The notes beneath the pieces are model-generated. The model was not told the DNA's origin, did not search any database, and saw only the letters and a list, made by a program, of their open reading frames with translations. Shown one piece after another: positions 1-64,000 of a stretch of DNA of 64,000 nucleotides (positions within the stretch are counted from its first letter, which is position 1; every line of letters begins with the position of its first letter). Position numbers and translations under genes: made by a program. Origin of the DNA: a bacterium (GTDB lineage: Bacteria; Patescibacteriota; Dojkabacteria; SC72). Location of the stretch: contig JALHDC010000001.1 of NCBI GenBank assembly GCA_022840695.1, positions 84,456-148,455 of the forward strand, written 5' to 3'.

Positions 1-2015
1 ATGATATCGACATAAACGACGAAATTGTTGCAAAGGTAAAGGGAGAAACTATAAATACCTCTGTTGGAAGAATAATATTTAACAATGTACTTCCTGAGGA
101 TTATCCATATATCAATGAACAGGTAAATATCAAAACAATCAACAAAATAATTGATGATATTAAAAAAGATAGATCCTTAGATGATGTAGTTGTAATATTG
201 GATGATCTCAAGTTATTAGGTTTCAAATATGCAACAGATCTAGGATTCTCATTCTCCATGAGCGATTGTAATGTAGACTTTGATTTAGAGACAGAAATAA
301 AGAAGATGGAGGAAAAAGATGAACAGTTACAGGAGAACTACCTACAAGGATTAATGACAAAGAATGAGAAAATAAATATCTCTACAAGTATGTGGGATGA
401 CTTTGCAAACGAATTAGCAGATCAAGCTTGGGAAAAGCTAGACAAAGATAATTCCATATACCAAATGGTAGAATCCGGTGGTAATGGTGGTAAGATCCAG
501 GCAAGACAAGTCCTTACAATTAAAGGTGTTGTTAGGGATTCAAGAGGAAACTGGGTACCAATGCCTATCAAAAGCAACTATAGAGATGGTCTTAGTGCAT
601 TTGAATACTTTGTTGCAGCAAACGGTGGTAGAAAAGGTATTGCAGATAGATCCCTTAAAACTTCTTCATCTGGTTACTTAACAAGAAAATTAGTAGATGT
701 AGCACATGATGTAATAATCAGAGTAGATGATTGTGGATACGATGGTGAAGGCTTCGTGATGAGAAAGAGCGATGACAGAAGAATTGATTTTGTATCTAGA
801 ATATATGGAAGAGTCCTAGCACAAGATGTTAAGAAGGGAGATACAATCATAATTAAGAAAAATGAAACAATCACAAAGGATATTGCAGACTTAATCGACA
901 AGGAAAATATTGAAGAAATATATGTTAGAAGTCCAATACTCTGCGAAGCACCATTAGGAATCTGTAAGAAATGTTATGGAACAAATCTTGAGAATGGCCA
1001 AGAAATAGAAATGGGTAAAGCAGTTGGTGTAATTGCAGCTCAATCCATTGGAGAGCCAGGAACTCAGATGACTATGCAGACATTCCATAAGGGAGGAGTT
1101 GCTAAGGTAGATATCACTCAAGGATTACCAAGAATCGAAGAGCTATTCGAAGCTAGAACACCAAAAGCTGAAGCAGAAGTGTCTTCAATAGATGGTAAAG
1201 TCCACATAGAAGTAGCTGAAGATGAATCAGCAGTAATAACAATTACTGGAGAAAAGAGAATGCTAAGACATTATGTTGTATCTAAAGCAAAGAAAGTATT
1301 AGTGGAAGATGGTCAGGATGTTAAATCAGGACAGGTTATGTATATAGACTCTGAAGAAGCAGAAAGACAAGCTCCATTTGATGGAAAGATAGACATAGAG
1401 GGTGGAATATTGACAATAAGTGGAAGATTAAAAGCAGAGGAAATAGTATCTGTCCTTCCAGGAATTACAATATTAGTGGAAGATGGATCATCCATAAAAG
1501 CAGGAACTCAGTTAACAGAAGGATCTATAGATCCTAAGAAATTAGCTGAAGTTGCAGATGTCATAACAGCACAGAAATATATACTTGACGGAGTTCAAAA
1601 GGTATTCAATGAACAAGGTGTCCCAATAGACGACCTACACATTGAAGTAATCCTTAGACAGATGATGAGATTAGGAAGAGTATTTGAATCTGGAGATTCC
1701 GACTACTTAGTAGGAGCATTGGTCAACAGATTCCTTGCAGAAGCAAAGAATCAATTACTCTTAGAAGAAGGTAAGAGCAAGGCCTTGATTATTCCTAAAT
1801 TACTTGGTATAAAGGCATCTTCTCTACATACAGAAAGCTTCTTGTCTGCTATGTCATTCCAGGAGCATGTAAGAGTATTAACAAGTACAGCAATTCTAGG
1901 AAAGACTGACTTCCTAAGAGGTATGAAAGAAAATGTCATAATCGGAAGACCAATACCCGTAGGAGAGAAAGCAGAGATAAAGGATATAAGAGAGGTACAA
2001 GAACTTAAATTTTAA
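1..2015 (+). CDS. rpoC: DNA-directed RNA polymerase subunit beta' (RpoC), C-terminal portion; 5' end lies outside window
   Basis: Reading frame is open from nt 3 (DIDINDEIVAKVKGETINTSVGRIIFNNVLPEDYPY...) with no stop before the annotated ORF 198..2015. Characteristic RpoC C-terminal motifs are present. It is followed by rpsL-rpsG as in the conserved rpoBC-str arrangement. Confidence 0.9.
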   Translation, partial: DIDINDEIVAKVKGETINTSVGRIIFNNVLPEDYPYINEQVNIKTINKIIDDIKKDRSLDDVVVILDDLKLLGFKYATDLGFSFSMSDCNVDFDLETEIKKMEEKDEQLQENYLQGLMTKNEKINISTSMWDDFANELADQAWEKLDKDNSIYQMVESGGNGGKIQARQVLTIKGVVRDSRGNWVPMPIKSNYRDGLSAFEYFVAANGGRKGIADRSLKTSSSGYLTRKLVDVAHDVIIRVDDCGYDGEGFVMRKSDDRRIDFVSRIYGRVLAQDVKKGDTIIIKKNETITKDIADLIDKENIEEIYVRSPILCEAPLGICKKCYGTNLENGQEIEMGKAVGVIAAQSIGEPGTQMTMQTFHKGGVAKVDITQGLPRIEELFEARTPKAEAEVSSIDGKVHIEVAEDESAVITITGEKRMLRHYVVSKAKKVLVEDGQDVKSGQVMYIDSEEAERQAPFDGKIDIEGGILTISGRLKAEEIVSVLPGITILVEDGSSIKAGTQLTEGSIDPKKLAEVADVITAQKYILDGVQKVFNEQGVPIDDLHIEVILRQMMRLGRVFESGDSDYLVGALVNRFLAEAKNQLLLEEGKSKALIIPKLLGIKASSLHTESFLSAMSFQEHVRVLTSTAILGKTDFLRGMKENVIIGRPIPVGEKAEIKDIREVQELKF

Positions 2016-2041
2016 GCGATTTTAGTATATAATAGCGAGCT

Positions 2042-2461
2042 ATGCCAACAATAAATCAATTAGTAAGAAAACCGAGGAAAACCAAATCTAAGAAAGCCAA
2101 ACATATACAGCTTGCAAGAGATTTCAATCCTCTTAAGAATAGATACAAGACAACACCTAATCCTTTTAAAAGAGGAGTTTGTTTGCAGGTAAAAACAATG
2201 ACACCAAAGAAGCCTAACTCAGCATTAAGAAAAGTTGCTAGAGTCAGACTATCAAATGGAATGGAAGTAACGGCATATATTCCTGGAGAAGGACATAATC
2301 TTCAAGAGCACTCTGTTGTTTTAGTAAAAGCAGGAAGAAAAAGAGACCTACCAGGTGTAAAATACATTGTAGTAAGAGGTAAATATGATACAGCTGGCGT
2401 TAAAGGTAGAAAAAAGGCTAGATCAAAATACGGAGTTAAGAGAGAAGATATTGAAAGTTAG
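2042..2461 (+). CDS. rpsL: 30S ribosomal protein S12
   Basis: [13 protein letters not shown]... is a canonical S12 N-terminus. Size is 139 aa. Sits immediately downstream of rpoC and upstream of S7. Confidence 0.95.
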
Positions 2462-2483
2462 ATTTAATTAATTACTGAATATT

Positions 2484-2954
2484 ATGCGAGGTAAAAGAGC
2501 AAAAAGAAGAGAACAGAAACCAGATAAAAGATACGGAAGTACTATTATCTCTAGGTTAATTAATAAGGTCATGCAGGGTGGAAAAAAGTCCATTGCAGAA
2601 AATATGGTATACACTGCTATAGAGAAAGGTGCAGAAGAGGTCAAAGAAAAAGATGTAAATGCTTTCATAAATAAAGCAATTGATAATGTAAGACCTGCAT
2701 TAGAAATAAAAGCAAGAAGAGTTGGAGGTGCAAACTACCAAGTACCATTACCAGTATCTCCTAGAAGACAAGAAACATTAGCAGTTAGATGGTTAGTAGG
2801 ATATGCAAGAGGCAAATCAGGAAAGTCTTTCGATGAGCTTTTGAAAAATGAATTAATAAGTGCATATAAAGGCGAGGGAGATGCAATAAAGAAAAAGATT
2901 GATACAGAGAAGATGGCAGAAGCTAACAAGGCATTTGCACACTTTAGGTGGTAA
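2484..2954 (+). CDS. rpsG: 30S ribosomal protein S7
   Basis: 156 aa with S7-like sequence (…DKRYGSTIISRLINKVMQGGKKSIAE…). Position after rpsL. Confidence 0.95.
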   Translation: MRGKRAKRREQKPDKRYGSTIISRLINKVMQGGKKSIAENMVYTAIEKGAEEVKEKDVNAFINKAIDNVRPALEIKARRVGGANYQVPLPVSPRRQETLAVRWLVGYARGKSGKSFDELLKNELISAYKGEGDAIKKKIDTEKMAEANKAFAHFRW

Positions 2955-3120
2955 TCTACGATCTACCTTTAGTTAGTACGAAAATCCATACCATTAAAGG
3001 AACTATACGAAATATTTCAAGGAATTTAATATACTATAAGTTTGGATCTAAGGAAGAACAAAAAAGTTAATCCATATAAGTCAGTGAAAACTCCTATAAC
3101 ATATTAAATAATTGTTAAAA

Positions 3121-3155
3121 GGTATATATAGTCATTGATATACCAGAGCTTTTGT
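3121..3155. terminator. Candidate bidirectional intrinsic terminator between rpsG (+) and GT2 gene (-)
   Basis: Inverted repeat GGTATAT-N10-ATATACC is flanked by an A-run upstream and CTTTTGT downstream, so it is usable on both strands. Confidence 0.45.
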
Positions 3156-3172
3156 ACGATCTTGACTTAGAC

Positions 3173-4114
3173 TTATTTCGTACTCTCTATTCTTTCCCAA
3201 CCTGTTTTAGGCATACCTTTCCTAAGAATATCTCTTTCCCAAACAATCTTTATCCAAGTTATTAACCTAACGGGGAAAAGTAGTAAAGACCACCAAAACT
3301 CTTCAATATTGTGAGGATATTTTAATACAAAAAATGCATAAGAAAGCTCAATAAAAAAGCTCCTACTTTGTTTATCTCTTTGGAAAATACCCATTCTTTT
3401 TAATTGTTTAAATCCTCCAATAGATCTAACCTTCTGTTTATAATAATCCCTTAGATTTGTTGGATATTTAACATAACTTACAGCATTAGGAGCATATGCT
3501 ATATCCAAACCTTGATTCCTTATGTAATATGAAATGTAGGCATCATCAGAAAGAACATCTTGAGGTATTTTCATATCAATGTTCCTTACAGCCATAATAT
3601 ATCCACTCATAGGAAAGAAAGTCTTAGCACTAACATAATAATCTCCTCTCTCTACCTTCTGCATTGTATGTCTTCTTCTATGATCAGCAGAATCAGAGAG
3701 TAAATGTCCCCAATAGCCTAAACATGTATCTCTTTTATCCTGGGAAATGGGCCTTCCACTAACACCTCCCACATTCGAGTGTTGGAAAGGTAATAAAAGT
3801 TCTTTTACAGAATCTTTTCCAAAATAAACATCTCCATCAGTAAATATAATTATGTCACCTTTAGCTCTTTTAATAGCCATCTTTAAAGCAAAAGGTTTTC
3901 CTCTTTGAGGATCTTTTATCTGAATATACTGCTTTCTTGATAATCCTAATTTATTTGCCTCCTTCTGCCCTTGCTTAAGAGTTAATTCATCTGGTGTAAC
4001 TTGTATAATTTCAAAAGGGGATGGAATTCCAGAATATTTTCTATCAGCTATGGAGGAAATACACCTTCTGATTGTTTTCGGTTCTTGCCTAGAGCTAATG
4101 ATTACTGAAATCAT
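3173..4114 (-). CDS. Family 2 glycosyltransferase
   Basis: GT2-type DxD region (IIIFTDGDVYFGKDSVKELLLPF…VGGVSGRP) and a hydrophobic C-terminal segment. Confidence 0.7.
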   Translation of the reverse strand: MISVIISSRQEPKTIRRCISSIADRKYSGIPSPFEIIQVTPDELTLKQGQKEANKLGLSRKQYIQIKDPQRGKPFALKMAIKRAKGDIIIFTDGDVYFGKDSVKELLLPFQHSNVGGVSGRPISQDKRDTCLGYWGHLLSDSADHRRRHTMQKVERGDYYVSAKTFFPMSGYIMAVRNIDMKIPQDVLSDDAYISYYIRNQGLDIAYAPNAVSYVKYPTNLRDYYKQKVRSIGGFKQLKRMGIFQRDKQSRSFFIELSYAFFVLKYPHNIEEFWWSLLLFPVRLITWIKIVWERDILRKGMPKTGWERIESTK

Positions 4115-4150
4115 TTTTAATTATATCTTTCTAAAAGAAAATATCAAAGC

Positions 4151-4810
4151 CTATTCTTCGGCAGTAGATTCCTCTACAGCTTCACCTTCACCTTCTGCAG
4201 CCTCTTCACCTTCCACTTCAGCACCTTCCTCAACCACAGGCTCTATAATTTCTTCTGCCTGCATCTCTGTCACGGTAACAACTGTTGCAGTAGCAAGTTC
4301 TTCATTTAATAGCTCCATTCCTTTAGGTACACCAATCTCATTCACAGAGATAGATTGTCCAGGATGCTCCAATGTGGAAATATCAACTTCAATATATGGG
4401 ACCAAATCTGAAAGTTTACACCTAACATCTATAGAGTTAAGAACCTCAACCAATACACCCAGATTATTCTTAACAGCAGGTGCAATACCTGTAATTTGAA
4501 ATGGAATTGTAAATACCATCTCTTTGCTCTCATCAATTTCAAAGAATGCAATATGTCTAATTTGATCTGTAAAAGGATTAACATCAATTTCTTTAACAAC
4601 TACTTTCATACTCTTTTCACCTAACTGAGCATCCAAAATTGTAGTAGATGTTGCCTCTCTAGCAATTTTACTTGCTTGAGAAACTGTAATTTGTATATTT
4701 GTTGAATCACCCTTTGAGTTATATACGACGGAAGGGACATTACCATTAGAAATTAGTTGCTTGTTCTTTTTTCCGTGTACTTCTCTTTTTTCAAATATGA
4801 TTTTTTCCAT
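4151..4810 (-). CDS. rplY: 50S ribosomal protein L25 / general stress protein Ctc form, with acidic C-terminal tail
   Basis: MEKIIFEKREVHGKKNKQLISNGNVPSVVYN… is a typical L25/Ctc N-terminal beta-barrel. The tail is long and Glu/Ala-rich. Start chosen at the internal Met (MEKII), 39 nt inside the ORF-track start. Confidence 0.75.
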   Translation of the reverse strand: MEKIIFEKREVHGKKNKQLISNGNVPSVVYNSKGDSTNIQITVSQASKIAREATSTTILDAQLGEKSMKVVVKEIDVNPFTDQIRHIAFFEIDESKEMVFTIPFQITGIAPAVKNNLGVLVEVLNSIDVRCKLSDLVPYIEVDISTLEHPGQSISVNEIGVPKGMELLNEELATATVVTVTEMQAEEIIEPVVEEGAEVEGEEAAEGEGEAVEESTAEE

Positions 4811-4867
4811 AACGAGTAGGAGTATATCAGAAAAATAATGAAGGAGCAACAGGGATTAAGATAGTAG

Positions 4868-4896
4868 TTGACAGTTTAAATTTCTTCCTCTATACT
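4868..4896 (+). promoter_or_regulatory. Sigma70-like promoter of hrcA-grpE-dnaK (TTGACA-N17-TATACT)
   Basis: Perfect -35 TTGACA at 4868-4873, a 17-nt spacer, and -10 TATACT at 4891-4896, directly abutting the CIRCE-like element. Confidence 0.6.
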
Positions 4897-4923
4897 TTAG
4901 CAGTTAAGCTCTACTTTTGCTAA
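4897..4923 (+). promoter_or_regulatory. CIRCE-like HrcA operator (TTAGCA-N15-TGCTAA), variant with non-complementary inner triplets
   Basis: TTAGCAGTTaagctctacTTTTGCTAA has the 27-nt CIRCE architecture (consensus TTAGCACTC-N9-GAGTGCTAA), lies between the -10 and the hrcA ATG (4925), and shows conserved outer hexamers. Confidence 0.65.
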
Positions 4924-4924
4924 A

Positions 4925-5650
4925 ATGGATTTGACAGAAAGACAAAAAGCAATATTAATGGCTGTAATTAAAGAGTTTATGCAGGAAGCTTCAGAGGTTG
5001 GATCTTTAGCTCTTTTAGAAAAATATAATTTAGGAGTAAGTTCAGCAACCATTAGAAATGAAATGGTTAGACTTATGAGATTAGGACTGTTAGAAAAAAG
5101 TCATATATCTTCAGGAAGATTACCGACAGATCAAGCTTTAAGACTGTATGTTACAAAATATCTTGATAGTAAAGGATTGAACCCTCTAGTTACTGTTGAA
5201 ATAAGGCAAGAAATATTTAGAGATAGATTCTCTAAGGACACTGTTGTCAGGTCAGTACTAAAAGTTCTTGCAAAAGAAAGCGAAGCATTAGTATTTGTAA
5301 TTCTTGATGAAGATATACGATCATACGGTATGTCCAATCTTCTTAGATATGAAGAATTTAGAGATATAGAGAAAATAGAAACCGTTATAAATATTCTTGA
5401 AGATCAAACATTCCTAAGAAATTTAGCTGAAAAATACTCTGGTTCAGGAGTATCTCTTTTGATAGGAGAAGAATCAGGTGTAGATAATTTGGCTGATTGT
5501 GCGATTGCATTCACCAAGATACCTTTTTGGGAAAAGGAAAGGTCATATGTTGGAATTATCGGTTCAAAAAGAATGGACTATGGAAAAGTTCTTCCAGCAT
5601 TAAATGAGGTGAAGAAAGCTTTAGAAAATTCTATGTCCGGATGGAGATAA
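4925..5650 (+). CDS. hrcA: Heat-inducible transcription repressor HrcA (short form, 241 aa)
   Basis: N-terminal winged-helix MDLTERQKAILMAVIKEFMQEAS…SSATIRNEM is HrcA-like. Operon position upstream of grpE-dnaK. Confidence 0.8.
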   Translation: MDLTERQKAILMAVIKEFMQEASEVGSLALLEKYNLGVSSATIRNEMVRLMRLGLLEKSHISSGRLPTDQALRLYVTKYLDSKGLNPLVTVEIRQEIFRDRFSKDTVVRSVLKVLAKESEALVFVILDEDIRSYGMSNLLRYEEFRDIEKIETVINILEDQTFLRNLAEKYSGSGVSLLIGEESGVDNLADCAIAFTKIPFWEKERSYVGIIGSKRMDYGKVLPALNEVKKALENSMSGWR

Positions 5651-5666
5651 ATTAGTAAAAAATATC

Positions 5667-6197
5667 ATGAAGCAAGAAAGCAAGAAAAAACAATTTAGTG
5701 ATACAGGTGTCAAAGAATTAGAAAAAAAGATTCAGGAATTAGCATTAACGATAGATAAATTGGAGGATGAAAAATTACAAATAGAGAATCAGTTAAAAAA
5801 AGCCTTAGCAGATTATCACAATCTCGTTAAGAATTCAGAGAAAAGAGATGAGATTAGAATATTTCAATTTAAAAAGAATCTTCTCGAAGAAATAATTCCG
5901 TCACTAGATGCAGTTATGATGGCTCAAAAAAGTTCAGAGGATTTAAATTTGAATGAAGCTGGGAAATCTTGGTTAGATGGGATAGTAGCAATATTAGATA
6001 GTATAAATAGAAGTTTTGAAGGTATGGGTTTGAAGCAGTATGTTCCTCTTAAGGGAGATATATTTGATAGTAATATGCACGAAGCGGTAGCAACAGTTGT
6101 GGAAGGTGAAAAAGGAAAAATATTTGATGTTGTACAGCCTGGTTATCAATTAAATGAAATCGTAATACGACCAGCAAGAGTCGTAGTATCAAAATAG
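5667..6197 (+). CDS. grpE: Nucleotide exchange factor GrpE
   Basis: Coiled-coil N-terminus plus GrpE C-terminal region (…IIPSLDAVMMAQK…FDSNMHEAV…). Located between hrcA and dnaK. Confidence 0.85.
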   Translation: MKQESKKKQFSDTGVKELEKKIQELALTIDKLEDEKLQIENQLKKALADYHNLVKNSEKRDEIRIFQFKKNLLEEIIPSLDAVMMAQKSSEDLNLNEAGKSWLDGIVAILDSINRSFEGMGLKQYVPLKGDIFDSNMHEAVATVVEGEKGKIFDVVQPGYQLNEIVIRPARVVVSK

Positions 6198-6222
6198 AAA
6201 TTAAATTTTAAATAATAATATT

Positions 6223-8124
6223 ATGTCAAAAATAATAGGAATAGATTTGGGGACAACTAACTCTGTAATGGCTTACATGGAGGGAGGAAAACCCAATGTG
6301 ATACCAAACTCGCAAGGTGGAAGATTAACCCCATCTGTTGTAGCTGAGGATGAAAAAGGAGAAACCTTAGTAGGTACTCCTGCTAAGAATCAAGCTATTA
6401 CAAACCCTGAAGGAACAATATACTCTGTTAAGAGATTAATAGGTAGATCTTGGGATGACCCAGAGGTTAAGAGAGATAAAGATCTCCTTCCTTTTGAAAT
6501 GAGAAAATCAGATAGTGGTGGAGTTGAAGTTAAAATGGGTGATAAGTGGTATACACCACAGGAAATATCGGCAAAGATTCTAGCAAAAATGAAAAAAGAT
6601 GCGGAGGATTTTTTGGGAGAGGAAATTAAAGAGGCGGTTATAACTGTCCCAGCATATTTTGATGATTCTCAAAGACAAGCTACTAAAGATGCAGGAAAAA
6701 TAGCTGGTTTAACAGTAAAAAGAATTGTTAATGAGCCTACAGCTGCTGCATTGGCATACGGTATAGATAAGAAGAAAGATGAAAAAGTAGCAATATTTGA
6801 CCTAGGAGGTGGTACATTCGATATATCAATATTGGAAATGGGTGAAGGTGTTTTTGAAGTCCTTTCTACAAATGGAGATACACATTTAGGTGGAGATGAT
6901 TTTGATCAGGTAATAATTGATCATATTGCAGAAGCATTTAAATCAAAAGAAAATTTTGATTTAAGAGAGGATAGAACAGCACTTCAGAGATTAAGGGAAG
7001 CTGCTGAAAAAGCTAAGATAGAACTATCAACATCAGAAGAAACAGATATCAATATTCCATATATTACAGCTACTGATAAAGGGCCAAAACATCTAAAAGA
7101 GAAATTAACAAGATCAGAGTTAGAAAAAATAACTTCTGATTTAATTGCAAAAACAGTAGCACCGTGTGAGAAAGCTCTTAAAGATGCAAAGCTATCAAAA
7201 GAGGATATAGATCAAGTCCTACTTGTAGGTGGTATGACCAGAATGCCTGCAGTTGTAAAAAAGGTTGAAGAAATATTTGGGAAAGAACCAAATAAGGGTG
7301 TAAATCCAGACGAAATAGTTGGTGTAGGAGCTGCTATACAAGCAGGAGTTCTAGGAGGAGATGTAAAGGATATTACTCTTTTGGATGTTACTCCATTATC
7401 ACTTGGATTAGAAACATTAGGAGGAGTAATGACAAAATTGATAGATAGAAACACAACTATTCCTGTAGAAAAGAAACAGATATTCTCTACAGCAGCTGAT
7501 AATCAACCAGGTGTCGAAATTCATATTCTTCAAGGAGAAAGAGAAATGGCATCAGATAATAAAACATTGGGAAGATTTATTCTTGATGGAATCCCTCCAG
7601 CACCAAGAGGAGTTCCTCAGATAGAGGTAATGTTCTCAATAGATGCAAATGGTATCTTGAATGTAAAGGCATTAGATTTGGCTACAAAGAAAGAACAGAA
7701 AATTACAATAACTGCATCTACTGGATTGAAAGAAGATGAAATAGAAAAGATGGTAGAAGAGGCTGAAAAGCATGCAGAGGAAGATAAGAAGAAAAGAGAA
7801 AGAGCTGAAAAGAGAAATAATGCCGACTCTCTATGCTTTAGTGTTGAGAATTTGATAAAAGAAAATAAAGATAAAATAGATGAAAAAGAGAGAGAAGATA
7901 TAGAAAAAATGTCTGAAGAATTAAAGAAATTAATAGAGAAAGAAGATTTTGATGAAAATGAGGTAGAGAAAAAGACAGAAGAACTCTCAGAGAAGATGCA
8001 AGAGATAGGAAAAAAGATGTATGAACAAGCTAGTAAGGAACAACAGGAGTCAAAGAAAGAAGAACCTAAAGAGGATGAAACAAAAGATAATGAAGAAGTG
8101 AAGGAAGGAGAGGTTGTAGATTAA
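6223..8124 (+). CDS. dnaK: Chaperone DnaK (Hsp70)
   Basis: [21 protein letters not shown] and other Hsp70 signatures across 633 aa. Confidence 0.97.
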
Positions 8125-8146
8125 AATACTTGTCATAAAAAGAAAA

Positions 8147-8180
8147 CCAGGGAGAGTGTTGGTCTCCCTGGTGATTTGTG
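8147..8180 (+). terminator. Intrinsic terminator after dnaK
   Basis: Perfect 9-bp stem CCAGGGAGA / TCTCCCTGG with a 7-nt loop, followed by TGATTTGTG. Confidence 0.6.
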
Positions 8181-8218
8181 GTAGCATTTATTGATTAATA
8201 TTTCGTTACTGCCAACAT

Positions 8219-10528
8219 ATGCTAGAAGATTCTAAATCAGGTATTAAGAATAAGCTCACTATTCCTCTCGTTCAGAAATATATGTTCTGGATCTTAATAT
8301 TTCTTTTGCCTCTGACAATAATGCCATTTCCTTGGGACTGGACAGAAAGGGGTATGTCATTACTTATACTTTCTTTTTCAACTGTAATTCTAGGATTAGA
8401 GATAATCAAGTTAGTCTGGGAAGGAAAAAGCAGTATCTTAAAAAGTGTTTTTGACATATCTTTTTTCCTAATTCTTCTGTCCATGTTACTTTCTACAATC
8501 TTTTCAAAAGATATTAATAGCAGTATATGGGGAATAGATGGAAGATTAGGCAATGGATTAATTGTATATATTTCCATTCTTTTAGTAACTATATCCTCAA
8601 GAATATTTTTAATAGAAAGAAAAGATATTGAGTACTCAATATTAGCATTTCTTTTTGGCTTCACTATAAATAACATACTAAGTATATTGTCCTTCTTAGG
8701 TGTAAATGTTTGGGGAATAATTCCAATATTTAAGGATCTACATCAGTCGAGCTTGCCAATTCTTAGATCTTCAAAGATTCATATATTATTAAATTTCCTA
8801 ACAGTTATTTTCAGTATTGGTTTTGTTGGAGAGTATTTTATTCAGAAAAAGAATGAAACAAGATATATTCTTGCATTAATATTTGGATCTATTGCTATAT
8901 TCAATATCTGGATATTCTCCATTAAACAAGGATTTAACCTACTACTTGTTATACTCTTTTTGTTAATTATCTTCACTTTACTTGTTTTAAAGAAGACAAA
9001 CTTTCAATTGAATGTATCTAAAAATATATTTCTTCTTTTTGTAATAGCCATACTTGCAATACTACTGCCAGCAATCCTGTTGCATATTCCTGCAGTTTTA
9101 AATCTCGTGGTTCCCAATAATATGGATTTGGTAGCACAAGTATCATTAGGATCTGATGTGTCTTGGATGATTGCAGCATCTGTATTTGTAGAATCTTTCA
9201 TTAGAGGTGTATTTGGTATGGGTGTAGATACATACTCAATCGCATACTATTTATACAAACCCTTGAATATTAACTTATTGGCATTTAATCAAGTAACTTT
9301 CTATTATGCAGGGAGTGAACTATTTACTCAATTTACAAATGGAGGTTTACTTTGGTTATTGGCTTGGTTATTCCTAGTCTTCTCTTTGATTAAGACATTT
9401 GTGAAGGATATAAAGAATATTCGTGCATACTCAGATCATTCCACTATTTGGAAACTCCTAATACTGAACCTGTCGATCCTAATAATCTATATATCCTCCT
9501 TCTTCCTAACATACTCGGTTCTAGTTCTTTTCCTTCTTCTCGCACTTGTATCTTTTAGGGAAATAATAAAGGATATTCTTAAAAAAGGAACGGGAGACAG
9601 ATTTGTTCTTAAGTTATGGGCAGTTAATCTGAATACATCCAATCAGGATGGTAAATCTACTAATAATTTAAATATTTTCCTTACCATACTATTCTCTTCG
9701 ATAACAGTTGCTATATTAGGTTTTTGGATAATGAAAGGAGTTTCAAGTATGTATGCTCTAAAAGCAGAATCATACTTCGTTGAACAGAATAGTAAATATC
9801 AGGGTGATAATTATCCATCTATAGAAGAAAGAGAAACCTTTATAGCTTCGATGACTCATTATTACAGTAAGGCGGTGGATTTTGATAAAGGAAACTCCTT
9901 GTATAACAGGAGATTAGGATTAATGTATTTGGAAAGAGTTGGGATAGCTGCCGAGAGATACTCTAAATTGGAACAGGAAGAAGATGCCAACACTGATTTA
10001 ATTAGAAATGTTGGAATATGGAAAAACAATGTAATAGATTCAACTAGAAAAAGTATAGACCTCTCACCAAATGTATATGCTAACTGGGAGGCCAGAGCTA
10101 GGATATACATGGGATTAGTTGGAATGGGTTTCTATGACTATACTCCTGAAGCTCTTTTCTCTTTGGAGAAAGCCATAGAACTTAATCCCTTGAATTTTGA
10201 ACTTCACTACAGTATGGCTCAGATATATGTTATCAAAGGAGAAAAAGATAGTGCATTAGCATCCTTGACAAAAGTCTTAGGCATAAATCCACAACATATA
10301 GCATCTATTCTTCTTGCTGGAGATTTGAATAAGGAAAAAGGTAATATGGATGTATATGAATCATATTTAAAGGCTGCAAAGAAGATACTTGAAACACAGG
10401 GGAATACAAATTTGGATGTGTATAATGAAGTCACAAAACAGCTCAATAGTATTACTAATACAGAGGAATCAACTACAGAAACTGAAGAAAGTACTCAGCA
10501 GGAGGAAACTTCTGAGTCTGAAGAATAG
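8219..10528 (+). CDS. Polytopic membrane protein (O-antigen ligase/Wzy_C-like) with C-terminal TPR repeats
   Basis: About 12 hydrophobic helices in the N-terminal 450 aa. C-terminal TPR-like repeats (…ELNPLNFELHYSMAQIYVIKGEKDSALASLTKVLGINPQH…) and an acidic tail. Confidence 0.45.
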   Translation: MLEDSKSGIKNKLTIPLVQKYMFWILIFLLPLTIMPFPWDWTERGMSLLILSFSTVILGLEIIKLVWEGKSSILKSVFDISFFLILLSMLLSTIFSKDINSSIWGIDGRLGNGLIVYISILLVTISSRIFLIERKDIEYSILAFLFGFTINNILSILSFLGVNVWGIIPIFKDLHQSSLPILRSSKIHILLNFLTVIFSIGFVGEYFIQKKNETRYILALIFGSIAIFNIWIFSIKQGFNLLLVILFLLIIFTLLVLKKTNFQLNVSKNIFLLFVIAILAILLPAILLHIPAVLNLVVPNNMDLVAQVSLGSDVSWMIAASVFVESFIRGVFGMGVDTYSIAYYLYKPLNINLLAFNQVTFYYAGSELFTQFTNGGLLWLLAWLFLVFSLIKTFVKDIKNIRAYSDHSTIWKLLILNLSILIIYISSFFLTYSVLVLFLLLALVSFREIIKDILKKGTGDRFVLKLWAVNLNTSNQDGKSTNNLNIFLTILFSSITVAILGFWIMKGVSSMYALKAESYFVEQNSKYQGDNYPSIEERETFIASMTHYYSKAVDFDKGNSLYNRRLGLMYLERVGIAAERYSKLEQEEDANTDLIRNVGIWKNNVIDSTRKSIDLSPNVYANWEARARIYMGLVGMGFYDYTPEALFSLEKAIELNPLNFELHYSMAQIYVIKGEKDSALASLTKVLGINPQHIASILLAGDLNKEKGNMDVYESYLKAAKKILETQGNTNLDVYNEVTKQLNSITNTEESTTETEESTQQEETSESEE

Positions 10529-11223
10529 TATACAGGCTTACCTCTAAACATACACATTGCATTTATACTTATGCTATCCCCATAATGAAGTCTAATTTTT
10601 TTAGCTATAGCATTTAAAGTACTTCCTGTTGTTATTACATCATCTACGATAGTAATGCTTCGATATTTAGAAATATCTATCTCTTTCCTAATGTAAAAAC
10701 TATTAGTAGAAATCTCCCTCCTTTCTTCTTTATCCTTCAATGCCTGATGTTCCGATCCTCCACTTTTTCCAACCAAAGAATCCGAAAAATCTAAGTTAAA
10801 TTCGATAGATATCCTTTTTGCAAGATCATATGTTTGATTAAAACCTCTCTCTTTTAATCTGGATGAAGATATCGGCATATTAATAACCAAAGTGTCCTTT
10901 AGCATCTTCCAATATGAACTACTTCTGATACTTTCTGTAAAAAATTTACACAAAACCTCAGACATATCGTATGCATATCCATATTTATACTTTTTCAATA
11001 GATCGGAAGTTAAACTATTATATTCCCATGCTACAAATACAGAATCCATAGAGTATCTATCTCTGCACTCTTCATGTGTCCTATATCCATTAGAAAGCCT
11101 TCTGCACACATAACATTCAGGTAATTCTCTTTTGAAAAGCTTATGACATCGCCTACATAAATATTCTCCTTTCCTTTTGCAAATAACACAGCTTTTAGGA
11201 AATACAATATCTAAAAGATTCAT
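10495..11223 (-). CDS. comF: ComF family protein (double zinc-ribbon + phosphoribosyltransferase domain)
   Basis: CVICKRKGEYLCRRCH…CYVCRR zinc ribbons and PRTase motif ITIVDDVITTGSTL. Its 3' end overlaps the convergent upstream gene by 34 nt. Confidence 0.7.
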   Translation of the reverse strand: MNLLDIVFPKSCVICKRKGEYLCRRCHKLFKRELPECYVCRRLSNGYRTHEECRDRYSMDSVFVAWEYNSLTSDLLKKYKYGYAYDMSEVLCKFFTESIRSSSYWKMLKDTLVINMPISSSRLKERGFNQTYDLAKRISIEFNLDFSDSLVGKSGGSEHQALKDKEERREISTNSFYIRKEIDISKYRSITIVDDVITTGSTLNAIAKKIRLHYGDSISINAMCMFRGKPVYYSSDSEVSSC

Positions 11224-11260
11224 AATATATTATCTCTATAGATTATTAAATTTCGATTAA

Positions 11261-11289
11261 TTGATAAAAATCTCAGTTTAAATTATGAT
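11261..11289 (+). promoter_or_regulatory. Candidate sigma70 promoter of murJ (TTGATA-N17-TATGAT)
   Basis: Hexamers seen directly in the divergent comF/murJ intergenic region, about 30 nt upstream of the murJ ATG. Confidence 0.4.
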
Positions 11290-11319
11290 ATTATTCGCAT
11301 AACTACATATAACTAAAGC

Positions 11320-13107
11320 ATGCTAAAAATTCTAAAACAAAAAAATAGTGTCTTTTTTGTAATGTTGCTCCTTCTTGTTACGAAAGTTTTAGGATTTCTC
11401 AAATTAAGAACAATAGCTCAGCTTTTTGGTGCTACTCATGAATTAGATATCTTCTGGGCAGCATTTACAATTCCAGATATGCTTTTTATGATCCTTGTAG
11501 CTGGTTCTATTAATGCCGCAGTAATACCAATATTCTCAGACATTTTACATAAAGAAGGAAGAGAAAGATTAAACAAGTTTTTCAATTACCTAACCTTAAT
11601 AATAGGGGTATTCTGTGTCTTCATCGCAGTTCTTTTCTTCATTTTTACTCCCCAGATTACTACATTGCTCATAGAATCAGATATTTCAAGAAATATGCTA
11701 GATATTGCCCAGAGGATAGATAATAGTGACTATGAAATGTTTGTCTTGCTCACCAGAATTATGTTAATTTCCCCCGTACTTCTTGGTATTAGCAGTTTAA
11801 TAACAGGATACTTACAGGTAAGGAAACAGTTCTTTGTTACTTCCCTAGCACCACTCTTCTATAACTTGGCAATGATGGCTGGATCTTGGATATTAGTAGC
11901 ATTTTTTAAGATGGGAGTAGAGGGCATTGCTATATCTGCTGTAATTGGATCTCTTTTGCATTTCTTAATACAGCTTCCTAAACTCAAAGAGTATTACGAT
12001 ACTAAGTTTAAGATTGATATTAGAACCTTCTTAGAAGGTCTAAAGAATACACAAACAAAATTGGCTCTAAAATTAGCTATTCCTAGAACCATAGGGATAT
12101 TTGGAGAACAAATAAATGTAGTAGTGAATACATTAATTAGTTTTTCTCTTGCTTCTGGAGCTCTTAGTGCTTATAAATTTGCCTTAAGTTTACATACTTT
12201 CCCTATAAATATAATAGGAAGTGCTGTTGCCCAAGTAGCTCTGCCAGATTTGGCAGAAAATTGTGATCAGGAAGCAGAATTCCGTAAAGTACTAAATAGA
12301 TCCATACAAATCTCACTCTTTCTAATACTTCCTGTTGTGGCAATATTGATAGTTCTAAGACTACCACTTGTAAGATTGGCATACGGTACAGGTGCTTTTG
12401 ACTGGAGAGCTACAATAATTACTGCTTGGTGCCTTGTATTACTAAGTTTTTCTGTTTTAGGTCAAACTGTTGTTCAAATACTCCTGAGAGCTTTCTATGC
12501 TCTTAAGGAAACATGGCTACCATTAATTGCAATAACTGTTGGAATTCTTGTTAATATTGTATTCGCAATACTGTTAACAAATTTCTTTAGTCACTACTAC
12601 GACTGGAGGCCAATTGTAGAACAGATGTTTCTACAAATAACGGAAGCAAATGGATCTGAATTCTTTAATGTTTTTTCATCTTTCTTAAGGGATACTGTAA
12701 GGTGGTCCACTCAGAGGGGAGATTCTGACCTAGCTGTCGGTGGACTATCCCTAAGTTTAAGTATTTCATATATTGTAGATATGATTCTTCTTTCCATTTT
12801 GCTAAATGGAAAGAGAAAAATCATCACTTGGAAGGAAAGTATATATCCAACTATTAAGAAACTATTAAATACAGCACTCATGTGTATAGGGATGTATTTT
12901 GTATTTAAACTCTTTGATTTCCAACTAGATACTACAAGGACGGTTTCAATAGTTATTTTAACAGTCATAACTACTCTGTATGGAACAATCTCATACTGGC
13001 TAGGATCAAAGGTTTTCAATATTAAAGAGATATCAATCATAGATGATTTTTTAATAGACTTGAAAGGTAATTTGTTTAAGAAAAAGCATGTAGATGAAAC
13101 TATTTAG
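11320..13107 (+). CDS. murJ: Lipid II flippase MurJ (MviN)
   Basis: N-terminal LGFLKLRTIAQLFGATHELDIFWAAFTIPDMLF matches the MurJ/MviN signature. Polytopic, 595 aa. Confidence 0.8.
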   Translation: MLKILKQKNSVFFVMLLLLVTKVLGFLKLRTIAQLFGATHELDIFWAAFTIPDMLFMILVAGSINAAVIPIFSDILHKEGRERLNKFFNYLTLIIGVFCVFIAVLFFIFTPQITTLLIESDISRNMLDIAQRIDNSDYEMFVLLTRIMLISPVLLGISSLITGYLQVRKQFFVTSLAPLFYNLAMMAGSWILVAFFKMGVEGIAISAVIGSLLHFLIQLPKLKEYYDTKFKIDIRTFLEGLKNTQTKLALKLAIPRTIGIFGEQINVVVNTLISFSLASGALSAYKFALSLHTFPINIIGSAVAQVALPDLAENCDQEAEFRKVLNRSIQISLFLILPVVAILIVLRLPLVRLAYGTGAFDWRATIITAWCLVLLSFSVLGQTVVQILLRAFYALKETWLPLIAITVGILVNIVFAILLTNFFSHYYDWRPIVEQMFLQITEANGSEFFNVFSSFLRDTVRWSTQRGDSDLAVGGLSLSLSISYIVDMILLSILLNGKRKIITWKESIYPTIKKLLNTALMCIGMYFVFKLFDFQLDTTRTVSIVILTVITTLYGTISYWLGSKVFNIKEISIIDDFLIDLKGNLFKKKHVDETI

Positions 13108-13684
13108 AAAGATCTTTCTCTTCTTCCTAATATCTCTCCTTCTATTCTCCATATTCCTAATTATGAAATACATAAGGTGGGAGAAAGAATTTGTATTACA
13201 AAATAGCTCCTTGATATGTTCGGATAATATTAATTATGAAGAAATTGACATAGAGAGCAAGATTGAAAAATTCATAATCTCTGATAGTAAATCCGAATTT
13301 GTGGTATTTACTCAAGAGGAAGTGTTGTATATTCTGAAGGAAAATCTGAAAACTCCAACTAATGTAACTCTTAATAATATTTGCATAGATCCTCAATTAG
13401 GTATATGGGGAATATATTTGAAATATAGTTTGGGAAATCTGAAAATACCTTGGATCTCTTTAGATTTAATTAAAGATCAAAGGGAAACAGCAGAAATATA
13501 TATGAAGAAAATAACCATAGGTAATATGAATATCCCAACATCTCTTTCAAAAAGTACAATTTCCAATATAAATAGAGGAATTAGTGATGCCATTATACTT
13601 GTAAATGAAAATCAGTTTCTAGGAAGAGAAATAAGGAATATTGAACTATTGGAAGATATAGTTGTAATAAAGGGAAATCTATAA
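13094..13684 (+). CDS. Hypothetical membrane-anchored protein
   Basis: N-terminal TM helix (IFLFFLISLLLFSIFLIM). No recognisable domain. Overlaps the murJ stop by 14 nt. Confidence 0.5.
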   Translation: MKLFRKIFLFFLISLLLFSIFLIMKYIRWEKEFVLQNSSLICSDNINYEEIDIESKIEKFIISDSKSEFVVFTQEEVLYILKENLKTPTNVTLNNICIDPQLGIWGIYLKYSLGNLKIPWISLDLIKDQRETAEIYMKKITIGNMNIPTSLSKSTISNINRGISDAIILVNENQFLGREIRNIELLEDIVVIKGNL

Positions 13685-13694
13685 GTAATAATTC

Positions 13695-13724
13695 TTGCCT
13701 AATTCCTAACCATTATGATACAAT
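13695..13724 (+). promoter_or_regulatory. Candidate promoter of groES-groEL (TTGCCT-N18-TACAAT)
   Basis: Hexamers seen directly. The -10 ends 3 nt before the CIRCE-like element. Confidence 0.4.
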
Positions 13725-13727
13725 TCT

Positions 13728-13754
13728 CTAGCAATCAATAAATTAATCTGCTAA
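13728..13754 (+). promoter_or_regulatory. CIRCE-like element upstream of groES (CTAGCA-N15-TGCTAA)
   Basis: CTAGCAATCaataaattaATCTGCTAA. Same 6-15-6 architecture as the hrcA site, 6 nt upstream of the groES ATG. Confidence 0.6.
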
Positions 13755-13760
13755 ATAGCT

Positions 13761-14060
13761 ATGTCAAAAAACATAAAAATACAACCATTAGGTAAAAGAG
13801 TTCTGATTAAACCTGATGAAGTAGAGGAAGTTACATCAGGAGGTTTGGTTCTTCCACCAAGTGCTAGCGAAGATAGAAAACCTGAAACAGGTGTGATTCT
13901 TAAACTTGGACAAGGTAAGGAGAAAGGAAAAGATATCTCTTTTGAAGTTGAAGTTGGAGACAGGGTGTATTTTAAAAAATATTCTGCTGATGAATTTGAA
14001 TTAGATAATGAAAAATATTTTCTCTTAGATACTGCCGATATACTTGCAATTATTAAATAA
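13761..14060 (+). CDS. groES: Co-chaperonin GroES
   Basis: IQPLGKRVLIKPDEVEEVTSGGLVLP matches the GroES signature. 99 aa. Confidence 0.95.
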   Translation: MSKNIKIQPLGKRVLIKPDEVEEVTSGGLVLPPSASEDRKPETGVILKLGQGKEKGKDISFEVEVGDRVYFKKYSADEFELDNEKYFLLDTADILAIIK

Positions 14061-14064
14061 TTAA

Positions 14065-15711
<1,647 letters not shown>

Positions 15712-15736
15712 TACAGCTCTGTTAGATATTTAGAAA

Positions 15737-15764
15737 GGGGAGAGATATTCTCCCCTTTTTATTT
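15737..15764. terminator. Bidirectional intrinsic terminator between groEL (+) and the XRE-S24 gene (-)
   Basis: GGGGAGA-gatat-TCTCCCC hairpin followed by TTTTTATTT and preceded by an A-run, so it is usable on both strands. Confidence 0.75.
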
Positions 15765-16310
15765 CTATGCAAGAATTATCTCCTGAGCTAAAACTTTGCC
15801 TATTACATTTTCGCTATCACCCTGTCTATACTTCGTAACAGTAATTCCATCATTTTCCTTAATCAAAACCATATCATCATTCTTAACCTCACTTTTAGGA
15901 GAAATATACAAATACCCATCTTTTTTTAAATCTTCTAAACTTGAATCTACCAATTTCATATCTATAACAAAAGATTCATCATCAATACTCAAAATCCAAT
16001 CTGGGGCAACATAATATATATATGACTTTGTATTCTTAAAATCAAAATCCTTAGGCAGGAAATCGAACAAAGGAATTCTATTGAAACTAAACGAAGCAGT
16101 ATTCTTTGTAGAATCCTTTAAAAGATCTCCTACCTCTACATTTAAAACAGAAGCAATATTTTCAATCTGTTTCAATGGTGAACTAACTCCTCGCTCATAT
16201 CTTGATACCATTTCCCAAGTCTTACCTATTCTGTCAGCTAATTCTCTCTGTGTAATGTTCTTCCTTTCTCTGTATATTCGAATATTTTCTCCTATATAAT
16301 TTTTATTCAT
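15765..16310 (-). CDS. XRE-family HTH + peptidase S24 (LexA/phage cI-like) self-cleaving repressor
   Basis: N-terminal HTH (NITQRELADRIGKTWEMVSRYERG). C-terminal S24-like region with candidate Ser (VDSSLED) and Lys (ITVTKY), spaced as in LexA/cI. Confidence 0.7.
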   Translation of the reverse strand: MNKNYIGENIRIYRERKNITQRELADRIGKTWEMVSRYERGVSSPLKQIENIASVLNVEVGDLLKDSTKNTASFSFNRIPLFDFLPKDFDFKNTKSYIYYVAPDWILSIDDESFVIDMKLVDSSLEDLKKDGYLYISPKSEVKNDDMVLIKENDGITVTKYRQGDSENVIGKVLAQEIILA

Positions 16311-16545
16311 ATATATAGATTCTATTTACATATACAAAAGTATGGAATAGAACATTATTCTATAAATAAGGAATGTAAAGTCCTGTTTGTAATAAAAATG
16401 AAAGGAAAATGATCTACTATTTAAATATATGGAAAATATTTCTAAAGAATTCTTAAAAAAGTATTCAAAAATAGCTACACTGGAAAGTATTAGTATAAAA
16501 GAAATGAGGAGACTTCTAAAAGATATAAAAAGATTAAAGAATTTA

Positions 16546-17004
16546 CTAAGAAGAAATAATGTCTAACCAATTTTCTTTTAACCACTTATCAGCCTTAATC
16601 TGATCTTCAAGCAATCCTCTCAAAGCCAACTCTTTTTTAATTATGCTACCTTGGTGTGGTTTCTGAAATCTTTTTTCCAAGGGAGAATTGAAACCATGTG
16701 CATAATGACATAATTCGTGAGCCACTGTTGCTCTTACAATGAATTCGGGAATTGATTCATTCTTAAAATACCCGGTTACCGTTATTACTGTAATACTTTT
16801 GTCATCTTGTGACCTATATTCATCGTCTTTCTTTCTTAGCAATCCTTTTATTTTAGTATTTCTATTTGCCAATTTTATACTTCCAAGTTGTCTTTTTGAA
16901 TATTTCCCATACTTTATTAAAACAAAATTTTTTCTAGGAATATCACAAAAATGATTCTCCCAAAGGTCATACAGTATATTTTCTAAAAATTCATTATTTC
17001 TCAT
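16546..17004 (-). CDS. HExxH zinc-metallopeptidase-like protein (ImmA/IrrE- or SprT/YgjP-like)
   Basis: Motif ATVAHELCHYAHG (HExxH) in a 152-aa protein, directly upstream on the same strand as the XRE-S24 repressor. Confidence 0.5.
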   Translation of the reverse strand: MRNNEFLENILYDLWENHFCDIPRKNFVLIKYGKYSKRQLGSIKLANRNTKIKGLLRKKDDEYRSQDDKSITVITVTGYFKNESIPEFIVRATVAHELCHYAHGFNSPLEKRFQKPHQGSIIKKELALRGLLEDQIKADKWLKENWLDIISS

Positions 17005-17007
17005 TCT

Positions 17008-18855
17008 ATGTATTTCTATTGCATGCTATTATATAAAATGGTCTTGGCAAAATTAAAACAGAAGATATCAACCCTAACAAAACTTCTTAAATTTATCTAT
17101 CTGAATTATACAGCTCCTGCGATACTAAGGGATATACTTTTTGTTTGTTCAACGGCTGCGGAAATATATGGAATTACAATATTGGGAAGATTCATAGATG
17201 AAACTACTCAAATATTATTGAATTGGAAGGATTTCGATCTAGAAAGATATTTTAGAACAGAGTCTTTTTTCTATCTCTCAATAATATTAATTCTTTGGTT
17301 AATTACAAAAATCTGTACTCAGCTTAGAGAGTTCCTCTACCATGTAATCTATGAGAACTCTTGGGAAGATGCCAGATACCTACTATTATCAAAAGTATCC
17401 TCTTCGAACTTGGAGGATGTTGAGAAAGAAGAGTATCAGGATATGCTAACATTCATACCAGCATTTTCTTTGGCAAGAATAATGGCAACATATGAGAACT
17501 TTACCTCAGTATTAAGCAATATTATTAGATCTATAACAGCTGGAATTATACTTTTTGGAACGATGGGATGGAGTGCAATAGTTCTTGTCCTACTCGTCCT
17601 TCCTGAAACAATAGCTACTCATAATCGAAGAAAAGATATTAGAAAATATCAGGATCAAGAGACTGGGAAATTAAAATTCTTAAACTATATTGATAACTTA
17701 GGTTTAACAATATCAAGCTTTACTGAACTAAGGGTAAATAATGTATATTCATATCTCAAAAGAAGGTATGTTGAGGAGTACGATGAGTATCTTGCTGGCT
17801 ATTTAAAAACACAATTTAATTTCTCCCAAGACAGTATTCTTTTTTCAATAATTGGTCAGGTGCTTAAATTCACCTATGTTATATATGCACTCTTTAGATC
17901 CATATCAAAAAGACTCTCATTTGGTCAATTTAAAGCAATATACGACTATATTGATGTTGTATATTCTTCAACCTTTAATATACTAAATTCTCTTTCCTTG
18001 ATGTCTAATAACCTGGCATATTTAGATGAGTTCTTTAGCTTAATAGAGTATGAGGGATTTGGAGACTATTCTCATGGTGATATAAATCTTCCCAAAGGTA
18101 CACCTAAGATAGAAATGAAAAATCTATATTTTGAATATCCAGATGATCCAACAACTAAGGTTTTGGAAAATATCAATATTGAAATTAAACCTGGAGAAAA
18201 AATTGCATTCTTTGGTGGGGATGGCTCAGGAAAGAGTACGATGGTTAAGATATTAACAGGACTATATCGTGTAAACAAGGGAGAATATTTAATTGATGGT
18301 TGTAATATAAAAGATTTAGATAGAGGTGTATTAAAAAAGAAATTTGCAGTAACTTTTCAGGATTTCATAAACTACAATTTTAGTCTTAAAGAAAATGTTG
18401 TCATATCTGGACAAAGAAAAAGTGTGGATATGAAACTGTATGATAAAGTGGTGAAGATATCAAAGGTTAAAGATTTTCAAAAGAGTGATAAGGTAGATGA
18501 TGCTTCAATACTAGGAAAGATATTTCCATCTGGAAGAGATCTCTCTCCTGGATATTGGCAAAGATTAGCAATTGCAAGAATGTTGTATAGAAATAAGAAT
18601 ATATTTTTAATGGATGAACCTTTTACATATATTGATGATATGTCTGCAAGAAACATTCTTTCAGATATATTTGATTTCCTAGGTAAGAACAAATCATTAA
18701 TATATATTACTAGGAGTTTAAATAATTTAGATGTCTTTGACAGAATATACTATTTTGAAAAAGGAAAGATTATTGAAATGGGATCTTGGAAAGAATTAAT
18801 GAAAAGCAAGGGGAAATTGTATGAAGATGCTAAATCAGTAACACACCCCTCTTAA
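17008..18855 (+). CDS. ABC transporter, fused permease/ATP-binding protein (exporter type)
   Basis: N-terminal TM domain. Walker A GGDGSGKST, signature-like LSPGYWQRLAIAR, Walker B FLMDEP. Confidence 0.75.
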   Translation: MYFYCMLLYKMVLAKLKQKISTLTKLLKFIYLNYTAPAILRDILFVCSTAAEIYGITILGRFIDETTQILLNWKDFDLERYFRTESFFYLSIILILWLITKICTQLREFLYHVIYENSWEDARYLLLSKVSSSNLEDVEKEEYQDMLTFIPAFSLARIMATYENFTSVLSNIIRSITAGIILFGTMGWSAIVLVLLVLPETIATHNRRKDIRKYQDQETGKLKFLNYIDNLGLTISSFTELRVNNVYSYLKRRYVEEYDEYLAGYLKTQFNFSQDSILFSIIGQVLKFTYVIYALFRSISKRLSFGQFKAIYDYIDVVYSSTFNILNSLSLMSNNLAYLDEFFSLIEYEGFGDYSHGDINLPKGTPKIEMKNLYFEYPDDPTTKVLENINIEIKPGEKIAFFGGDGSGKSTMVKILTGLYRVNKGEYLIDGCNIKDLDRGVLKKKFAVTFQDFINYNFSLKENVVISGQRKSVDMKLYDKVVKISKVKDFQKSDKVDDASILGKIFPSGRDLSPGYWQRLAIARMLYRNKNIFLMDEPFTYIDDMSARNILSDIFDFLGKNKSLIYITRSLNNLDVFDRIYYFEKGKIIEMGSWKELMKSKGKLYEDAKSVTHPS

Positions 18856-18886
18856 AAAATTCAAATATCCTGTAAAATACATAGTT

Positions 18887-19738
18887 ATGGAACTATTAGA
18901 TGGAAAAATTTCTTCTCAAAAGATATTGGATGAAATATCTTCAGAGGTAGAGGATATTAGAAAAAATGGAAAACGAATTCCTAGATTGGATATGATACTG
19001 GTTGGGAATGATTTTGGTAGCATAAAATATGTTGGGATAAAGGAGAAGGTTGCTAATGAGGTCGGTATGATAGGAAAAGTCCATCATTTAGATTTTGAAA
19101 CTAATACAGCGGAACTGATTAATCTTGTAGATACTTTAAATAAGTATGATGATGTAGATGGATTCATGATTCAACTTCCTCTGCCAGAACATATAAATAC
19201 TAATTTAGTACTAGAGAGTATTGATCCTAGGAAGGATGTTGATGGTCTTACAGCTATTAATTTGGGGAAACTATTTCAAAAGGATAGATCAGCAATTCCT
19301 CCAGCGACACCATTAGGTATTATGAGATTGCTCGGGGAATATAATATAAAGATATTTGGTAAACATGTTGTTATTTTAGGTTCTAGTAATATAGTAGGGA
19401 TACCATTAGCAGCAATGATGTTAGAAAAGAATGCCACTGTAACTGTATGTAATTCTCATACTGTTGATATCCAGGGGGTATCAAAAACAGCAGATATTCT
19501 TGTTTGTGCAACAGGAAAACCACTATTAGTTAATTCCTCATTCATTAAGAAGGATGTTGTCATTGTGGATGTAGGATCTAATAAGCATCCAGAAACAGGA
19601 AAACTAGTTGGTGATGTAGATTGGGAGGATGTTAAAGGTATCCCTTCATATATAACACCGGTTCCAGGGGGAGTTGGTCCTATGACAATATCAAGTTTGA
19701 TGTTGAATCTAATGAACTGTTATAAAAAAAGTATATAG
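18887..19738 (+). CDS. folD: Bifunctional methylenetetrahydrofolate dehydrogenase/cyclohydrolase FolD
   Basis: LDGKISSQKI…, GKHVVILGSSNIVGIPLAAMML and PVPGGVGPMT are FolD-typical. Confidence 0.9.
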   Translation: MELLDGKISSQKILDEISSEVEDIRKNGKRIPRLDMILVGNDFGSIKYVGIKEKVANEVGMIGKVHHLDFETNTAELINLVDTLNKYDDVDGFMIQLPLPEHINTNLVLESIDPRKDVDGLTAINLGKLFQKDRSAIPPATPLGIMRLLGEYNIKIFGKHVVILGSSNIVGIPLAAMMLEKNATVTVCNSHTVDIQGVSKTADILVCATGKPLLVNSSFIKKDVVIVDVGSNKHPETGKLVGDVDWEDVKGIPSYITPVPGGVGPMTISSLMLNLMNCYKKSI

Positions 19739-19791
19739 AGGGATATTGGCTATGGTAGTAAAATGCTATATAATGTTCAATACATTCTGAT

Positions 19792-19841
19792 GAGAGGACT
19801 ACCAAAAGCTGTATATGCTGCGGAAATGCCTCTCTTTTTAT
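19792..19841 (+). terminator. Weak candidate terminator after folD
   Basis: GAGAGG…CCTCTC stem (31-nt loop) followed by TTTTTATT. The long loop lowers confidence. Confidence 0.3.
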
Positions 19842-19999
19842 TCTCGTTCAATATCATTTCGATGTAAATTTATATCAACTATTTTATTTGCATATTTTTT
19901 TAATAATCTAGAGTAGTTGTTGATGTCTGGTACTATAAAGATATATGCATAATTTTTCTTAGGCATATATAAATTCTAACAATGAAGAATTAATTATAT

Positions 20000-21274
20000 A
20001 TGAAATATTTATTTACCTCCCCATATCCTGTAAAATACAAAGGAATGTTAAAAGATAAAGGTATTCAAAAATTCATACAACAAGAAGCAAAAAGACAAGT
20101 AGAAGGTATTGAATTAATAGCTTCTGAGAACTATGTATCCGAAGATGTCCTCGAATGCATGGGCTCTATACTAACTAATAAATACTCTGAAGGATATGCA
20201 GGTAAAAGATACTACAAGGGGAATGAATATATTGATAATATTGAACAAGAGGCAATAAATAGGGCAAAATCTCTTTTTAAAGCAGAACATGTTAATGTTC
20301 AACCATATTCAGGATCTCCAGCTAACTTAGCTGTACATTTTGCACTCCTAGAACCAGGAGATAGAACTCTTGGTATGTCCTTAGATTCTGGAGGACATCT
20401 AACACACGGTTTTAAAGTATCAATATCTGGTAAATATTATGATTCTAGAAGTTATGGAGTTAATGAAGATGGATACATTGACTATGATGAAGTTCTCAAG
20501 ATTACTAAAGAGCACAAGCCTAAACTCATATGGGCAGGTTTTTCTGCATATTCTCGAATAATTGACTGGAATGAATTTAGAAAAATTGCAGATGAAGTTG
20601 GTGCATACCTGGTTGTAGATATCGCACATGTAGCAGGATTAGTAGCTTCCGGAGTATATCCATCTCCAGTAGGTATTGCTGATGTAGTTACCACTACAAC
20701 ACATAAAACCCTCAGAGGCCCTAGAGGAGCCATGATTATGTGTAAAGAAGAGTTAGGTGAAAAGATAGACAAAGCAGTATTTCCTGGCCTTCAGGGAGGC
20801 CCACACAACCACATAACAGCAGGTATAGCAGTTGCATTACAAGAGGCTAGTACCGAAGAATTTAAATCATATTCAAAGCAGGTAGTACAAAATGCAAAAA
20901 CTCTCTCGGAAGAACTTTCACAAAGAGGTTACAAGATAGTTTCTGGTGGTACAGACAACCACCTATTTCTTGTTGATGTAGTTTCTTCAGTAAATATTGC
21001 AGGCGAAGAAGCTTCAACTATATTGGAAAAAGCAAATATTACACTAAACAAAAATGCAATACCTAATGACCAAAGAAAACCTTGGGATCCATCTGGAGTG
21101 AGAATAGGGACACCAGCAATAACTACAAGAGGAATGAAAGAAAAGGAAATGATTAAAATAGCTGAATATATAGATACTGTATTGAGGAACAAAGATGATT
21201 TAAATCTAATAGGGAAGGTAAGAGAAGATATTAAAAAGTTCACATCTAAGTTCCCAATCCCAGGAATAAATTAA
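20000..21274 (+). CDS. glyA: Serine hydroxymethyltransferase GlyA
   Basis: IELIASENYVS and the PLP-Lys region TTTTHKTLRGPRG. Alternative start at Met16 (20045) is possible. Confidence 0.95.
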   Translation: MKYLFTSPYPVKYKGMLKDKGIQKFIQQEAKRQVEGIELIASENYVSEDVLECMGSILTNKYSEGYAGKRYYKGNEYIDNIEQEAINRAKSLFKAEHVNVQPYSGSPANLAVHFALLEPGDRTLGMSLDSGGHLTHGFKVSISGKYYDSRSYGVNEDGYIDYDEVLKITKEHKPKLIWAGFSAYSRIIDWNEFRKIADEVGAYLVVDIAHVAGLVASGVYPSPVGIADVVTTTTHKTLRGPRGAMIMCKEELGEKIDKAVFPGLQGGPHNHITAGIAVALQEASTEEFKSYSKQVVQNAKTLSEELSQRGYKIVSGGTDNHLFLVDVVSSVNIAGEEASTILEKANITLNKNAIPNDQRKPWDPSGVRIGTPAITTRGMKEKEMIKIAEYIDTVLRNKDDLNLIGKVREDIKKFTSKFPIPGIN

Positions 21275-21285
21275 CATACTCTGTT

Positions 21286-22881
21286 ATGAAGCTAAGCTTT
21301 AAGAAAGATTTACACATAGCTACAATTAGATCAGAGGAGATTTGGAATAAATTCAAAGTACATACACTATTACAAAACTGTGAATCTAAACAGCCATCGA
21401 TAAATGCATACCTTGGAGCCAGATACAGTAGATCATCAGATTCCATCGTAGATATTGCTTCTGAAATACTCAAAACTAATACAGATGCTGCTGAAAGATT
21501 AGAAAAAATATTCTCTGGATATGGTCATAAATCTGTTGGAGATATGGCAGACCTATTCCTCTGCTTAGAAGATATTCCTATGTTCACTGCTATGAAAATC
21601 TTCTACATCAACTCCGTAATTTCTGGACAGGAAAGATCTACAAGATATCAAAATTTCCAAAATCCAGAATTTGTAAAAATACCAAATGAAGTATGTACAG
21701 ATAGGGAGATAACTAAGGGATATGAAAGAATAATATTAAAACAGATGCAAGATTACAGGGAACTTCTTAAACCAACAAAAGATGCATTAGAGAAACATTT
21801 TAGAATTAATGATGAAAGTACACAGGAAGTATCAGCTCTAAAGGCTAGAGCATTTGATGTAGCAAGATATTTGCTTCCCTTTGGTCTAAATACAAGTTCT
21901 GCATATCTAATGTCTGCAAGGAATTGGTCTGATATGATCAGCTATCTTTGTTCTAGTGATTCTGTAGTTGAGAATTCTCTCTCTACACTTCTTTTGAATC
22001 TTTTAGGAGAATCTAACCTAGAAGCAAGAGGATATATTAGGGAAGCAGATGGCCTAATTAGACATACAGATGCAAATGGTTGTAGAAAGAGTTCTACAAA
22101 AAACATATTGGAATATATGAAAAAGAGTATATCTACAGAACAGTCTAGAGATATTCCCGAATGTGAGGAAGAAGCAATTAAAGTATCATACTCTCCAGAC
22201 TGTATGGAAGCTCTCATTTCTCACTATGAAGCATTGATTAATCCTTTAGGTTCTAAAGAAGAATTTGAGTTTTCTGAAACAGATCAAGAAGAGATAGGGG
22301 AGATAATATTTGAAAATCATGATCATCATAATACATTAGGTAATATCGGGCAATCAGGAGCTGTAAAGATAGAAGGTTTTGCAACTCTAGGTACATTGAA
22401 GGATATGAACAGGCACAGAAGCTTAGAAAGATTTATGCCAATATTTCATGACGAAATTGATATGGATCAGGAATTAGATAGAAGAAATGATCAATGTTTC
22501 TATCTCTGTAACTATTTAAACATTCCATCTCTTTCAAGATTAAGAAAGAGCTATGAAGAAAAACTCACAGATACATATGAGAGAATTAGAGAATGGAGAA
22601 AGATGGCAAAAGAGGTTCTCTCTAAAGAAGTTTGTGATGAGTATACAAAATATCTTCTTCCACATGCTCATGCTACAAGATATATCTTTTACGGATCATT
22701 TGATGATCTGCAATATATTTCAAATTTAAGAACTAGAAACGGAGGACATATAGCATATCGGAAATTGACATATGAATGGTTAAGAAATCTCTCCTACCTT
22801 GATCCAATATGGAGACCATTATTGAGAAAAATCATAGAGCCTCGTATTGATGACAAGCATCAATTTGTAGATAGAAGTTAA
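21286..22881 (+). CDS. Putative flavin-dependent thymidylate synthase ThyX-like protein, tandem-domain form (531 aa)
   Basis: N-half GYGHKSVGDMADLF…SGQERSTRYQ resembles ThyX GHESxxEH…SxxExSxRY but lacks RHR. C-half carries NRHRSLERF. Sits within the folD-glyA-…-dcd context. Confidence 0.45.
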   Translation: MKLSFKKDLHIATIRSEEIWNKFKVHTLLQNCESKQPSINAYLGARYSRSSDSIVDIASEILKTNTDAAERLEKIFSGYGHKSVGDMADLFLCLEDIPMFTAMKIFYINSVISGQERSTRYQNFQNPEFVKIPNEVCTDREITKGYERIILKQMQDYRELLKPTKDALEKHFRINDESTQEVSALKARAFDVARYLLPFGLNTSSAYLMSARNWSDMISYLCSSDSVVENSLSTLLLNLLGESNLEARGYIREADGLIRHTDANGCRKSSTKNILEYMKKSISTEQSRDIPECEEEAIKVSYSPDCMEALISHYEALINPLGSKEEFEFSETDQEEIGEIIFENHDHHNTLGNIGQSGAVKIEGFATLGTLKDMNRHRSLERFMPIFHDEIDMDQELDRRNDQCFYLCNYLNIPSLSRLRKSYEEKLTDTYERIREWRKMAKEVLSKEVCDEYTKYLLPHAHATRYIFYGSFDDLQYISNLRTRNGGHIAYRKLTYEWLRNLSYLDPIWRPLLRKIIEPRIDDKHQFVDRS

Positions 22882-22898
22882 ATTAATTACTAAATATA

Positions 22899-23462
22899 AT
22901 GATACTTTCAGATAAAACAATTAAAGAAAAAATCAAAGAGGGTTGTATAGTGATAAAGCCTTTTTCTGAGGAATTTCTACAGCCTGCATCCTACGATTTA
23001 CATTTAGATAAATACTTTTTAGTTTTTAATAAAGAAAATATTCCAATGATAGATGTAAAAAAGAAGGAAGAGAATTTAATGAGAGAAGTAGTTGTAGATG
23101 AGAAGAAAGGATTCATAATTCACCCTGGAGAGTTTGTATTGGCTAATGTTAAAGAGATAACGGGAGTAGATGCTAAGCATGTAGGAAGATTAGAGGGAAA
23201 AAGTTCTCTTGGAAGAATAGGTTTGATAGTTCATGCTACAGCAGGATTCTTGGATCCTGGAAATAAGCTAAGGATGACTCTTGAGTTGGCTAATGTTTCT
23301 CCGCTTCCAATAAGGATATATCCGGGGATGAAGATAGCACAAATGGCTTTTGAATGTTTAGATACAGAATGTGAAAGACCTTATGGAAGTAAGGAATTGA
23401 AGAGCAAGTATTCAGGAGACCTCAAAGTAAAAGGTAGCCAGATGTGGAAGAACTTTAAATAA
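22899..23462 (+). CDS. dcd: dCTP deaminase
   Basis: MILSDKTIKE… N-terminus and GKSSLGRIGLIVHATAGFLDPG motif. Confidence 0.9.
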   Translation: MILSDKTIKEKIKEGCIVIKPFSEEFLQPASYDLHLDKYFLVFNKENIPMIDVKKKEENLMREVVVDEKKGFIIHPGEFVLANVKEITGVDAKHVGRLEGKSSLGRIGLIVHATAGFLDPGNKLRMTLELANVSPLPIRIYPGMKIAQMAFECLDTECERPYGSKELKSKYSGDLKVKGSQMWKNFK

Positions 23463-23469
23463 TTCCGTA

Positions 23470-24636
23470 TTACATTGTAGGTGGTACAGGAGGCAAATCC
23501 TCATCTGTTGTTGTGTCTTGTACAGGTTGCTGTACAGGAGGAGTCTCTACGACAGGAGGTTGTGTAGCCATATTCTGTATTTCACTGTTTATTGTATTTT
23601 GTAAATCTGCAGCAGATGGTGTAGGTTGAGTTTCTGGCATTACTGTTTCAGGAGACGAAGAAGGCATTGGTTCTGCTAATGTTGGAGCACTTTGTGGTAC
23701 TTCCTGTTGTATTGATGGTGTCTCTTGTTGCATCAACTCCTGAAGATCTTTCTCCTCATTACCTGAACTCATTGGAGGTGTTGTTGGCATGACAGGAGGA
23801 GTAGGGATAGTTTCTACAGGTGTGGACTCCACTACTGGTGGTACAGAAGCAGGTTGTGCTTGCTCTACAGCTGGCGTTTCTGGGATCACACTCTCCTCAG
23901 TTTTATTCACCATATCTTTCAATGTAGGTTCCTGTTGGGGAGTACTGACTGGTGTTTCCTCTTGAACAGGTTCACTCATAGGTGTTTCAACTGTCTCATC
24001 AACAGAGGACTCTTTTTTCTTACTTAATAAAATTCCAATTATACTAATCAGTAATACAACGGATCCTGCTATCAAAATGTATGGTAAATACTCTGTTAGA
24101 TTATCTATACTAAAACCAGTACTCTGAGTTGTAGTTGTAACACTTTCCTGTGTACTTATAAGAGTAGGATCTTCTACTGTAGTAGTATCCTCTTCCTCTG
24201 TTACTGTCTCTTCAACTTCTCCTATATTTACAACTTCACCTAATTCCAATTCCCCTATATCCAAATCAGTATCATCCAAAACGGTAAAGGTATATGTACT
24301 TTCATCCGAAGTAAATAATATGTTTGCTAATACTCCACTTAATTCAGTAGCAGTATCCAATTCACAAGTTATAGTTACAGTATCTGTACTGTCAACATAG
24401 TCCAAAGAAGAACAAGTTATTGTTCCTGAATTAACCTCTGATATTGTTACTCCTTCTGAAAACTGTATAGGTAATACAATTTTCTCCAAAGTATCAGTCC
24501 CTGTATTTACAGTTATAGAAACAGACTGAATATCGGTAGTAGAGTTATCCTTTAAAGTTACATCTACAGCAGCAAATGCTTTTAAAGGGAAAAGGATTAA
24601 AGCAAAAACAAACAGAAAAGAATATATTTTTTTCAT
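23470..24636 (-). CDS. Surface protein: signal peptide, ectodomain, single TM, long Pro/Thr/Glu/Gln-rich cytoplasmic tail
   Basis: MKKIYSFLFVFALILFPLKAFAA signal. TM YILIAGSVVLLISIIGILL preceded by QSTG. The C-terminal ~190 aa are low complexity. Confidence 0.6.
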   Translation of the reverse strand: MKKIYSFLFVFALILFPLKAFAAVDVTLKDNSTTDIQSVSITVNTGTDTLEKIVLPIQFSEGVTISEVNSGTITCSSLDYVDSTDTVTITCELDTATELSGVLANILFTSDESTYTFTVLDDTDLDIGELELGEVVNIGEVEETVTEEEDTTTVEDPTLISTQESVTTTTQSTGFSIDNLTEYLPYILIAGSVVLLISIIGILLSKKKESSVDETVETPMSEPVQEETPVSTPQQEPTLKDMVNKTEESVIPETPAVEQAQPASVPPVVESTPVETIPTPPVMPTTPPMSSGNEEKDLQELMQQETPSIQQEVPQSAPTLAEPMPSSSPETVMPETQPTPSAADLQNTINSEIQNMATQPPVVETPPVQQPVQDTTTDEDLPPVPPTM

Positions 24637-24710
24637 CTTATGGACAGTTTATATTATCTTGATAAAGGTTATCATGCAAAATATATAATATCAATAGTAA
24701 GAAAAAGTAT

Positions 24711-24739
24711 TTGACTTAATTGTTTTGTAAATATACACT
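24711..24739 (+). promoter_or_regulatory. Candidate promoter (TTGACT-N17-TACACT) of the Lon-like gene
   Basis: Hexamers seen directly, about 25 nt upstream of the ATG at 24764. Confidence 0.35.
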
Positions 24740-24763
24740 TAGATATATTAAAATCTGCCTTTT

Positions 24764-25972
24764 ATGGATTATTCAAGTAATTACAATATGAATAGTAATA
24801 CTCCTGTATCTTCTTCGATGGATGAGAATATGGGAGAAGTTTTGGAACTTGAGAATAAACTAAACTCCTCTAAGGTTCCAGAAACTCTAAAAGAGGAAGC
24901 CATGAGAAGTGTGTTAAGGCTTAAGAGAATGTTTAGAATGGGCGGATATAGTGCTGAGTTTGAAACTGTGAGTAAGTATGTTGATTGGGTAACAAGAATT
25001 CCTTGGGGAATTAATTCTAAAGATAGTTTTGATCTCCAGAATGCGAAGCAATTAATGGATCAAACACACTACGGTATGGAGACAATTAAGGATCTAATCC
25101 TTGACTACTTAGCTACAATGCAACTTCAAACTAGGGGAGGAATTGAGAGTAGGGCACCTATTCCATCTCAAATTTACGGAACTAATCCCCCTATTCAGAA
25201 GATTGCTAATAATGAAATGGCTGTATTGAAAGGTTCTTCTGCGAATGCTCCTGTATTTCTTTTTATTGGTCTTCAAGGTGTTGGTAAAACCTCTATAGCT
25301 AAATCAATAGCAACATCTATGGGTAGAAAGTTTGCTAGAGTTTCTCTAGGAGCAATAGGTGATGTCCGAACACTTAGGGGTACTCCAAGGTATTCAATAG
25401 ATGCAGAACCAGGACAGATAGTTAAGTCTCTTGTAAGGTGTGGAACTATGAATCCTGTAATACTTTTAGATGAGATTGAAAAATCAAGTGGAAATGCTGG
25501 ATTATTAAATGATGTAATGGCTGCACTACTTGAGATATTAGATCCTGAGCAGAATTCTAGCTTCATAGATCACTATATTGATTATCCAATAGATCTTTCT
25601 GGAGTATTTTTCATTTGTACGGCTAATAATCTTGGTGGTCTTTCTGCTGCATTACTTGATCGTGTTGAGGTAATTAGATTTACAAGTTATTCCGATGAAG
25701 AGAAAGAGGTGATAGGTAAACAGTATATACTTCCAAAAGTATTAAATAATCTTAATCTCTCATCAGATCATATTAAGATAGAGGAAGAAGTATGGCCTTT
25801 AATAATTCGTCCAGTTGGATTTGATGCAGGTATCAGACAATTGGAAAGAAATATAACAACGATGGTTAGGAGTGCTGCTAGGATGATCATAGAGGAAAAA
25901 CAGTTACCAATAATCATAAATAAGGAAAATCTCAGCCAGTATGTTTTGGCAGATCAGGGACCTTTAAGTTAA
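24764..25972 (+). CDS. Lon-like AAA+ ATPase lacking N-terminal LAN domain and C-terminal S16 protease domain
   Basis: Lon coiled-coil/linker (LKEEAMRSVLRLKRMF…SKYVDWVTRIPWG). Lon-type AAA+ core (LFIGLQGVGKTSIAKSIATSMGRKFARVSLG…ILLDEIEKS…LEILDPEQNSSFIDHY). Protein ends about 60 aa after sensor 2. Confidence 0.75.
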   Translation: MDYSSNYNMNSNTPVSSSMDENMGEVLELENKLNSSKVPETLKEEAMRSVLRLKRMFRMGGYSAEFETVSKYVDWVTRIPWGINSKDSFDLQNAKQLMDQTHYGMETIKDLILDYLATMQLQTRGGIESRAPIPSQIYGTNPPIQKIANNEMAVLKGSSANAPVFLFIGLQGVGKTSIAKSIATSMGRKFARVSLGAIGDVRTLRGTPRYSIDAEPGQIVKSLVRCGTMNPVILLDEIEKSSGNAGLLNDVMAALLEILDPEQNSSFIDHYIDYPIDLSGVFFICTANNLGGLSAALLDRVEVIRFTSYSDEEKEVIGKQYILPKVLNNLNLSSDHIKIEEEVWPLIIRPVGFDAGIRQLERNITTMVRSAARMIIEEKQLPIIINKENLSQYVLADQGPLS

Positions 25973-26226
25973 TATCCTTTGAATGGGTTTGCTAATTTTA
26001 AAGCTGATACAGCTCTGTGTATTTGTGGATTTTTTATACCTTTTGCTATGTCTGCTTTATATGTACTTTTCTCTTCTGCCTTACTCAATTGATCCAGATC
26101 AGAGAGTAATTTATCTTGTGCTATCTTCTTAGTATCTACTGCCTGTGTAACCAAGTAGTTAGACAGATTTATTTGATTTTGACTACTGTCCTGTTCTTCC
26201 ATATTCATCCTCCGGATAACTTTCAA
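25969..26226 (-). CDS. Small hypothetical protein, last gene of the VirB4 operon (true start may be an internal Met)
   Basis: 85-aa helical ORF overlapping the VirB4 3' end by 44 nt. No recognisable domain. Confidence 0.3.
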   Translation of the reverse strand: MKVIRRMNMEEQDSSQNQINLSNYLVTQAVDTKKIAQDKLLSDLDQLSKAEEKSTYKADIAKGIKNPQIHRAVSALKLANPFKGY

Positions 26227-28639
26227 CTAAACCTTGGGGAGTTAAATGTTTTCTTCCCCTTTGTATATCCTCCCTTGACTTTACAGTTTGTCCTGAAATT
26301 GTACTTTCTTTTAATTCATCTAAGAATGTTTTTTGACTTTTATATTTCTCAGGATTTAATTCCATCTCTTGCTGTCTTAATCTCTCTTCTATTTCTTTCT
26401 GATACTGTTTTCTTTCTTCTTCCAACATTCCTTTATTTCCCTCTGTCCTACGAATAGCTTCTTGTATAATTTGTTCTTCTCTTTTGAGATTTCCTCCTCC
26501 CTTTAGTGGCTTCTGTTCTGCTGGAGGATCAAATATTTCTGATAGCTCTTCAATGGTTCTAGTCTCTGTTTGTCCCTCTCTCTTCTTAAGTTTTTCTAAA
26601 TCCCTTGGGTCTGAAGTGATCAATTCGTGTTCAGATACACTAGAAAGAACTTGTATACCAACATGGTTTGATCCAGCGAAGAATAGTCCTTGTCCTTTGT
26701 CACAGTTAAGGAGGAAATTCTTTTCCCCATCAGAAAGATTGAATACCTCCTGAAGTTTCTCTACAGCGGTAGGGCTTTGCATCATTAACATCTGCATAGA
26801 TGAGTTTGAAATAATGGCTTTTCCCATATCTGTATTTAAGAAATCGGCTACATCCTGGGTTATTGTTGAAAGTCCTAAATAATATTTTCTCGCTCTCTTA
26901 GCTATTGAATACATGAATCTAGCAGAATCTTCCGATTGCATCATGTACCAGGCTTCATCTACCACTAACAATCTTCTTTTTCTCTCCTTCCTTATCTTTG
27001 TCCAAATGAAATCAAGCATTAAGTACATAGCTAAAGGTTTTAGCTCTTCCTGTAGGTCTCTAATACTAAATACAGTGAATGGATTATTAATCTCAAAGTT
27101 ACTAGCTTCATTGAAAACTCCTGCACCACTTCCAATTATGTATTTTTCTAATCTCTTGGCTAAACCATGTGCTTCTGGTTCTGCCATACCTTTCAACACT
27201 TTGTACAGATCTTCTAGCATAGGGGGTGTTTTAGTTTGTGTATTTGGATCAAAGGTGATACCTTTTTCTCTGTATGTAAGTATTAAAGCTCTATCTAATA
27301 TGGAACCTTCAATATTATCTATTTCTCCAAATAGTACTCGGAAGAATCCTTGAAGAGAAAGCATTTTCATCCTTAATTCATCATCTCCTTCCTCTGTAAC
27401 TCCTGAAAGCTCAAAAGGATTCATTTTGTTTCCTTTATCCTGAGAGAATGAAATATATGCACCATTTACAGCTCTACAAAGATCTTCATATTCTCTTTCT
27501 GGATCAATTATTATTATTTCTGTGCCAAGCATCAAACTTCTAACAGCTTCTAGTTTTACAAAATAGCTCTTACCAGCACCAGATTTAGCAAATACTACTG
27601 TATTTGCATTTTCTAATTCGAATCTATCAAAGATAACTAAACTTTTGTTATGGAGGTTTAATCCATACATTATTCCATGGTCCATTGTTAACTCAGAAGT
27701 AACGAAAGGAAAGGTGGTTGCCAACGATGTAGTATCCATGTTTCTAGTTATATACAGGTTATCGAGACCTAGAGGTTGGGTACTGATGAATCCTTGTTCT
27801 TGTTGTAGTGTAGCTGGTTTCGCAGTCACATTAATAGCTGCAAGTGTAGATGTTACATTTCTTCCAATCTTTTCTAATAGCTCTTTATCTTTCGCATACA
27901 AGGTTATGTACATAGCAAAATGGAAAAACTTTTCGGTACCCTCTGCAATAGAATCTTGTAACTGTTGAGCATCTGATAGGGCAACCTTTAGTGAAGGATC
28001 TACTACCTTCCTATCTTCCATTTGAGCATACAAAGAAGCTTCCATTTCTCCTATCTTCTTTTTCAATTTCTCAAGTATAGTTTTAGAATCAACGGGATAG
28101 TAGAAGGTACTTATCCTCAAAGAGTGTTCGAAGTTGATAATAGGAGATAACCAATTTGGTCCTACAAACCTAGGATATCCGCTTACAAAAAGAGTTTTGA
28201 AATAATACTCTCCCATCTCTAAATGATTAAAATCCACCTCCAAATCTATTGGGGCTACTATATCCTGTATGGACATGTCCGTAGGGGATACTTTTACCTT
28301 CTCCAATACTTCTGCAGATATTGATTCTCCAACATTGTTATCTACTCCTGAATCAGTACTTTTCTCTTTCTCTCCTTTTCCAAACACTCCTGCAACATTA
28401 TCTAAGAATGTAAATAGAAAATTCTTCTTTTTCTTCTTCTCTACATCTTCTTTTGGTATTGGATCATTATATCTATTAAAATTCATTTTTTCAGAATTAT
28501 CTGTTGGTTCAACTTTAATTTCCTCCTTGAATTCATTATATTTTTCTCCAGGAGTCTTAAGTTTCTCTGCCTGTTCCTGTAACATCTGTGCTGTTTTATT
28601 CTCAAACGATCTATTGTAGTTATCATTAATATTTTCCAT
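26183..28639 (-). CDS. VirB4/TrbE/CagE-family type IV secretion ATPase (core + C-terminal part), with charged N- and C-terminal extensions
   Basis: IDLEVDFNHLEMGEYYFKTLFVSGYPRFV, Walker A AKSGAGKSYF, IIIDPEREY, Walker B LLVVDEAWYMM, STITQDVADF. Confidence 0.85.
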   Translation of the reverse strand: MENINDNYNRSFENKTAQMLQEQAEKLKTPGEKYNEFKEEIKVEPTDNSEKMNFNRYNDPIPKEDVEKKKKKNFLFTFLDNVAGVFGKGEKEKSTDSGVDNNVGESISAEVLEKVKVSPTDMSIQDIVAPIDLEVDFNHLEMGEYYFKTLFVSGYPRFVGPNWLSPIINFEHSLRISTFYYPVDSKTILEKLKKKIGEMEASLYAQMEDRKVVDPSLKVALSDAQQLQDSIAEGTEKFFHFAMYITLYAKDKELLEKIGRNVTSTLAAINVTAKPATLQQEQGFISTQPLGLDNLYITRNMDTTSLATTFPFVTSELTMDHGIMYGLNLHNKSLVIFDRFELENANTVVFAKSGAGKSYFVKLEAVRSLMLGTEIIIIDPEREYEDLCRAVNGAYISFSQDKGNKMNPFELSGVTEEGDDELRMKMLSLQGFFRVLFGEIDNIEGSILDRALILTYREKGITFDPNTQTKTPPMLEDLYKVLKGMAEPEAHGLAKRLEKYIIGSGAGVFNEASNFEINNPFTVFSIRDLQEELKPLAMYLMLDFIWTKIRKERKRRLLVVDEAWYMMQSEDSARFMYSIAKRARKYYLGLSTITQDVADFLNTDMGKAIISNSSMQMLMMQSPTAVEKLQEVFNLSDGEKNFLLNCDKGQGLFFAGSNHVGIQVLSSVSEHELITSDPRDLEKLKKREGQTETRTIEELSEIFDPPAEQKPLKGGGNLKREEQIIQEAIRRTEGNKGMLEEERKQYQKEIEERLRQQEMELNPEKYKSQKTFLDELKESTISGQTVKSREDIQRGRKHLTPQGLVESYPEDEYGRTGQ

Positions 28640-29274
28640 TACTCTTCCTCAGGGTTATATATAGTGTAGAATTCAGACAATAATTCCTTTGTAGTTAATT
28701 GGTGTCCAAAAAGACCCATTCTTCCTAACTGCTTAAGAAGATGATCTCTCTTTGGAAAAAGAAATATCTTAGCTTTCTCTATTAATTGATCTGTTTGCAT
28801 CTGTTTGTATTTCTCCTGTTCCTCCTTATTCTTTTTACTATCAAAGATACTACCTCCAGGTAATGGTACACCAGGGCTATACGGTATTACAAGAAAGAAA
28901 CTTTTATCTAATACATCATTTTCCACAATTAATTTTTGTACAAATTCGGTATATATATCTAACTGCTTCTTTAGTCCCTCACTCATCTGCTTATTCTTTT
29001 GTCCTTTTAGGTAGTCTATGTAGTTAGTGATATCGATTCTTCTAGTTCTGATTAATATCTGAATTCTAAAGTTCAAGGAATTTAGCAATCCTGCAAAAGC
29101 ATATATCTTATTATCTTGTTCATACTCAGCCAAGAGATCAAAGTTTATGGAAGATGTTTGAATAATCATTGCTACACTACCATTCTTAGTTATTAAGAGA
29201 TCATCTTTTATATCCCTTACCCCCAAATGTTCTTGTGTTGATGCTGTAGCTCTCGCTCTTGCGTTCTTTTCCAC
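28639..29274 (-). CDS. VirB4 N-terminal-domain-like protein, translationally coupled to downstream VirB4 ORF
   Basis: LLITKNGSVAMIIQTSSINFDLLAEYEQDNKIYAFAGLLNSLNFRIQILIRTRR follows the VirB4/TrbE N-terminal pattern. Its stop overlaps the next ATG (TAATG). Confidence 0.5.
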   Translation of the reverse strand: MEKNARARATASTQEHLGVRDIKDDLLITKNGSVAMIIQTSSINFDLLAEYEQDNKIYAFAGLLNSLNFRIQILIRTRRIDITNYIDYLKGQKNKQMSEGLKKQLDIYTEFVQKLIVENDVLDKSFFLVIPYSPGVPLPGGSIFDSKKNKEEQEKYKQMQTDQLIEKAKIFLFPKRDHLLKQLGRMGLFGHQLTTKELLSEFYTIYNPEEE

Positions 29275-29275
29275 A

Positions 29276-30106
29276 TTAAATATTATTAATTTTAATAGGT
29301 GACTTATTCTCTCTGTTACTTAACTCTAGTTGTACCTTTGGGAATTTATACACAGGATGTTGAAATTCTAACATATATGTTCCAATATCCCACATTTTGT
29401 TTGTAAGGAAGTACCCATTGGTACCAGTTCGATTAGCATACAGAACCTTTTGCTGAGAATCTTTTAAATATACAATTACATTAGGTATTGGTTTAAAATC
29501 CTTTGTACATAACCAAGCATTAATGTTTCCTGGGAGCCTATCTAAACTTTTAATATTGAATTGGTAGTTAGCAATATTACTATCTGTAATTACTAAAAGG
29601 TTTGGATCAATAGGGGGGGTAGTTAGGTTTTCTTCTACATTTAATTCTTCATCAAGCATATCTATGTCATCTTCTACCTCTGCATCCTCTTTTTTTATAT
29701 CTAATCCAACTCCTATGATCTTTTTATTTTTATCTTTAACATCCTTTGGTATTATCTGTCCATCTTCAGAAGGTTTAACTTCAGGCTTACTCCTTTCTTC
29801 TCTCATATCTTTATTCATCCATACTCTTTGTGTTGGATTACTAATAGCGGAGATGTAATTTTTTATGAATACATCTGCATCTTGATCATTAACTGGTACT
29901 AATCCTAAAAATATTCCTGCCCCCGAGGAAATGATGAATACAGGTATTCCTAAAATACCTGGAATTATATTACTCGCAGTTAAATATATCATTACTCCTC
30001 CAAAGCCTATACCGATGGCTAAATAGGCGAATTCTTTTAGAGTGAATTTAGTAAAGAGTTTAAACTCAACATCTAATATATTTTGTGGAATAGCATGTTG
30101 TCTCAT
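29276..30106 (-). CDS. Membrane protein with N-terminal two-helix hairpin (VirB3-like by topology/position) and C-terminal beta-rich ectodomain
   Basis: TM1 FAYLAIGIGFGGVMIYL and TM2 ILGIPVFIISSGAGIFLGLV. C-terminal carboxypeptidase-regulatory-like motif RTGTNGYFLT…GTYMLEF. Lies 1 nt upstream of the VirB4-N ORF. Confidence 0.4.
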   Translation of the reverse strand: MRQHAIPQNILDVEFKLFTKFTLKEFAYLAIGIGFGGVMIYLTASNIIPGILGIPVFIISSGAGIFLGLVPVNDQDADVFIKNYISAISNPTQRVWMNKDMREERSKPEVKPSEDGQIIPKDVKDKNKKIIGVGLDIKKEDAEVEDDIDMLDEELNVEENLTTPPIDPNLLVITDSNIANYQFNIKSLDRLPGNINAWLCTKDFKPIPNVIVYLKDSQQKVLYANRTGTNGYFLTNKMWDIGTYMLEFQHPVYKFPKVQLELSNRENKSPIKINNI

Positions 30107-30197
30107 ATATAGGCAGATTTTACTATTTTTCTTAGATAAAGTTTACCAGAATATTAAAGAAAGTTTTAGATGTATGATTATTGAGTTATAATTCACT

Positions 30198-30995
30198 ATG
30201 AAATACAGGCATGAAATATTCAAAAAACTACTAAAATTTCGTTCAAACATGAATCTATCTCTTTCTGAAAACGACATAAAATACATATGGGGAAAGAAAT
30301 TTCTAAAAGAAATTACTAAAGATTCAAAACTTCATATAAATAATAAATATGAAAATAATGAAGTAAATAGGAAAATCCAAATCTGTAAAAAACATATTAA
30401 TAAATTAAGAATATTTAATTGGGTCCAATTCATTGGAATATCAGGATCCGTAGCTGCAGGTTTTGCTAAAGAGGAAGATGACATTGATGTATTTGTAGTA
30501 GTGAGAGATGGAACCATATGGCTATACAGGGGATTAGTAGTTCTAAGAAATATATTCCATAACAGAATAAGAGCAAAAAGACATAAAAATGTAAAAGATA
30601 AACTATGTCTAAACTTCATATCAGAAGAAAGAGGTCTCAACTTTGAAAATGACATATTCAATTTCCACGAACTAATGTTCTTAATACCTGTATATAATGA
30701 AAAATATCTTAATTTCATATATTCACAAAATCCTTGGTTAGAAGAAGAGTATTATGTAAAAAAAGAAAACCTCCAATCCAAAATACTTCCAAAAAAAGAA
30801 ATAAACATAATTGTAAGAATATTTAACTATCTTGCCTTCGTATCTCAGATTATTTTTATGTCTATAGCAAGACACAGACCTGACATTAAAAATCTATCTG
30901 AAGACAACAAGAAGGGTAGGATACAATTCTTCGAAAAAGATTACAAAAAAGATATTCTCAAAAACTATTCAAAAGAATTTAAATCAATTAATTGA
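30198..30995 (+). CDS. Nucleotidyltransferase-fold protein (Pol-beta superfamily; KNTase/MNT-like)
   Basis: GISGSVAAGFAKEEDDIDVFVVV matches the G[S/G]…D.D nucleotidyltransferase signature, with a helical C-terminal domain. Divergent from the T4SS-like operon. Confidence 0.6.
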   Translation: MKYRHEIFKKLLKFRSNMNLSLSENDIKYIWGKKFLKEITKDSKLHINNKYENNEVNRKIQICKKHINKLRIFNWVQFIGISGSVAAGFAKEEDDIDVFVVVRDGTIWLYRGLVVLRNIFHNRIRAKRHKNVKDKLCLNFISEERGLNFENDIFNFHELMFLIPVYNEKYLNFIYSQNPWLEEEYYVKKENLQSKILPKKEINIIVRIFNYLAFVSQIIFMSIARHRPDIKNLSEDNKKGRIQFFEKDYKKDILKNYSKEFKSIN

Positions 30996-32008
30996 GCATT
31001 CTTTAGAACATTCTTTGGTAATTCTTTATAATTCACTATTGTTATAAATGTCTGTTGCTTCTTTAAAGACTCATCATTAAAGATTAATTCTGTATTCTTC
31101 TGATCTAACTCCGAAGAAATATCATCAAGAAGCAAAATAGGGTAGAAACCTAACTTCTTGGCTATGATTTCCTGCTTTTTAAATATTAATTGCCCAATTG
31201 CCAATCTCTTCTCTCCTCTAGAACCAAACTTCTTTATATCCATACCATTAATTAACTCCCAATCATCCCTATGTGGTCCTACATTTGTATAACCTGTTGC
31301 AATATCTCTCTTCTTTGAGGACTCCAAAGCATCCTCAAGTGCAATATCTTTATTAGATTTTACATAATTAACTTTTAAATGATCAAAACAAAGATCTTTA
31401 CATATATTTATTCTTCGCTCCTGAATATCCTTCGAAACAGACAAAAATTCATTTGTCCAGAAATTAAGTTGTGGATCATTTCTTGCAATAATTCCTCTCT
31501 CATAAAAATCTTTAGACAATTTTTTAAGATATGCATTTCTCTGCCTCAGAACTTTTCTAAATACCTTTAGTTTATTCGAAAACTCATAATCTATAATGAC
31601 TATAGCCTCATCTATAAACTGTCTACGATTACTAGGGGATATCATTAAAATTTCAATTTGTTCAGGATTGAATATAGTAGAAGCGGTTTTTTCAAAGAAT
31701 TTTCTAGGAGTAGTTTTATGATTATTTATCTGAAATACCCTTTTAGAGGCATTTTTGAAATATGAATATGTATCTTGATCTATTGTCATCTCTATTCTGG
31801 AAAACTTCTCCTCTCCATCTTGATTGTTTGAAATGTATTCATCTGAAGATGCCCATGGAGAAAACCCATTGGTTATTAAATATATCGCCTCTAATATACT
31901 ACTTTTTCCTTTTCCATTATCACCATGTAAAACAATAATATCTTTTTCGATATCTATCTCTATGTTCTTAAATCTTCTGAAATTTGTTAACTTTATCTTC
32001 TCTATCAT
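30965..32008 (-). CDS. recF: DNA replication and repair protein RecF
   Basis: IEKIKLTNFRRFKNIEIDI…LHGDNGKGKSSILEAIYLITNG (Walker A) and LLLDDISSELD (Walker B). Overlaps the lepA stop. Confidence 0.8.
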   Translation of the reverse strand: MIEKIKLTNFRRFKNIEIDIEKDIIVLHGDNGKGKSSILEAIYLITNGFSPWASSDEYISNNQDGEEKFSRIEMTIDQDTYSYFKNASKRVFQINNHKTTPRKFFEKTASTIFNPEQIEILMISPSNRRQFIDEAIVIIDYEFSNKLKVFRKVLRQRNAYLKKLSKDFYERGIIARNDPQLNFWTNEFLSVSKDIQERRINICKDLCFDHLKVNYVKSNKDIALEDALESSKKRDIATGYTNVGPHRDDWELINGMDIKKFGSRGEKRLAIGQLIFKKQEIIAKKLGFYPILLLDDISSELDQKNTELIFNDESLKKQQTFITIVNYKELPKNVLKNAQLIDLNSFE

Positions 32009-32009
32009 A

Positions 32010-33833
32010 CTAAGTCTTTAATATTGCTAAAAATGCTTCCTGTGGTAATGAAACCTGACCAACTTGTTTTAATCTCTTCTTTCCTTTTTTCTGTTTCTCT
32101 AGTAGCTTCTTTTTCCTTGAATAGTCACCTCCATACAGTTTTGCAGTTACATCTTTTCTAAAGGCTTTAACATCCTCTCTTGCAATGATTTTTGCTCCTA
32201 TGGAAGCTTGAATAGGTATCGGAAATTGTTGTCTTGGAATAGCTTTCTTCATCTCTTCTAATAATTTAACAGCCTTGCTTCTTGCCAATTCCCTTACCTC
32301 TAAAAAGTTAAGGGCACCAACCTCTTCGTGATTAACTAATACTGAAACTTTAACTACATCAGAAGGAAAAAAATCAATAAATTCATATTCCAGAGATGCA
32401 TATCCACTAGTAATATTTTTCATCTGATCAAAGAAGTTTGAGATTAATGAAGCTAACGGCATGTCATACTCCAGTATAATATATTGCTCTTTCATCTTAA
32501 TATTTTTTTCAGTACCTAAATATTTTGTATTCACATACTGACCTCTTTTTGTTTGACATAATTTCATTAAATCCCCAATATATTTATCTGGAGTGAGAAT
32601 CTCTGTTCTGACCCAAGGTTCTCGTATTTCTGAAATTTCTGTAGGATCGGGTAATTCATTAGGAGTTTGAACCTCTATCTCTTCTCCAGTTACTTTCTTA
32701 ACTCTGTATTCTACAGTTGGGGCTGTGATTATTAGACTTACATCGTATTCCCTCTCTAATCTTTCTTGGACAATTTCCATATGTAGCAATCCTAAAAACC
32801 CACATCTAAATCCAGATCCTAGCAAACTAGACCTCTGCTCTGTGAAGGTGAGGGAGGAATCATTAAGAGAAAGTTTCTTAAGTGCAACTCTTAGATCTTC
32901 GTAATATTCAGGATCTGTAGGGAAGAATGTTGCGAACATATTTGGTTTAGGAACTTTGTATCCATCAAGTGGTAGGGTATCTATTTTATTCGATACAGTA
33001 TCTCCTACTGTAAAATAACTAATATCTTTTAATCCTGTCGCTATGTATCCAACTTCCCCACATTTCAAAATATTTGTTTCTTTTAGATTTGGAGTAAATA
33101 TTCCAATTTCTGTTGGTCTAAAACTTTCTCCTCTTTGTATCATATAGAGGTTTGTTGGTTTGCCAGGGATGTGCTCTACTTGTCCATCAAAAACCCTAAC
33201 TGCAATTACGACACCCCTGTGCTCATCGTAGAAGGAATCAAATACTAGTGCTTTTAATGGCTTATTCTCTTCTCCTTCTGGAGCAGGGGATCTTGAAACA
33301 ATTGCATCTAAAAGCTGGTCTACATTTTCTCCTGTTTTTCCAGATACTTTTATAATTTCATCTTTAGAAAAACCGAGTAGACCTTCTATTTCTTTTTCTC
33401 TTTCCTCTATATTCACATATGGAATATCTATCTTATTTAATACCGGTATTATTTTAAGTCCCAAATCTAGTGCCTTTTTTGTGTTGGAAATTGTTTGAGC
33501 TTGTATTCCTTGACTTGCATCTACCAGAAGTATTGCAGACTCACAGGCAGCTAGTGATCTGGATACTTCGTAGGAAAAGTCTACATGTCCTGGAGTATCA
33601 ATTAGATTTAATTGGTATCCTTTCCAAATCATTCGGCAAGCCTGAAGCTTTATGGTTATACCTTTTTCTTGTTCAAGGTCTAGTCTATCTAGTACTCTCT
33701 CTTTTCGTTTCTCTCTAGATAGATCCGTATGGACTGCTTCTAGCATTCTGTCAGCTAGAGTAGATTTACCATGATCGATATGTGCGATTATGGAAAAATT
33801 TCTTATTTTGTTAATAGAATGGTCTTCTTGCAT
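32010..33833 (-). CDS. lepA: Elongation factor 4 (LepA)
   Basis: IRNFSIIAHIDHGKSTLADR, DTPGHVDF, NKID; 607 aa LepA architecture. Confidence 0.97.
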   Translation of the reverse strand: MQEDHSINKIRNFSIIAHIDHGKSTLADRMLEAVHTDLSREKRKERVLDRLDLEQEKGITIKLQACRMIWKGYQLNLIDTPGHVDFSYEVSRSLAACESAILLVDASQGIQAQTISNTKKALDLGLKIIPVLNKIDIPYVNIEEREKEIEGLLGFSKDEIIKVSGKTGENVDQLLDAIVSRSPAPEGEENKPLKALVFDSFYDEHRGVVIAVRVFDGQVEHIPGKPTNLYMIQRGESFRPTEIGIFTPNLKETNILKCGEVGYIATGLKDISYFTVGDTVSNKIDTLPLDGYKVPKPNMFATFFPTDPEYYEDLRVALKKLSLNDSSLTFTEQRSSLLGSGFRCGFLGLLHMEIVQERLEREYDVSLIITAPTVEYRVKKVTGEEIEVQTPNELPDPTEISEIREPWVRTEILTPDKYIGDLMKLCQTKRGQYVNTKYLGTEKNIKMKEQYIILEYDMPLASLISNFFDQMKNITSGYASLEYEFIDFFPSDVVKVSVLVNHEEVGALNFLEVRELARSKAVKLLEEMKKAIPRQQFPIPIQASIGAKIIAREDVKAFRKDVTAKLYGGDYSRKKKLLEKQKKGKKRLKQVGQVSLPQEAFLAILKT

Positions 33834-33948
33834 AAGGTGATTATATCCTAAGCAGACTTTAAGGAGTAGGGATATGCCTATAGAATATTAAGAATAAGTG
33901 AAAAACTATATATAGTGGTTGTCACATAGGGATTATTGACTACCTTTA

Positions 33949-33981
33949 ACGTAAGGGTAACGTAAGGGTAATGCAAGGGTT
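33949..33981. repeat. Tandem direct repeat, 11-bp unit ACGTAAGGGTA x2 plus a degenerate third copy
   Basis: acgtaagggta acgtaagggta atgcaagggtt, read directly. Lies in the intergenic region upstream of lepA on the minus strand. Confidence 0.6.
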
Positions 33982-34543
33982 AGATATCTTGTATTTTAAT
34001 ATCCATATCGTATTCCTCCGAGAATTGTACTCCCGAGAGATTCTCAATTGCTAGGAATACGGTTAATTTCTCGAAAGGTTGTATAGTAATTTCTTGTGTA
34101 TATGTATTTCCCTTACTATCCTGGAGTCTATATGATTTTTCATTAACTAGAAGAAATATGTTCGATTTTGTATTACTTAATGTCTGTCCTAAAAATGTTA
34201 ATTTGATTTCTGCATCATTTTTATTTTCTAATTCTATTATTGGTTTAGAGTAGTTATCTGAGGCTCTTTTGTTTAAGATTGCGGAGTATGTGTAATGTTC
34301 TTCATCTATCTTAGAAAGGTTTTCACTTGTAAAGACTTCGTGCTTACCTCCTACCAACGTAACTTTTACTCCATCTTGAGTGGTAACTCCCAATACATCT
34401 AGTTTCTTTAGCTGTTTTGTTAGTGGAGTCAGATTCATTACAGTTATGATTGGGATAATGAATAGGAGTGCCAATACACCTAAAGCAAAAGGTTCTAATA
34501 TTTGTGTAAATACTGTTTTTAAATTTTCTCTATTATTGGGCAT
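33980..34543 (-). CDS. Hypothetical membrane-anchored (secreted-domain) protein
   Basis: N-terminal TM FALGVLALLFIIPIITVM. No recognisable domain. Confidence 0.5.
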   Translation of the reverse strand: MPNNRENLKTVFTQILEPFALGVLALLFIIPIITVMNLTPLTKQLKKLDVLGVTTQDGVKVTLVGGKHEVFTSENLSKIDEEHYTYSAILNKRASDNYSKPIIELENKNDAEIKLTFLGQTLSNTKSNIFLLVNEKSYRLQDSKGNTYTQEITIQPFEKLTVFLAIENLSGVQFSEEYDMDIKIQDI

Positions 34544-34548
34544 AGCTA

Positions 34549-35097
34549 TTAATAATATCTGTTTTCCTTTGGATATATCTTATCAGTTTCTAATTCGAAT
34601 GTCTTCACTGTTCCCCATAGGCAGAAGAGTGATACAACTCCTGCAACTATGCCTGTCCATTGGTATGATATGTTTTGTAATGATTGGATAATTATTACTG
34701 CAGAGGAGATTATTAGGAAGGTACACCAGATAAATATTTGAAGAAATGTTGTGTCTTGTTTCGTTATCCATTTAAGTATATTTAGTTTTGTCATTTTCAC
34801 TACAGTTCTAGGATTTTGTAAGGAGGATTGATATATGGATGTCTTAATTATGAAATATATGGTTGGTAATGCTAGGATTATGAGCATTACAATATTTGAT
34901 ATGGAGTTAATGAATAGGGTAACATCGGGATTTGTAAAGAGTATTTGTATTGAAAACAATCCTTGTATATTGTTTTCAACAAAAAATTCCAAGTCATATA
35001 TAATACTTGGAATCATAATACCTAAGAACTTTCCAGCAATCATTAATATTGCTGGTGTTAACGATATTTTAAGAGCTCTTTTTAGCAGTTTTGACAT
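34549..35097 (-). CDS. Hypothetical polytopic membrane protein
   Basis: About 5 hydrophobic helices. The ORF-track start overlaps rpsT by 29 nt, so the true start may be internal. Confidence 0.45.
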   Translation of the reverse strand: MSKLLKRALKISLTPAILMIAGKFLGIMIPSIIYDLEFFVENNIQGLFSIQILFTNPDVTLFINSISNIVMLIILALPTIYFIIKTSIYQSSLQNPRTVVKMTKLNILKWITKQDTTFLQIFIWCTFLIISSAVIIIQSLQNISYQWTGIVAGVVSLFCLWGTVKTFELETDKIYPKENRYY

Positions 35098-35365
35098 TAT
35101 CTTGGGACAGAGTTTTTAATTTTTTTGTAAGGTGAGACTTTGTTCTAGCAGCCTTACCTTTGTTTATAACATTTTTTCTAGCAGCTTTGTCAAGAACTTT
35201 GTAAACATTTTTAATGTTTTTCTCTGCATCAGGTTTCTTTCCTTCTGTTACTAGAGAATTCTGTTTCTTAACAGCCTTTTTTATTCTATTTCTGAGTCTG
35301 TCGTTATAAACTTTTCTTCTTTTGTTCTGTCTTAGATCTTTTATAGATGTTTTTAAATTTGGCAT
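35069..35365 (-). CDS. rpsT: 30S ribosomal protein S20
   Basis: MPNLKTSIKDLRQNKRRKVYNDRLRNRIKKAVKK… is basic and helical with the S20 pattern. Confidence 0.9.
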   Translation of the reverse strand: MPNLKTSIKDLRQNKRRKVYNDRLRNRIKKAVKKQNSLVTEGKKPDAEKNIKNVYKVLDKAARKNVINKGKAARTKSHLTKKLKTLSQDNVKTAKKSS

Positions 35366-35457
35366 AAGAAGTTGTTAAATAAATGATTTCTAAGTCAAGG
35401 TATTATATATATTATACATTTATTTGTAAACATTATCTTTTGTGTTAAACTTGTATC

Positions 35458-35883
35458 ATGAGAGATGGTCAAAGATTAAAGATTTTTTTGAGTTTTATCT
35501 TTGTAATCTTAGTTTCAGTTTCAGCAGTAGTATATATATATTCAAGGGGCAAGAGAAATGCTGAAAAAGATTACAGTGAAGATGTTATGGGAGAAGAGGT
35601 TGTTTCTGGTGTTCCATATATAGTTACTCTTCCGCCTTTAGCTGCTTATGAAGGAGATGTTTATGAATACAGTATTCGTGTAGTTGATTCGGATACTAAG
35701 CAAGAGGACTTAACATTGGAATATTTGGAAGGACCTTCTTGGTTAGAGCTAAAGGATACGGTGTTGAGTGGTACAGTTCCATTGGGTAGTAGTGGAACCT
35801 ACAAGATTATTCTTAGGGTTTCAGATGGTTATAATACATCTTCTCAAGAGAATTATATTTTAATAGAGGAAAGAGATGATTAA
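35458..35883 (+). CDS. Small TM-anchored protein with cadherin-like/Ig-like (He_PIG-type) domain
   Basis: N-terminal TM, then PYIVTLPPLAAYEGDVYEYSIRVVDSD…GTYKIILRVSDGYN, which is typical of putative Ig (dystroglycan-type cadherin-like) domains. Confidence 0.5.
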   Translation: MRDGQRLKIFLSFIFVILVSVSAVVYIYSRGKRNAEKDYSEDVMGEEVVSGVPYIVTLPPLAAYEGDVYEYSIRVVDSDTKQEDLTLEYLEGPSWLELKDTVLSGTVPLGSSGTYKIILRVSDGYNTSSQENYILIEERDD

Positions 35884-36286
35884 GGGTAATGTTTTTTATA
35901 TTTTAGGAGTAGTAGGGATAGTTGTAGTTTCGATAACATCGATTCTTTTGTTGACTAAGAATGCTGTTGGTTTCGATGTTGTGGGAATATCTTCTAGAGA
36001 TTGTGTTCCTTATAATGTTTTTATACAAAAGGGAGAAAAAAATTATTCTGCAGAGGTATCTTGGTCGACAAAAGCAGAGTGTGTTGGATTTGTTCAGTAT
36101 GGAAGGGATAGGTATAACCTTGATATGGTAGCTGTTGATTTGATGAATAAGAGTAAGTCAAAAGTACACAAAGTTACTTTGGATCAATTGATGAGTACTG
36201 AAATTTATTATTTCTTAATTAACTCTCAAGATCAGCCTTACGGTAATGAGGGTGTTCCTTTGGAGTTTGTATTAGAGAATCTTTAG
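35876..36286 (+). CDS. Small TM-anchored protein with Fn3-like (purple-acid-phosphatase N-terminal-like) domain
   Basis: YSAEVSWSTKAECVGFVQYG…HKVTLDQLMSTEIYYF. Same motif family as the large surface proteins at 56710 and 61317. Overlaps the upstream gene by 8 nt. Confidence 0.5.
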   Translation: MIKGNVFYILGVVGIVVVSITSILLLTKNAVGFDVVGISSRDCVPYNVFIQKGEKNYSAEVSWSTKAECVGFVQYGRDRYNLDMVAVDLMNKSKSKVHKVTLDQLMSTEIYYFLINSQDQPYGNEGVPLEFVLENL

Positions 36287-36291
36287 CTTTC

Positions 36292-38052
36292 CTATTTCTT
36301 CCTTATCTTCTTTAGTATTTTTGCTTCGAAGTATTTCTTTGGATTGAATATTTTCCATGAAGCTATCTCAACTTCTTTGTATAGACCAGATTCTACAAGT
36401 TTTTGAATGGCAATCTGTCCAAGTGGTCTTGAATATATATACCATCCAACTATTAAAGTAATTAATCCTGCGACAATCTTGCCTAATACTGAATCAAATA
36501 ATCCCGTACTTGGTGTAGTAGGAGTAGTTGGAGTTTCTGTATCTGGAAGGTCAGGGTCACTACAATCTTGAGCAACTTGTATAACATATTCAGCTCTAAG
36601 AGATGTTGGATCTGCAGGTATTTCTTTTGGTGTAATGATTACTTCATTTTGGTTTGATCCTGATAGGGCATTGGCTCCTGCTTGTGATTGGAAAATGATG
36701 GTTAGTGATTGTCCTGCACTTATATCCCAGCCACCTTCTTTTTGCCATACTATCTCTTTGGTATCTCCTACATCGGTAACTGTTACATATTCTGAATCTG
36801 TTACAGAAACACCGTTTATCTTGGATGAGTTTGTAACATATGTAAATCCAAGTGGTAATTTATCTTTTATAGATGTAATGCTTTGTTGTTGAGAACTACC
36901 GTTAGTAGCTGTTAATGTAAACTGAGCAACATTGTCAGGAGCTACTCTTTCTATACATGTGACATTGGATGTTTTACTTACTTTAAAATCAGATTCCTCT
37001 GTAGTTTGATTTTCCTCTTCTGATTCAGAATCTATTTTAGGTAAATTAAATGATCCTTCTACAGAACCAATTACTCCGGTACTGCCTCTAACTTCAGCTG
37101 TTATATCAATTGAACCTTCCAATCCGTCTAATTGTGAGAAACTTTTCTCCGTTCCAAAATTATCAGGATTGTATAAATCTTGTTCTAGTATGGTTATCTC
37201 TCCCTTAGATGAATCTACTGTAAATCCATCACTCATGAGAAGATCCGTAAGATTTTCACTAAAAGAGAACCTTATCGTTAATTCTTCATCATCCGATACA
37301 TTTCCAATACCTATTCGTATTCTTGATACCTTGTATACATCTGTATCTTTTCTTGTTAACACCTGTATTTCACTAAGTGTAGATGTCCCACCTTGCTCTA
37401 TTTCAATAAGTCTTCTACACAAAGGAGAATTGATCTGTTCTCCATTACTGTCTATACCAGTAGCTACAATGCTAATAGTAGAGCCAGTTAATTCAGTTAT
37501 CTCTTTTTTAATAGTTAATTTGTCTGGAGATATTACATCAGGATCAGCATCTTGGTTGTTAATTACAAATTTATGATTGGTATATTCTTTCTCAAATTTT
37601 GCTTCCACAGTTAATTTGTCTGAAGAAGAAACTTTCCCTGTTACAATCTTTCCATTACCATCTTTTATTGTCATCTCTGCACATCTTTTATCCTGTACAG
37701 TTTGTAATTGACATATCTGAAATAGGTCTTGTTTAGTACTACTATTCAAAAGATTAACAGATAGATCACTGGTTGAGCATGATGCTCTACAAACCTGATC
37801 GCTTGATACTGTTGCAGTCTTAAAGAGGAATCCTCTTCTTGGATCTCCACATTCAGATATTACAGCGGGATCAATATAGTAACAGGCACAAGTAACTTGA
37901 GAAGTGGCATCTTCCTTACCAGTATCTCCTATGGCATAAAAATATATTGCTGTTGCGAGTAATCCTAAACCTAAGAGTCCTACAAATATGAGTAAGATTA
38001 TAGTTGTTCTTTTCGGTTTTCTAGTAGTAGTAACTCTTCGAACCTCTTCCAT
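36292..38052 (-). CDS. Surface protein (586 aa) with N-terminal TM anchor and C-terminal TPSTG + TM + tail
   Basis: N-terminal TM TIILLIFVGLLGLGLLATAIYFY. C-terminal …TETPTTPTTPSTGLFDSVLGKIVAGLITLIVGWYIY. Confidence 0.6.
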   Translation of the reverse strand: MEEVRRVTTTRKPKRTTIILLIFVGLLGLGLLATAIYFYAIGDTGKEDATSQVTCACYYIDPAVISECGDPRRGFLFKTATVSSDQVCRASCSTSDLSVNLLNSSTKQDLFQICQLQTVQDKRCAEMTIKDGNGKIVTGKVSSSDKLTVEAKFEKEYTNHKFVINNQDADPDVISPDKLTIKKEITELTGSTISIVATGIDSNGEQINSPLCRRLIEIEQGGTSTLSEIQVLTRKDTDVYKVSRIRIGIGNVSDDEELTIRFSFSENLTDLLMSDGFTVDSSKGEITILEQDLYNPDNFGTEKSFSQLDGLEGSIDITAEVRGSTGVIGSVEGSFNLPKIDSESEEENQTTEESDFKVSKTSNVTCIERVAPDNVAQFTLTATNGSSQQQSITSIKDKLPLGFTYVTNSSKINGVSVTDSEYVTVTDVGDTKEIVWQKEGGWDISAGQSLTIIFQSQAGANALSGSNQNEVIITPKEIPADPTSLRAEYVIQVAQDCSDPDLPDTETPTTPTTPSTGLFDSVLGKIVAGLITLIVGWYIYSRPLGQIAIQKLVESGLYKEVEIASWKIFNPKKYFEAKILKKIRKK

Positions 38053-38123
38053 AGAGGGCAGTCAAAAATTATTATATTACTAAAGTTTAATTAAATAGCG
38101 ATGTAGTGTCAATATGGAAAATT

Positions 38124-39065
38124 TTAAAGATAGGGGCATATCAATGTCAGCCCTAATTTTGCATCAACCTTACCTGTCTTTATTTGATAGTCCAGATTGG
38201 ATAATTTGGTGTAGAGTTTTATTAATTTTTCATTAGTATATTTCTGTGAAGACTTTACTAAAGCAGGAGTTGTAAATGGAGGAATTTTTAATATGGAAGA
38301 TATTTCTCTGTAATCTTTTCTTTTTCCTGAAAGAAATTTTGTTAAAGTTATCAATCTTAAATTTCTAACAAGCATAGATAGTATGTAATTTTCATCTACA
38401 GATTGTTTTGTTAATTTTTCTAATATTTCCATGCTAGTAACTCGATCTTCTTGATTTATGCTTTCTATTAAATCCCAAATATCTCTTTCTAATGTATCTG
38501 ATGTTAATTCTTCTAAATCTTCCCTTCTAATAACCATACTTGTACTATTTAACTTGAATTTCTTTATTTCATTCGCACATCTTTCTGGATCGTAATTAGT
38601 TCGTTCAGCCAATTCTTTTATAATTATTGGATCTATTTTAAGAGAATTTTTTTCTAATTCATCCCTTAACCATGAAAAAAAAGTTCTTTTGTTTAGTGCA
38701 TCTACTTCTTCTAAAGATTTATTCTCTTTGAAAAATTTATAATATTTTGTATTGGATTTTATCTTCTGATCTTCCCAAAATATTAATATATCATCACTAT
38801 TTTGATTCTTAAGAACGGAAAGTACTTCATCAATTAAAATAGATTTATCTTTGTTTCTATATATTCTTTTTAAAAAAAGTATTCTCTTTGTTGAGAAAAG
38901 GGAGGGAGAGGATATAGCATCCAAAACATCCTTTGTACTTTTATGATCGGCATCAAGTAGGATGAATGTGCTAGCAGGATGCTTCTTGTATAGCTCATCT
39001 ATATATTTATGTACTATCTCTAAGGAGAGATATGGTGATGTGCCGTGATATAGTTTGTATTCCAC
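38124..39065 (-). CDS. holA: DNA polymerase III subunit delta (HolA)-like
   Basis: 313 aa. The pattern …KRILFLKRIY… and …IIKELAERTNYDPERCANEIKKFKL resembles the HolA clamp-loader delta fold. Confidence 0.55.
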   Translation of the reverse strand: MEYKLYHGTSPYLSLEIVHKYIDELYKKHPASTFILLDADHKSTKDVLDAISSPSLFSTKRILFLKRIYRNKDKSILIDEVLSVLKNQNSDDILIFWEDQKIKSNTKYYKFFKENKSLEEVDALNKRTFFSWLRDELEKNSLKIDPIIIKELAERTNYDPERCANEIKKFKLNSTSMVIRREDLEELTSDTLERDIWDLIESINQEDRVTSMEILEKLTKQSVDENYILSMLVRNLRLITLTKFLSGKRKDYREISSILKIPPFTTPALVKSSQKYTNEKLIKLYTKLSNLDYQIKTGKVDAKLGLTLICPYL

Positions 39066-39066
39066 T

Positions 39067-40524
39067 TTATTCCTCAGTTAATTCAATAGGTTGCCCTAAT
39101 AGGATTGTAACATCTTCTCCATTGAGATTTGAAGTAATGTATTCTGGTTTTTCTTTTGAATCTGCATCTAGAATTTTATTTAATTCTTTTATTGTTCCAG
39201 TATGATCCTCATCTTTAGAGTATATAACTGTACCTTGTTTATTTTGATATAGTGTACCTGCAAAAGTGATATTTAGGTAGGGGAATTTTTCAGTTATTTC
39301 TGTGGCAATCTCTTTAGCTTCATTAAATCCTAACCCTGTGTTGTATACCATTATTTTCGCATTTTCTGAATATAACTGTGGATACTGTTTTGCAAGTTGT
39401 ACAAACTCTATGATGTCTTCATAGTTGCCTAAACCTAATTTAGGTCCAATAGCATATGCACCACTTTCTAGACTCTTTGTTTCAACTAAGGAGTATCCTC
39501 CGACAGAAGGATCTAAGACAAAAGAGTATACATTCCCTTCATTTTTATCAAAATCTTTAAGTAGTTCGAAGGCTGCTTCTATGTCTTTAATTGTAAATTC
39601 TGAAACCTTGATATTCCCAGCTATGGAAGAAATTATGCTCATTACCGTTTTCGGGTTTGAAAGTGAATCATTGGATGTTAATTTCTCCTTAAGGGCTACA
39701 ATAACTTTTTGTTGTCTTCTTGCTCTTGCAAAATCAGTTCCTTCGTTATTCTGTGCTGAATGTCTAGATCTGGAATATATTAAAGCTGTAGCTCCATCCA
39801 TAGTTTGGGGACCAGCTTTAAAGGATACTGTTTTGTAACCATTTCCAGAAGGATACATATAGTCTGTGAAGTTATTTTCAACATTTATATCTACACCTCC
39901 TACAGCATCTACAATTTCTGCGAATGCTTTAAAATCAACCATTGCATAATACTGTATCTCTTGATCTGTTAATCTCTCAACACTTCTTTTTAAAGCTTGG
40001 ATACCTGTACCTTCTTTCTTGACTTCAGAACTAGCATATATACTATTTATTCTCACATACCACTTTACATCTTTATCTATTTCTACATGGAAATCTCTTG
40101 GTACGGATATCATTGTTACATCATGAGTCTCGTAATCGTAGGAAGCTAATATTATCGTGTCAGTATTGAGTAGGCCTCCACTTTCTCTGGTATCTATCCC
40201 TACTAACAGAATATTGGTATATCTTCCAGAGGAATCTTTTTTTAATTCTGTTTTTTGAGAAGAGATTAAGGAATTTGTATCTAATCTAAATCCCAATTCT
40301 TTTGAAAAGATATATCCTTTATATACTAGGAATCCGATTCCAAGCAAAACAATGAAAGTTATTGAAAGAAGGATTGTAGTAATTCTTCTATTTCTTTTTT
40401 TTCTTTGATCATTAGTGAGTGGTACTTTAACAGGTTTCTGTTTTTTCTTAACAGGGTTTTCATTAAGAGGAATCTGTATCCCCTTGTTTAAATTACTATC
40501 TTTTAAATCAATATCTATTGTCAT
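39067..40524 (-). CDS. LytR-CpsA-Psr (LCP) family cell-wall polymer transferase
   Basis: N-terminal TM. LCP core YTNILLVGIDTRESGG…NTDTIILASYD…MISVPRDFHVEI. Confidence 0.85.
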   Translation of the reverse strand: MTIDIDLKDSNLNKGIQIPLNENPVKKKQKPVKVPLTNDQRKKRNRRITTILLSITFIVLLGIGFLVYKGYIFSKELGFRLDTNSLISSQKTELKKDSSGRYTNILLVGIDTRESGGLLNTDTIILASYDYETHDVTMISVPRDFHVEIDKDVKWYVRINSIYASSEVKKEGTGIQALKRSVERLTDQEIQYYAMVDFKAFAEIVDAVGGVDINVENNFTDYMYPSGNGYKTVSFKAGPQTMDGATALIYSRSRHSAQNNEGTDFARARRQQKVIVALKEKLTSNDSLSNPKTVMSIISSIAGNIKVSEFTIKDIEAAFELLKDFDKNEGNVYSFVLDPSVGGYSLVETKSLESGAYAIGPKLGLGNYEDIIEFVQLAKQYPQLYSENAKIMVYNTGLGFNEAKEIATEITEKFPYLNITFAGTLYQNKQGTVIYSKDEDHTGTIKELNKILDADSKEKPEYITSNLNGEDVTILLGQPIELTEE

Positions 40525-40545
40525 ACCCAGAGTAAATAGATTAGA

Positions 40546-41556
40546 TTATCTAAGGTATTTATTTACATTACTATTATGTTCATCCAAAGTTCTTCCATAA
40601 TGTGGATTCCCATCAGTATCATGAATGTAATAGTAGTATGCGGACTCTACGGGTTCCCATACAGCTTTTATGGATTGAAGTCCTGGATTACATATTGGGG
40701 TAGGAGGTAATCCTATCTTTTTATATGTGTTGTAGGGATTATCATCATCTTTATCTTGAGCTGTTATAGTATGTTTCCAATCTTTTACAGGATATAGTAG
40801 GGTAGCATCGGTTTGTAAAAGCCATCCTTCGTTGAATCTTTTTATTATAATTCCTGCAATTGTTGGCCTATCATTTCCATTATATCCCTCTCTTTCTACT
40901 ATACTGGCTAAGATTATATCTTGATATGAATATTCATCTCCTACCTTTGTTTTAAAATTCTCCACTAAAATTTCTATTACTCCTCTACTATCTATTTCTC
41001 TAGGGAATGCATATCTATCTGGAAAAAGAAAACCCTCAAGATCTGAGACATTTACAGCAAGCCCTAGGCTTTCTATGAATGTCGTATCCGTTGTTAAAGA
41101 AAGAAATTCAGATATACTGAAATTTGATGGAGTATATTTACCAAGTTCATTACCCACTATCTGTGCAATTTCATCCTTCCTCAATCCTTCCGGTATTAAA
41201 ATCCAAACATCTTGGCTCCTTCCTGATTGTAATGCATCTATGAGTTCTTTTAGTGAGAGATTCTTCGGTAATTCATATACTCCTGCCTGTAACCTAGTTC
41301 CTAAATCATTTATTCTTAAATAGAATTTGGCATAGTATACAAATCTCTCTTTCAAAAGATCACTCTCTACAAGTGAATCAAGAATATTTTGTACTGTTTC
41401 TCCCTCTTTAATTTCTATTATGCTTTTTTCCTCAGAATCTGAATTAGGATTGGAAAGTGCTCTGTCATAGTCTAGTTTAATCACACCTAGAAAAACGAAG
41501 AGTATGAGAACTAACATAATTGGGACTTTAGAGAACAAATTATTACCTTTATTCAT
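40546..41556 (-). CDS. mltG: Endolytic murein transglycosylase MltG (YceG family)
   Basis: N-terminal TM. YceG motifs (IEIKEGETVQNILDSL…RLQAGVYELPKNLSLKELIDALQSG). Confidence 0.85.
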   Translation of the reverse strand: MNKGNNLFSKVPIMLVLILFVFLGVIKLDYDRALSNPNSDSEEKSIIEIKEGETVQNILDSLVESDLLKERFVYYAKFYLRINDLGTRLQAGVYELPKNLSLKELIDALQSGRSQDVWILIPEGLRKDEIAQIVGNELGKYTPSNFSISEFLSLTTDTTFIESLGLAVNVSDLEGFLFPDRYAFPREIDSRGVIEILVENFKTKVGDEYSYQDIILASIVEREGYNGNDRPTIAGIIIKRFNEGWLLQTDATLLYPVKDWKHTITAQDKDDDNPYNTYKKIGLPPTPICNPGLQSIKAVWEPVESAYYYYIHDTDGNPHYGRTLDEHNSNVNKYLR

Positions 41557-41989
41557 TTTTTTGATTTTCTGAATTTAGAAATTCCTGTAAAAATACAGTA
41601 GCAGCTACTCTGTCAATTTTGTTTTTGTAGCTTTTAAAATTCTGTCCAGAAGATGTTAACATATTTTTTGCCTCACTTGTAGAAAAGCTTTCATCGTATG
41701 TGAGGATTGGTATGCTTAAGGTATTTTTTAATAGATCAAGAAACTTGTTAATTTTTTTCTCTGTTCTTCTTTGATTTTGTTCAAATACCTGAGGCATTCC
41801 AACAATTATTCTTTTAACTCTGTACTCCTGACATATATTTTCTATATTATTGATAATTGTTTGTATATCAGTATTTTTAGATATTGAAAGGGTGTCTAGG
41901 GGTGAAGCTATAATGCCTTTGCTATCAGAAATTGCTAGTCCAAAGTTTTTTTCTCCATAATCAATTGCTAATGTAGGATTGTTTTCCAT
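41549..41989 (-). CDS. ruvX: Putative pre-16S rRNA nuclease / Holliday-junction resolvase-like YqgF (RuvX)
   Basis: LAIDYGEKNFGLAISD…RIIVGMPQ…DESFSTSEA; 146 aa. Confidence 0.85.
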   Translation of the reverse strand: MENNPTLAIDYGEKNFGLAISDSKGIIASPLDTLSISKNTDIQTIINNIENICQEYRVKRIIVGMPQVFEQNQRRTEKKINKFLDLLKNTLSIPILTYDESFSTSEAKNMLTSSGQNFKSYKNKIDRVAATVFLQEFLNSENQKNE

Positions 41990-41993
41990 ATGT

Positions 41994-43820
41994 TTATTCT
42001 AATACAGCCTTTATTCTTTTTATACCAGCTCCAACATTTTCCTGTTTAACAATCTTAAATGTCCCCAATTCTTTTGTATTGCTAACATGTGGACCATTAC
42101 AAATTTCTACTGAAAATGGAGAATCTTTTGATCCTACATAGTAGACTTTAAGAAGATCTCCATATCTGTCATCAAAGGATGCTGTAGAGGAGTATTTTTG
42201 TATTGTAGCTAATGCATCTTCTTTACTCATTTCTTCAAAGGAAATATCTAAGCTGTTTTGTATTACCTCATTTACCATGTCTTCCACTTTTTTTAATTGC
42301 TCTTCTGTTAATTTCTCTTTATTAGGAAAATCCAATCTCAATCTCTCAGGAGTGATGTTACTCCCCATCTGGTGAATATGTTCTCCGACAATCTTTCTTA
42401 ATGAAGCTAGGAGTAGGTGTGTAGCTGTATGATATTTAGTAGACATTTCTGAAGTATCAGCTAAGCCACCTTTAAAAAATCCCTTCGATGCACTTCTTGA
42501 TTTTTCTTGGTGTTTTTTTTCTGCTTCTTCATATTTTTCTATATTAATGATTTTTAGTCCTTTCTCTTGTAATATTTCTTCTGTTACCTCTATTGGTAAG
42601 CCGTATGTTTCGTAGAGTTGAAATGCCTTTATACCATCTACTTCCTGATGGCTATTTAAGAGTCTATCTAGTTCCCTTAAAGCATTTTCTACTGTCTTGT
42701 TAAATTTTAATTCTTCATCTTCGATTACTTTAATAATGGTTTCTCTCTTTTCTTCTAAGTTTGGGTATATGTAAAGGAATTGGTCAATACATATAGATGC
42801 AATATCTTTTGTAAATGCATTTGCTATTCCTAATTTTCGCCCATGCCTTACAGCTCTTCTTATTAACCTTCTAAGAATATATCCCTGTTGATTTCTTCCA
42901 GGGGTTACTCCATCCATGACGATTAAAACAGATGCCTTTATGTGATCAACTATTATTCTTTGTGACTTTATTATTTCCTCTTTAGAAATCTCTCTAACTT
43001 TTTCTAAAATTGGTTTATAAATGTCTATTTCATATACATTGTCTACATTTTGGATTAAAGATGAAAGTCTTTCTAATCCACCACCAAAATCGACATTATG
43101 TCTTCCAAGTGGTTTTAATGTGTCTCCTTCTTTAAGGTATTCCATGAATACATTGTTTCCAATTTCTACATATTTCCCACAACTGCAAGAAAGGTTACAA
43201 TCTTCACTACATTTTGGTTTGTCAGTATCATAGAATATTTCTGAATCTGGACCACATGGCCCTCCTGATTCTAGTCCCCACCAATTTTCCTTCTTACCAA
43301 ATTTTTGAATTCTTTCTCCTACTTTTGCATCAATTCCATACTTAGCAAACAATTCTTTCCAAACAGATATAGATACTGTATCTTCTGGAATATTGTCTTC
43401 TCCTCCAAATACAGATGCATATATTTTATTTATATCCAAACCTAATTCTTTTACAAAAAATTCGACTGTAAAGTTGATAGCCTCTTTTTTGAAATAATCA
43501 TTTAGAGACCAATTTCCTAACATTTCAAATGAAGTACAGTGATATTCATCTCCGACTTCATCTATATCTCCTGTTCTAATACATCTTTGAGAATTAACAA
43601 GCTTATTTCCTTTTGGATGTTTCTCTCCCGAAAGGAAAGGTACTAAAGGAAACATTCCGGCATTTACGAAAAGTACGGAGGGATCATTTTCCGGTACTAG
43701 AGGAGCACCTGGTATCTCTGCATGGTTATTTTCTTTGAAGAATGAGATATATTTTTCTCTTATCTCTTTGTATGTTAAGCTTTTATTCATAGGGTTGATT
43801 ATACCAACTTCCTTATTCAT
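41994..43820 (-). CDS. alaS: Alanine--tRNA ligase, short form (catalytic + editing domains, no C-Ala domain)
   Basis: FVNAGMFPLVPF, CIRTGDIDEVGD…TSFEMLGNWS, editing-domain motifs HTATHLL and CNGPHV. 608 aa. Confidence 0.9.
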   Translation of the reverse strand: MNKEVGIINPMNKSLTYKEIREKYISFFKENNHAEIPGAPLVPENDPSVLFVNAGMFPLVPFLSGEKHPKGNKLVNSQRCIRTGDIDEVGDEYHCTSFEMLGNWSLNDYFKKEAINFTVEFFVKELGLDINKIYASVFGGEDNIPEDTVSISVWKELFAKYGIDAKVGERIQKFGKKENWWGLESGGPCGPDSEIFYDTDKPKCSEDCNLSCSCGKYVEIGNNVFMEYLKEGDTLKPLGRHNVDFGGGLERLSSLIQNVDNVYEIDIYKPILEKVREISKEEIIKSQRIIVDHIKASVLIVMDGVTPGRNQQGYILRRLIRRAVRHGRKLGIANAFTKDIASICIDQFLYIYPNLEEKRETIIKVIEDEELKFNKTVENALRELDRLLNSHQEVDGIKAFQLYETYGLPIEVTEEILQEKGLKIINIEKYEEAEKKHQEKSRSASKGFFKGGLADTSEMSTKYHTATHLLLASLRKIVGEHIHQMGSNITPERLRLDFPNKEKLTEEQLKKVEDMVNEVIQNSLDISFEEMSKEDALATIQKYSSTASFDDRYGDLLKVYYVGSKDSPFSVEICNGPHVSNTKELGTFKIVKQENVGAGIKRIKAVLE

Positions 43821-45888
43821 TAACTACTGGCTTTTCTGTATCCTCTTGGGTTTGCTGCTGTATTTGTTGAAATATCTTTTCCAAATCTTCAGCTTCTGGA
43901 ATCTCTGGCTCAGGAATAATATTTTCAGGAACAGGGGGTTGTATATCTACATTCTCAACTTGTTCATTCTCAACTTGTGGTTGTACAACTTCTTCTTTCA
44001 TTGGCTCATTTGTTGTCAAAGTCTCAGTTTCAGCTAGAGGTCTCAATGTTGTCTCTTCCTCTTCCTTTAATTCTTTCAAATCATTTTCTTTCTGCTCTTC
44101 TGTTAGAACTGGTTTGGCTACAGAGTAGTTGTCCCAAACATCTTCATCTTCTTTTTCTGGTTTGTTCTCAACCTTTTCTCTAATCTTTGGCTCTATCTGA
44201 GAAGTCTCGATATATGGTGTTCGATCAGATGGGGTAGATGGAGGTAGTTTACTATTTTGGCTTCCATAGAATTCATCATCTTTTCCATTGTCTTTCCATA
44301 TAGTGAATATTATGAATGGAGCAACTAAGGCAAGGATAACTGTTAACAGTCCAATTCCTACTATAAGAACAATGTTTTTTGCAATCTTATAACCAAAGAT
44401 ATCATAAGTTTCTGCATCCTTTTCAGAATATTCTCCCTTAATTGTAAAATTCCATGATTTAGTTACATCCAAGCCACTACTATCTTTAAACGAAACTTCA
44501 GCTTTATGAACACCTTCTTCCAAATCTTCCTCTGGTTGGTATATTAGGTTGTATTCACTTTCACTAATTTTATTAATCTTAATATCATTGGAGATGTCTT
44601 TGTCATCAAGTTTAAACAGAATCGTTTTATCATCAATGGTTGAACCTTTTCCTGCTATAATCGATGCTTTTATTGTAACTCTCTTATTAGCTATTTCCTC
44701 TGTACTTGTTGGTCCCATATTCACAACCTGTGGCTGTTCCAATATCACAACATCATCAGTACCAGGTTTCTCATCAGAAGTTTTACTAATCACAATCTCT
44801 GGAGATACACCTATACCAATACCAGGAGGTTGCTGATTATCTATAGCTTTGGCTATCAATTTGTATGTACCAGAATCTAAATTAGAGGTTTCTACTGTAT
44901 ATGAATTTGTTTGATAGTCTAAATCTTTACTTATTGTTTTCCATACCTCTTCGTTTGCTGGGTTATTAGTTATGTAAAGTTCATATCTAATTATGTGATT
45001 AAGGTCAGTTGCTTCCCAAGAAGATCGAAAAGTATCGCCTTTGTTCACTCTTAAGCTATCAGAAGGTTGTATGATCTTCACCTCTGGATTATCATTTTCT
45101 TCTGGACTTACACTGATGACCCAAGATTGAGATCTCAAGTTTGTACTATACCCATCATGAATGAAAACATTGGCAAGGTAGCTAGCAGCTTTTTCAGATG
45201 TACCTCTAAATTTAATTGTTAGTTTACCATTTGATCCATCATCTATAATTACTGGTTTTAACCAATCAGCTCTGGGTGTAAATGAATAGCTGTAGTTTAT
45301 CCTATCTCCATCATCATCAACTGCGGTTAGGGTATATTCGTATTCCTGAGAAGTTTTAATATTCTGTGATGGTTGAGATTGTGCAGGTTTAGAAGTGAAC
45401 TCAGGAGAGCTATTATTTGCGACTGCTCTTAATCCTCGGATATCGTATGGACTACTAATTTCACATCCTATACTTCCTCCTTGATCTTTTTTAATTAATC
45501 CCAACATATCTACAACTCCCGAAACTTCTGGTGTAAATGGGAAACTAGTAGCAATCTCTATTGGGGAATTCTCAAAACTTTCTTGATATATTACCTCTCC
45601 TGAAGAATTATATATTTCTAGGGAAGATATTATTGAATCACTTAATATAGCATCGACTTGTACAGTTACAGTTTTTCCAACTTCTAAAGAGTATGGATTT
45701 ACATTTGGAAGAGATATTATACAAGGATGATCTATACCTAATTCTAATTCTTCAAAAGCTCTGTTTCTTGTATCCAAACTCTCCTGTGCTAAACCGTATA
45801 ATACCAATGGTATGGAAAGAAGAAGAAAGAAAGTTAAATATATTACTGATCTTTGGGCATATTGTTTTGGGGCAATTCTTCTGGGCAT
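43813..45888 (-). CDS. Large surface protein (691 aa): N-terminal signal/anchor, Ig-like ectodomains, single TM, acidic disordered cytoplasmic tail
   Basis: N-terminal hydrophobic segment VIYLTFFLLLSIPLVLYGL. Internal TM NIVLIVGIGLLTVILALVAPFIIFTIW. C-terminal ~170 aa are Glu/Pro/Gln-rich. Confidence 0.6.
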   Translation of the reverse strand: MPRRIAPKQYAQRSVIYLTFFLLLSIPLVLYGLAQESLDTRNRAFEELELGIDHPCIISLPNVNPYSLEVGKTVTVQVDAILSDSIISSLEIYNSSGEVIYQESFENSPIEIATSFPFTPEVSGVVDMLGLIKKDQGGSIGCEISSPYDIRGLRAVANNSSPEFTSKPAQSQPSQNIKTSQEYEYTLTAVDDDGDRINYSYSFTPRADWLKPVIIDDGSNGKLTIKFRGTSEKAASYLANVFIHDGYSTNLRSQSWVISVSPEENDNPEVKIIQPSDSLRVNKGDTFRSSWEATDLNHIIRYELYITNNPANEEVWKTISKDLDYQTNSYTVETSNLDSGTYKLIAKAIDNQQPPGIGIGVSPEIVISKTSDEKPGTDDVVILEQPQVVNMGPTSTEEIANKRVTIKASIIAGKGSTIDDKTILFKLDDKDISNDIKINKISESEYNLIYQPEEDLEEGVHKAEVSFKDSSGLDVTKSWNFTIKGEYSEKDAETYDIFGYKIAKNIVLIVGIGLLTVILALVAPFIIFTIWKDNGKDDEFYGSQNSKLPPSTPSDRTPYIETSQIEPKIREKVENKPEKEDEDVWDNYSVAKPVLTEEQKENDLKELKEEEETTLRPLAETETLTTNEPMKEEVVQPQVENEQVENVDIQPPVPENIIPEPEIPEAEDLEKIFQQIQQQTQEDTEKPVVNE

Positions 45889-45902
45889 TAATTTTTATTT
45901 AA

Positions 45903-47261
45903 TTATTTATTTGTTACTCCTATTTTAGCATTAATTGCTTCCTCTGCCTTTTTTAATGCAGCACTAACATCCATATCATTCTCTATTATATCTGTAATTG
46001 CTTCATCTATTGCGGCATTTACAGACATTTCATCTCCCTTCTGCCAGGATTTCATATATGGGGCCATTTCTGCAATAGCTGAAACATATGTTTTTCCTAA
46101 CAATTCTCCATTCAATTCTACCAAAGAATACGGCTCTCCAAATGCTCTAATCTGAGATGCATTGGAGTATAGGGACATCTGTTGTTCCTTTTCTGCTAAA
46201 AATTTAACAAAGGTCCATGCTGCATCAGTATTTACAGCATTCTTGCTAACAGCATCTCCCCAATATGTTGCATAATATATTTTCTCTTCATTTGCCTTTA
46301 ATTGAGGTAGAGGTGAGGTATCAAATTCTATTGTAGGAGCTGCCTCTATAATGTCGAAAGTTCTCCAACTTGGACCAATCATCATTGCCAATTTGCCAGA
46401 GAAAAACATTTCCAAATCAGTTTTTAATGTTGGTGACCATACAGCAGTATCTCCTCTTGCGAAATTGGTATAGGTATTGAAAACAGCTTGAGCCTTTGGA
46501 GTATTCAAGGATACTTTAGTTCTAGTTTCATCTATCACATTTACACCTTCCTGTAAAAGGAAGAAGGAAAGAATTTCAGCTGAATGTCGAATATTTCTAG
46601 ATGTCCCTATGGCTAATCCTGATTGAGTAATTCTTCCACTAGCATCTTTCTTTGTTAATTTTTGTGCTAATTCAAAAAAGGAATCCCAATCCTCTGGTGG
46701 TTTCTGAGCTCCCACTTCTGCTAGAAGAGCTTTATTGTAGTAGACCATTAGGCCATCAATTTCCCACGGTATTGCATAAATATTCCCATCCTTTGCTGTA
46801 AAATCATCAACTACTGTATTGTAGAAGTTTTCAGCATACTCAGCAGTAGTCATAATTGATGCAGGTAGAGGACTTAGATAGCTGTAATATTTAGGTACCC
46901 AGCTATTATGTATTCTGAATATATCTGGAGCAGGATCATTGGAGCTAGAAGCTTGTTGTAATCTAGTATATAAACGAGACTCATAATTTGTGAATGTAGA
47001 TTGAGAATACTGTATCTTAATATTTGGGTATTTATCTTCAAACTCATCTATGATTGGTTGCATAACAGAAGTAGGTTCCCACAATCCCCAATATGCAAGT
47101 TCTACTGTCGTACCACTAGGTATGATGCTATTCCCACTACCATTATCACCATTAGAAGAATTTCTATTCTTGTTAATTATTAATAACACAGCAGTTATTA
47201 TCATTAACACAAACAAAACAATTCCTATGATTATTAAAGTTTTTTTCTGTTTCTCTTCCAT
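45903..47261 (-). CDS. ABC transporter substrate-binding protein (family 1, sugar-type), TM-anchored, orphan
   Basis: N-terminal TM. SBP_bac_1-like sequence (ELAYWGLWEP…IDEFEDKYPNIKIQY…). No adjacent permease or ATPase. Confidence 0.75.
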   Translation of the reverse strand: MEEKQKKTLIIIGIVLFVLMIITAVLLIINKNRNSSNGDNGSGNSIIPSGTTVELAYWGLWEPTSVMQPIIDEFEDKYPNIKIQYSQSTFTNYESRLYTRLQQASSSNDPAPDIFRIHNSWVPKYYSYLSPLPASIMTTAEYAENFYNTVVDDFTAKDGNIYAIPWEIDGLMVYYNKALLAEVGAQKPPEDWDSFFELAQKLTKKDASGRITQSGLAIGTSRNIRHSAEILSFFLLQEGVNVIDETRTKVSLNTPKAQAVFNTYTNFARGDTAVWSPTLKTDLEMFFSGKLAMMIGPSWRTFDIIEAAPTIEFDTSPLPQLKANEEKIYYATYWGDAVSKNAVNTDAAWTFVKFLAEKEQQMSLYSNASQIRAFGEPYSLVELNGELLGKTYVSAIAEMAPYMKSWQKGDEMSVNAAIDEAITDIIENDMDVSAALKKAEEAINAKIGVTNK

Positions 47262-47278
47262 TTCTAGATCTTGTTAAG

Positions 47279-48076
47279 TTATATTCTTCTTTCAGCTACA
47301 ACTATTAATCTCTTCGTCCCAATGCCTAACGGCCAACATGTCATCAAAGTGACAGTTTCTTTATTATTTACAGGTTGTAAAATTGTAAAATCTTCAGGAT
47401 CCACAATCTTTTTATTCCTTACGATATATTCTAGTACTTTCTCCTCCCTGTTTACAACTATTTTCTGACCAATATCAATATCATTCAGTCTAGAAAAAAT
47501 TGTTTCTGGAAGATCCTTGTGTCTACTAAAGAAAGATTCAACAGCACTATGACCATATATGAAGGAATTTCCTCCATCTCCTGGAAGGGGAGTACCTTTA
47601 AAATGAGCCACTCCATTTTTTAAATATTGGTTGTATATTGATTCACTGGAACTCTCGACATTGGAACTAATTTTTATGTCTTGTATCCCAACACTCTCAA
47701 TTGATATGTACATATCCTTCTTATACTCCTTGTCTATATTTACTGATGTCTGAGTTCTAGTCTCAGGATTGTAGGAATATTGGCCCGTTATATCGAGATT
47801 GCCTAATTGCTCAGAAAGATTGGCAAAATAGCTTTTTCCTGGATCATAATATGCAAATTCTTCTTCGACATATTTTTTGTATGATTCTGGGACTGGATCT
47901 ACCTTAATATCTTCTCTCTTCTGTTCTACAACTCCTTCAACATATGATTTTGTAAGCGGTATTACCTGACTTGCAACAATAATTAATCCTGAAAAAGCTA
48001 AAACAGCGGAAATCCATAATCTAACTTTTTTAATTTTATTATTACTATGTGTTTGTACATTCCAAGTATTCTCCAT
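47279..48076 (-). CDS. Sortase family transpeptidase
   Basis: N-terminal TM. Catalytic His region FIYGHSAV, TLxTC motif VTLMTCWPLG and downstream Arg (…VVAERR). Confidence 0.85.
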   Translation of the reverse strand: MENTWNVQTHSNNKIKKVRLWISAVLAFSGLIIVASQVIPLTKSYVEGVVEQKREDIKVDPVPESYKKYVEEEFAYYDPGKSYFANLSEQLGNLDITGQYSYNPETRTQTSVNIDKEYKKDMYISIESVGIQDIKISSNVESSSESIYNQYLKNGVAHFKGTPLPGDGGNSFIYGHSAVESFFSRHKDLPETIFSRLNDIDIGQKIVVNREEKVLEYIVRNKKIVDPEDFTILQPVNNKETVTLMTCWPLGIGTKRLIVVAERRI

Positions 48077-48117
48077 AGTATAGATATTATCAGATTTAAT
48101 CTTTTAGTTGAAATAGG

Positions 48118-48144
48118 GTAGCAAATATATTTCTACTTTGCTAA
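48118..48144 (+). promoter_or_regulatory. CIRCE-like element upstream of dnaJ (GTAGCA-N15-TGCTAA)
   Basis: GTAGCAAATatatttctaCTTTGCTAA. Same 6-15-6 architecture as the hrcA and groES sites, 12 nt upstream of the dnaJ ATG. Confidence 0.55.
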
Positions 48145-48156
48145 AATCATTCTGTT

Positions 48157-49257
48157 ATGGAAAAAAGAGACTACTATGAAGTATTGGGTGTAAAAAAAGA
48201 TGCTAGCAAGGATGAGCTTAAGAAAGCCTACAGAAAGCTTGTTAAAAAATATCATCCAGATGTGAATAAGGAAGCTGATTCTGAAGAGAAATTCAAAGAG
48301 GTTCAAGAGGCATACGAAACTCTCTCAGATGATGGAAAAAGAAAGGCATATGATCAGTATGGACATGCTGGTACCGCTGGTTTTAATCCTGGAGCAGGTA
48401 ATGGCTATGAGTATCAGGGAACACCTTTTGATATGGGAGATATATTTAGTACATTTTTTGGAGGGAATACTGAATTTGGTAATGGATTTGGTTTTGATTT
48501 TGGTGGAAGAGCAGGTTCCCCAAGGGAAGATATTGGTTCGGATATTAGGTATAGAGTTCGAGTGAGCTTTGATGAAGCTATGAGAGGGGGGGAGTATAAG
48601 ATTAAGATTAAAAGAGATGAACGATGTGAAAGATGTGATGGAAGTGGAAGTGAAGATGGAAAGAAAAAAGAATGTCCAGTTTGTAAGGGTACGGGAAGAG
48701 AAAGACAAGTTAGAAACACAATTCTCGGTCAAATGGCTGTAATGTCAACTTGTAGTAATTGCCAAGGAACTGGCACAATTATTGATAATCCTTGTAAGCA
48801 GTGTAAAGGTACAGGAGTTAAAAGTCTTGAAGAATCTTTAACAATTAAGATCCCTGCAGGGGCATATGATGGTATGGTTCTGAGATTCAGAGGAGGAGGT
48901 AATGTGGGAAGAAATGGAGGCTCCGTTGGAGATTTGTATATTGAGATAGAGGTTGAGGCATCTTCAAAGTTTGAGAGAAGAGGTAATGACATATATTCTC
49001 AGGAGAGTATTCCTGTATATACAGCTGTTTTAGGGGATACGATATCTGTTAGAACAATATTAGAAGATGTGAAATTAAAAATACCAAAAGGCACCCAATC
49101 AGGAACAATCTTCAAATTAAAAGGAAAAGGTTGTCCAATATTTAATGAAAAAGGAGAGAGGGGGGATCAGTATGTAAGAATAAATGTTGAGATTCCTGGG
49201 AGATTAACTAGGAAAGAAAAGGAACTTTGGGAGAAATTGCTAAATTTGGGCAAATAA
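48157..49257 (+). CDS. dnaJ: Chaperone DnaJ
   Basis: J-domain DYYEVLGV…YHPD and four CxxCxGxG zinc-finger repeats. Confidence 0.95.
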
Positions 49258-49525
49258 AGAACTACCTTTAAGATATGCGAAAATCTTATTCTCTAGGGAA
49301 CTATATAGTGTTTCATCAATCAATTTAATGTTCTATAGGATAAAATCCTACATTTCTCTCATAATAACAAGGATTTATTAGACTTATAGAATATTAAATT
49401 TTTGTTTAAAAATGGCAATAGTTCTTTTTGTTTAAGGATTTAAGAGAATCTCAAAGGTAGTCTTTCTTCTTTCTCTTCTCTTATATTTATGTTATACTTC
49501 TACTTGAAAGTTATACAAAGAGGAG

Positions 49526-49555
49526 GGTGAGGATAAATATTCTCACCTTTTTTTT
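49526..49555 (+). terminator. Intrinsic terminator-like hairpin in nusA leader region
   Basis: GGTGAG-N10-CTCACC followed by T8, ending 35 nt upstream of the nusA ATG. Confidence 0.55.
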
Positions 49556-49589
49556 AGGTGTACATTTTTAAATTGATCGTAAAACTAAA

Positions 49590-50753
49590 ATGGCAATGAT
49601 ATCAGAATTTATTGCCGCTATTAATCAAATAGCAGCAGAAAGAGGAATAGAAAAAGAAGAGATATTTCAAGCTCTTGAATCAGCTATTCTTGTGGCTTAC
49701 AAAAAGGAGAAATACTCTCCAACAGACAAAGAAGAGGATGAGGATCTGGGAAGTAACCTTACAATTGAGATGGACAGAGAATCAGGAAATTACAAATTGA
49801 TTGCTACAAAAGAAGTAGTGAAGAAGGTTAAAGATAATGATACTGAAATATCAGTTTCAGAGGCTGAACTTATATCTCCAAATGTAGAGGTTGGCGATTC
49901 CATACAAATAGAAATGCCAACAGAAGATTTCGGTAGAATAGCAGCTCAGACTGCAAAGCAGGTAATTTTGCAGAAGATAAGGGAATCAGAAAAGGAAGCA
50001 GTAATAAGCGAATATAGTGATAAAGTTGGAGAGGTATTTACAGCTTTGATGCAAAGAATGCAGAAGGGTGAGGTTATTTTTGAAATAGGGAAAGCTACAG
50101 CATATATGCCTCCTGAAGAGCAAATTCCAAATGAATTCTATAGATTAGGGGATAGGTACAAAGTGTTGCTTAAGGATATTGTTGATTCTCAGATGTTGGT
50201 ATCTCGAGCAGATCCTGCATTTTTAATAGAGTTGTTTAAGTTGGAAGTTCCGGAGATAGAATCAGGTGTTTTAGAAATCAAGGCTATAGCTAGAGAAGCA
50301 GGTTCTAGAAGTAAGATGGCTGTAAATTCTACTCAGGAAGGTGTAGATCCAATCGGTTCATGTGTTGGACAAAGAGGTATTCGTATTGCAAATGTTATGA
50401 ACGAGCTAGGAGAAGAAAAGATTGATATAATAGAGTGGGATGAAGAACCTGAGCAATTTGTAGCAAATGCATTGAGTCCTGCAAAGATAGATTCAGTTAA
50501 AATTGAGGATGATACTGCTACAGTTACAGTTGCAGATGATCAACTCTCACTAGCTATTGGTAGAGATGGTCAAAATGTAAGGTTAGCTTGGAAGTTAACT
50601 GGGTTCAAAATAGATATTGTTGGTTCTGGTGGAAGTATAGTGAAAGAGGAAGATTTAGAAGAAATGAAAAAGGATGTCGAGGAGAAGGAGGAAGAAAAAG
50701 AGAAAGTTGAAGTTAAAGAAGAATCTGAGAACACAGATGAAAAGTCAGAATAA
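49590..50753 (+). CDS. nusA: Transcription termination/antitermination factor NusA
   Basis: N-terminal domain, S1 and two KH regions (…GSCVGQRGIRIANV…AIGRDGQNVRLAWKLTG…). Acidic tail. Confidence 0.95.
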   Translation: MAMISEFIAAINQIAAERGIEKEEIFQALESAILVAYKKEKYSPTDKEEDEDLGSNLTIEMDRESGNYKLIATKEVVKKVKDNDTEISVSEAELISPNVEVGDSIQIEMPTEDFGRIAAQTAKQVILQKIRESEKEAVISEYSDKVGEVFTALMQRMQKGEVIFEIGKATAYMPPEEQIPNEFYRLGDRYKVLLKDIVDSQMLVSRADPAFLIELFKLEVPEIESGVLEIKAIAREAGSRSKMAVNSTQEGVDPIGSCVGQRGIRIANVMNELGEEKIDIIEWDEEPEQFVANALSPAKIDSVKIEDDTATVTVADDQLSLAIGRDGQNVRLAWKLTGFKIDIVGSGGSIVKEEDLEEMKKDVEEKEEEKEKVEVKEESENTDEKSE

Positions 50754-50774
50754 ATTATTGTTAATAAAAATAGA

Positions 50775-52334
50775 ATGTCTAAGATTGATAAAGTCACAAA
50801 AGGGAATGTTGCAAGCACAAAAGACTGTGCTAGACCCCCTATTGTCACTATCTTAGGACATGTAGATCACGGTAAAACAACAATATTAGATAAGATTCGC
50901 GAGAGTAATGTTCAAGGTTGTGAGGCAGGTGGAATTACTCAGAAGGTTTCAGTTTTTACAGTGCAAATTCCGAATGGTAAGCAGATAACATTCGTAGATA
51001 CTCCAGGTCATGAAGCATTTGATTTGATGAGATCTAGGGGTGGTAGTATTGCAGATATAGTTCTTCTTGTAGTAGCAGCAGATGATGGGGTTAAACCTCA
51101 GACTAAGGAATCTATAGAGATAATAAATAATTCAGATGCCAAACCCATTGTTGTCATAAATAAAGTTGATCTTCCAGATATTTCTGTTGAGAAAGTAAAA
51201 AGAGATGTTGTAAATAACGGACTTCAGTTAGAAGGTTTTGGAGGTAGTATTCCAGTGATAGAGGTTTCTGGAAAAACAGGTAAAGGAATTCCTGAATTAT
51301 TAGATATGATCCTTTTGGTTGCTGAGGTTGAAGGAGTACGAAGTGATGATGATATGCCAAAGGGAATTTTAGGAAAAGCATTTGTTTTAGAATCAGTGAA
51401 AGATAAATTCAAAGGCAATATGTCTTCTATTGCTCTGATACAGGGAGTAATATGCCAAGGAAATTGGTTGGGGTATAGAGTAGATGATAAATTTGTAATA
51501 GAGAAGGTTAAGGGAATGATAACAGAAGAAGGTGAGAATCTTTGTATGTTAGATTGTGGATGTGGTGGAAAAATAATTGGTATTTCAAACTTATTGGAAC
51601 TAGGGACTGAGGTATATGTTTTAGAGAATAGAGATCAAGAATTATTGAAATCTTTGTATAAATCTAATAAGGAAAGTGTACTAGAAGAGGATGTTACTCT
51701 TGAAGAGTTCTTCACATTGAATAGTGAAAATTCAGGAGAATGTTTAAATGTTGTTGTTAAGAGTTCTTCTGAAGGGTCTCTTGAAGCTATAAGGAACTCA
51801 TTGGGAAAGATTGAGGAAGACGGATATCGAGTAAATATCGTTGATTCTGGAGTTGGAAATATTGGTTTAAGAGATGCGGAATTAGCTGAGCTTTCCAAGG
51901 CAATACTTCTAGGCTTTGAAGTTGGTATAGAACCTGGTGTTGTAGATTATGCTAAGAAAAAGAGAATATTAGTTAAAACATATGAGATAATATACAAACT
52001 TCTTGAAGAGGTGCAGGAAGCAGTGTCTTTAATGTCTTTGCCTACAAGTAATGAGGAAGAGATAGGTAATGCTACTGTAAGAACACTATTCACATTGTCA
52101 GATGGAACTTTAATACTTGGTTCAAGAGTGGAAAAGGGGTATCTTAAAAAGGATTGTAAGGTTGATATTGTTAGAAATGATGAGATAATTGCGGAAAGTA
52201 AGATTAAGTCATTAAGAATAAACAAAGACTCTGTTAATGAGGTTAAAGCTGGTTTTGATTGTGGAATTCAACTTAATGATTCGTTAGAAATTAAGGAAGG
52301 AGATCAAATATACTGCTATAAGGTTGTTAAATAG
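50775..52334 (+). CDS. infB: Translation initiation factor IF-2, short form (519 aa)
   Basis: G-domain HVDHGKTTILDKIR, DTPGHEAF, NKVD. Follows nusA. Confidence 0.9.
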   Translation: MSKIDKVTKGNVASTKDCARPPIVTILGHVDHGKTTILDKIRESNVQGCEAGGITQKVSVFTVQIPNGKQITFVDTPGHEAFDLMRSRGGSIADIVLLVVAADDGVKPQTKESIEIINNSDAKPIVVINKVDLPDISVEKVKRDVVNNGLQLEGFGGSIPVIEVSGKTGKGIPELLDMILLVAEVEGVRSDDDMPKGILGKAFVLESVKDKFKGNMSSIALIQGVICQGNWLGYRVDDKFVIEKVKGMITEEGENLCMLDCGCGGKIIGISNLLELGTEVYVLENRDQELLKSLYKSNKESVLEEDVTLEEFFTLNSENSGECLNVVVKSSSEGSLEAIRNSLGKIEEDGYRVNIVDSGVGNIGLRDAELAELSKAILLGFEVGIEPGVVDYAKKKRILVKTYEIIYKLLEEVQEAVSLMSLPTSNEEEIGNATVRTLFTLSDGTLILGSRVEKGYLKKDCKVDIVRNDEIIAESKIKSLRINKDSVNEVKAGFDCGIQLNDSLEIKEGDQIYCYKVVK

Positions 52335-52343
52335 GTATTATGC

Positions 52344-52372
52344 TTGACAGATGTCCTATAAAATTATACAAT
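52344..52372 (+). promoter_or_regulatory. Sigma70-like promoter of rpsO (TTGACA-N17-TACAAT)
   Basis: Perfect -35 and a good -10 with 17-nt spacing, seen directly downstream of infB. Confidence 0.6.
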
Positions 52373-52440
52373 ATCCGTTGTTTCCACTTTGTTGGATTCT
52401 CTCTTGATTATGTAATTATATAATGCTAACCTATACTAAT

Positions 52441-52704
52441 ATGTCATTAACCAAGGAAGCAAAGTCTGAGATTGTAGATAAGTTCGCCCTCCACGAGGGT
52501 GATACAGGTTCTCCAGAAGTACAAATTGCACTACTTACTCAACAGATTCTAGATTTGAGTGAACATCTTAAAGATCATAAAAAAGATAATCACTCAAGAA
52601 AAGGTCTTTTGAATATGGTTGGGAAAAGAAGAAGATTAATACAATATTTAAAGAGTAGCGAACCAGAAAGGTATGATACCCTTTCAAAAAAGTTGAAGAT
52701 ATAA
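52441..52704 (+). CDS. rpsO: 30S ribosomal protein S15
   Basis: [36 protein letters not shown]… is an S15 N-terminus. Start set at the internal Met (the ORF-track start 52423 adds 6 aa). Confidence 0.9.
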
Positions 52705-52749
52705 CAATCTTCAATCCCTCTTTCTTTGTTAAAACTTTCCAATTAAAAT

Positions 52750-52778
52750 AGATAGATTAAAATATCTGTCTGATTTTT
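52750..52778 (+). terminator. Candidate rpsO terminator/attenuator hairpin before pnp
   Basis: AGATAGAT-N6-ATCTGTCT (one mismatch) followed by GATTTTT. AT-rich stem. Confidence 0.4.
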
Positions 52779-52803
52779 AATATAAATTAATAAATATATA
52801 TAA

Positions 52804-54885
52804 ATGTTGTTTAAAGAAATAAAACACGAGTTTGAGATAGAGGGTAGAAAATGTTCCTTTGAAACAGGAAAACTTGCTCTTAGGTCAGAATCATCTATTT
52901 TGGCCAGAATGGGAGATACTGTAATAACAGTTAATGTTAATAGTAAGCCATCATCTGGTGAATTTGATTATTTTCCTCTTTCAGTGGAATATATTGAAAA
53001 GTTCTATGCATCTGGAAAGATAAGTGGATCCAGATTTGTAAAAAGAGAAAGATTCCCTACTGATGATGCAGTACTTAAGGCAAGGATGATAGATAGAGCT
53101 ATAAGACCAAGGTTCCCACATGATTACAAAAATGAAGTAAGTATAATAGTTACAGTTATGTCATACGATGAGGAGAATGATCCTCTTCTTTTGGCTATTA
53201 ACACAGTATCTGTAGCTCTAATGAATTCTAAGTCTCCTTTTGAAGGTCCAATTGCAGGAGTTAGAGTTGGAATGGATGGAGAGAATTTTACTAATATGAT
53301 GAAATCAATGGATTTAACATCTTCCGAGGATAGAATGAACTATGTAGTAGCAGGAGATGGGGAAACTTTTACTATGATAGATGCAGGGGCATATGAGATA
53401 GAGGAAGAAAAAATTCTTGATGGTATGAAGAAGTCTTTGGAATATATGAAGTTTTGGTTAGATGCTCAAAGTGAGTTCTTAGGTAAACTAGAAGCAAAGG
53501 ATAAGGTGTATGAAAAGATCTCTACAGATGAAGAAATCATTGAGAAAGTAAAAGAATTCTTGGGAGAAGAAAGAATTCTTAAAAATCTTCAAGCTTCTGA
53601 TTCTGAAATACATGGCTTAGCTCAGGAGGAATTGTATAAAAAGTTTGAGGGTAAATATTCTAAATCTAGTCTTAATGATGCTTACGATCTACTTCTTAAG
53701 AAAGCTTTAAGAAAGTTGGTACTAGAAGAGGATGTAAGATCTGATGGTAGAAAAATGGATGAAATTAGAGAAATGGCAACTGAAATAGATCTATTACCTA
53801 GGGTACATGGATCTGCACTATTCACAAGAGGTGTTACACAGACATTAACCATAGCTACATTGGGAAGTCTGAAAGATGTTAGATTGGTTGATGATATGGA
53901 GGGAGAAAGAGAGCAAAGATATATGCATTTCTACAATGATCTTCCATTTGCATATGGTGATGCAGATAGGGTTAAATTAATGCCAAGTAGAAGAGCAATA
54001 GGTCACGGTATGTTAGCAGAGAAGGGTCTATGGCCCGTTATTCCTTCAGAGGAAGAATTCCCATACACAATATTAGTAATGAGTGAGATACAAGGTGAAA
54101 ATGGTTCTAGCTCTATGGCCTCTGCATGTGGTTCTACAATGTCTTTGATGGCGGCAGGAGTCCCTCTTAAGAAAGCAGTTGGTGGTATAGCATGTGGTTT
54201 AGTTACTGGTGAGAATGGAGAATTTAAAGTATTAACTGATATGCAAGGTGTAGAGGATTTCTATGGTGATATGGATTTCAAAATCTTAGGCACCAAAGAT
54301 GGTGTTACAGCTGTTCAGATGGATACTAAAACTAAAGGTTTAGCTATGGATATCGTTGAACAAACATTTAAACAATCTAAAGAAGCTAGATTAAAGATTT
54401 TAGAAAAGATGGCAGAAGCTATAGCTGAACCTAGAACCACTATGTCTAAATATGCTCCTAGAGTTGTACAGGTAAAGGTTCCTAAGGACAAGATAGGGGA
54501 AATAATCGGTCCAGGAGGTAAAAATATCCGAGAAATATCTGAAAGGACAGAAGCTGAGATAGAGATAGAGGAAGATGGTACAGTAAATATATATAGCTCC
54601 TCAGAAGAGTCTATAGAAATGGCAAAGAAATTAATCTCTGGATATGATTTTAAGGCTGAAGTAGGGGAAATATATGAAGGTAAAGTCGCTTCTATTATGA
54701 CCTATGGAGCTTTCGTAGATTTAGCACCAGGAGTTGCTGGACTACTTCATGTATCCGAGATAGCAGATGAATTTGTAAAGGATGTAAGAAAATATGTTAA
54801 TGAAGGAGATATCATAAAGGTAAAGGTAGTAGGGATAGATGGACAGGGAAAGATAAAATTGAGTATTAAGGGGTTAGAGAAATAG
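52804..54885 (+). CDS. pnp: Polynucleotide phosphorylase
   Basis: Two RNase PH domains plus KH (…IGPGGKNIREI…) and S1 (…GKVASIMTYGAFVDL…) domains. 693 aa. Confidence 0.97.
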   Translation: MLFKEIKHEFEIEGRKCSFETGKLALRSESSILARMGDTVITVNVNSKPSSGEFDYFPLSVEYIEKFYASGKISGSRFVKRERFPTDDAVLKARMIDRAIRPRFPHDYKNEVSIIVTVMSYDEENDPLLLAINTVSVALMNSKSPFEGPIAGVRVGMDGENFTNMMKSMDLTSSEDRMNYVVAGDGETFTMIDAGAYEIEEEKILDGMKKSLEYMKFWLDAQSEFLGKLEAKDKVYEKISTDEEIIEKVKEFLGEERILKNLQASDSEIHGLAQEELYKKFEGKYSKSSLNDAYDLLLKKALRKLVLEEDVRSDGRKMDEIREMATEIDLLPRVHGSALFTRGVTQTLTIATLGSLKDVRLVDDMEGEREQRYMHFYNDLPFAYGDADRVKLMPSRRAIGHGMLAEKGLWPVIPSEEEFPYTILVMSEIQGENGSSSMASACGSTMSLMAAGVPLKKAVGGIACGLVTGENGEFKVLTDMQGVEDFYGDMDFKILGTKDGVTAVQMDTKTKGLAMDIVEQTFKQSKEARLKILEKMAEAIAEPRTTMSKYAPRVVQVKVPKDKIGEIIGPGGKNIREISERTEAEIEIEEDGTVNIYSSSEESIEMAKKLISGYDFKAEVGEIYEGKVASIMTYGAFVDLAPGVAGLLHVSEIADEFVKDVRKYVNEGDIIKVKVVGIDGQGKIKLSIKGLEK

Positions 54886-54889
54886 TTCT

Positions 54890-55888
54890 CTACTCCTTGA
54901 ATATCTTGGCAATATAAAAGCCCATCATTTTGCTTGATGGTATTATTCTAATACTCTTTTTAACAGATGGATCATATGTATTACCACTCCACTTTGTAAT
55001 ACCATCTACCATATTCTCATCTCTCTTAATATCTATCTCCTCTAATCTCGCATTGGGATATTTTTCTAAAAGATATGTAATAACTCCTTCATTTTCCTCA
55101 GGTTCTAATGTACATGTAGAATAGATCATATATTTACCATGCTTAAGAGTTAGAAATGCACTCTCAAGTAATTCTTTCTGTAAGAATGTATACCTCTTTA
55201 TCCTATCTATACCCCAAAATCTAAGTGGTTTTGGACCTCTTAAATATATTAAACCCTCTCCACTACATGGTGCATCAAGTAGTACTTTGTCAAAAGTAGT
55301 TGGATATTTCTTTCCAAAATCCTTTGCATCACTTAATGTCACTTTACAATTCTTAACTCCAAACTGTTCTAAAACATTCTTTAATGCAGATACCCTAGAT
55401 ATTTCCGAATCATTAGCAACAATCTCTCCCTTGTTATTCATAAGAGCAGCTAAATGAGTTGTCTTACTCCCTGGTGCAGCACACATATCCAAGATTCTTT
55501 CATCCTCTTTAGGATCTAGCAGAAGGGAAGGAAGCATACTTGAAAGATTCTGTATGTAAAATTTCCCATCCTCATACTCATAGGTTTGCGATATTTCACT
55601 CTTATCTTTATTTAATACAAAATATGCATTCTCTACTAAATCTATCTTTCTTAAATCATAATCCTTTCTCTCTAGAGTATTCTTAATCTTAGACACATTA
55701 CCTTTTAATGGATTTAACCTAATTGTACTTATAGCTCTTTGTGAAAACAGTGGTACTATTCTAGGTTTAGGAAACATTAAAATACTTGCCATTCTAGATA
55801 CAAATATATTTTCTTTTGTAAAAAACTTTTGTGGCTTATTAAAATTCTTCTTCCTAGATTGTTTGTAATTTGATCTTGTTTTTTTCAC
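54890..55888 (-). CDS. rRNA cytosine-C5 methyltransferase, NOL1/NOP2/Sun (RsmB/RsmF-like) family
   Basis: SAM motif LDMCAAPGSKT and catalytic region LLDAPCSGEG…STCT. Confidence 0.8.
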   Translation of the reverse strand: MKKTRSNYKQSRKKNFNKPQKFFTKENIFVSRMASILMFPKPRIVPLFSQRAISTIRLNPLKGNVSKIKNTLERKDYDLRKIDLVENAYFVLNKDKSEISQTYEYEDGKFYIQNLSSMLPSLLLDPKEDERILDMCAAPGSKTTHLAALMNNKGEIVANDSEISRVSALKNVLEQFGVKNCKVTLSDAKDFGKKYPTTFDKVLLDAPCSGEGLIYLRGPKPLRFWGIDRIKRYTFLQKELLESAFLTLKHGKYMIYSTCTLEPEENEGVITYLLEKYPNARLEEIDIKRDENMVDGITKWSGNTYDPSVKKSIRIIPSSKMMGFYIAKIFKE

Positions 55889-56625
55889 TATATCTCTCCT
55901 TTTAAATATTTAACTATACTCCCAATTACTAATCCTGTGGTTTCTGTCCTTAAGATGTTACCTTTTAATTTAACAAATTGAAAACCTAATTCTTTAAATA
56001 CAGATATATCTGAAGAACTCCATCCTTTTTCAGGGCCAATAGCTATGTATATTGGTTTAGATATCTCTGTGTTTTTTAAAATATCGTTTAAATATTTAGA
56101 TTCCACAGATTCAGTAGCTAGACATATCTTTATACATTCATCTGGGAATATATATTCCTCCAACTCATCTATTCTAATTGGCCTTTCTATGATTGTAGGG
56201 AATATGTTTCTAGATTGTTCTACAGCATCTCTTACTAACTTGTTCCAATGGCCTGTATCTTTAATAGCCTTGGATTTTGTTTTAAGTGAGTATTTAGATT
56301 GTATTGGTATTATTTTCTCTATACCAATCTCTACACTCTTCTCCAAAAAATAGTCAAATTTACTCTCATTACTCAATGCCTGTATTATGGCTATACTAGG
56401 TACATACTCAGATTCTCTTTCCCCTTTTTCCTCAATGATTTGTATCTCTACACTTCCTTTGGCTATATCTGATATTTGACCATAGAAGATCTTTTCATAT
56501 GTCTCTATTTCTACAACATCCTCTATATCCAATATCCCTTCCTTAATTACCAATTCACTATCTGAATCTGAAAGATATGTAATATCATCTACTTTTAATT
56601 TGTGTCTAACAAAGAATTTTTGCAT
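55888..56625 (-). CDS. rsmE: 16S rRNA (uracil1498-N3)-methyltransferase RsmE
   Basis: SPOUT C-terminal motif IAIGPEKGWSSSDI…LKGNILRTETTGLV. 245 aa. Confidence 0.85.
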   Translation of the reverse strand: MQKFFVRHKLKVDDITYLSDSDSELVIKEGILDIEDVVEIETYEKIFYGQISDIAKGSVEIQIIEEKGERESEYVPSIAIIQALSNESKFDYFLEKSVEIGIEKIIPIQSKYSLKTKSKAIKDTGHWNKLVRDAVEQSRNIFPTIIERPIRIDELEEYIFPDECIKICLATESVESKYLNDILKNTEISKPIYIAIGPEKGWSSSDISVFKELGFQFVKLKGNILRTETTGLVIGSIVKYLKGEI

Positions 56626-56709
56626 TAGTGATTATATCATTATATTTGACATATTAAGAAAAAAACGATTATATATACATAGGGAGTATTAAATTTTAAA
56701 CTGTCTGTC

Positions 56710-59700
56710 ATGAGTATAAAAACTATTAAATTATTTAGAACCATATCTAAAATATTTCTAATATTGATAGGGGTTGGTTTAGTTGGATACCTAGGTTATT
56801 TAGGCTATATTTCCTACAAGTTTCCTCCATACAAAGTTACAGTTTCAAATATAACAGATAGTTCATTTACCGTATCTTGGGTTACAGATGTCCCGACAAG
56901 GGGTTATGTGTATTACAAAGAGAAGGATAGTTTTTTGCCGGGGCTATTGGGTTGGATAAATAGTGGTGTAGCATATGATGATAGGGATTGGGCATATAAT
57001 CAGAGTGTTTGTGTAAATGAGTTTAATGCTAATTCAGAGGTAGATGATACTTTTACGGTAGTTAATTCGGATAATTTTGATTGTGAGGATATAAAAGTTA
57101 AAAATATTGAAAGTTTCTATACTCACCATGTTACATTAAAGAATTTAGATGCTGAGAAAGAGTATTACTTCAGAGTAGGGAATGGGTTTTGGGGGTGGAA
57201 GACAGAGGAGTATAGTTCTAGTACATTTTCCTTATTAACCGATATTCTTGAACCTGCTCCTGTGTTTGGCAGAGTTGTTATTACAGACGACTTGACTTCT
57301 TATGATTCTATAATATATGGAAAGTTTTTGAATTATGGTAATGAAAAAGAATCTGTTTTGTATTCTTCTGTTACAAATGATGATGGAGGATGGTATCTCG
57401 ATGCTTCTGGTGCTAGAGATGAAGAAGGTGAGTTAGTAGATCTGGAAAGGGGAGAGGATATGTTTCGTGTTGTTGCCCAAATTCTTAATTTGCCTTTAAG
57501 TAGTTCATATGAATGGATATTTGAATCTTTGGATGGTGCATATCCAGATATCATCCTTGAAGAAGATTTTGATATAGTTATAGAAGAGGGAGTAAAGGGT
57601 GTTGCTGATTCGAATATTCCTGATGAAGGTGGGGAAGTATTAAGCATCTGGGATTTTGTTCTCCCTGCTCCTATACAAACTATAGTGAATACGGTTAAAA
57701 GTACAGTGACAGGTATCAAAGCGGTAGCAAATACAGTATCTAGTATTGTAAACAAATCTCCTGCCGCCTCAACAGCAGCTACCACTCCAACTTATCAGAG
57801 CTTAACTCCAACAGTAAAAAGTAGTACTGTTGGTCTTGGTACTGTCCAGGCTACAGTAACCCACAAATCTACTCCTTTAGGAACGGCACCTACTTCACCT
57901 TCATTCACGACTCCACAAATTTCTTTATCTTCAATTCCATCACTTTCCAACAACAATCTGACATCGAGTACACAAAATCAAACTACAAATAAGACATTAA
58001 CAGCAGAAGATATTAACAAGCTTTCTGACCAAGAAGTAAGAGCTGAAATATGTCCTTCATGTCCATCTTATGTCACGGCTAAACAAATAAGGGAAATAGC
58101 TACCAGTAATGATACAGCCTTTATAGCTGGAATGACTAAAGTTATTGGGGCTGGAAATGTTGGAAGAATTGTAGCTGGAACTAGTGAGAATGGAGTTCTT
58201 GGTATTCCAGAATTACAAAAGATGGGGCTTCCAACAAATAATGCAACCGCTATAGTTGGTAATTTAAATGCTCTATCTCGATGTAATGGTCCTCAGGGAA
58301 GTGAAAATGCATGTATGAAGGCTGAGAAAGTTCAGGAGATGCTAGATAACCAGGATTGGGATTCATTAGCTACATTGGGTATACAAATAGATAAGAATAA
58401 AACCTATAACGATGGATCCCTTTGGACAAATCCTAGAAATATAAAAGTTGAAACAAAATTTACTCCTCCTGATGTCGTTGTCCCTACTGGAATAGTAACT
58501 CATGCACAGGTTAGAGCAAAACAAGATAAAGTTGAGGATAAGACAAAAGGTTTGATATTCAGTAATGCCGAATGGGTTGGCCCACTAAGATTTTCTTCAG
58601 AATTTGGAGCTCCAGATACCTTAAAATTAGAGATTACTAATTCGAAAGATCAACAGGAAGTTCCCGATCTTGTTTATAATAGTGCAACTGGAAAATATGA
58701 AATGGGTAGTATTAAGGGGATTGGGCAATACATGGCTGCTTCCTTCTTTGAAACTCCTAGAGGAATTTTAGAATATATGAATGAGGGAAAGTTGAAGATC
58801 CCAGGATTTAGATTTGGTCCGTTGTCATTACTTAATCCTAGAATAGAAGAAACCGAAGAAGGATCTTCATTTTCCCTTAATATTAAAGCTCCTGTGGGTT
58901 TGATAGAGGTTGGTAATGAAGGAATGTTAGGAATTATTGTTGATACGATATTAAAAAATACTACTCCACAGGAAAACCCACATTTGGAAAATGTAGAAGT
59001 AAAGGGTGCTACAGATCAAGAAGCTTTAGAGATGATGACACAATTATGTTTTAAAGTAAGTGAAACAGGTTGTTCTACCGGTATTAATATTATTCCAATA
59101 AAAATAGATTCCACAGATTCCAATTCTTTGGAATCTTTATTAGGAAGATTTAGATTTAAAGCATATGCTGAAGTCACAGAGAATGACGATTTCCTGTATT
59201 ACGCATCAGAGGATGGAATATTTGATCTCTCGGTTAATGGGATAAAAGTTTCTGAAGATATGAATATTGCAAGTAACGATCTAATTATGCTGTATGTTGA
59301 AGGTAATGGACAGGAAGGGTTTCAAGCACCTAAGGATTGGTTGGATCCTAAAGATGGGGAGGATAGGATAGTATCTACTTCTTCTGTTGCTATAGAGACT
59401 GAGAAGAAATCTTCTGACATGACTATTGAGTTGAAAGAGGGAATTAACATAATAGGAGTTGATGCAATGCCTATAAGTACAGGAAATGAGATTTTGACAG
59501 CTAGAAAATTGGTAGGATTGTATCCTGATGATATACAATTTGTAGCGGAATATTCTGCTGGTAGATGGAGTAATATCGTAAGAGCTGATATAGATAGCTC
59601 TAATGGAATGGATTTCCCGATTATTCCAGGAAAGGGATATCTAATTTCTTCAAACTATGATATCGATATAAAAATTCCAGTAAAAAAATTAGTAAATTCT

Positions 59701-60027
59701 GTTCCTTTGTATTTGTCAGCGGGTTGGAACCTAGTCGGAATACACGGCTATACCAAGGCCTTTACTGCAAGATCTTTAATTGATTCCATAAATGGGGTTG
59801 AAGGTTTAACTGCAGATAATGTCTCATGGTGGCCCACTTCCAAGGGAAAGTATGAAGGCTTACAAGTTACTGCTGGGACATCATATGGTTTAGATTTTCC
59901 AATAAGTCCTAAGAATGGATATTTTGTTAGAATAAATAAATTTGAGCCTTCTTCTTCAGATTGTAATTCCATAATATGGCAAGAAGGAGCTGATGCTCAT
60001 GGAAAGTGTGGAACCAATAATTTATAA
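56710..60027 (+). CDS. Very large TM-anchored surface protein (1105 aa) with N-terminal Fn3-like domain
   Basis: N-terminal TM IFLILIGVGLVGYLGYLGYI. Fn3-like VSNITDSSFTVSWVTDVPTRGYVYY…YTHHVTLKNLDAEKEYYFRVG. Several Cys-rich segments. Confidence 0.6.
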   Translation: MSIKTIKLFRTISKIFLILIGVGLVGYLGYLGYISYKFPPYKVTVSNITDSSFTVSWVTDVPTRGYVYYKEKDSFLPGLLGWINSGVAYDDRDWAYNQSVCVNEFNANSEVDDTFTVVNSDNFDCEDIKVKNIESFYTHHVTLKNLDAEKEYYFRVGNGFWGWKTEEYSSSTFSLLTDILEPAPVFGRVVITDDLTSYDSIIYGKFLNYGNEKESVLYSSVTNDDGGWYLDASGARDEEGELVDLERGEDMFRVVAQILNLPLSSSYEWIFESLDGAYPDIILEEDFDIVIEEGVKGVADSNIPDEGGEVLSIWDFVLPAPIQTIVNTVKSTVTGIKAVANTVSSIVNKSPAASTAATTPTYQSLTPTVKSSTVGLGTVQATVTHKSTPLGTAPTSPSFTTPQISLSSIPSLSNNNLTSSTQNQTTNKTLTAEDINKLSDQEVRAEICPSCPSYVTAKQIREIATSNDTAFIAGMTKVIGAGNVGRIVAGTSENGVLGIPELQKMGLPTNNATAIVGNLNALSRCNGPQGSENACMKAEKVQEMLDNQDWDSLATLGIQIDKNKTYNDGSLWTNPRNIKVETKFTPPDVVVPTGIVTHAQVRAKQDKVEDKTKGLIFSNAEWVGPLRFSSEFGAPDTLKLEITNSKDQQEVPDLVYNSATGKYEMGSIKGIGQYMAASFFETPRGILEYMNEGKLKIPGFRFGPLSLLNPRIEETEEGSSFSLNIKAPVGLIEVGNEGMLGIIVDTILKNTTPQENPHLENVEVKGATDQEALEMMTQLCFKVSETGCSTGINIIPIKIDSTDSNSLESLLGRFRFKAYAEVTENDDFLYYASEDGIFDLSVNGIKVSEDMNIASNDLIMLYVEGNGQEGFQAPKDWLDPKDGEDRIVSTSSVAIETEKKSSDMTIELKEGINIIGVDAMPISTGNEILTARKLVGLYPDDIQFVAEYSAGRWSNIVRADIDSSNGMDFPIIPGKGYLISSNYDIDIKIPVKKLVNSVPLYLSAGWNLVGIHGYTKAFTARSLIDSINGVEGLTADNVSWWPTSKGKYEGLQVTAGTSYGLDFPISPKNGYFVRINKFEPSSSDCNSIIWQEGADAHGKCGTNNL

Positions 60028-60039
60028 AACCTAAATACT

Positions 60040-60354
60040 ATGTCAGAAATACCACCAATATATTGGATGATTATAATAAGCTTTGTAACCTTTATGATAT
60101 GTCTAGTACTGTATTATTTTGCTATGCTAATTAAAGAATCTAAAGATGCTGTAGCTGATTCTAGGAAATTAATACAAAATACAGAAGAAATACTTAAACA
60201 AACTACATTGATTGTAAATGATGTACAAGAAAGTATCTCTACTCTAAAAGGTACAGTATTTCAGATAAATGAGGCTATACTTCTTCCAATTAGAAAAATA
60301 GGTAATACCATATCAATTGTAGGAGACTTCTTCACTGGTCTTAAGAAAAGTTAA
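60040..60354 (+). CDS. Small TM protein (hypothetical)
   Basis: N-terminal TM IYWMIIISFVTFMICLVLYYFAML, 104 aa, 13 nt after the large surface protein gene. Confidence 0.4.
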   Translation: MSEIPPIYWMIIISFVTFMICLVLYYFAMLIKESKDAVADSRKLIQNTEEILKQTTLIVNDVQESISTLKGTVFQINEAILLPIRKIGNTISIVGDFFTGLKKS

Positions 60355-60356
60355 TA

Positions 60357-61238
60357 TTAGGATCCTAAATATTTTCTATCATTAAAGCTTAAAGTAGCTA
60401 GCTGCTTCTTCGCAATTCCATTTAGTTTAAGCAATCTCTTCTTTTGAGAAATATTTTCCTCAATCATATTAGCATTCAAATTCTCTAAATTAATCATAAC
60501 TACGAGTTGTAATATCGAAGCATAATCCCCTATATTTCCACCTAACTTTGGATTCTTCTTTCTCCATTCTTTAGCTGTCATACCAAATAGTGCAACATTT
60601 AATACATCGGCTTCATTTGCATATACAAATTTCTTTTGTTTATCCGTTAGTGTAGGTACTATATTTTCTTTAATTGCATCAGTATGAATTCTATAATTAG
60701 TACTTGCTAATACTCTTCTTACAGACCATTCAATATGGTTTTGATATGCTTCACTAATCCTTAGTCTCTCAAACTCTTTTATTAAATACAGTTTAAATTC
60801 GGGACTCAACCAACTAGCAAACTCAAAAGCTATGTCTGGATGTGCAAATGTACCTATGCTATATTTCCCAGCACTCGTTCTTATCCCAATTGAATTAGTA
60901 CGTTTCTCCCATTGGCTTACGGACATATAGAATCTGCTTGTGCTGTACTCATTTTTAATTTGGTGTAATTCCCCCAAATTAAATTTGGGATTATTTAATT
61001 GTTCCCACAGTCCTATATACTCAATTGTTTTAATTCTTCTTATCCAATCTTTTATTACAAATGAGGGATCTGTTGGATTTTGATATTTAGCCAAATCAGT
61101 TAAAGATATATAGTCAATATCATTGACTCTTAAAATCCTTATCTCCTTCTCTTTTACATTAATTACTGTTGATATATCTTTCTTCATACACCCATTATAT
61201 TGGAAAGAGTAAAACACATCTATATCAAGCATCACCAA
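60357..61238 (-). CDS. KilA-N domain-containing protein (phage/mobile-element associated DNA-binding family)
   Basis: ILRVNDIDYISLTDLAKY…GTFAHPDIAFEFASWLSPEFKLYLIKEFERL…ANEADVLNVALFGMTAKEWRKKNP is typical of the KilA-N family. Confidence 0.75.
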   Translation of the reverse strand: MVMLDIDVFYSFQYNGCMKKDISTVINVKEKEIRILRVNDIDYISLTDLAKYQNPTDPSFVIKDWIRRIKTIEYIGLWEQLNNPKFNLGELHQIKNEYSTSRFYMSVSQWEKRTNSIGIRTSAGKYSIGTFAHPDIAFEFASWLSPEFKLYLIKEFERLRISEAYQNHIEWSVRRVLASTNYRIHTDAIKENIVPTLTDKQKKFVYANEADVLNVALFGMTAKEWRKKNPKLGGNIGDYASILQLVVMINLENLNANMIEENISQKKRLLKLNGIAKKQLATLSFNDRKYLGS

Positions 61239-61316
61239 TTTAATGTAATTTTAATATTCCATTAGTTATCTACACACAATTGTCTTCTTACAATTTTACA
61301 GGTATCATAATGATTA

Positions 61317-63155
61317 ATGAAAATAGCTACTGTACCCAGTAAAAAAAGGAAAGAACTAACCATAATCGCAATACTATTAATTGGAATCCCATTGGTTGTA
61401 TTTGCTACATACCAAGTATACAACCTCATAACAAGAGCATCTGTTGAATCCAAACCTAATAATGTAATACTAAGTAATCTAACAACATCCGCTGTTACTG
61501 TAACTTGGGTTACAGATGTCCCTGCTACCGGATCAGTCATACCAGTAGTTAATAGCAGTGAAAAAAGTCCAGTTATAGACAGTAGAGGTAGTGGAAAAAG
61601 ATATACACACTATGTAGAACTATCTGATCTTGAACAAGATACAGAGTATCAATTCATAATAATATCTGACAGTAAAAAATATACAAGTGAAGGATCTAAA
61701 AATTTCACATTCAAAACTGCTCGTATATCAGCAGATACTCCAACCCCTAACCCTATACATGGGTCTGTAAATGGAGCGAGTGGGAATGATGTCATGCTCT
61801 ATGCCCTTCTAAAAGACAAATCTACATATCCTGTATCTACAGAAATACCAACAGGAGGTAACTGGATAATGGATCTTTCTGCTCTTAGAAAAATATCAGA
61901 TAAATCAATGGTTGTAGTTTCGGATAGTACGAATATTGTAATAATTGCAGTATCAGGATCAAACAAAGGTGCAGTAATAGAGGGATCATATTCTGAACTC
62001 TTTGATAGTAACGGGAAACTTAAGGATGTATATCCTTTAAACATTGGAGAAAATAGTACTCTATATTCATACTTTCCTCCTGCAGCTATGTTAGAGGCAT
62101 ATTCAAGTGGTAATGAAACTCCTGTTACACCAGTAACTCCATCCACTCCAGAAGTAGAAGAAGAGGAAGAAGAAGAAGAGATATTCGATAGAAGATTTAG
62201 AATAATACATCAGCTCAACTGGATAGATATGGTAACTGCTAACGGTAGTGTTGGTACAGGTAATTTTGGAGAATCTACTGTAGATATAGTAAATCTAACA
62301 GATACAGGATTCACAGTATTATGGATATCTGAACAGAAAGAACAGGGCTATGTTCGTTATGGCACATCTCTTAATTCATTAACAAATGATGCTAGTGATG
62401 AAAGAGATGGACTAACAAACAGAGGCTCATACTATGTACATACTGTGTCTCTAAGTAGATTGCAGCCTGAAACTGAGTATTTCTTTGAAATTAAATCAGG
62501 AGATGATACATACGATAATGATGGAAGCAAATACTCGATCACTACATTTGCTACACTAGGATCGCCTCCTCCTTTTGAATCTGTAACTGGTGTAGTTACT
62601 GGAGTTCCCGATCACAAAGAAGCAATAGCCACCGTCTTTATTAAAGATGGAGATGACTCTGGAAGTAAGGGAGAAAGTTTGAAAATGTCCACCTTAATAG
62701 ATGAAAATGGAAAATGGATTCTTTCAATTGGTGGGAGTAGAACAGAAGATGGATCTTCATACTTTGAATATACATCTGGAGACTCACTATATGTAGATAT
62801 TCTAACAACTGTGTCTTCTGATACACATACAGAAAGTATGCAAGGTATATCTGAAAAAGATATAGAAATATCATTAGGAGCAACATCCTCTTCTGTAAGT
62901 TATACTAGAGTTGAGTTACTAGGTAACTACGGAATACTAGGATATAGCTCAGGACAGAATCCTGATTTAGCTCCTAGTTCTAATAATTCTTCATATGAGG
63001 TTACCTCAGGAACAGAGACTCCTAAGACAGGTGTGTTAGATGATGTTGTATACTTAATACTTCTTTCTTTAGGGCTATTAACCACAGGTATTATCATATA
63101 CAGAAGTAATATGACAAAGCCTAAAAGAAAGGGTAAAATGATAGGGAATCTATGA
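61317..63155 (+). CDS. TM-anchored surface protein (612 aa) with two Fn3-like domains and a C-terminal sorting-signal-like TPKTG + TM + basic tail
   Basis: VTVTWVTDVPATGS…RYTHYVELSDLEQDTEYQF and FTVLWISEQKEQGYVRYG…YYVHTVSLSRLQPETEYFF. C-terminus ETPKTGVLDDVVYLILLSLGLLTTGIIIYRSNMTKPKRKGK. Confidence 0.6.
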   Translation: MKIATVPSKKRKELTIIAILLIGIPLVVFATYQVYNLITRASVESKPNNVILSNLTTSAVTVTWVTDVPATGSVIPVVNSSEKSPVIDSRGSGKRYTHYVELSDLEQDTEYQFIIISDSKKYTSEGSKNFTFKTARISADTPTPNPIHGSVNGASGNDVMLYALLKDKSTYPVSTEIPTGGNWIMDLSALRKISDKSMVVVSDSTNIVIIAVSGSNKGAVIEGSYSELFDSNGKLKDVYPLNIGENSTLYSYFPPAAMLEAYSSGNETPVTPVTPSTPEVEEEEEEEEIFDRRFRIIHQLNWIDMVTANGSVGTGNFGESTVDIVNLTDTGFTVLWISEQKEQGYVRYGTSLNSLTNDASDERDGLTNRGSYYVHTVSLSRLQPETEYFFEIKSGDDTYDNDGSKYSITTFATLGSPPPFESVTGVVTGVPDHKEAIATVFIKDGDDSGSKGESLKMSTLIDENGKWILSIGGSRTEDGSSYFEYTSGDSLYVDILTTVSSDTHTESMQGISEKDIEISLGATSSSVSYTRVELLGNYGILGYSSGQNPDLAPSSNNSSYEVTSGTETPKTGVLDDVVYLILLSLGLLTTGIIIYRSNMTKPKRKGKMIGNL

Positions 63156-63190
63156 GTAATTACAAACAAAAAAACAAGGGAATAAGGTTT

Positions 63191-64000
63191 ATGTTTTTTT
63201 TGATACTTTTTGGGTTTGTAATTGTTTATTTTTCTAAAAACTTTGATAAGGACAAAAACATTTTTGCCTCAAGAAATACCTTAGTAGAGAAACAGGCAGA
63301 AGAATGTAGTACATGTGGAAATAATAATGAGGAACAAATAGTTCAAGAAGAGGATAATTATCAAATTTACTATCTAGATGTTTCTGAGACTGTAGATGTT
63401 TCTGACTACTACAAAGGAGGACAAGTATTAGGATTGACATCCATTAGCTGTGATAACCTTTCTCCTACTAATACCTTGGAATCTGTAAAAAGATTGTGTA
63501 CTCAATCTTCTGATCAGATAGATCATGGAAATTATTCTGATATTATTGGCTCTTCGGGAAGTGGAGTTAGAGTTGGGAAAGATACTTCCTTTGAACTTAC
63601 ATTGGTTACATATCCTTTAGCATTTTGGTTAGGACAGTATGTTCTTGAAAATAGTAATAGGGAAATCAAGGAAACTTCTCCAGAATATTCTTCTAATGGA
63701 CAACAAATAGATTTAAACTATCAAGCTAAAACCCTATCTCCACAGGAATCGGCCCAGTTGGAAGCAGAAGTAACAGGTACAATTAGAAAGGAATTTGAAG
63801 TAAAGGCAATATTAGATGTTCCAGGATCTGATAGGGTTAACGAACAAGATGAGGGAGAATACATTGTTGCAAATGCAGATCATGATCCAAAATGTATGTG
63901 TCCAGATGAGGTTAGTACTTCAGATTATAATGTGGGTATGTCAAATTATATTGCTTCGAATAAGGATAATGGTGGCTATTATAGACAACAAATCCCAGGT
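63191..64000 (+). CDS. Hypothetical TM-anchored/secreted protein, 3' end outside window (not in supplied ORF track)
   Basis: Open frame from the ATG at 63191 to the window end (270 codons, no stop). N-terminal hydrophobic MFFLILFGFVIVYF. Confidence 0.5.
   Translation, partial: MFFLILFGFVIVYFSKNFDKDKNIFASRNTLVEKQAEECSTCGNNNEEQIVQEEDNYQIYYLDVSETVDVSDYYKGGQVLGLTSISCDNLSPTNTLESVKRLCTQSSDQIDHGNYSDIIGSSGSGVRVGKDTSFELTLVTYPLAFWLGQYVLENSNREIKETSPEYSSNGQQIDLNYQAKTLSPQESAQLEAEVTGTIRKEFEVKAILDVPGSDRVNEQDEGEYIVANADHDPKCMCPDEVSTSDYNVGMSNYIASNKDNGGYYRQQIPG

What the first reader, a model, noticed from the sequence alone, without database searches (positions are those of the whole stretch)
26183..29274. 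VirB4 type-IV-secretion ATPase apparently split into two translationally coupled ORFs
The 211-aa ORF (29274..28639, minus) carries the spacing pattern of the VirB4/TrbE N-terminal region (…LLITKNGSVAMIIQTSSINFDLLAEYEQDNKIYAFAGLLNSLNFRIQILIRTRR…). Its stop overlaps the ATG of the 818-aa ORF as TAATG. The 818-aa ORF holds the rest of VirB4: IDLEVDF…GEYYFKTLFVSGYPRFV, Walker A AKSGAGKS, DPEREY, Walker B LLVVDEAW. It also has a Lys/Glu-rich ~110-aa N-terminal linker and a ~130-aa charged C-terminal tail that are not part of canonical VirB4. A natural N-domain/ATPase split of VirB4 with a charged linker is unusual and would affect how the inner-membrane complex assembles.
Basis: partly seen in the sequence, partly recalled or inferred. 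Interest (0 to 1): 0.7.

Follow-up and report, generated by a model that had tools for sequence, protein, structure and literature searches.

The report
Known two-gene VirB4: TrsD plus ATPase
The "split VirB4" is real, but it is the normal, published layout of the type IV secretion ATPase in Patescibacteria (a small TrsD protein next to VirB4), so this is an ordinary member of a known system.

Summary
A 211-aa ORF (28639..29274, minus) ends in TAATG, where the 818-aa VirB4 ORF (26183..28639) starts. A PrgI/VirB3-like gene lies 1 nt upstream.

The 211-aa protein is the missing N-terminal piece of VirB4:
- It gives collinear weak hits to VirB4 profiles.
- hhalign gives 96% probability to TrsD of plasmid pSK41.
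- A 787-aa Patescibacteria protein carries both parts fused.

It is not a sequencing error. The junction is identical in six independent assemblies. All 78 related species loci that include the region upstream of virB4 keep two ORFs, with varied junctions (-1, -4, -8, +1, +2).

It is not unusual either. Quinonero-Coronel et al. 2025 report TrsD, remotely homologous to the VirB4 N-terminus, as the most abundant T4SS component in Patescibacteria, mostly next to virB4. Staphylococcal pGO1/pSK41 plasmids have the same TrsC-TrsD-TrsE order.

The cut lies inside the VirB4 N-terminal domain, not at the N-domain/ATPase boundary. The charged N-extension and C-tail of the ATPase are conserved only in the Dojkabacteria clade. 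That detail is the only mildly new point.

Verdict: already known, low interest.

The parts
29276..30106 (-). PrgI/VirB3-like membrane protein (276 aa). It has two predicted TM helices in the PrgI domain (aa 6-95) plus a C-terminal beta-sandwich-like region. It is the first gene of the operon.
   Evidence: Pfam PF12666 PrgI scores 32.1 bits against a cut-off of 27. A homologue sits directly upstream of TrsD in almost every related locus that has enough upstream DNA. Its stop lies 1 nt before the ORF211 GTG.
28639..29274 (-). TrsD-like protein (211 aa), the detached N-terminal subdomain of VirB4.
28637..28641 (-). TAATG stop/start overlap between trsD and virB4.
   Evidence: The related loci use -1, -4 or -8 overlaps, or gaps of 1-2 nt.
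28277..28639 (-). N-terminal extension of the VirB4 chain (aa 1-121). It is Lys/Glu-rich and contains a conserved KKKKK-NFLFTFLDNVAGVF motif (aa 68-86).
   Evidence: It lies outside all VirB4 profiles. It is conserved only in the Dojkabacteria clade. AF2 pLDDT is mostly below 50, with short predicted helices at 15-41 and 75-85.
26570..28276 (-). VirB4 core (aa 122-690): the second half of the N-terminal domain plus the P-loop ATPase domain.
   Evidence: NCBIfam CD1110-family VirB4 scores 395 bits against a cut-off of 325. PDB 4ag5 VirB4 C-terminal domain, E 1.4e-50. 56% identical to the fused protein P0249, aa 213-782. 27% identical to pSK41 TraE/TrsE.
27566..27589 (-). Walker A motif AKSGAGKS (aa 351-358).
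   Evidence: Translation. G354, G356, K357 and S358 are invariant in alignments A4 and A5.
26948..26971 (-). Walker B motif LLVVDEAW (aa 557-564).
   Evidence: Translation. D561, E562, A563 and W564 are conserved.
26186..26569 (-). C-terminal charged tail of VirB4 (aa 691-818), with clade-conserved motifs (IFDPPAxQ, ER..YQKEIEERL, HLTPQG).
   Evidence: AF2 predicts a long helix at 718-761 with low to moderate confidence.
25969..26226 (-). Small conserved ORF (77-85 aa) that overlaps the 3' end of virB4. It is probably the fourth gene of the operon. Function unknown.
   Evidence: Called as a gene in other assemblies. Conserved in about 35 related loci, with an invariant C-terminus ...ALKLxNPFKGY. 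No family hit.

Best explanation
This is the core of the chromosomal type IV secretion system of a Patescibacteria (Dojkabacteria/WS6-like) genome. The operon is prgI/virB3-like, trsD-like, virB4 and a small ORF.

The VirB4 ATPase is encoded as two polypeptides:
- TrsD (211 aa) is the first subdomain of the VirB4 N-terminal domain.
- The 818-aa chain carries the rest of that domain and the P-loop motor.

Shown: the homology, the complementarity of the two pieces, the conservation of the split, and the tight gene junctions.

Inferred:
- The two chains are made in near-equal amounts by coupled translation (a stop/start overlap with an internal Shine-Dalgarno sequence).
- They reassemble into a VirB4-like N-terminal domain.
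- That module docks on the PrgI/VirB3 membrane protein and holds the ATPase ring at the membrane, as the VirB4 N-terminal domain does in the R388 system.
- The ATPase powers assembly or transport by a T4SS. In the one Patescibacterium tested (S. epibionticum), this system is essential for epibiotic growth rather than for conjugation.
For: Each piece is a different part of VirB4:
- ORF818 passes the curated cut-off of the CD1110 VirB4 family but matches only profile positions 180-734.
- ORF211 matches positions 19-163 of TIGR00929 and 103-233 of VirB4_plasma.
- The concatenation aligns to TIGR00929 as one stretch (19-729). The score rises from 123.9 to 132.8 bits, and to 143.4 bits without the linker and tail.

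A natural fusion exists:
- P0249 (787 aa, Patescibacteria MAG, seen in 5 assemblies) matches CD1110 positions 3-735 in one stretch.
- It is 41% identical to ORF211 over aa 7-199 and 56% identical to ORF818 aa 128-698.

Structure:
- The ORF211 model has pLDDT 83.
- The 14 best Foldseek hits are all TrwK chains, followed by a sharp drop.

Conservation:
- All 120 best ORF211 homologues are 208-218 aa.
- The junction is identical in 6 assemblies.
- 78 species loci all have two ORFs. Across the 85 loci scored, the gap between the two genes is between -14 and +7 nt in 76.

Same arrangement in pSK41: TrsC-like, TrsD, then the VirB4-like TraE.

Literature:
- PMC12102498 covers TrsD in Patescibacteria, its association with virB4, and its essentiality in S. 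epibionticum.
- PMC12857230 covers contacts of the VirB4 N-terminal domain with VirB3 and VirB8, and the essential T4SS of S. epibionticum.
Against: - No direct evidence here that TrsD binds the VirB4 chain or PrgI. A two-chain structure prediction could not be run.
- The TrsD NCBIfam score (34.6 bits) is far below the curated cut-off (200).
- No VirB6, VirB8, pilin, coupling protein or relaxase gene was found in the 64-kb window. The rest of the machine and its substrate in this organism are therefore unknown.
- The AF2 model of ORF818 is of low confidence (pLDDT 56).
Confidence: 0.85

Rival explanations
1. TrsD is a diverged copy of the VirB4 N-terminal subdomain that no longer completes the ATPase. 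Instead it acts on its own as an assembly factor, regulator or adaptor, for example by recruiting partners or substrates.
For: In many other Patescibacteria, TrsD carries disordered tails of 100-500 aa that end in conserved short motifs ([LM]PP[IL][AP]EI, or PFVVEELxD[DE]Y). This looks like a tether or adaptor. [quoted passage not shown]
Against: ORF818 lacks exactly the segment that TrsD supplies. A fused form exists with only a short linker. The TrsD in this window has no tail. The tight coupling of the two genes is conserved.
Confidence: 0.11
2. Programmed -1 ribosomal frameshifting near the end of ORF211 produces a single fused VirB4 polypeptide.
For: The ORF818 frame is -1 relative to ORF211, and the two ORFs overlap.
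Against: In the ORF818 frame a TGA stop lies 9 nt upstream of the ATG. Only 9 nt are therefore available for a shift, and they contain no slippery heptamer. Related loci have junctions in different relative frames, and some have gaps (-1, -4, -8, +1, +2). A Shine-Dalgarno-like GAGGA precedes the ATG.
Confidence: 0.02
3. The split is a sequencing or assembly indel, or a recent pseudogenising frameshift in a conventional virB4.
For: None beyond the adjacency of the two ORFs.
Against: The 211-aa product and the junction are identical in six assemblies from different samples. All 120 closest homologues are about 211 aa. All 78 species-level loci are split, with several junction types. About 120 aa of clade-conserved sequence separate the ORF818 start from the VirB4 core.
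Confidence: 0.01

Closest known systems
Patescibacteria-clade T4SS core (VirB3/PrgI, TrsD, VirB4), as surveyed by Quinonero-Coronel et al. 2025 (PMC12102498) and shown to be essential in Southlakia epibionticum (Wang et al. 2023, as cited there and in PMC12857230).
   Same: Same gene order, with TrsD immediately upstream of virB4 and PrgI upstream of that. The location is chromosomal among housekeeping genes, with no relaxase nearby. The VirB4 is of the monoderm (MPF-FATA-like, CD1110) type.
   Different: The main difference is in detail. In this Dojkabacteria clade, TrsD is minimal (211 aa, no tail). The VirB4 chain carries an N-extension of about 120 aa and a C-tail of about 130 aa with clade-specific motifs. 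A conserved ORF of about 80 aa follows virB4.
TrsC-TrsD-TrsE (TraC-TraD-TraE) of staphylococcal conjugative plasmids pGO1/pSK41.
   Same: Same three-gene order and the same cut point. pSK41 TrsD (227 aa) aligns end to end with the ORF211 family (hhalign 96.3%). TraE (672 aa) aligns from its aa 48 with ORF818 aa 138 (27% identity, E 4e-49).
   Different: pSK41 is a conjugative plasmid with a relaxase, a coupling protein, VirB6-like and VirB1-like genes and a pilin-like gene in the same cluster. Sequence identity of TrsD is only about 20%. TraE has no long charged extensions.
Single-chain VirB4 ATPases (TrwK of R388; CD1110-family VirB4 of Firmicutes; Thermoanaerobacter VirB4, PDB 4ag5).
   Same: Same ATPase domain and motifs. 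The ORF211 model matches the TrwK chain. Together the two ORFs cover the whole profile.
   Different: One polypeptide in those systems, two here.
VirB3-VirB4 fusion proteins (for example on Campylobacter plasmids; cited in PMC12102498).
   Same: Another rearrangement of the same VirB3/VirB4 N-terminal module.
   Different: The direction is opposite: fusion there, fission here. PMC12102498 found no VirB3-VirB4 fusion in Patescibacteria.

Membership tests
VirB4 ATPase (NCBIfam NF045971, CD1110 family) | Whole-protein score above the curated cut-off (325 bits). | tested here: met
   ORF818 alone scores 395.4 bits over profile positions 180-734. With ORF211 joined and the linker removed, the score is 403.8 bits over positions 106-734.
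VirB4 ATPase (NCBIfam NF045971, CD1110 family) | Walker A and Walker B motifs of the P-loop C-terminal domain. | tested here: met
   AKSGAGKS at aa 351-358 and LLVVDEAW at aa 557-564. PDB 4ag5 VirB4 C-terminal domain, E 1.4e-50.
VirB4 ATPase (NCBIfam NF045971, CD1110 family) | A complete N-terminal domain on the same polypeptide. | tested here: not met
   ORF818 lacks profile positions 1 to about 180. These are supplied by the separate ORF211.
VirB4 ATPase (NCBIfam NF045971, CD1110 family) | An adjacent virB3-like gene. | tested here: met
   PrgI domain, 32.1 bits against a cut-off of 27, in the gene two positions upstream.
TrsD/TraD family (NCBIfam NF041427) | Score above the curated cut-off (200 bits). 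| tested here: not met
   34.6 bits, E 1.6e-8. ORF211 is a remote relative, not a member of the staphylococcal subfamily as NCBI defines it.
TrsD/TraD family (NCBIfam NF041427) | Full-length homology to a bona fide TrsD, and a position between the VirB3-like and VirB4-like genes. | tested here: met
   hhalign of A1 against pSK41 TrsD gives probability 96.3% over 181 columns. The gene order is the same in pSK41.
TraC-like domain (Pfam PF26593) | A hit to the Pfam model. | tested here: inconclusive
   The precomputed hit is listed for ORF211 and nearly all homologues, flagged 'weak'. The local Pfam scan returned no PF26593 hit for ORF211.
Patescibacteria-clade T4SS (PMC12102498) | The VirB4 falls within the monophyletic Patescibacteria clade. 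| not tested
   No phylogeny was run. The closest homologues (71-100% identity) are all from Dojkabacteria/WS6 and other Patescibacteria MAGs.
Patescibacteria-clade T4SS (PMC12102498) | A TrsD homologue and a PrgI/VirB3 homologue are associated with virB4. | tested here: met
   The same order is seen in the related loci.
Patescibacteria-clade T4SS (PMC12102498) | Chromosomal location with no relaxase in the cluster. | tested here: met
   The neighbours are lepA, recF, a Lon-like AAA protein, dcd, thyX and glyA. Further out are alaS, pnp, infB, nusA, dnaK, dnaJ, groEL, murJ and mltG. No relaxase or coupling-protein hit was found among the ORFs scanned. Not every small ORF was scanned.
Patescibacteria-clade T4SS (PMC12102498) | Other T4SS parts (VirB6, VirB8, VirB2-like pilins) are present in the genome. 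| not testable with these tools
   Only 64 kb of the genome is available, and none were found in it.

The most novel reading that the evidence does not exclude
Splitting the VirB4 N-terminal domain is exploited in Patescibacteria to create free chain ends that carry flexible, lineage-specific tethers with short docking motifs.

- In most classes, the tether is a long disordered tail on TrsD ending in [LM]PP[IL][AP]EI or PFVVEELxD[DE]Y.
- In this Dojkabacteria clade, the tethers are instead a charged N-extension (with a KKKKK-LFxFLD amphipathic helix) and a helical C-tail (ending HLTPQG) on the ATPase chain. A conserved 80-aa partner ORF follows virB4.

These appendages would recruit partners or substrates, or regulate assembly, for the essential non-conjugative function of the system. 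As far as I could find, they have not been described.
Probability: 0.15. Interest if true: 0.45.

Novelty: already known. Interest (0 to 1): 0.15.

Why it matters
The T4SS of Patescibacteria matters because it is essential for the epibiotic life of the one species tested, and its substrate is unknown. The two-chain VirB4 (TrsD plus ATPase) is already a recorded feature of that system, so this locus adds another example and no new principle.

The modest added value lies in three points:
- direct evidence (a natural fusion protein and structural matches to TrwK) that TrsD is the detached first subdomain of VirB4;
- the exact position of the cut;
- the observation that the disordered appendages move between TrsD and the ATPase chain in different classes.

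Tried and rejected
- Sequence searches of ORF211 and of its family profile against the PDB found nothing relevant. Only structure comparison linked it to TrwK.
- The search for related loci with the TrsD alignment failed because no stretch was conserved enough. The VirB4 alignment was used instead.
- An alignment led by the fused protein, meant to model both parts together, was misaligned by MAFFT. TrsD sequences were placed at positions 143-659, so it was dropped.
A job on concatenated chains was therefore not attempted, and no heterodimer model exists.
- The AF2 model of ORF818 came out at low confidence (pLDDT 56). It was not used for fold search.
- The afdb50 library was unavailable.
- Promoter and terminator scans of the operon gave nothing above shuffled expectation.
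- GC skew shows no clear origin in the window.
- Guglielmini et al. 2014 (PMC4027160) does not mention TrsD in its main text. The statement on homology between TrsD and the VirB4 N-terminus is therefore cited from PMC12102498.
- The frameshift-error and programmed-frameshift readings were considered and rejected (see the rival explanations).
Full report
**Observation.** On the minus strand, three genes are packed end to end.
- A 276-aa ORF (29276..30106).
- A 211-aa ORF (28639..29274, GTG start), which begins 1 nt after the stop of the first ORF.
- An 818-aa ORF (26183..28639), whose ATG shares its A with the TAA stop of the 211-aa ORF.
- A GAGGA run lies 9-13 nt upstream of that ATG.
- The window has 33% G+C, and its other genes are housekeeping genes.

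**What the proteins are.** ORF818 passes the curated cut-off of the NCBIfam CD1110 family of VirB4-like ATPases (395 bits against 325).
- Only aa 117-662 match, and they cover profile positions 180-734.
- Its ATPase half matches the solved VirB4 C-terminal domain 4ag5 (E 1.4e-50).
- It still carries the second half of the VirB4 N-terminal domain (CagE_TrbE_VirB positions 123-196 of 204 at aa 219-289).

ORF211 has no hit above threshold in the local Pfam copy, but other evidence identifies it.
- It hits NCBIfam TrsD/TraD (E 1.6e-8).
- It hits the N-terminal parts of two VirB4 models, collinear with ORF818: VirB4_plasma positions 103-233 and TIGR00929 positions 19-163.
- Public precomputed annotation gives it Pfam PF26593 'TraC-like'.

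The upstream 276-aa ORF has a PrgI (VirB3-like) domain above the Pfam cut-off.

**Is ORF211 really the missing VirB4 piece?** Four independent lines say yes.
1. *Natural fusion.* P0249 is a 787-aa protein from a Patescibacteria MAG (MEK7091100.1), seen in five assemblies.
   - It matches the CD1110 profile from position 3 to 735 in one stretch.
   - Its aa 7-199 are 41% identical to ORF211.
   - Its aa 213-782 are 56% identical to ORF818 aa 128-698.
2. *Conceptual fusion.* Joining ORF211 and ORF818 gives a single alignment to TIGR00929 (positions 19-729). The score rises from 123.9 to 132.8 bits, and to 143.4 bits when the linker and tail are removed.
3. *Structure.* An AlphaFold2 model of ORF211 (38-sequence alignment, pLDDT 83) was compared with the PDB.
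   - The 14 best Foldseek hits are all TrwK chains (probability 1.00), followed by a sharp drop.
   - The tools do not report which TrwK residues are aligned, so placement in the N-terminal subdomain rests on the sequence evidence.
4. *Homology to TrsD.* The ORF211 family profile aligns end to end with TrsD of S. aureus plasmid pSK41 (hhalign probability 96.3%, 181 columns).
   - ORF818 aligns with the adjacent pSK41 VirB4-like TraE from its aa 48 onward.
   - The cut point is therefore the same in both systems.

**Is the split real?** Yes.
- The same 211-aa product, followed directly by the 818-aa gene (or its start, where the contig ends), occurs in six assemblies from different samples.
- All 120 closest homologues of ORF211 are 208-218 aa. 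All 120 closest homologues of ORF818 are 708-876 aa, and none is about 1000 aa.
- I fetched 80 loci from different GTDB species and analysed them with HMM searches on stop-to-stop ORFs.
  - Seventy-eight contain the upstream region.
  - In all 78, TrsD and the VirB4 core lie in separate ORFs.
  - Counting the window and its six same-species contigs, 85 loci were scored. In 76 of them the two genes are between -14 and +7 nt apart.
  - The most frequent junction types are -1 (24), -4 (12), -8 (10), +2 (9) and +1 (8).
- Different relative frames exclude a single sequencing error. They also argue against programmed frameshifting. In this window, frameshifting is further disfavoured by a TGA 9 nt upstream of the ATG in the ORF818 frame and by the lack of a slippery site.
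- A PrgI homologue precedes TrsD in nearly every locus with enough upstream DNA.

**What is known.** The arrangement is already published.
- Quinonero-Coronel et al. 2025 (PMC12102498) searched 3,035 Patescibacteria genomes.
  - They found VirB4 in 2,417 of them, forming a clade nested in the monoderm MPF-FATA class.
  - They also report that the TrsD homologue of Southlakia epibionticum is listed as essential.
- The same paper and a 2025 review (PMC12857230) describe the system as chromosomal, usually without a relaxase, and essential for epibiotic growth.
- The review also summarises that VirB4 N-terminal domains embed in the membrane and contact VirB3 and VirB8 in the R388 structure.
- In pSK41 the annotated order is a 135-aa TrsC-like protein, trsD (227 aa) and a 672-aa DUF87/VirB4-like protein.

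The two-gene VirB4 is therefore known both in Patescibacteria and in pGO1/pSK41-type plasmids.

**Mechanism.**
- *Shown:* the two chains are complementary parts of one VirB4, are always encoded together, and are joined by start/stop overlaps or gaps of a few bases.
- *Inferred:* coupled translation gives matched amounts of the two chains.
- *Inferred:* TrsD re-forms the N-terminal domain together with aa ~125-290 of ORF818 and mediates docking to PrgI/VirB3 at the membrane.
- *Inferred:* the ATPase ring then drives assembly or transport.

I could not model the two chains together.

**The extensions.** The N-extension (aa 1-121) and the C-tail (aa 691-818) lie outside every VirB4 profile. They are rich in charged residues (37% and 40%).
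- Both are conserved in length, and partly in sequence, in the Dojkabacteria/WS6 clade only.
- The N-extension contains a conserved basic run followed by an amphipathic LFxFLD motif (aa 68-86; predicted helix 75-85).
- The C-tail contains the motifs IFDPPAxQ, ER..YQKELEERL and HLTPQG, with a predicted long helix at 718-761. The model is of low confidence (pLDDT 56).
- In other classes the VirB4 chain starts about 30 aa before the core with MxLFxFLxxKKK and has a short tail.
- In those classes TrsD often carries a Q/P/S/T-rich tail of 100-500 aa that ends in [LM]PP[IL][AP]EI or PFVVEELxD[DE]Y.
- The disordered appendages therefore sit on different chains in different lineages. I did not find this described, but I did not search exhaustively, and its meaning is unknown.

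**Surroundings.** No VirB6, VirB8, pilin, coupling protein or relaxase was detected in the window.
- Close neighbours are recF, lepA, a Lon-like AAA protein, dcd, thyX and glyA.
- Further out are alaS, pnp, infB, nusA, dnaJ, dnaK, groEL, murJ and mltG.
- A small ORF (25969..26226, 77-85 aa) overlaps the end of virB4. It is conserved in about 35 loci with the C-terminus ALKLxNPFKGY, so it is probably part of the operon.

**Verdict.** It is wrong about rarity and about the position of the cut. This is an ordinary member of a described system: already known, low interest.

Noticed in passing
window 25969..26226 (-): A small ORF (85 aa from TTG; 77 or 79 aa from the ATGs) overlaps the 3' end of virB4. 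It is conserved in about 35 Dojkabacteria-clade loci, with an almost invariant C-terminus ...A(L/M)xAL(K/R)LxNPF(K/R)G(Y/V). It has no family hit. It is probably a fourth, undescribed gene of the operon.
   Followed up: partly
window 23470..24636 (-): A 388-aa protein with a signal peptide, one TM segment and a long P/T/Q/E-rich tail ending (E/D)(E/D)LPPVPPTM. The terminal motif is conserved in relatives. It resembles the [LM]PP[IL][AP]EI motif that ends the disordered tails of TrsD homologues in other Patescibacteria.
   Followed up: partly
proteins P0122-P0270 (TrsD homologues of other Patescibacteria): About three quarters of the 150 best representative TrsD homologues are 260-715 aa. The extra length is a low-complexity Q/P/S/T/N-rich C-terminal tail. 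About 40 of these tails end in [LM]PP[IL][AP]EI(K/T/E) and about a dozen end in PFVVEELxD(D/E)Y. These look like conserved short linear motifs with an unknown partner.
   Followed up: partly
window 28382..28438 (-) (ORF818 aa 68-86); loci L047-L086: The VirB4 chains of other Patescibacteria classes begin with MxLFxFLxxKKK. In this clade a similar basic-plus-amphipathic motif (KKKKKNFLFTFLDNVAGVF) lies inside a longer N-extension. This suggests about 70 aa were added in front of the ancestral N-terminus created by the split.
   Followed up: partly
window 29276..30106 (-): The PrgI/VirB3-like protein is 276 aa, against about 100-120 aa for canonical VirB3. It has a C-terminal region with weak beta-sandwich hits (CarboxypepD_reg, SdrD_B, EMC7). 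The stop-to-stop ORFs holding its homologues in other classes reach about 790 aa.
   Followed up: no
protein P0249 (MEK7091100.1) and P0272-P0275: One Patescibacteria lineage encodes TrsD and VirB4 as a single 787-aa protein, with a linker of only about 14 aa and no charged extension. It is seen in five assemblies. Whether this is the ancestral state or a re-fusion was not determined.
   Followed up: partly
window 21286..22881 (+): The ThyX (Thy1) homologue is 531 aa, about twice the usual length. It was not examined further.
   Followed up: no
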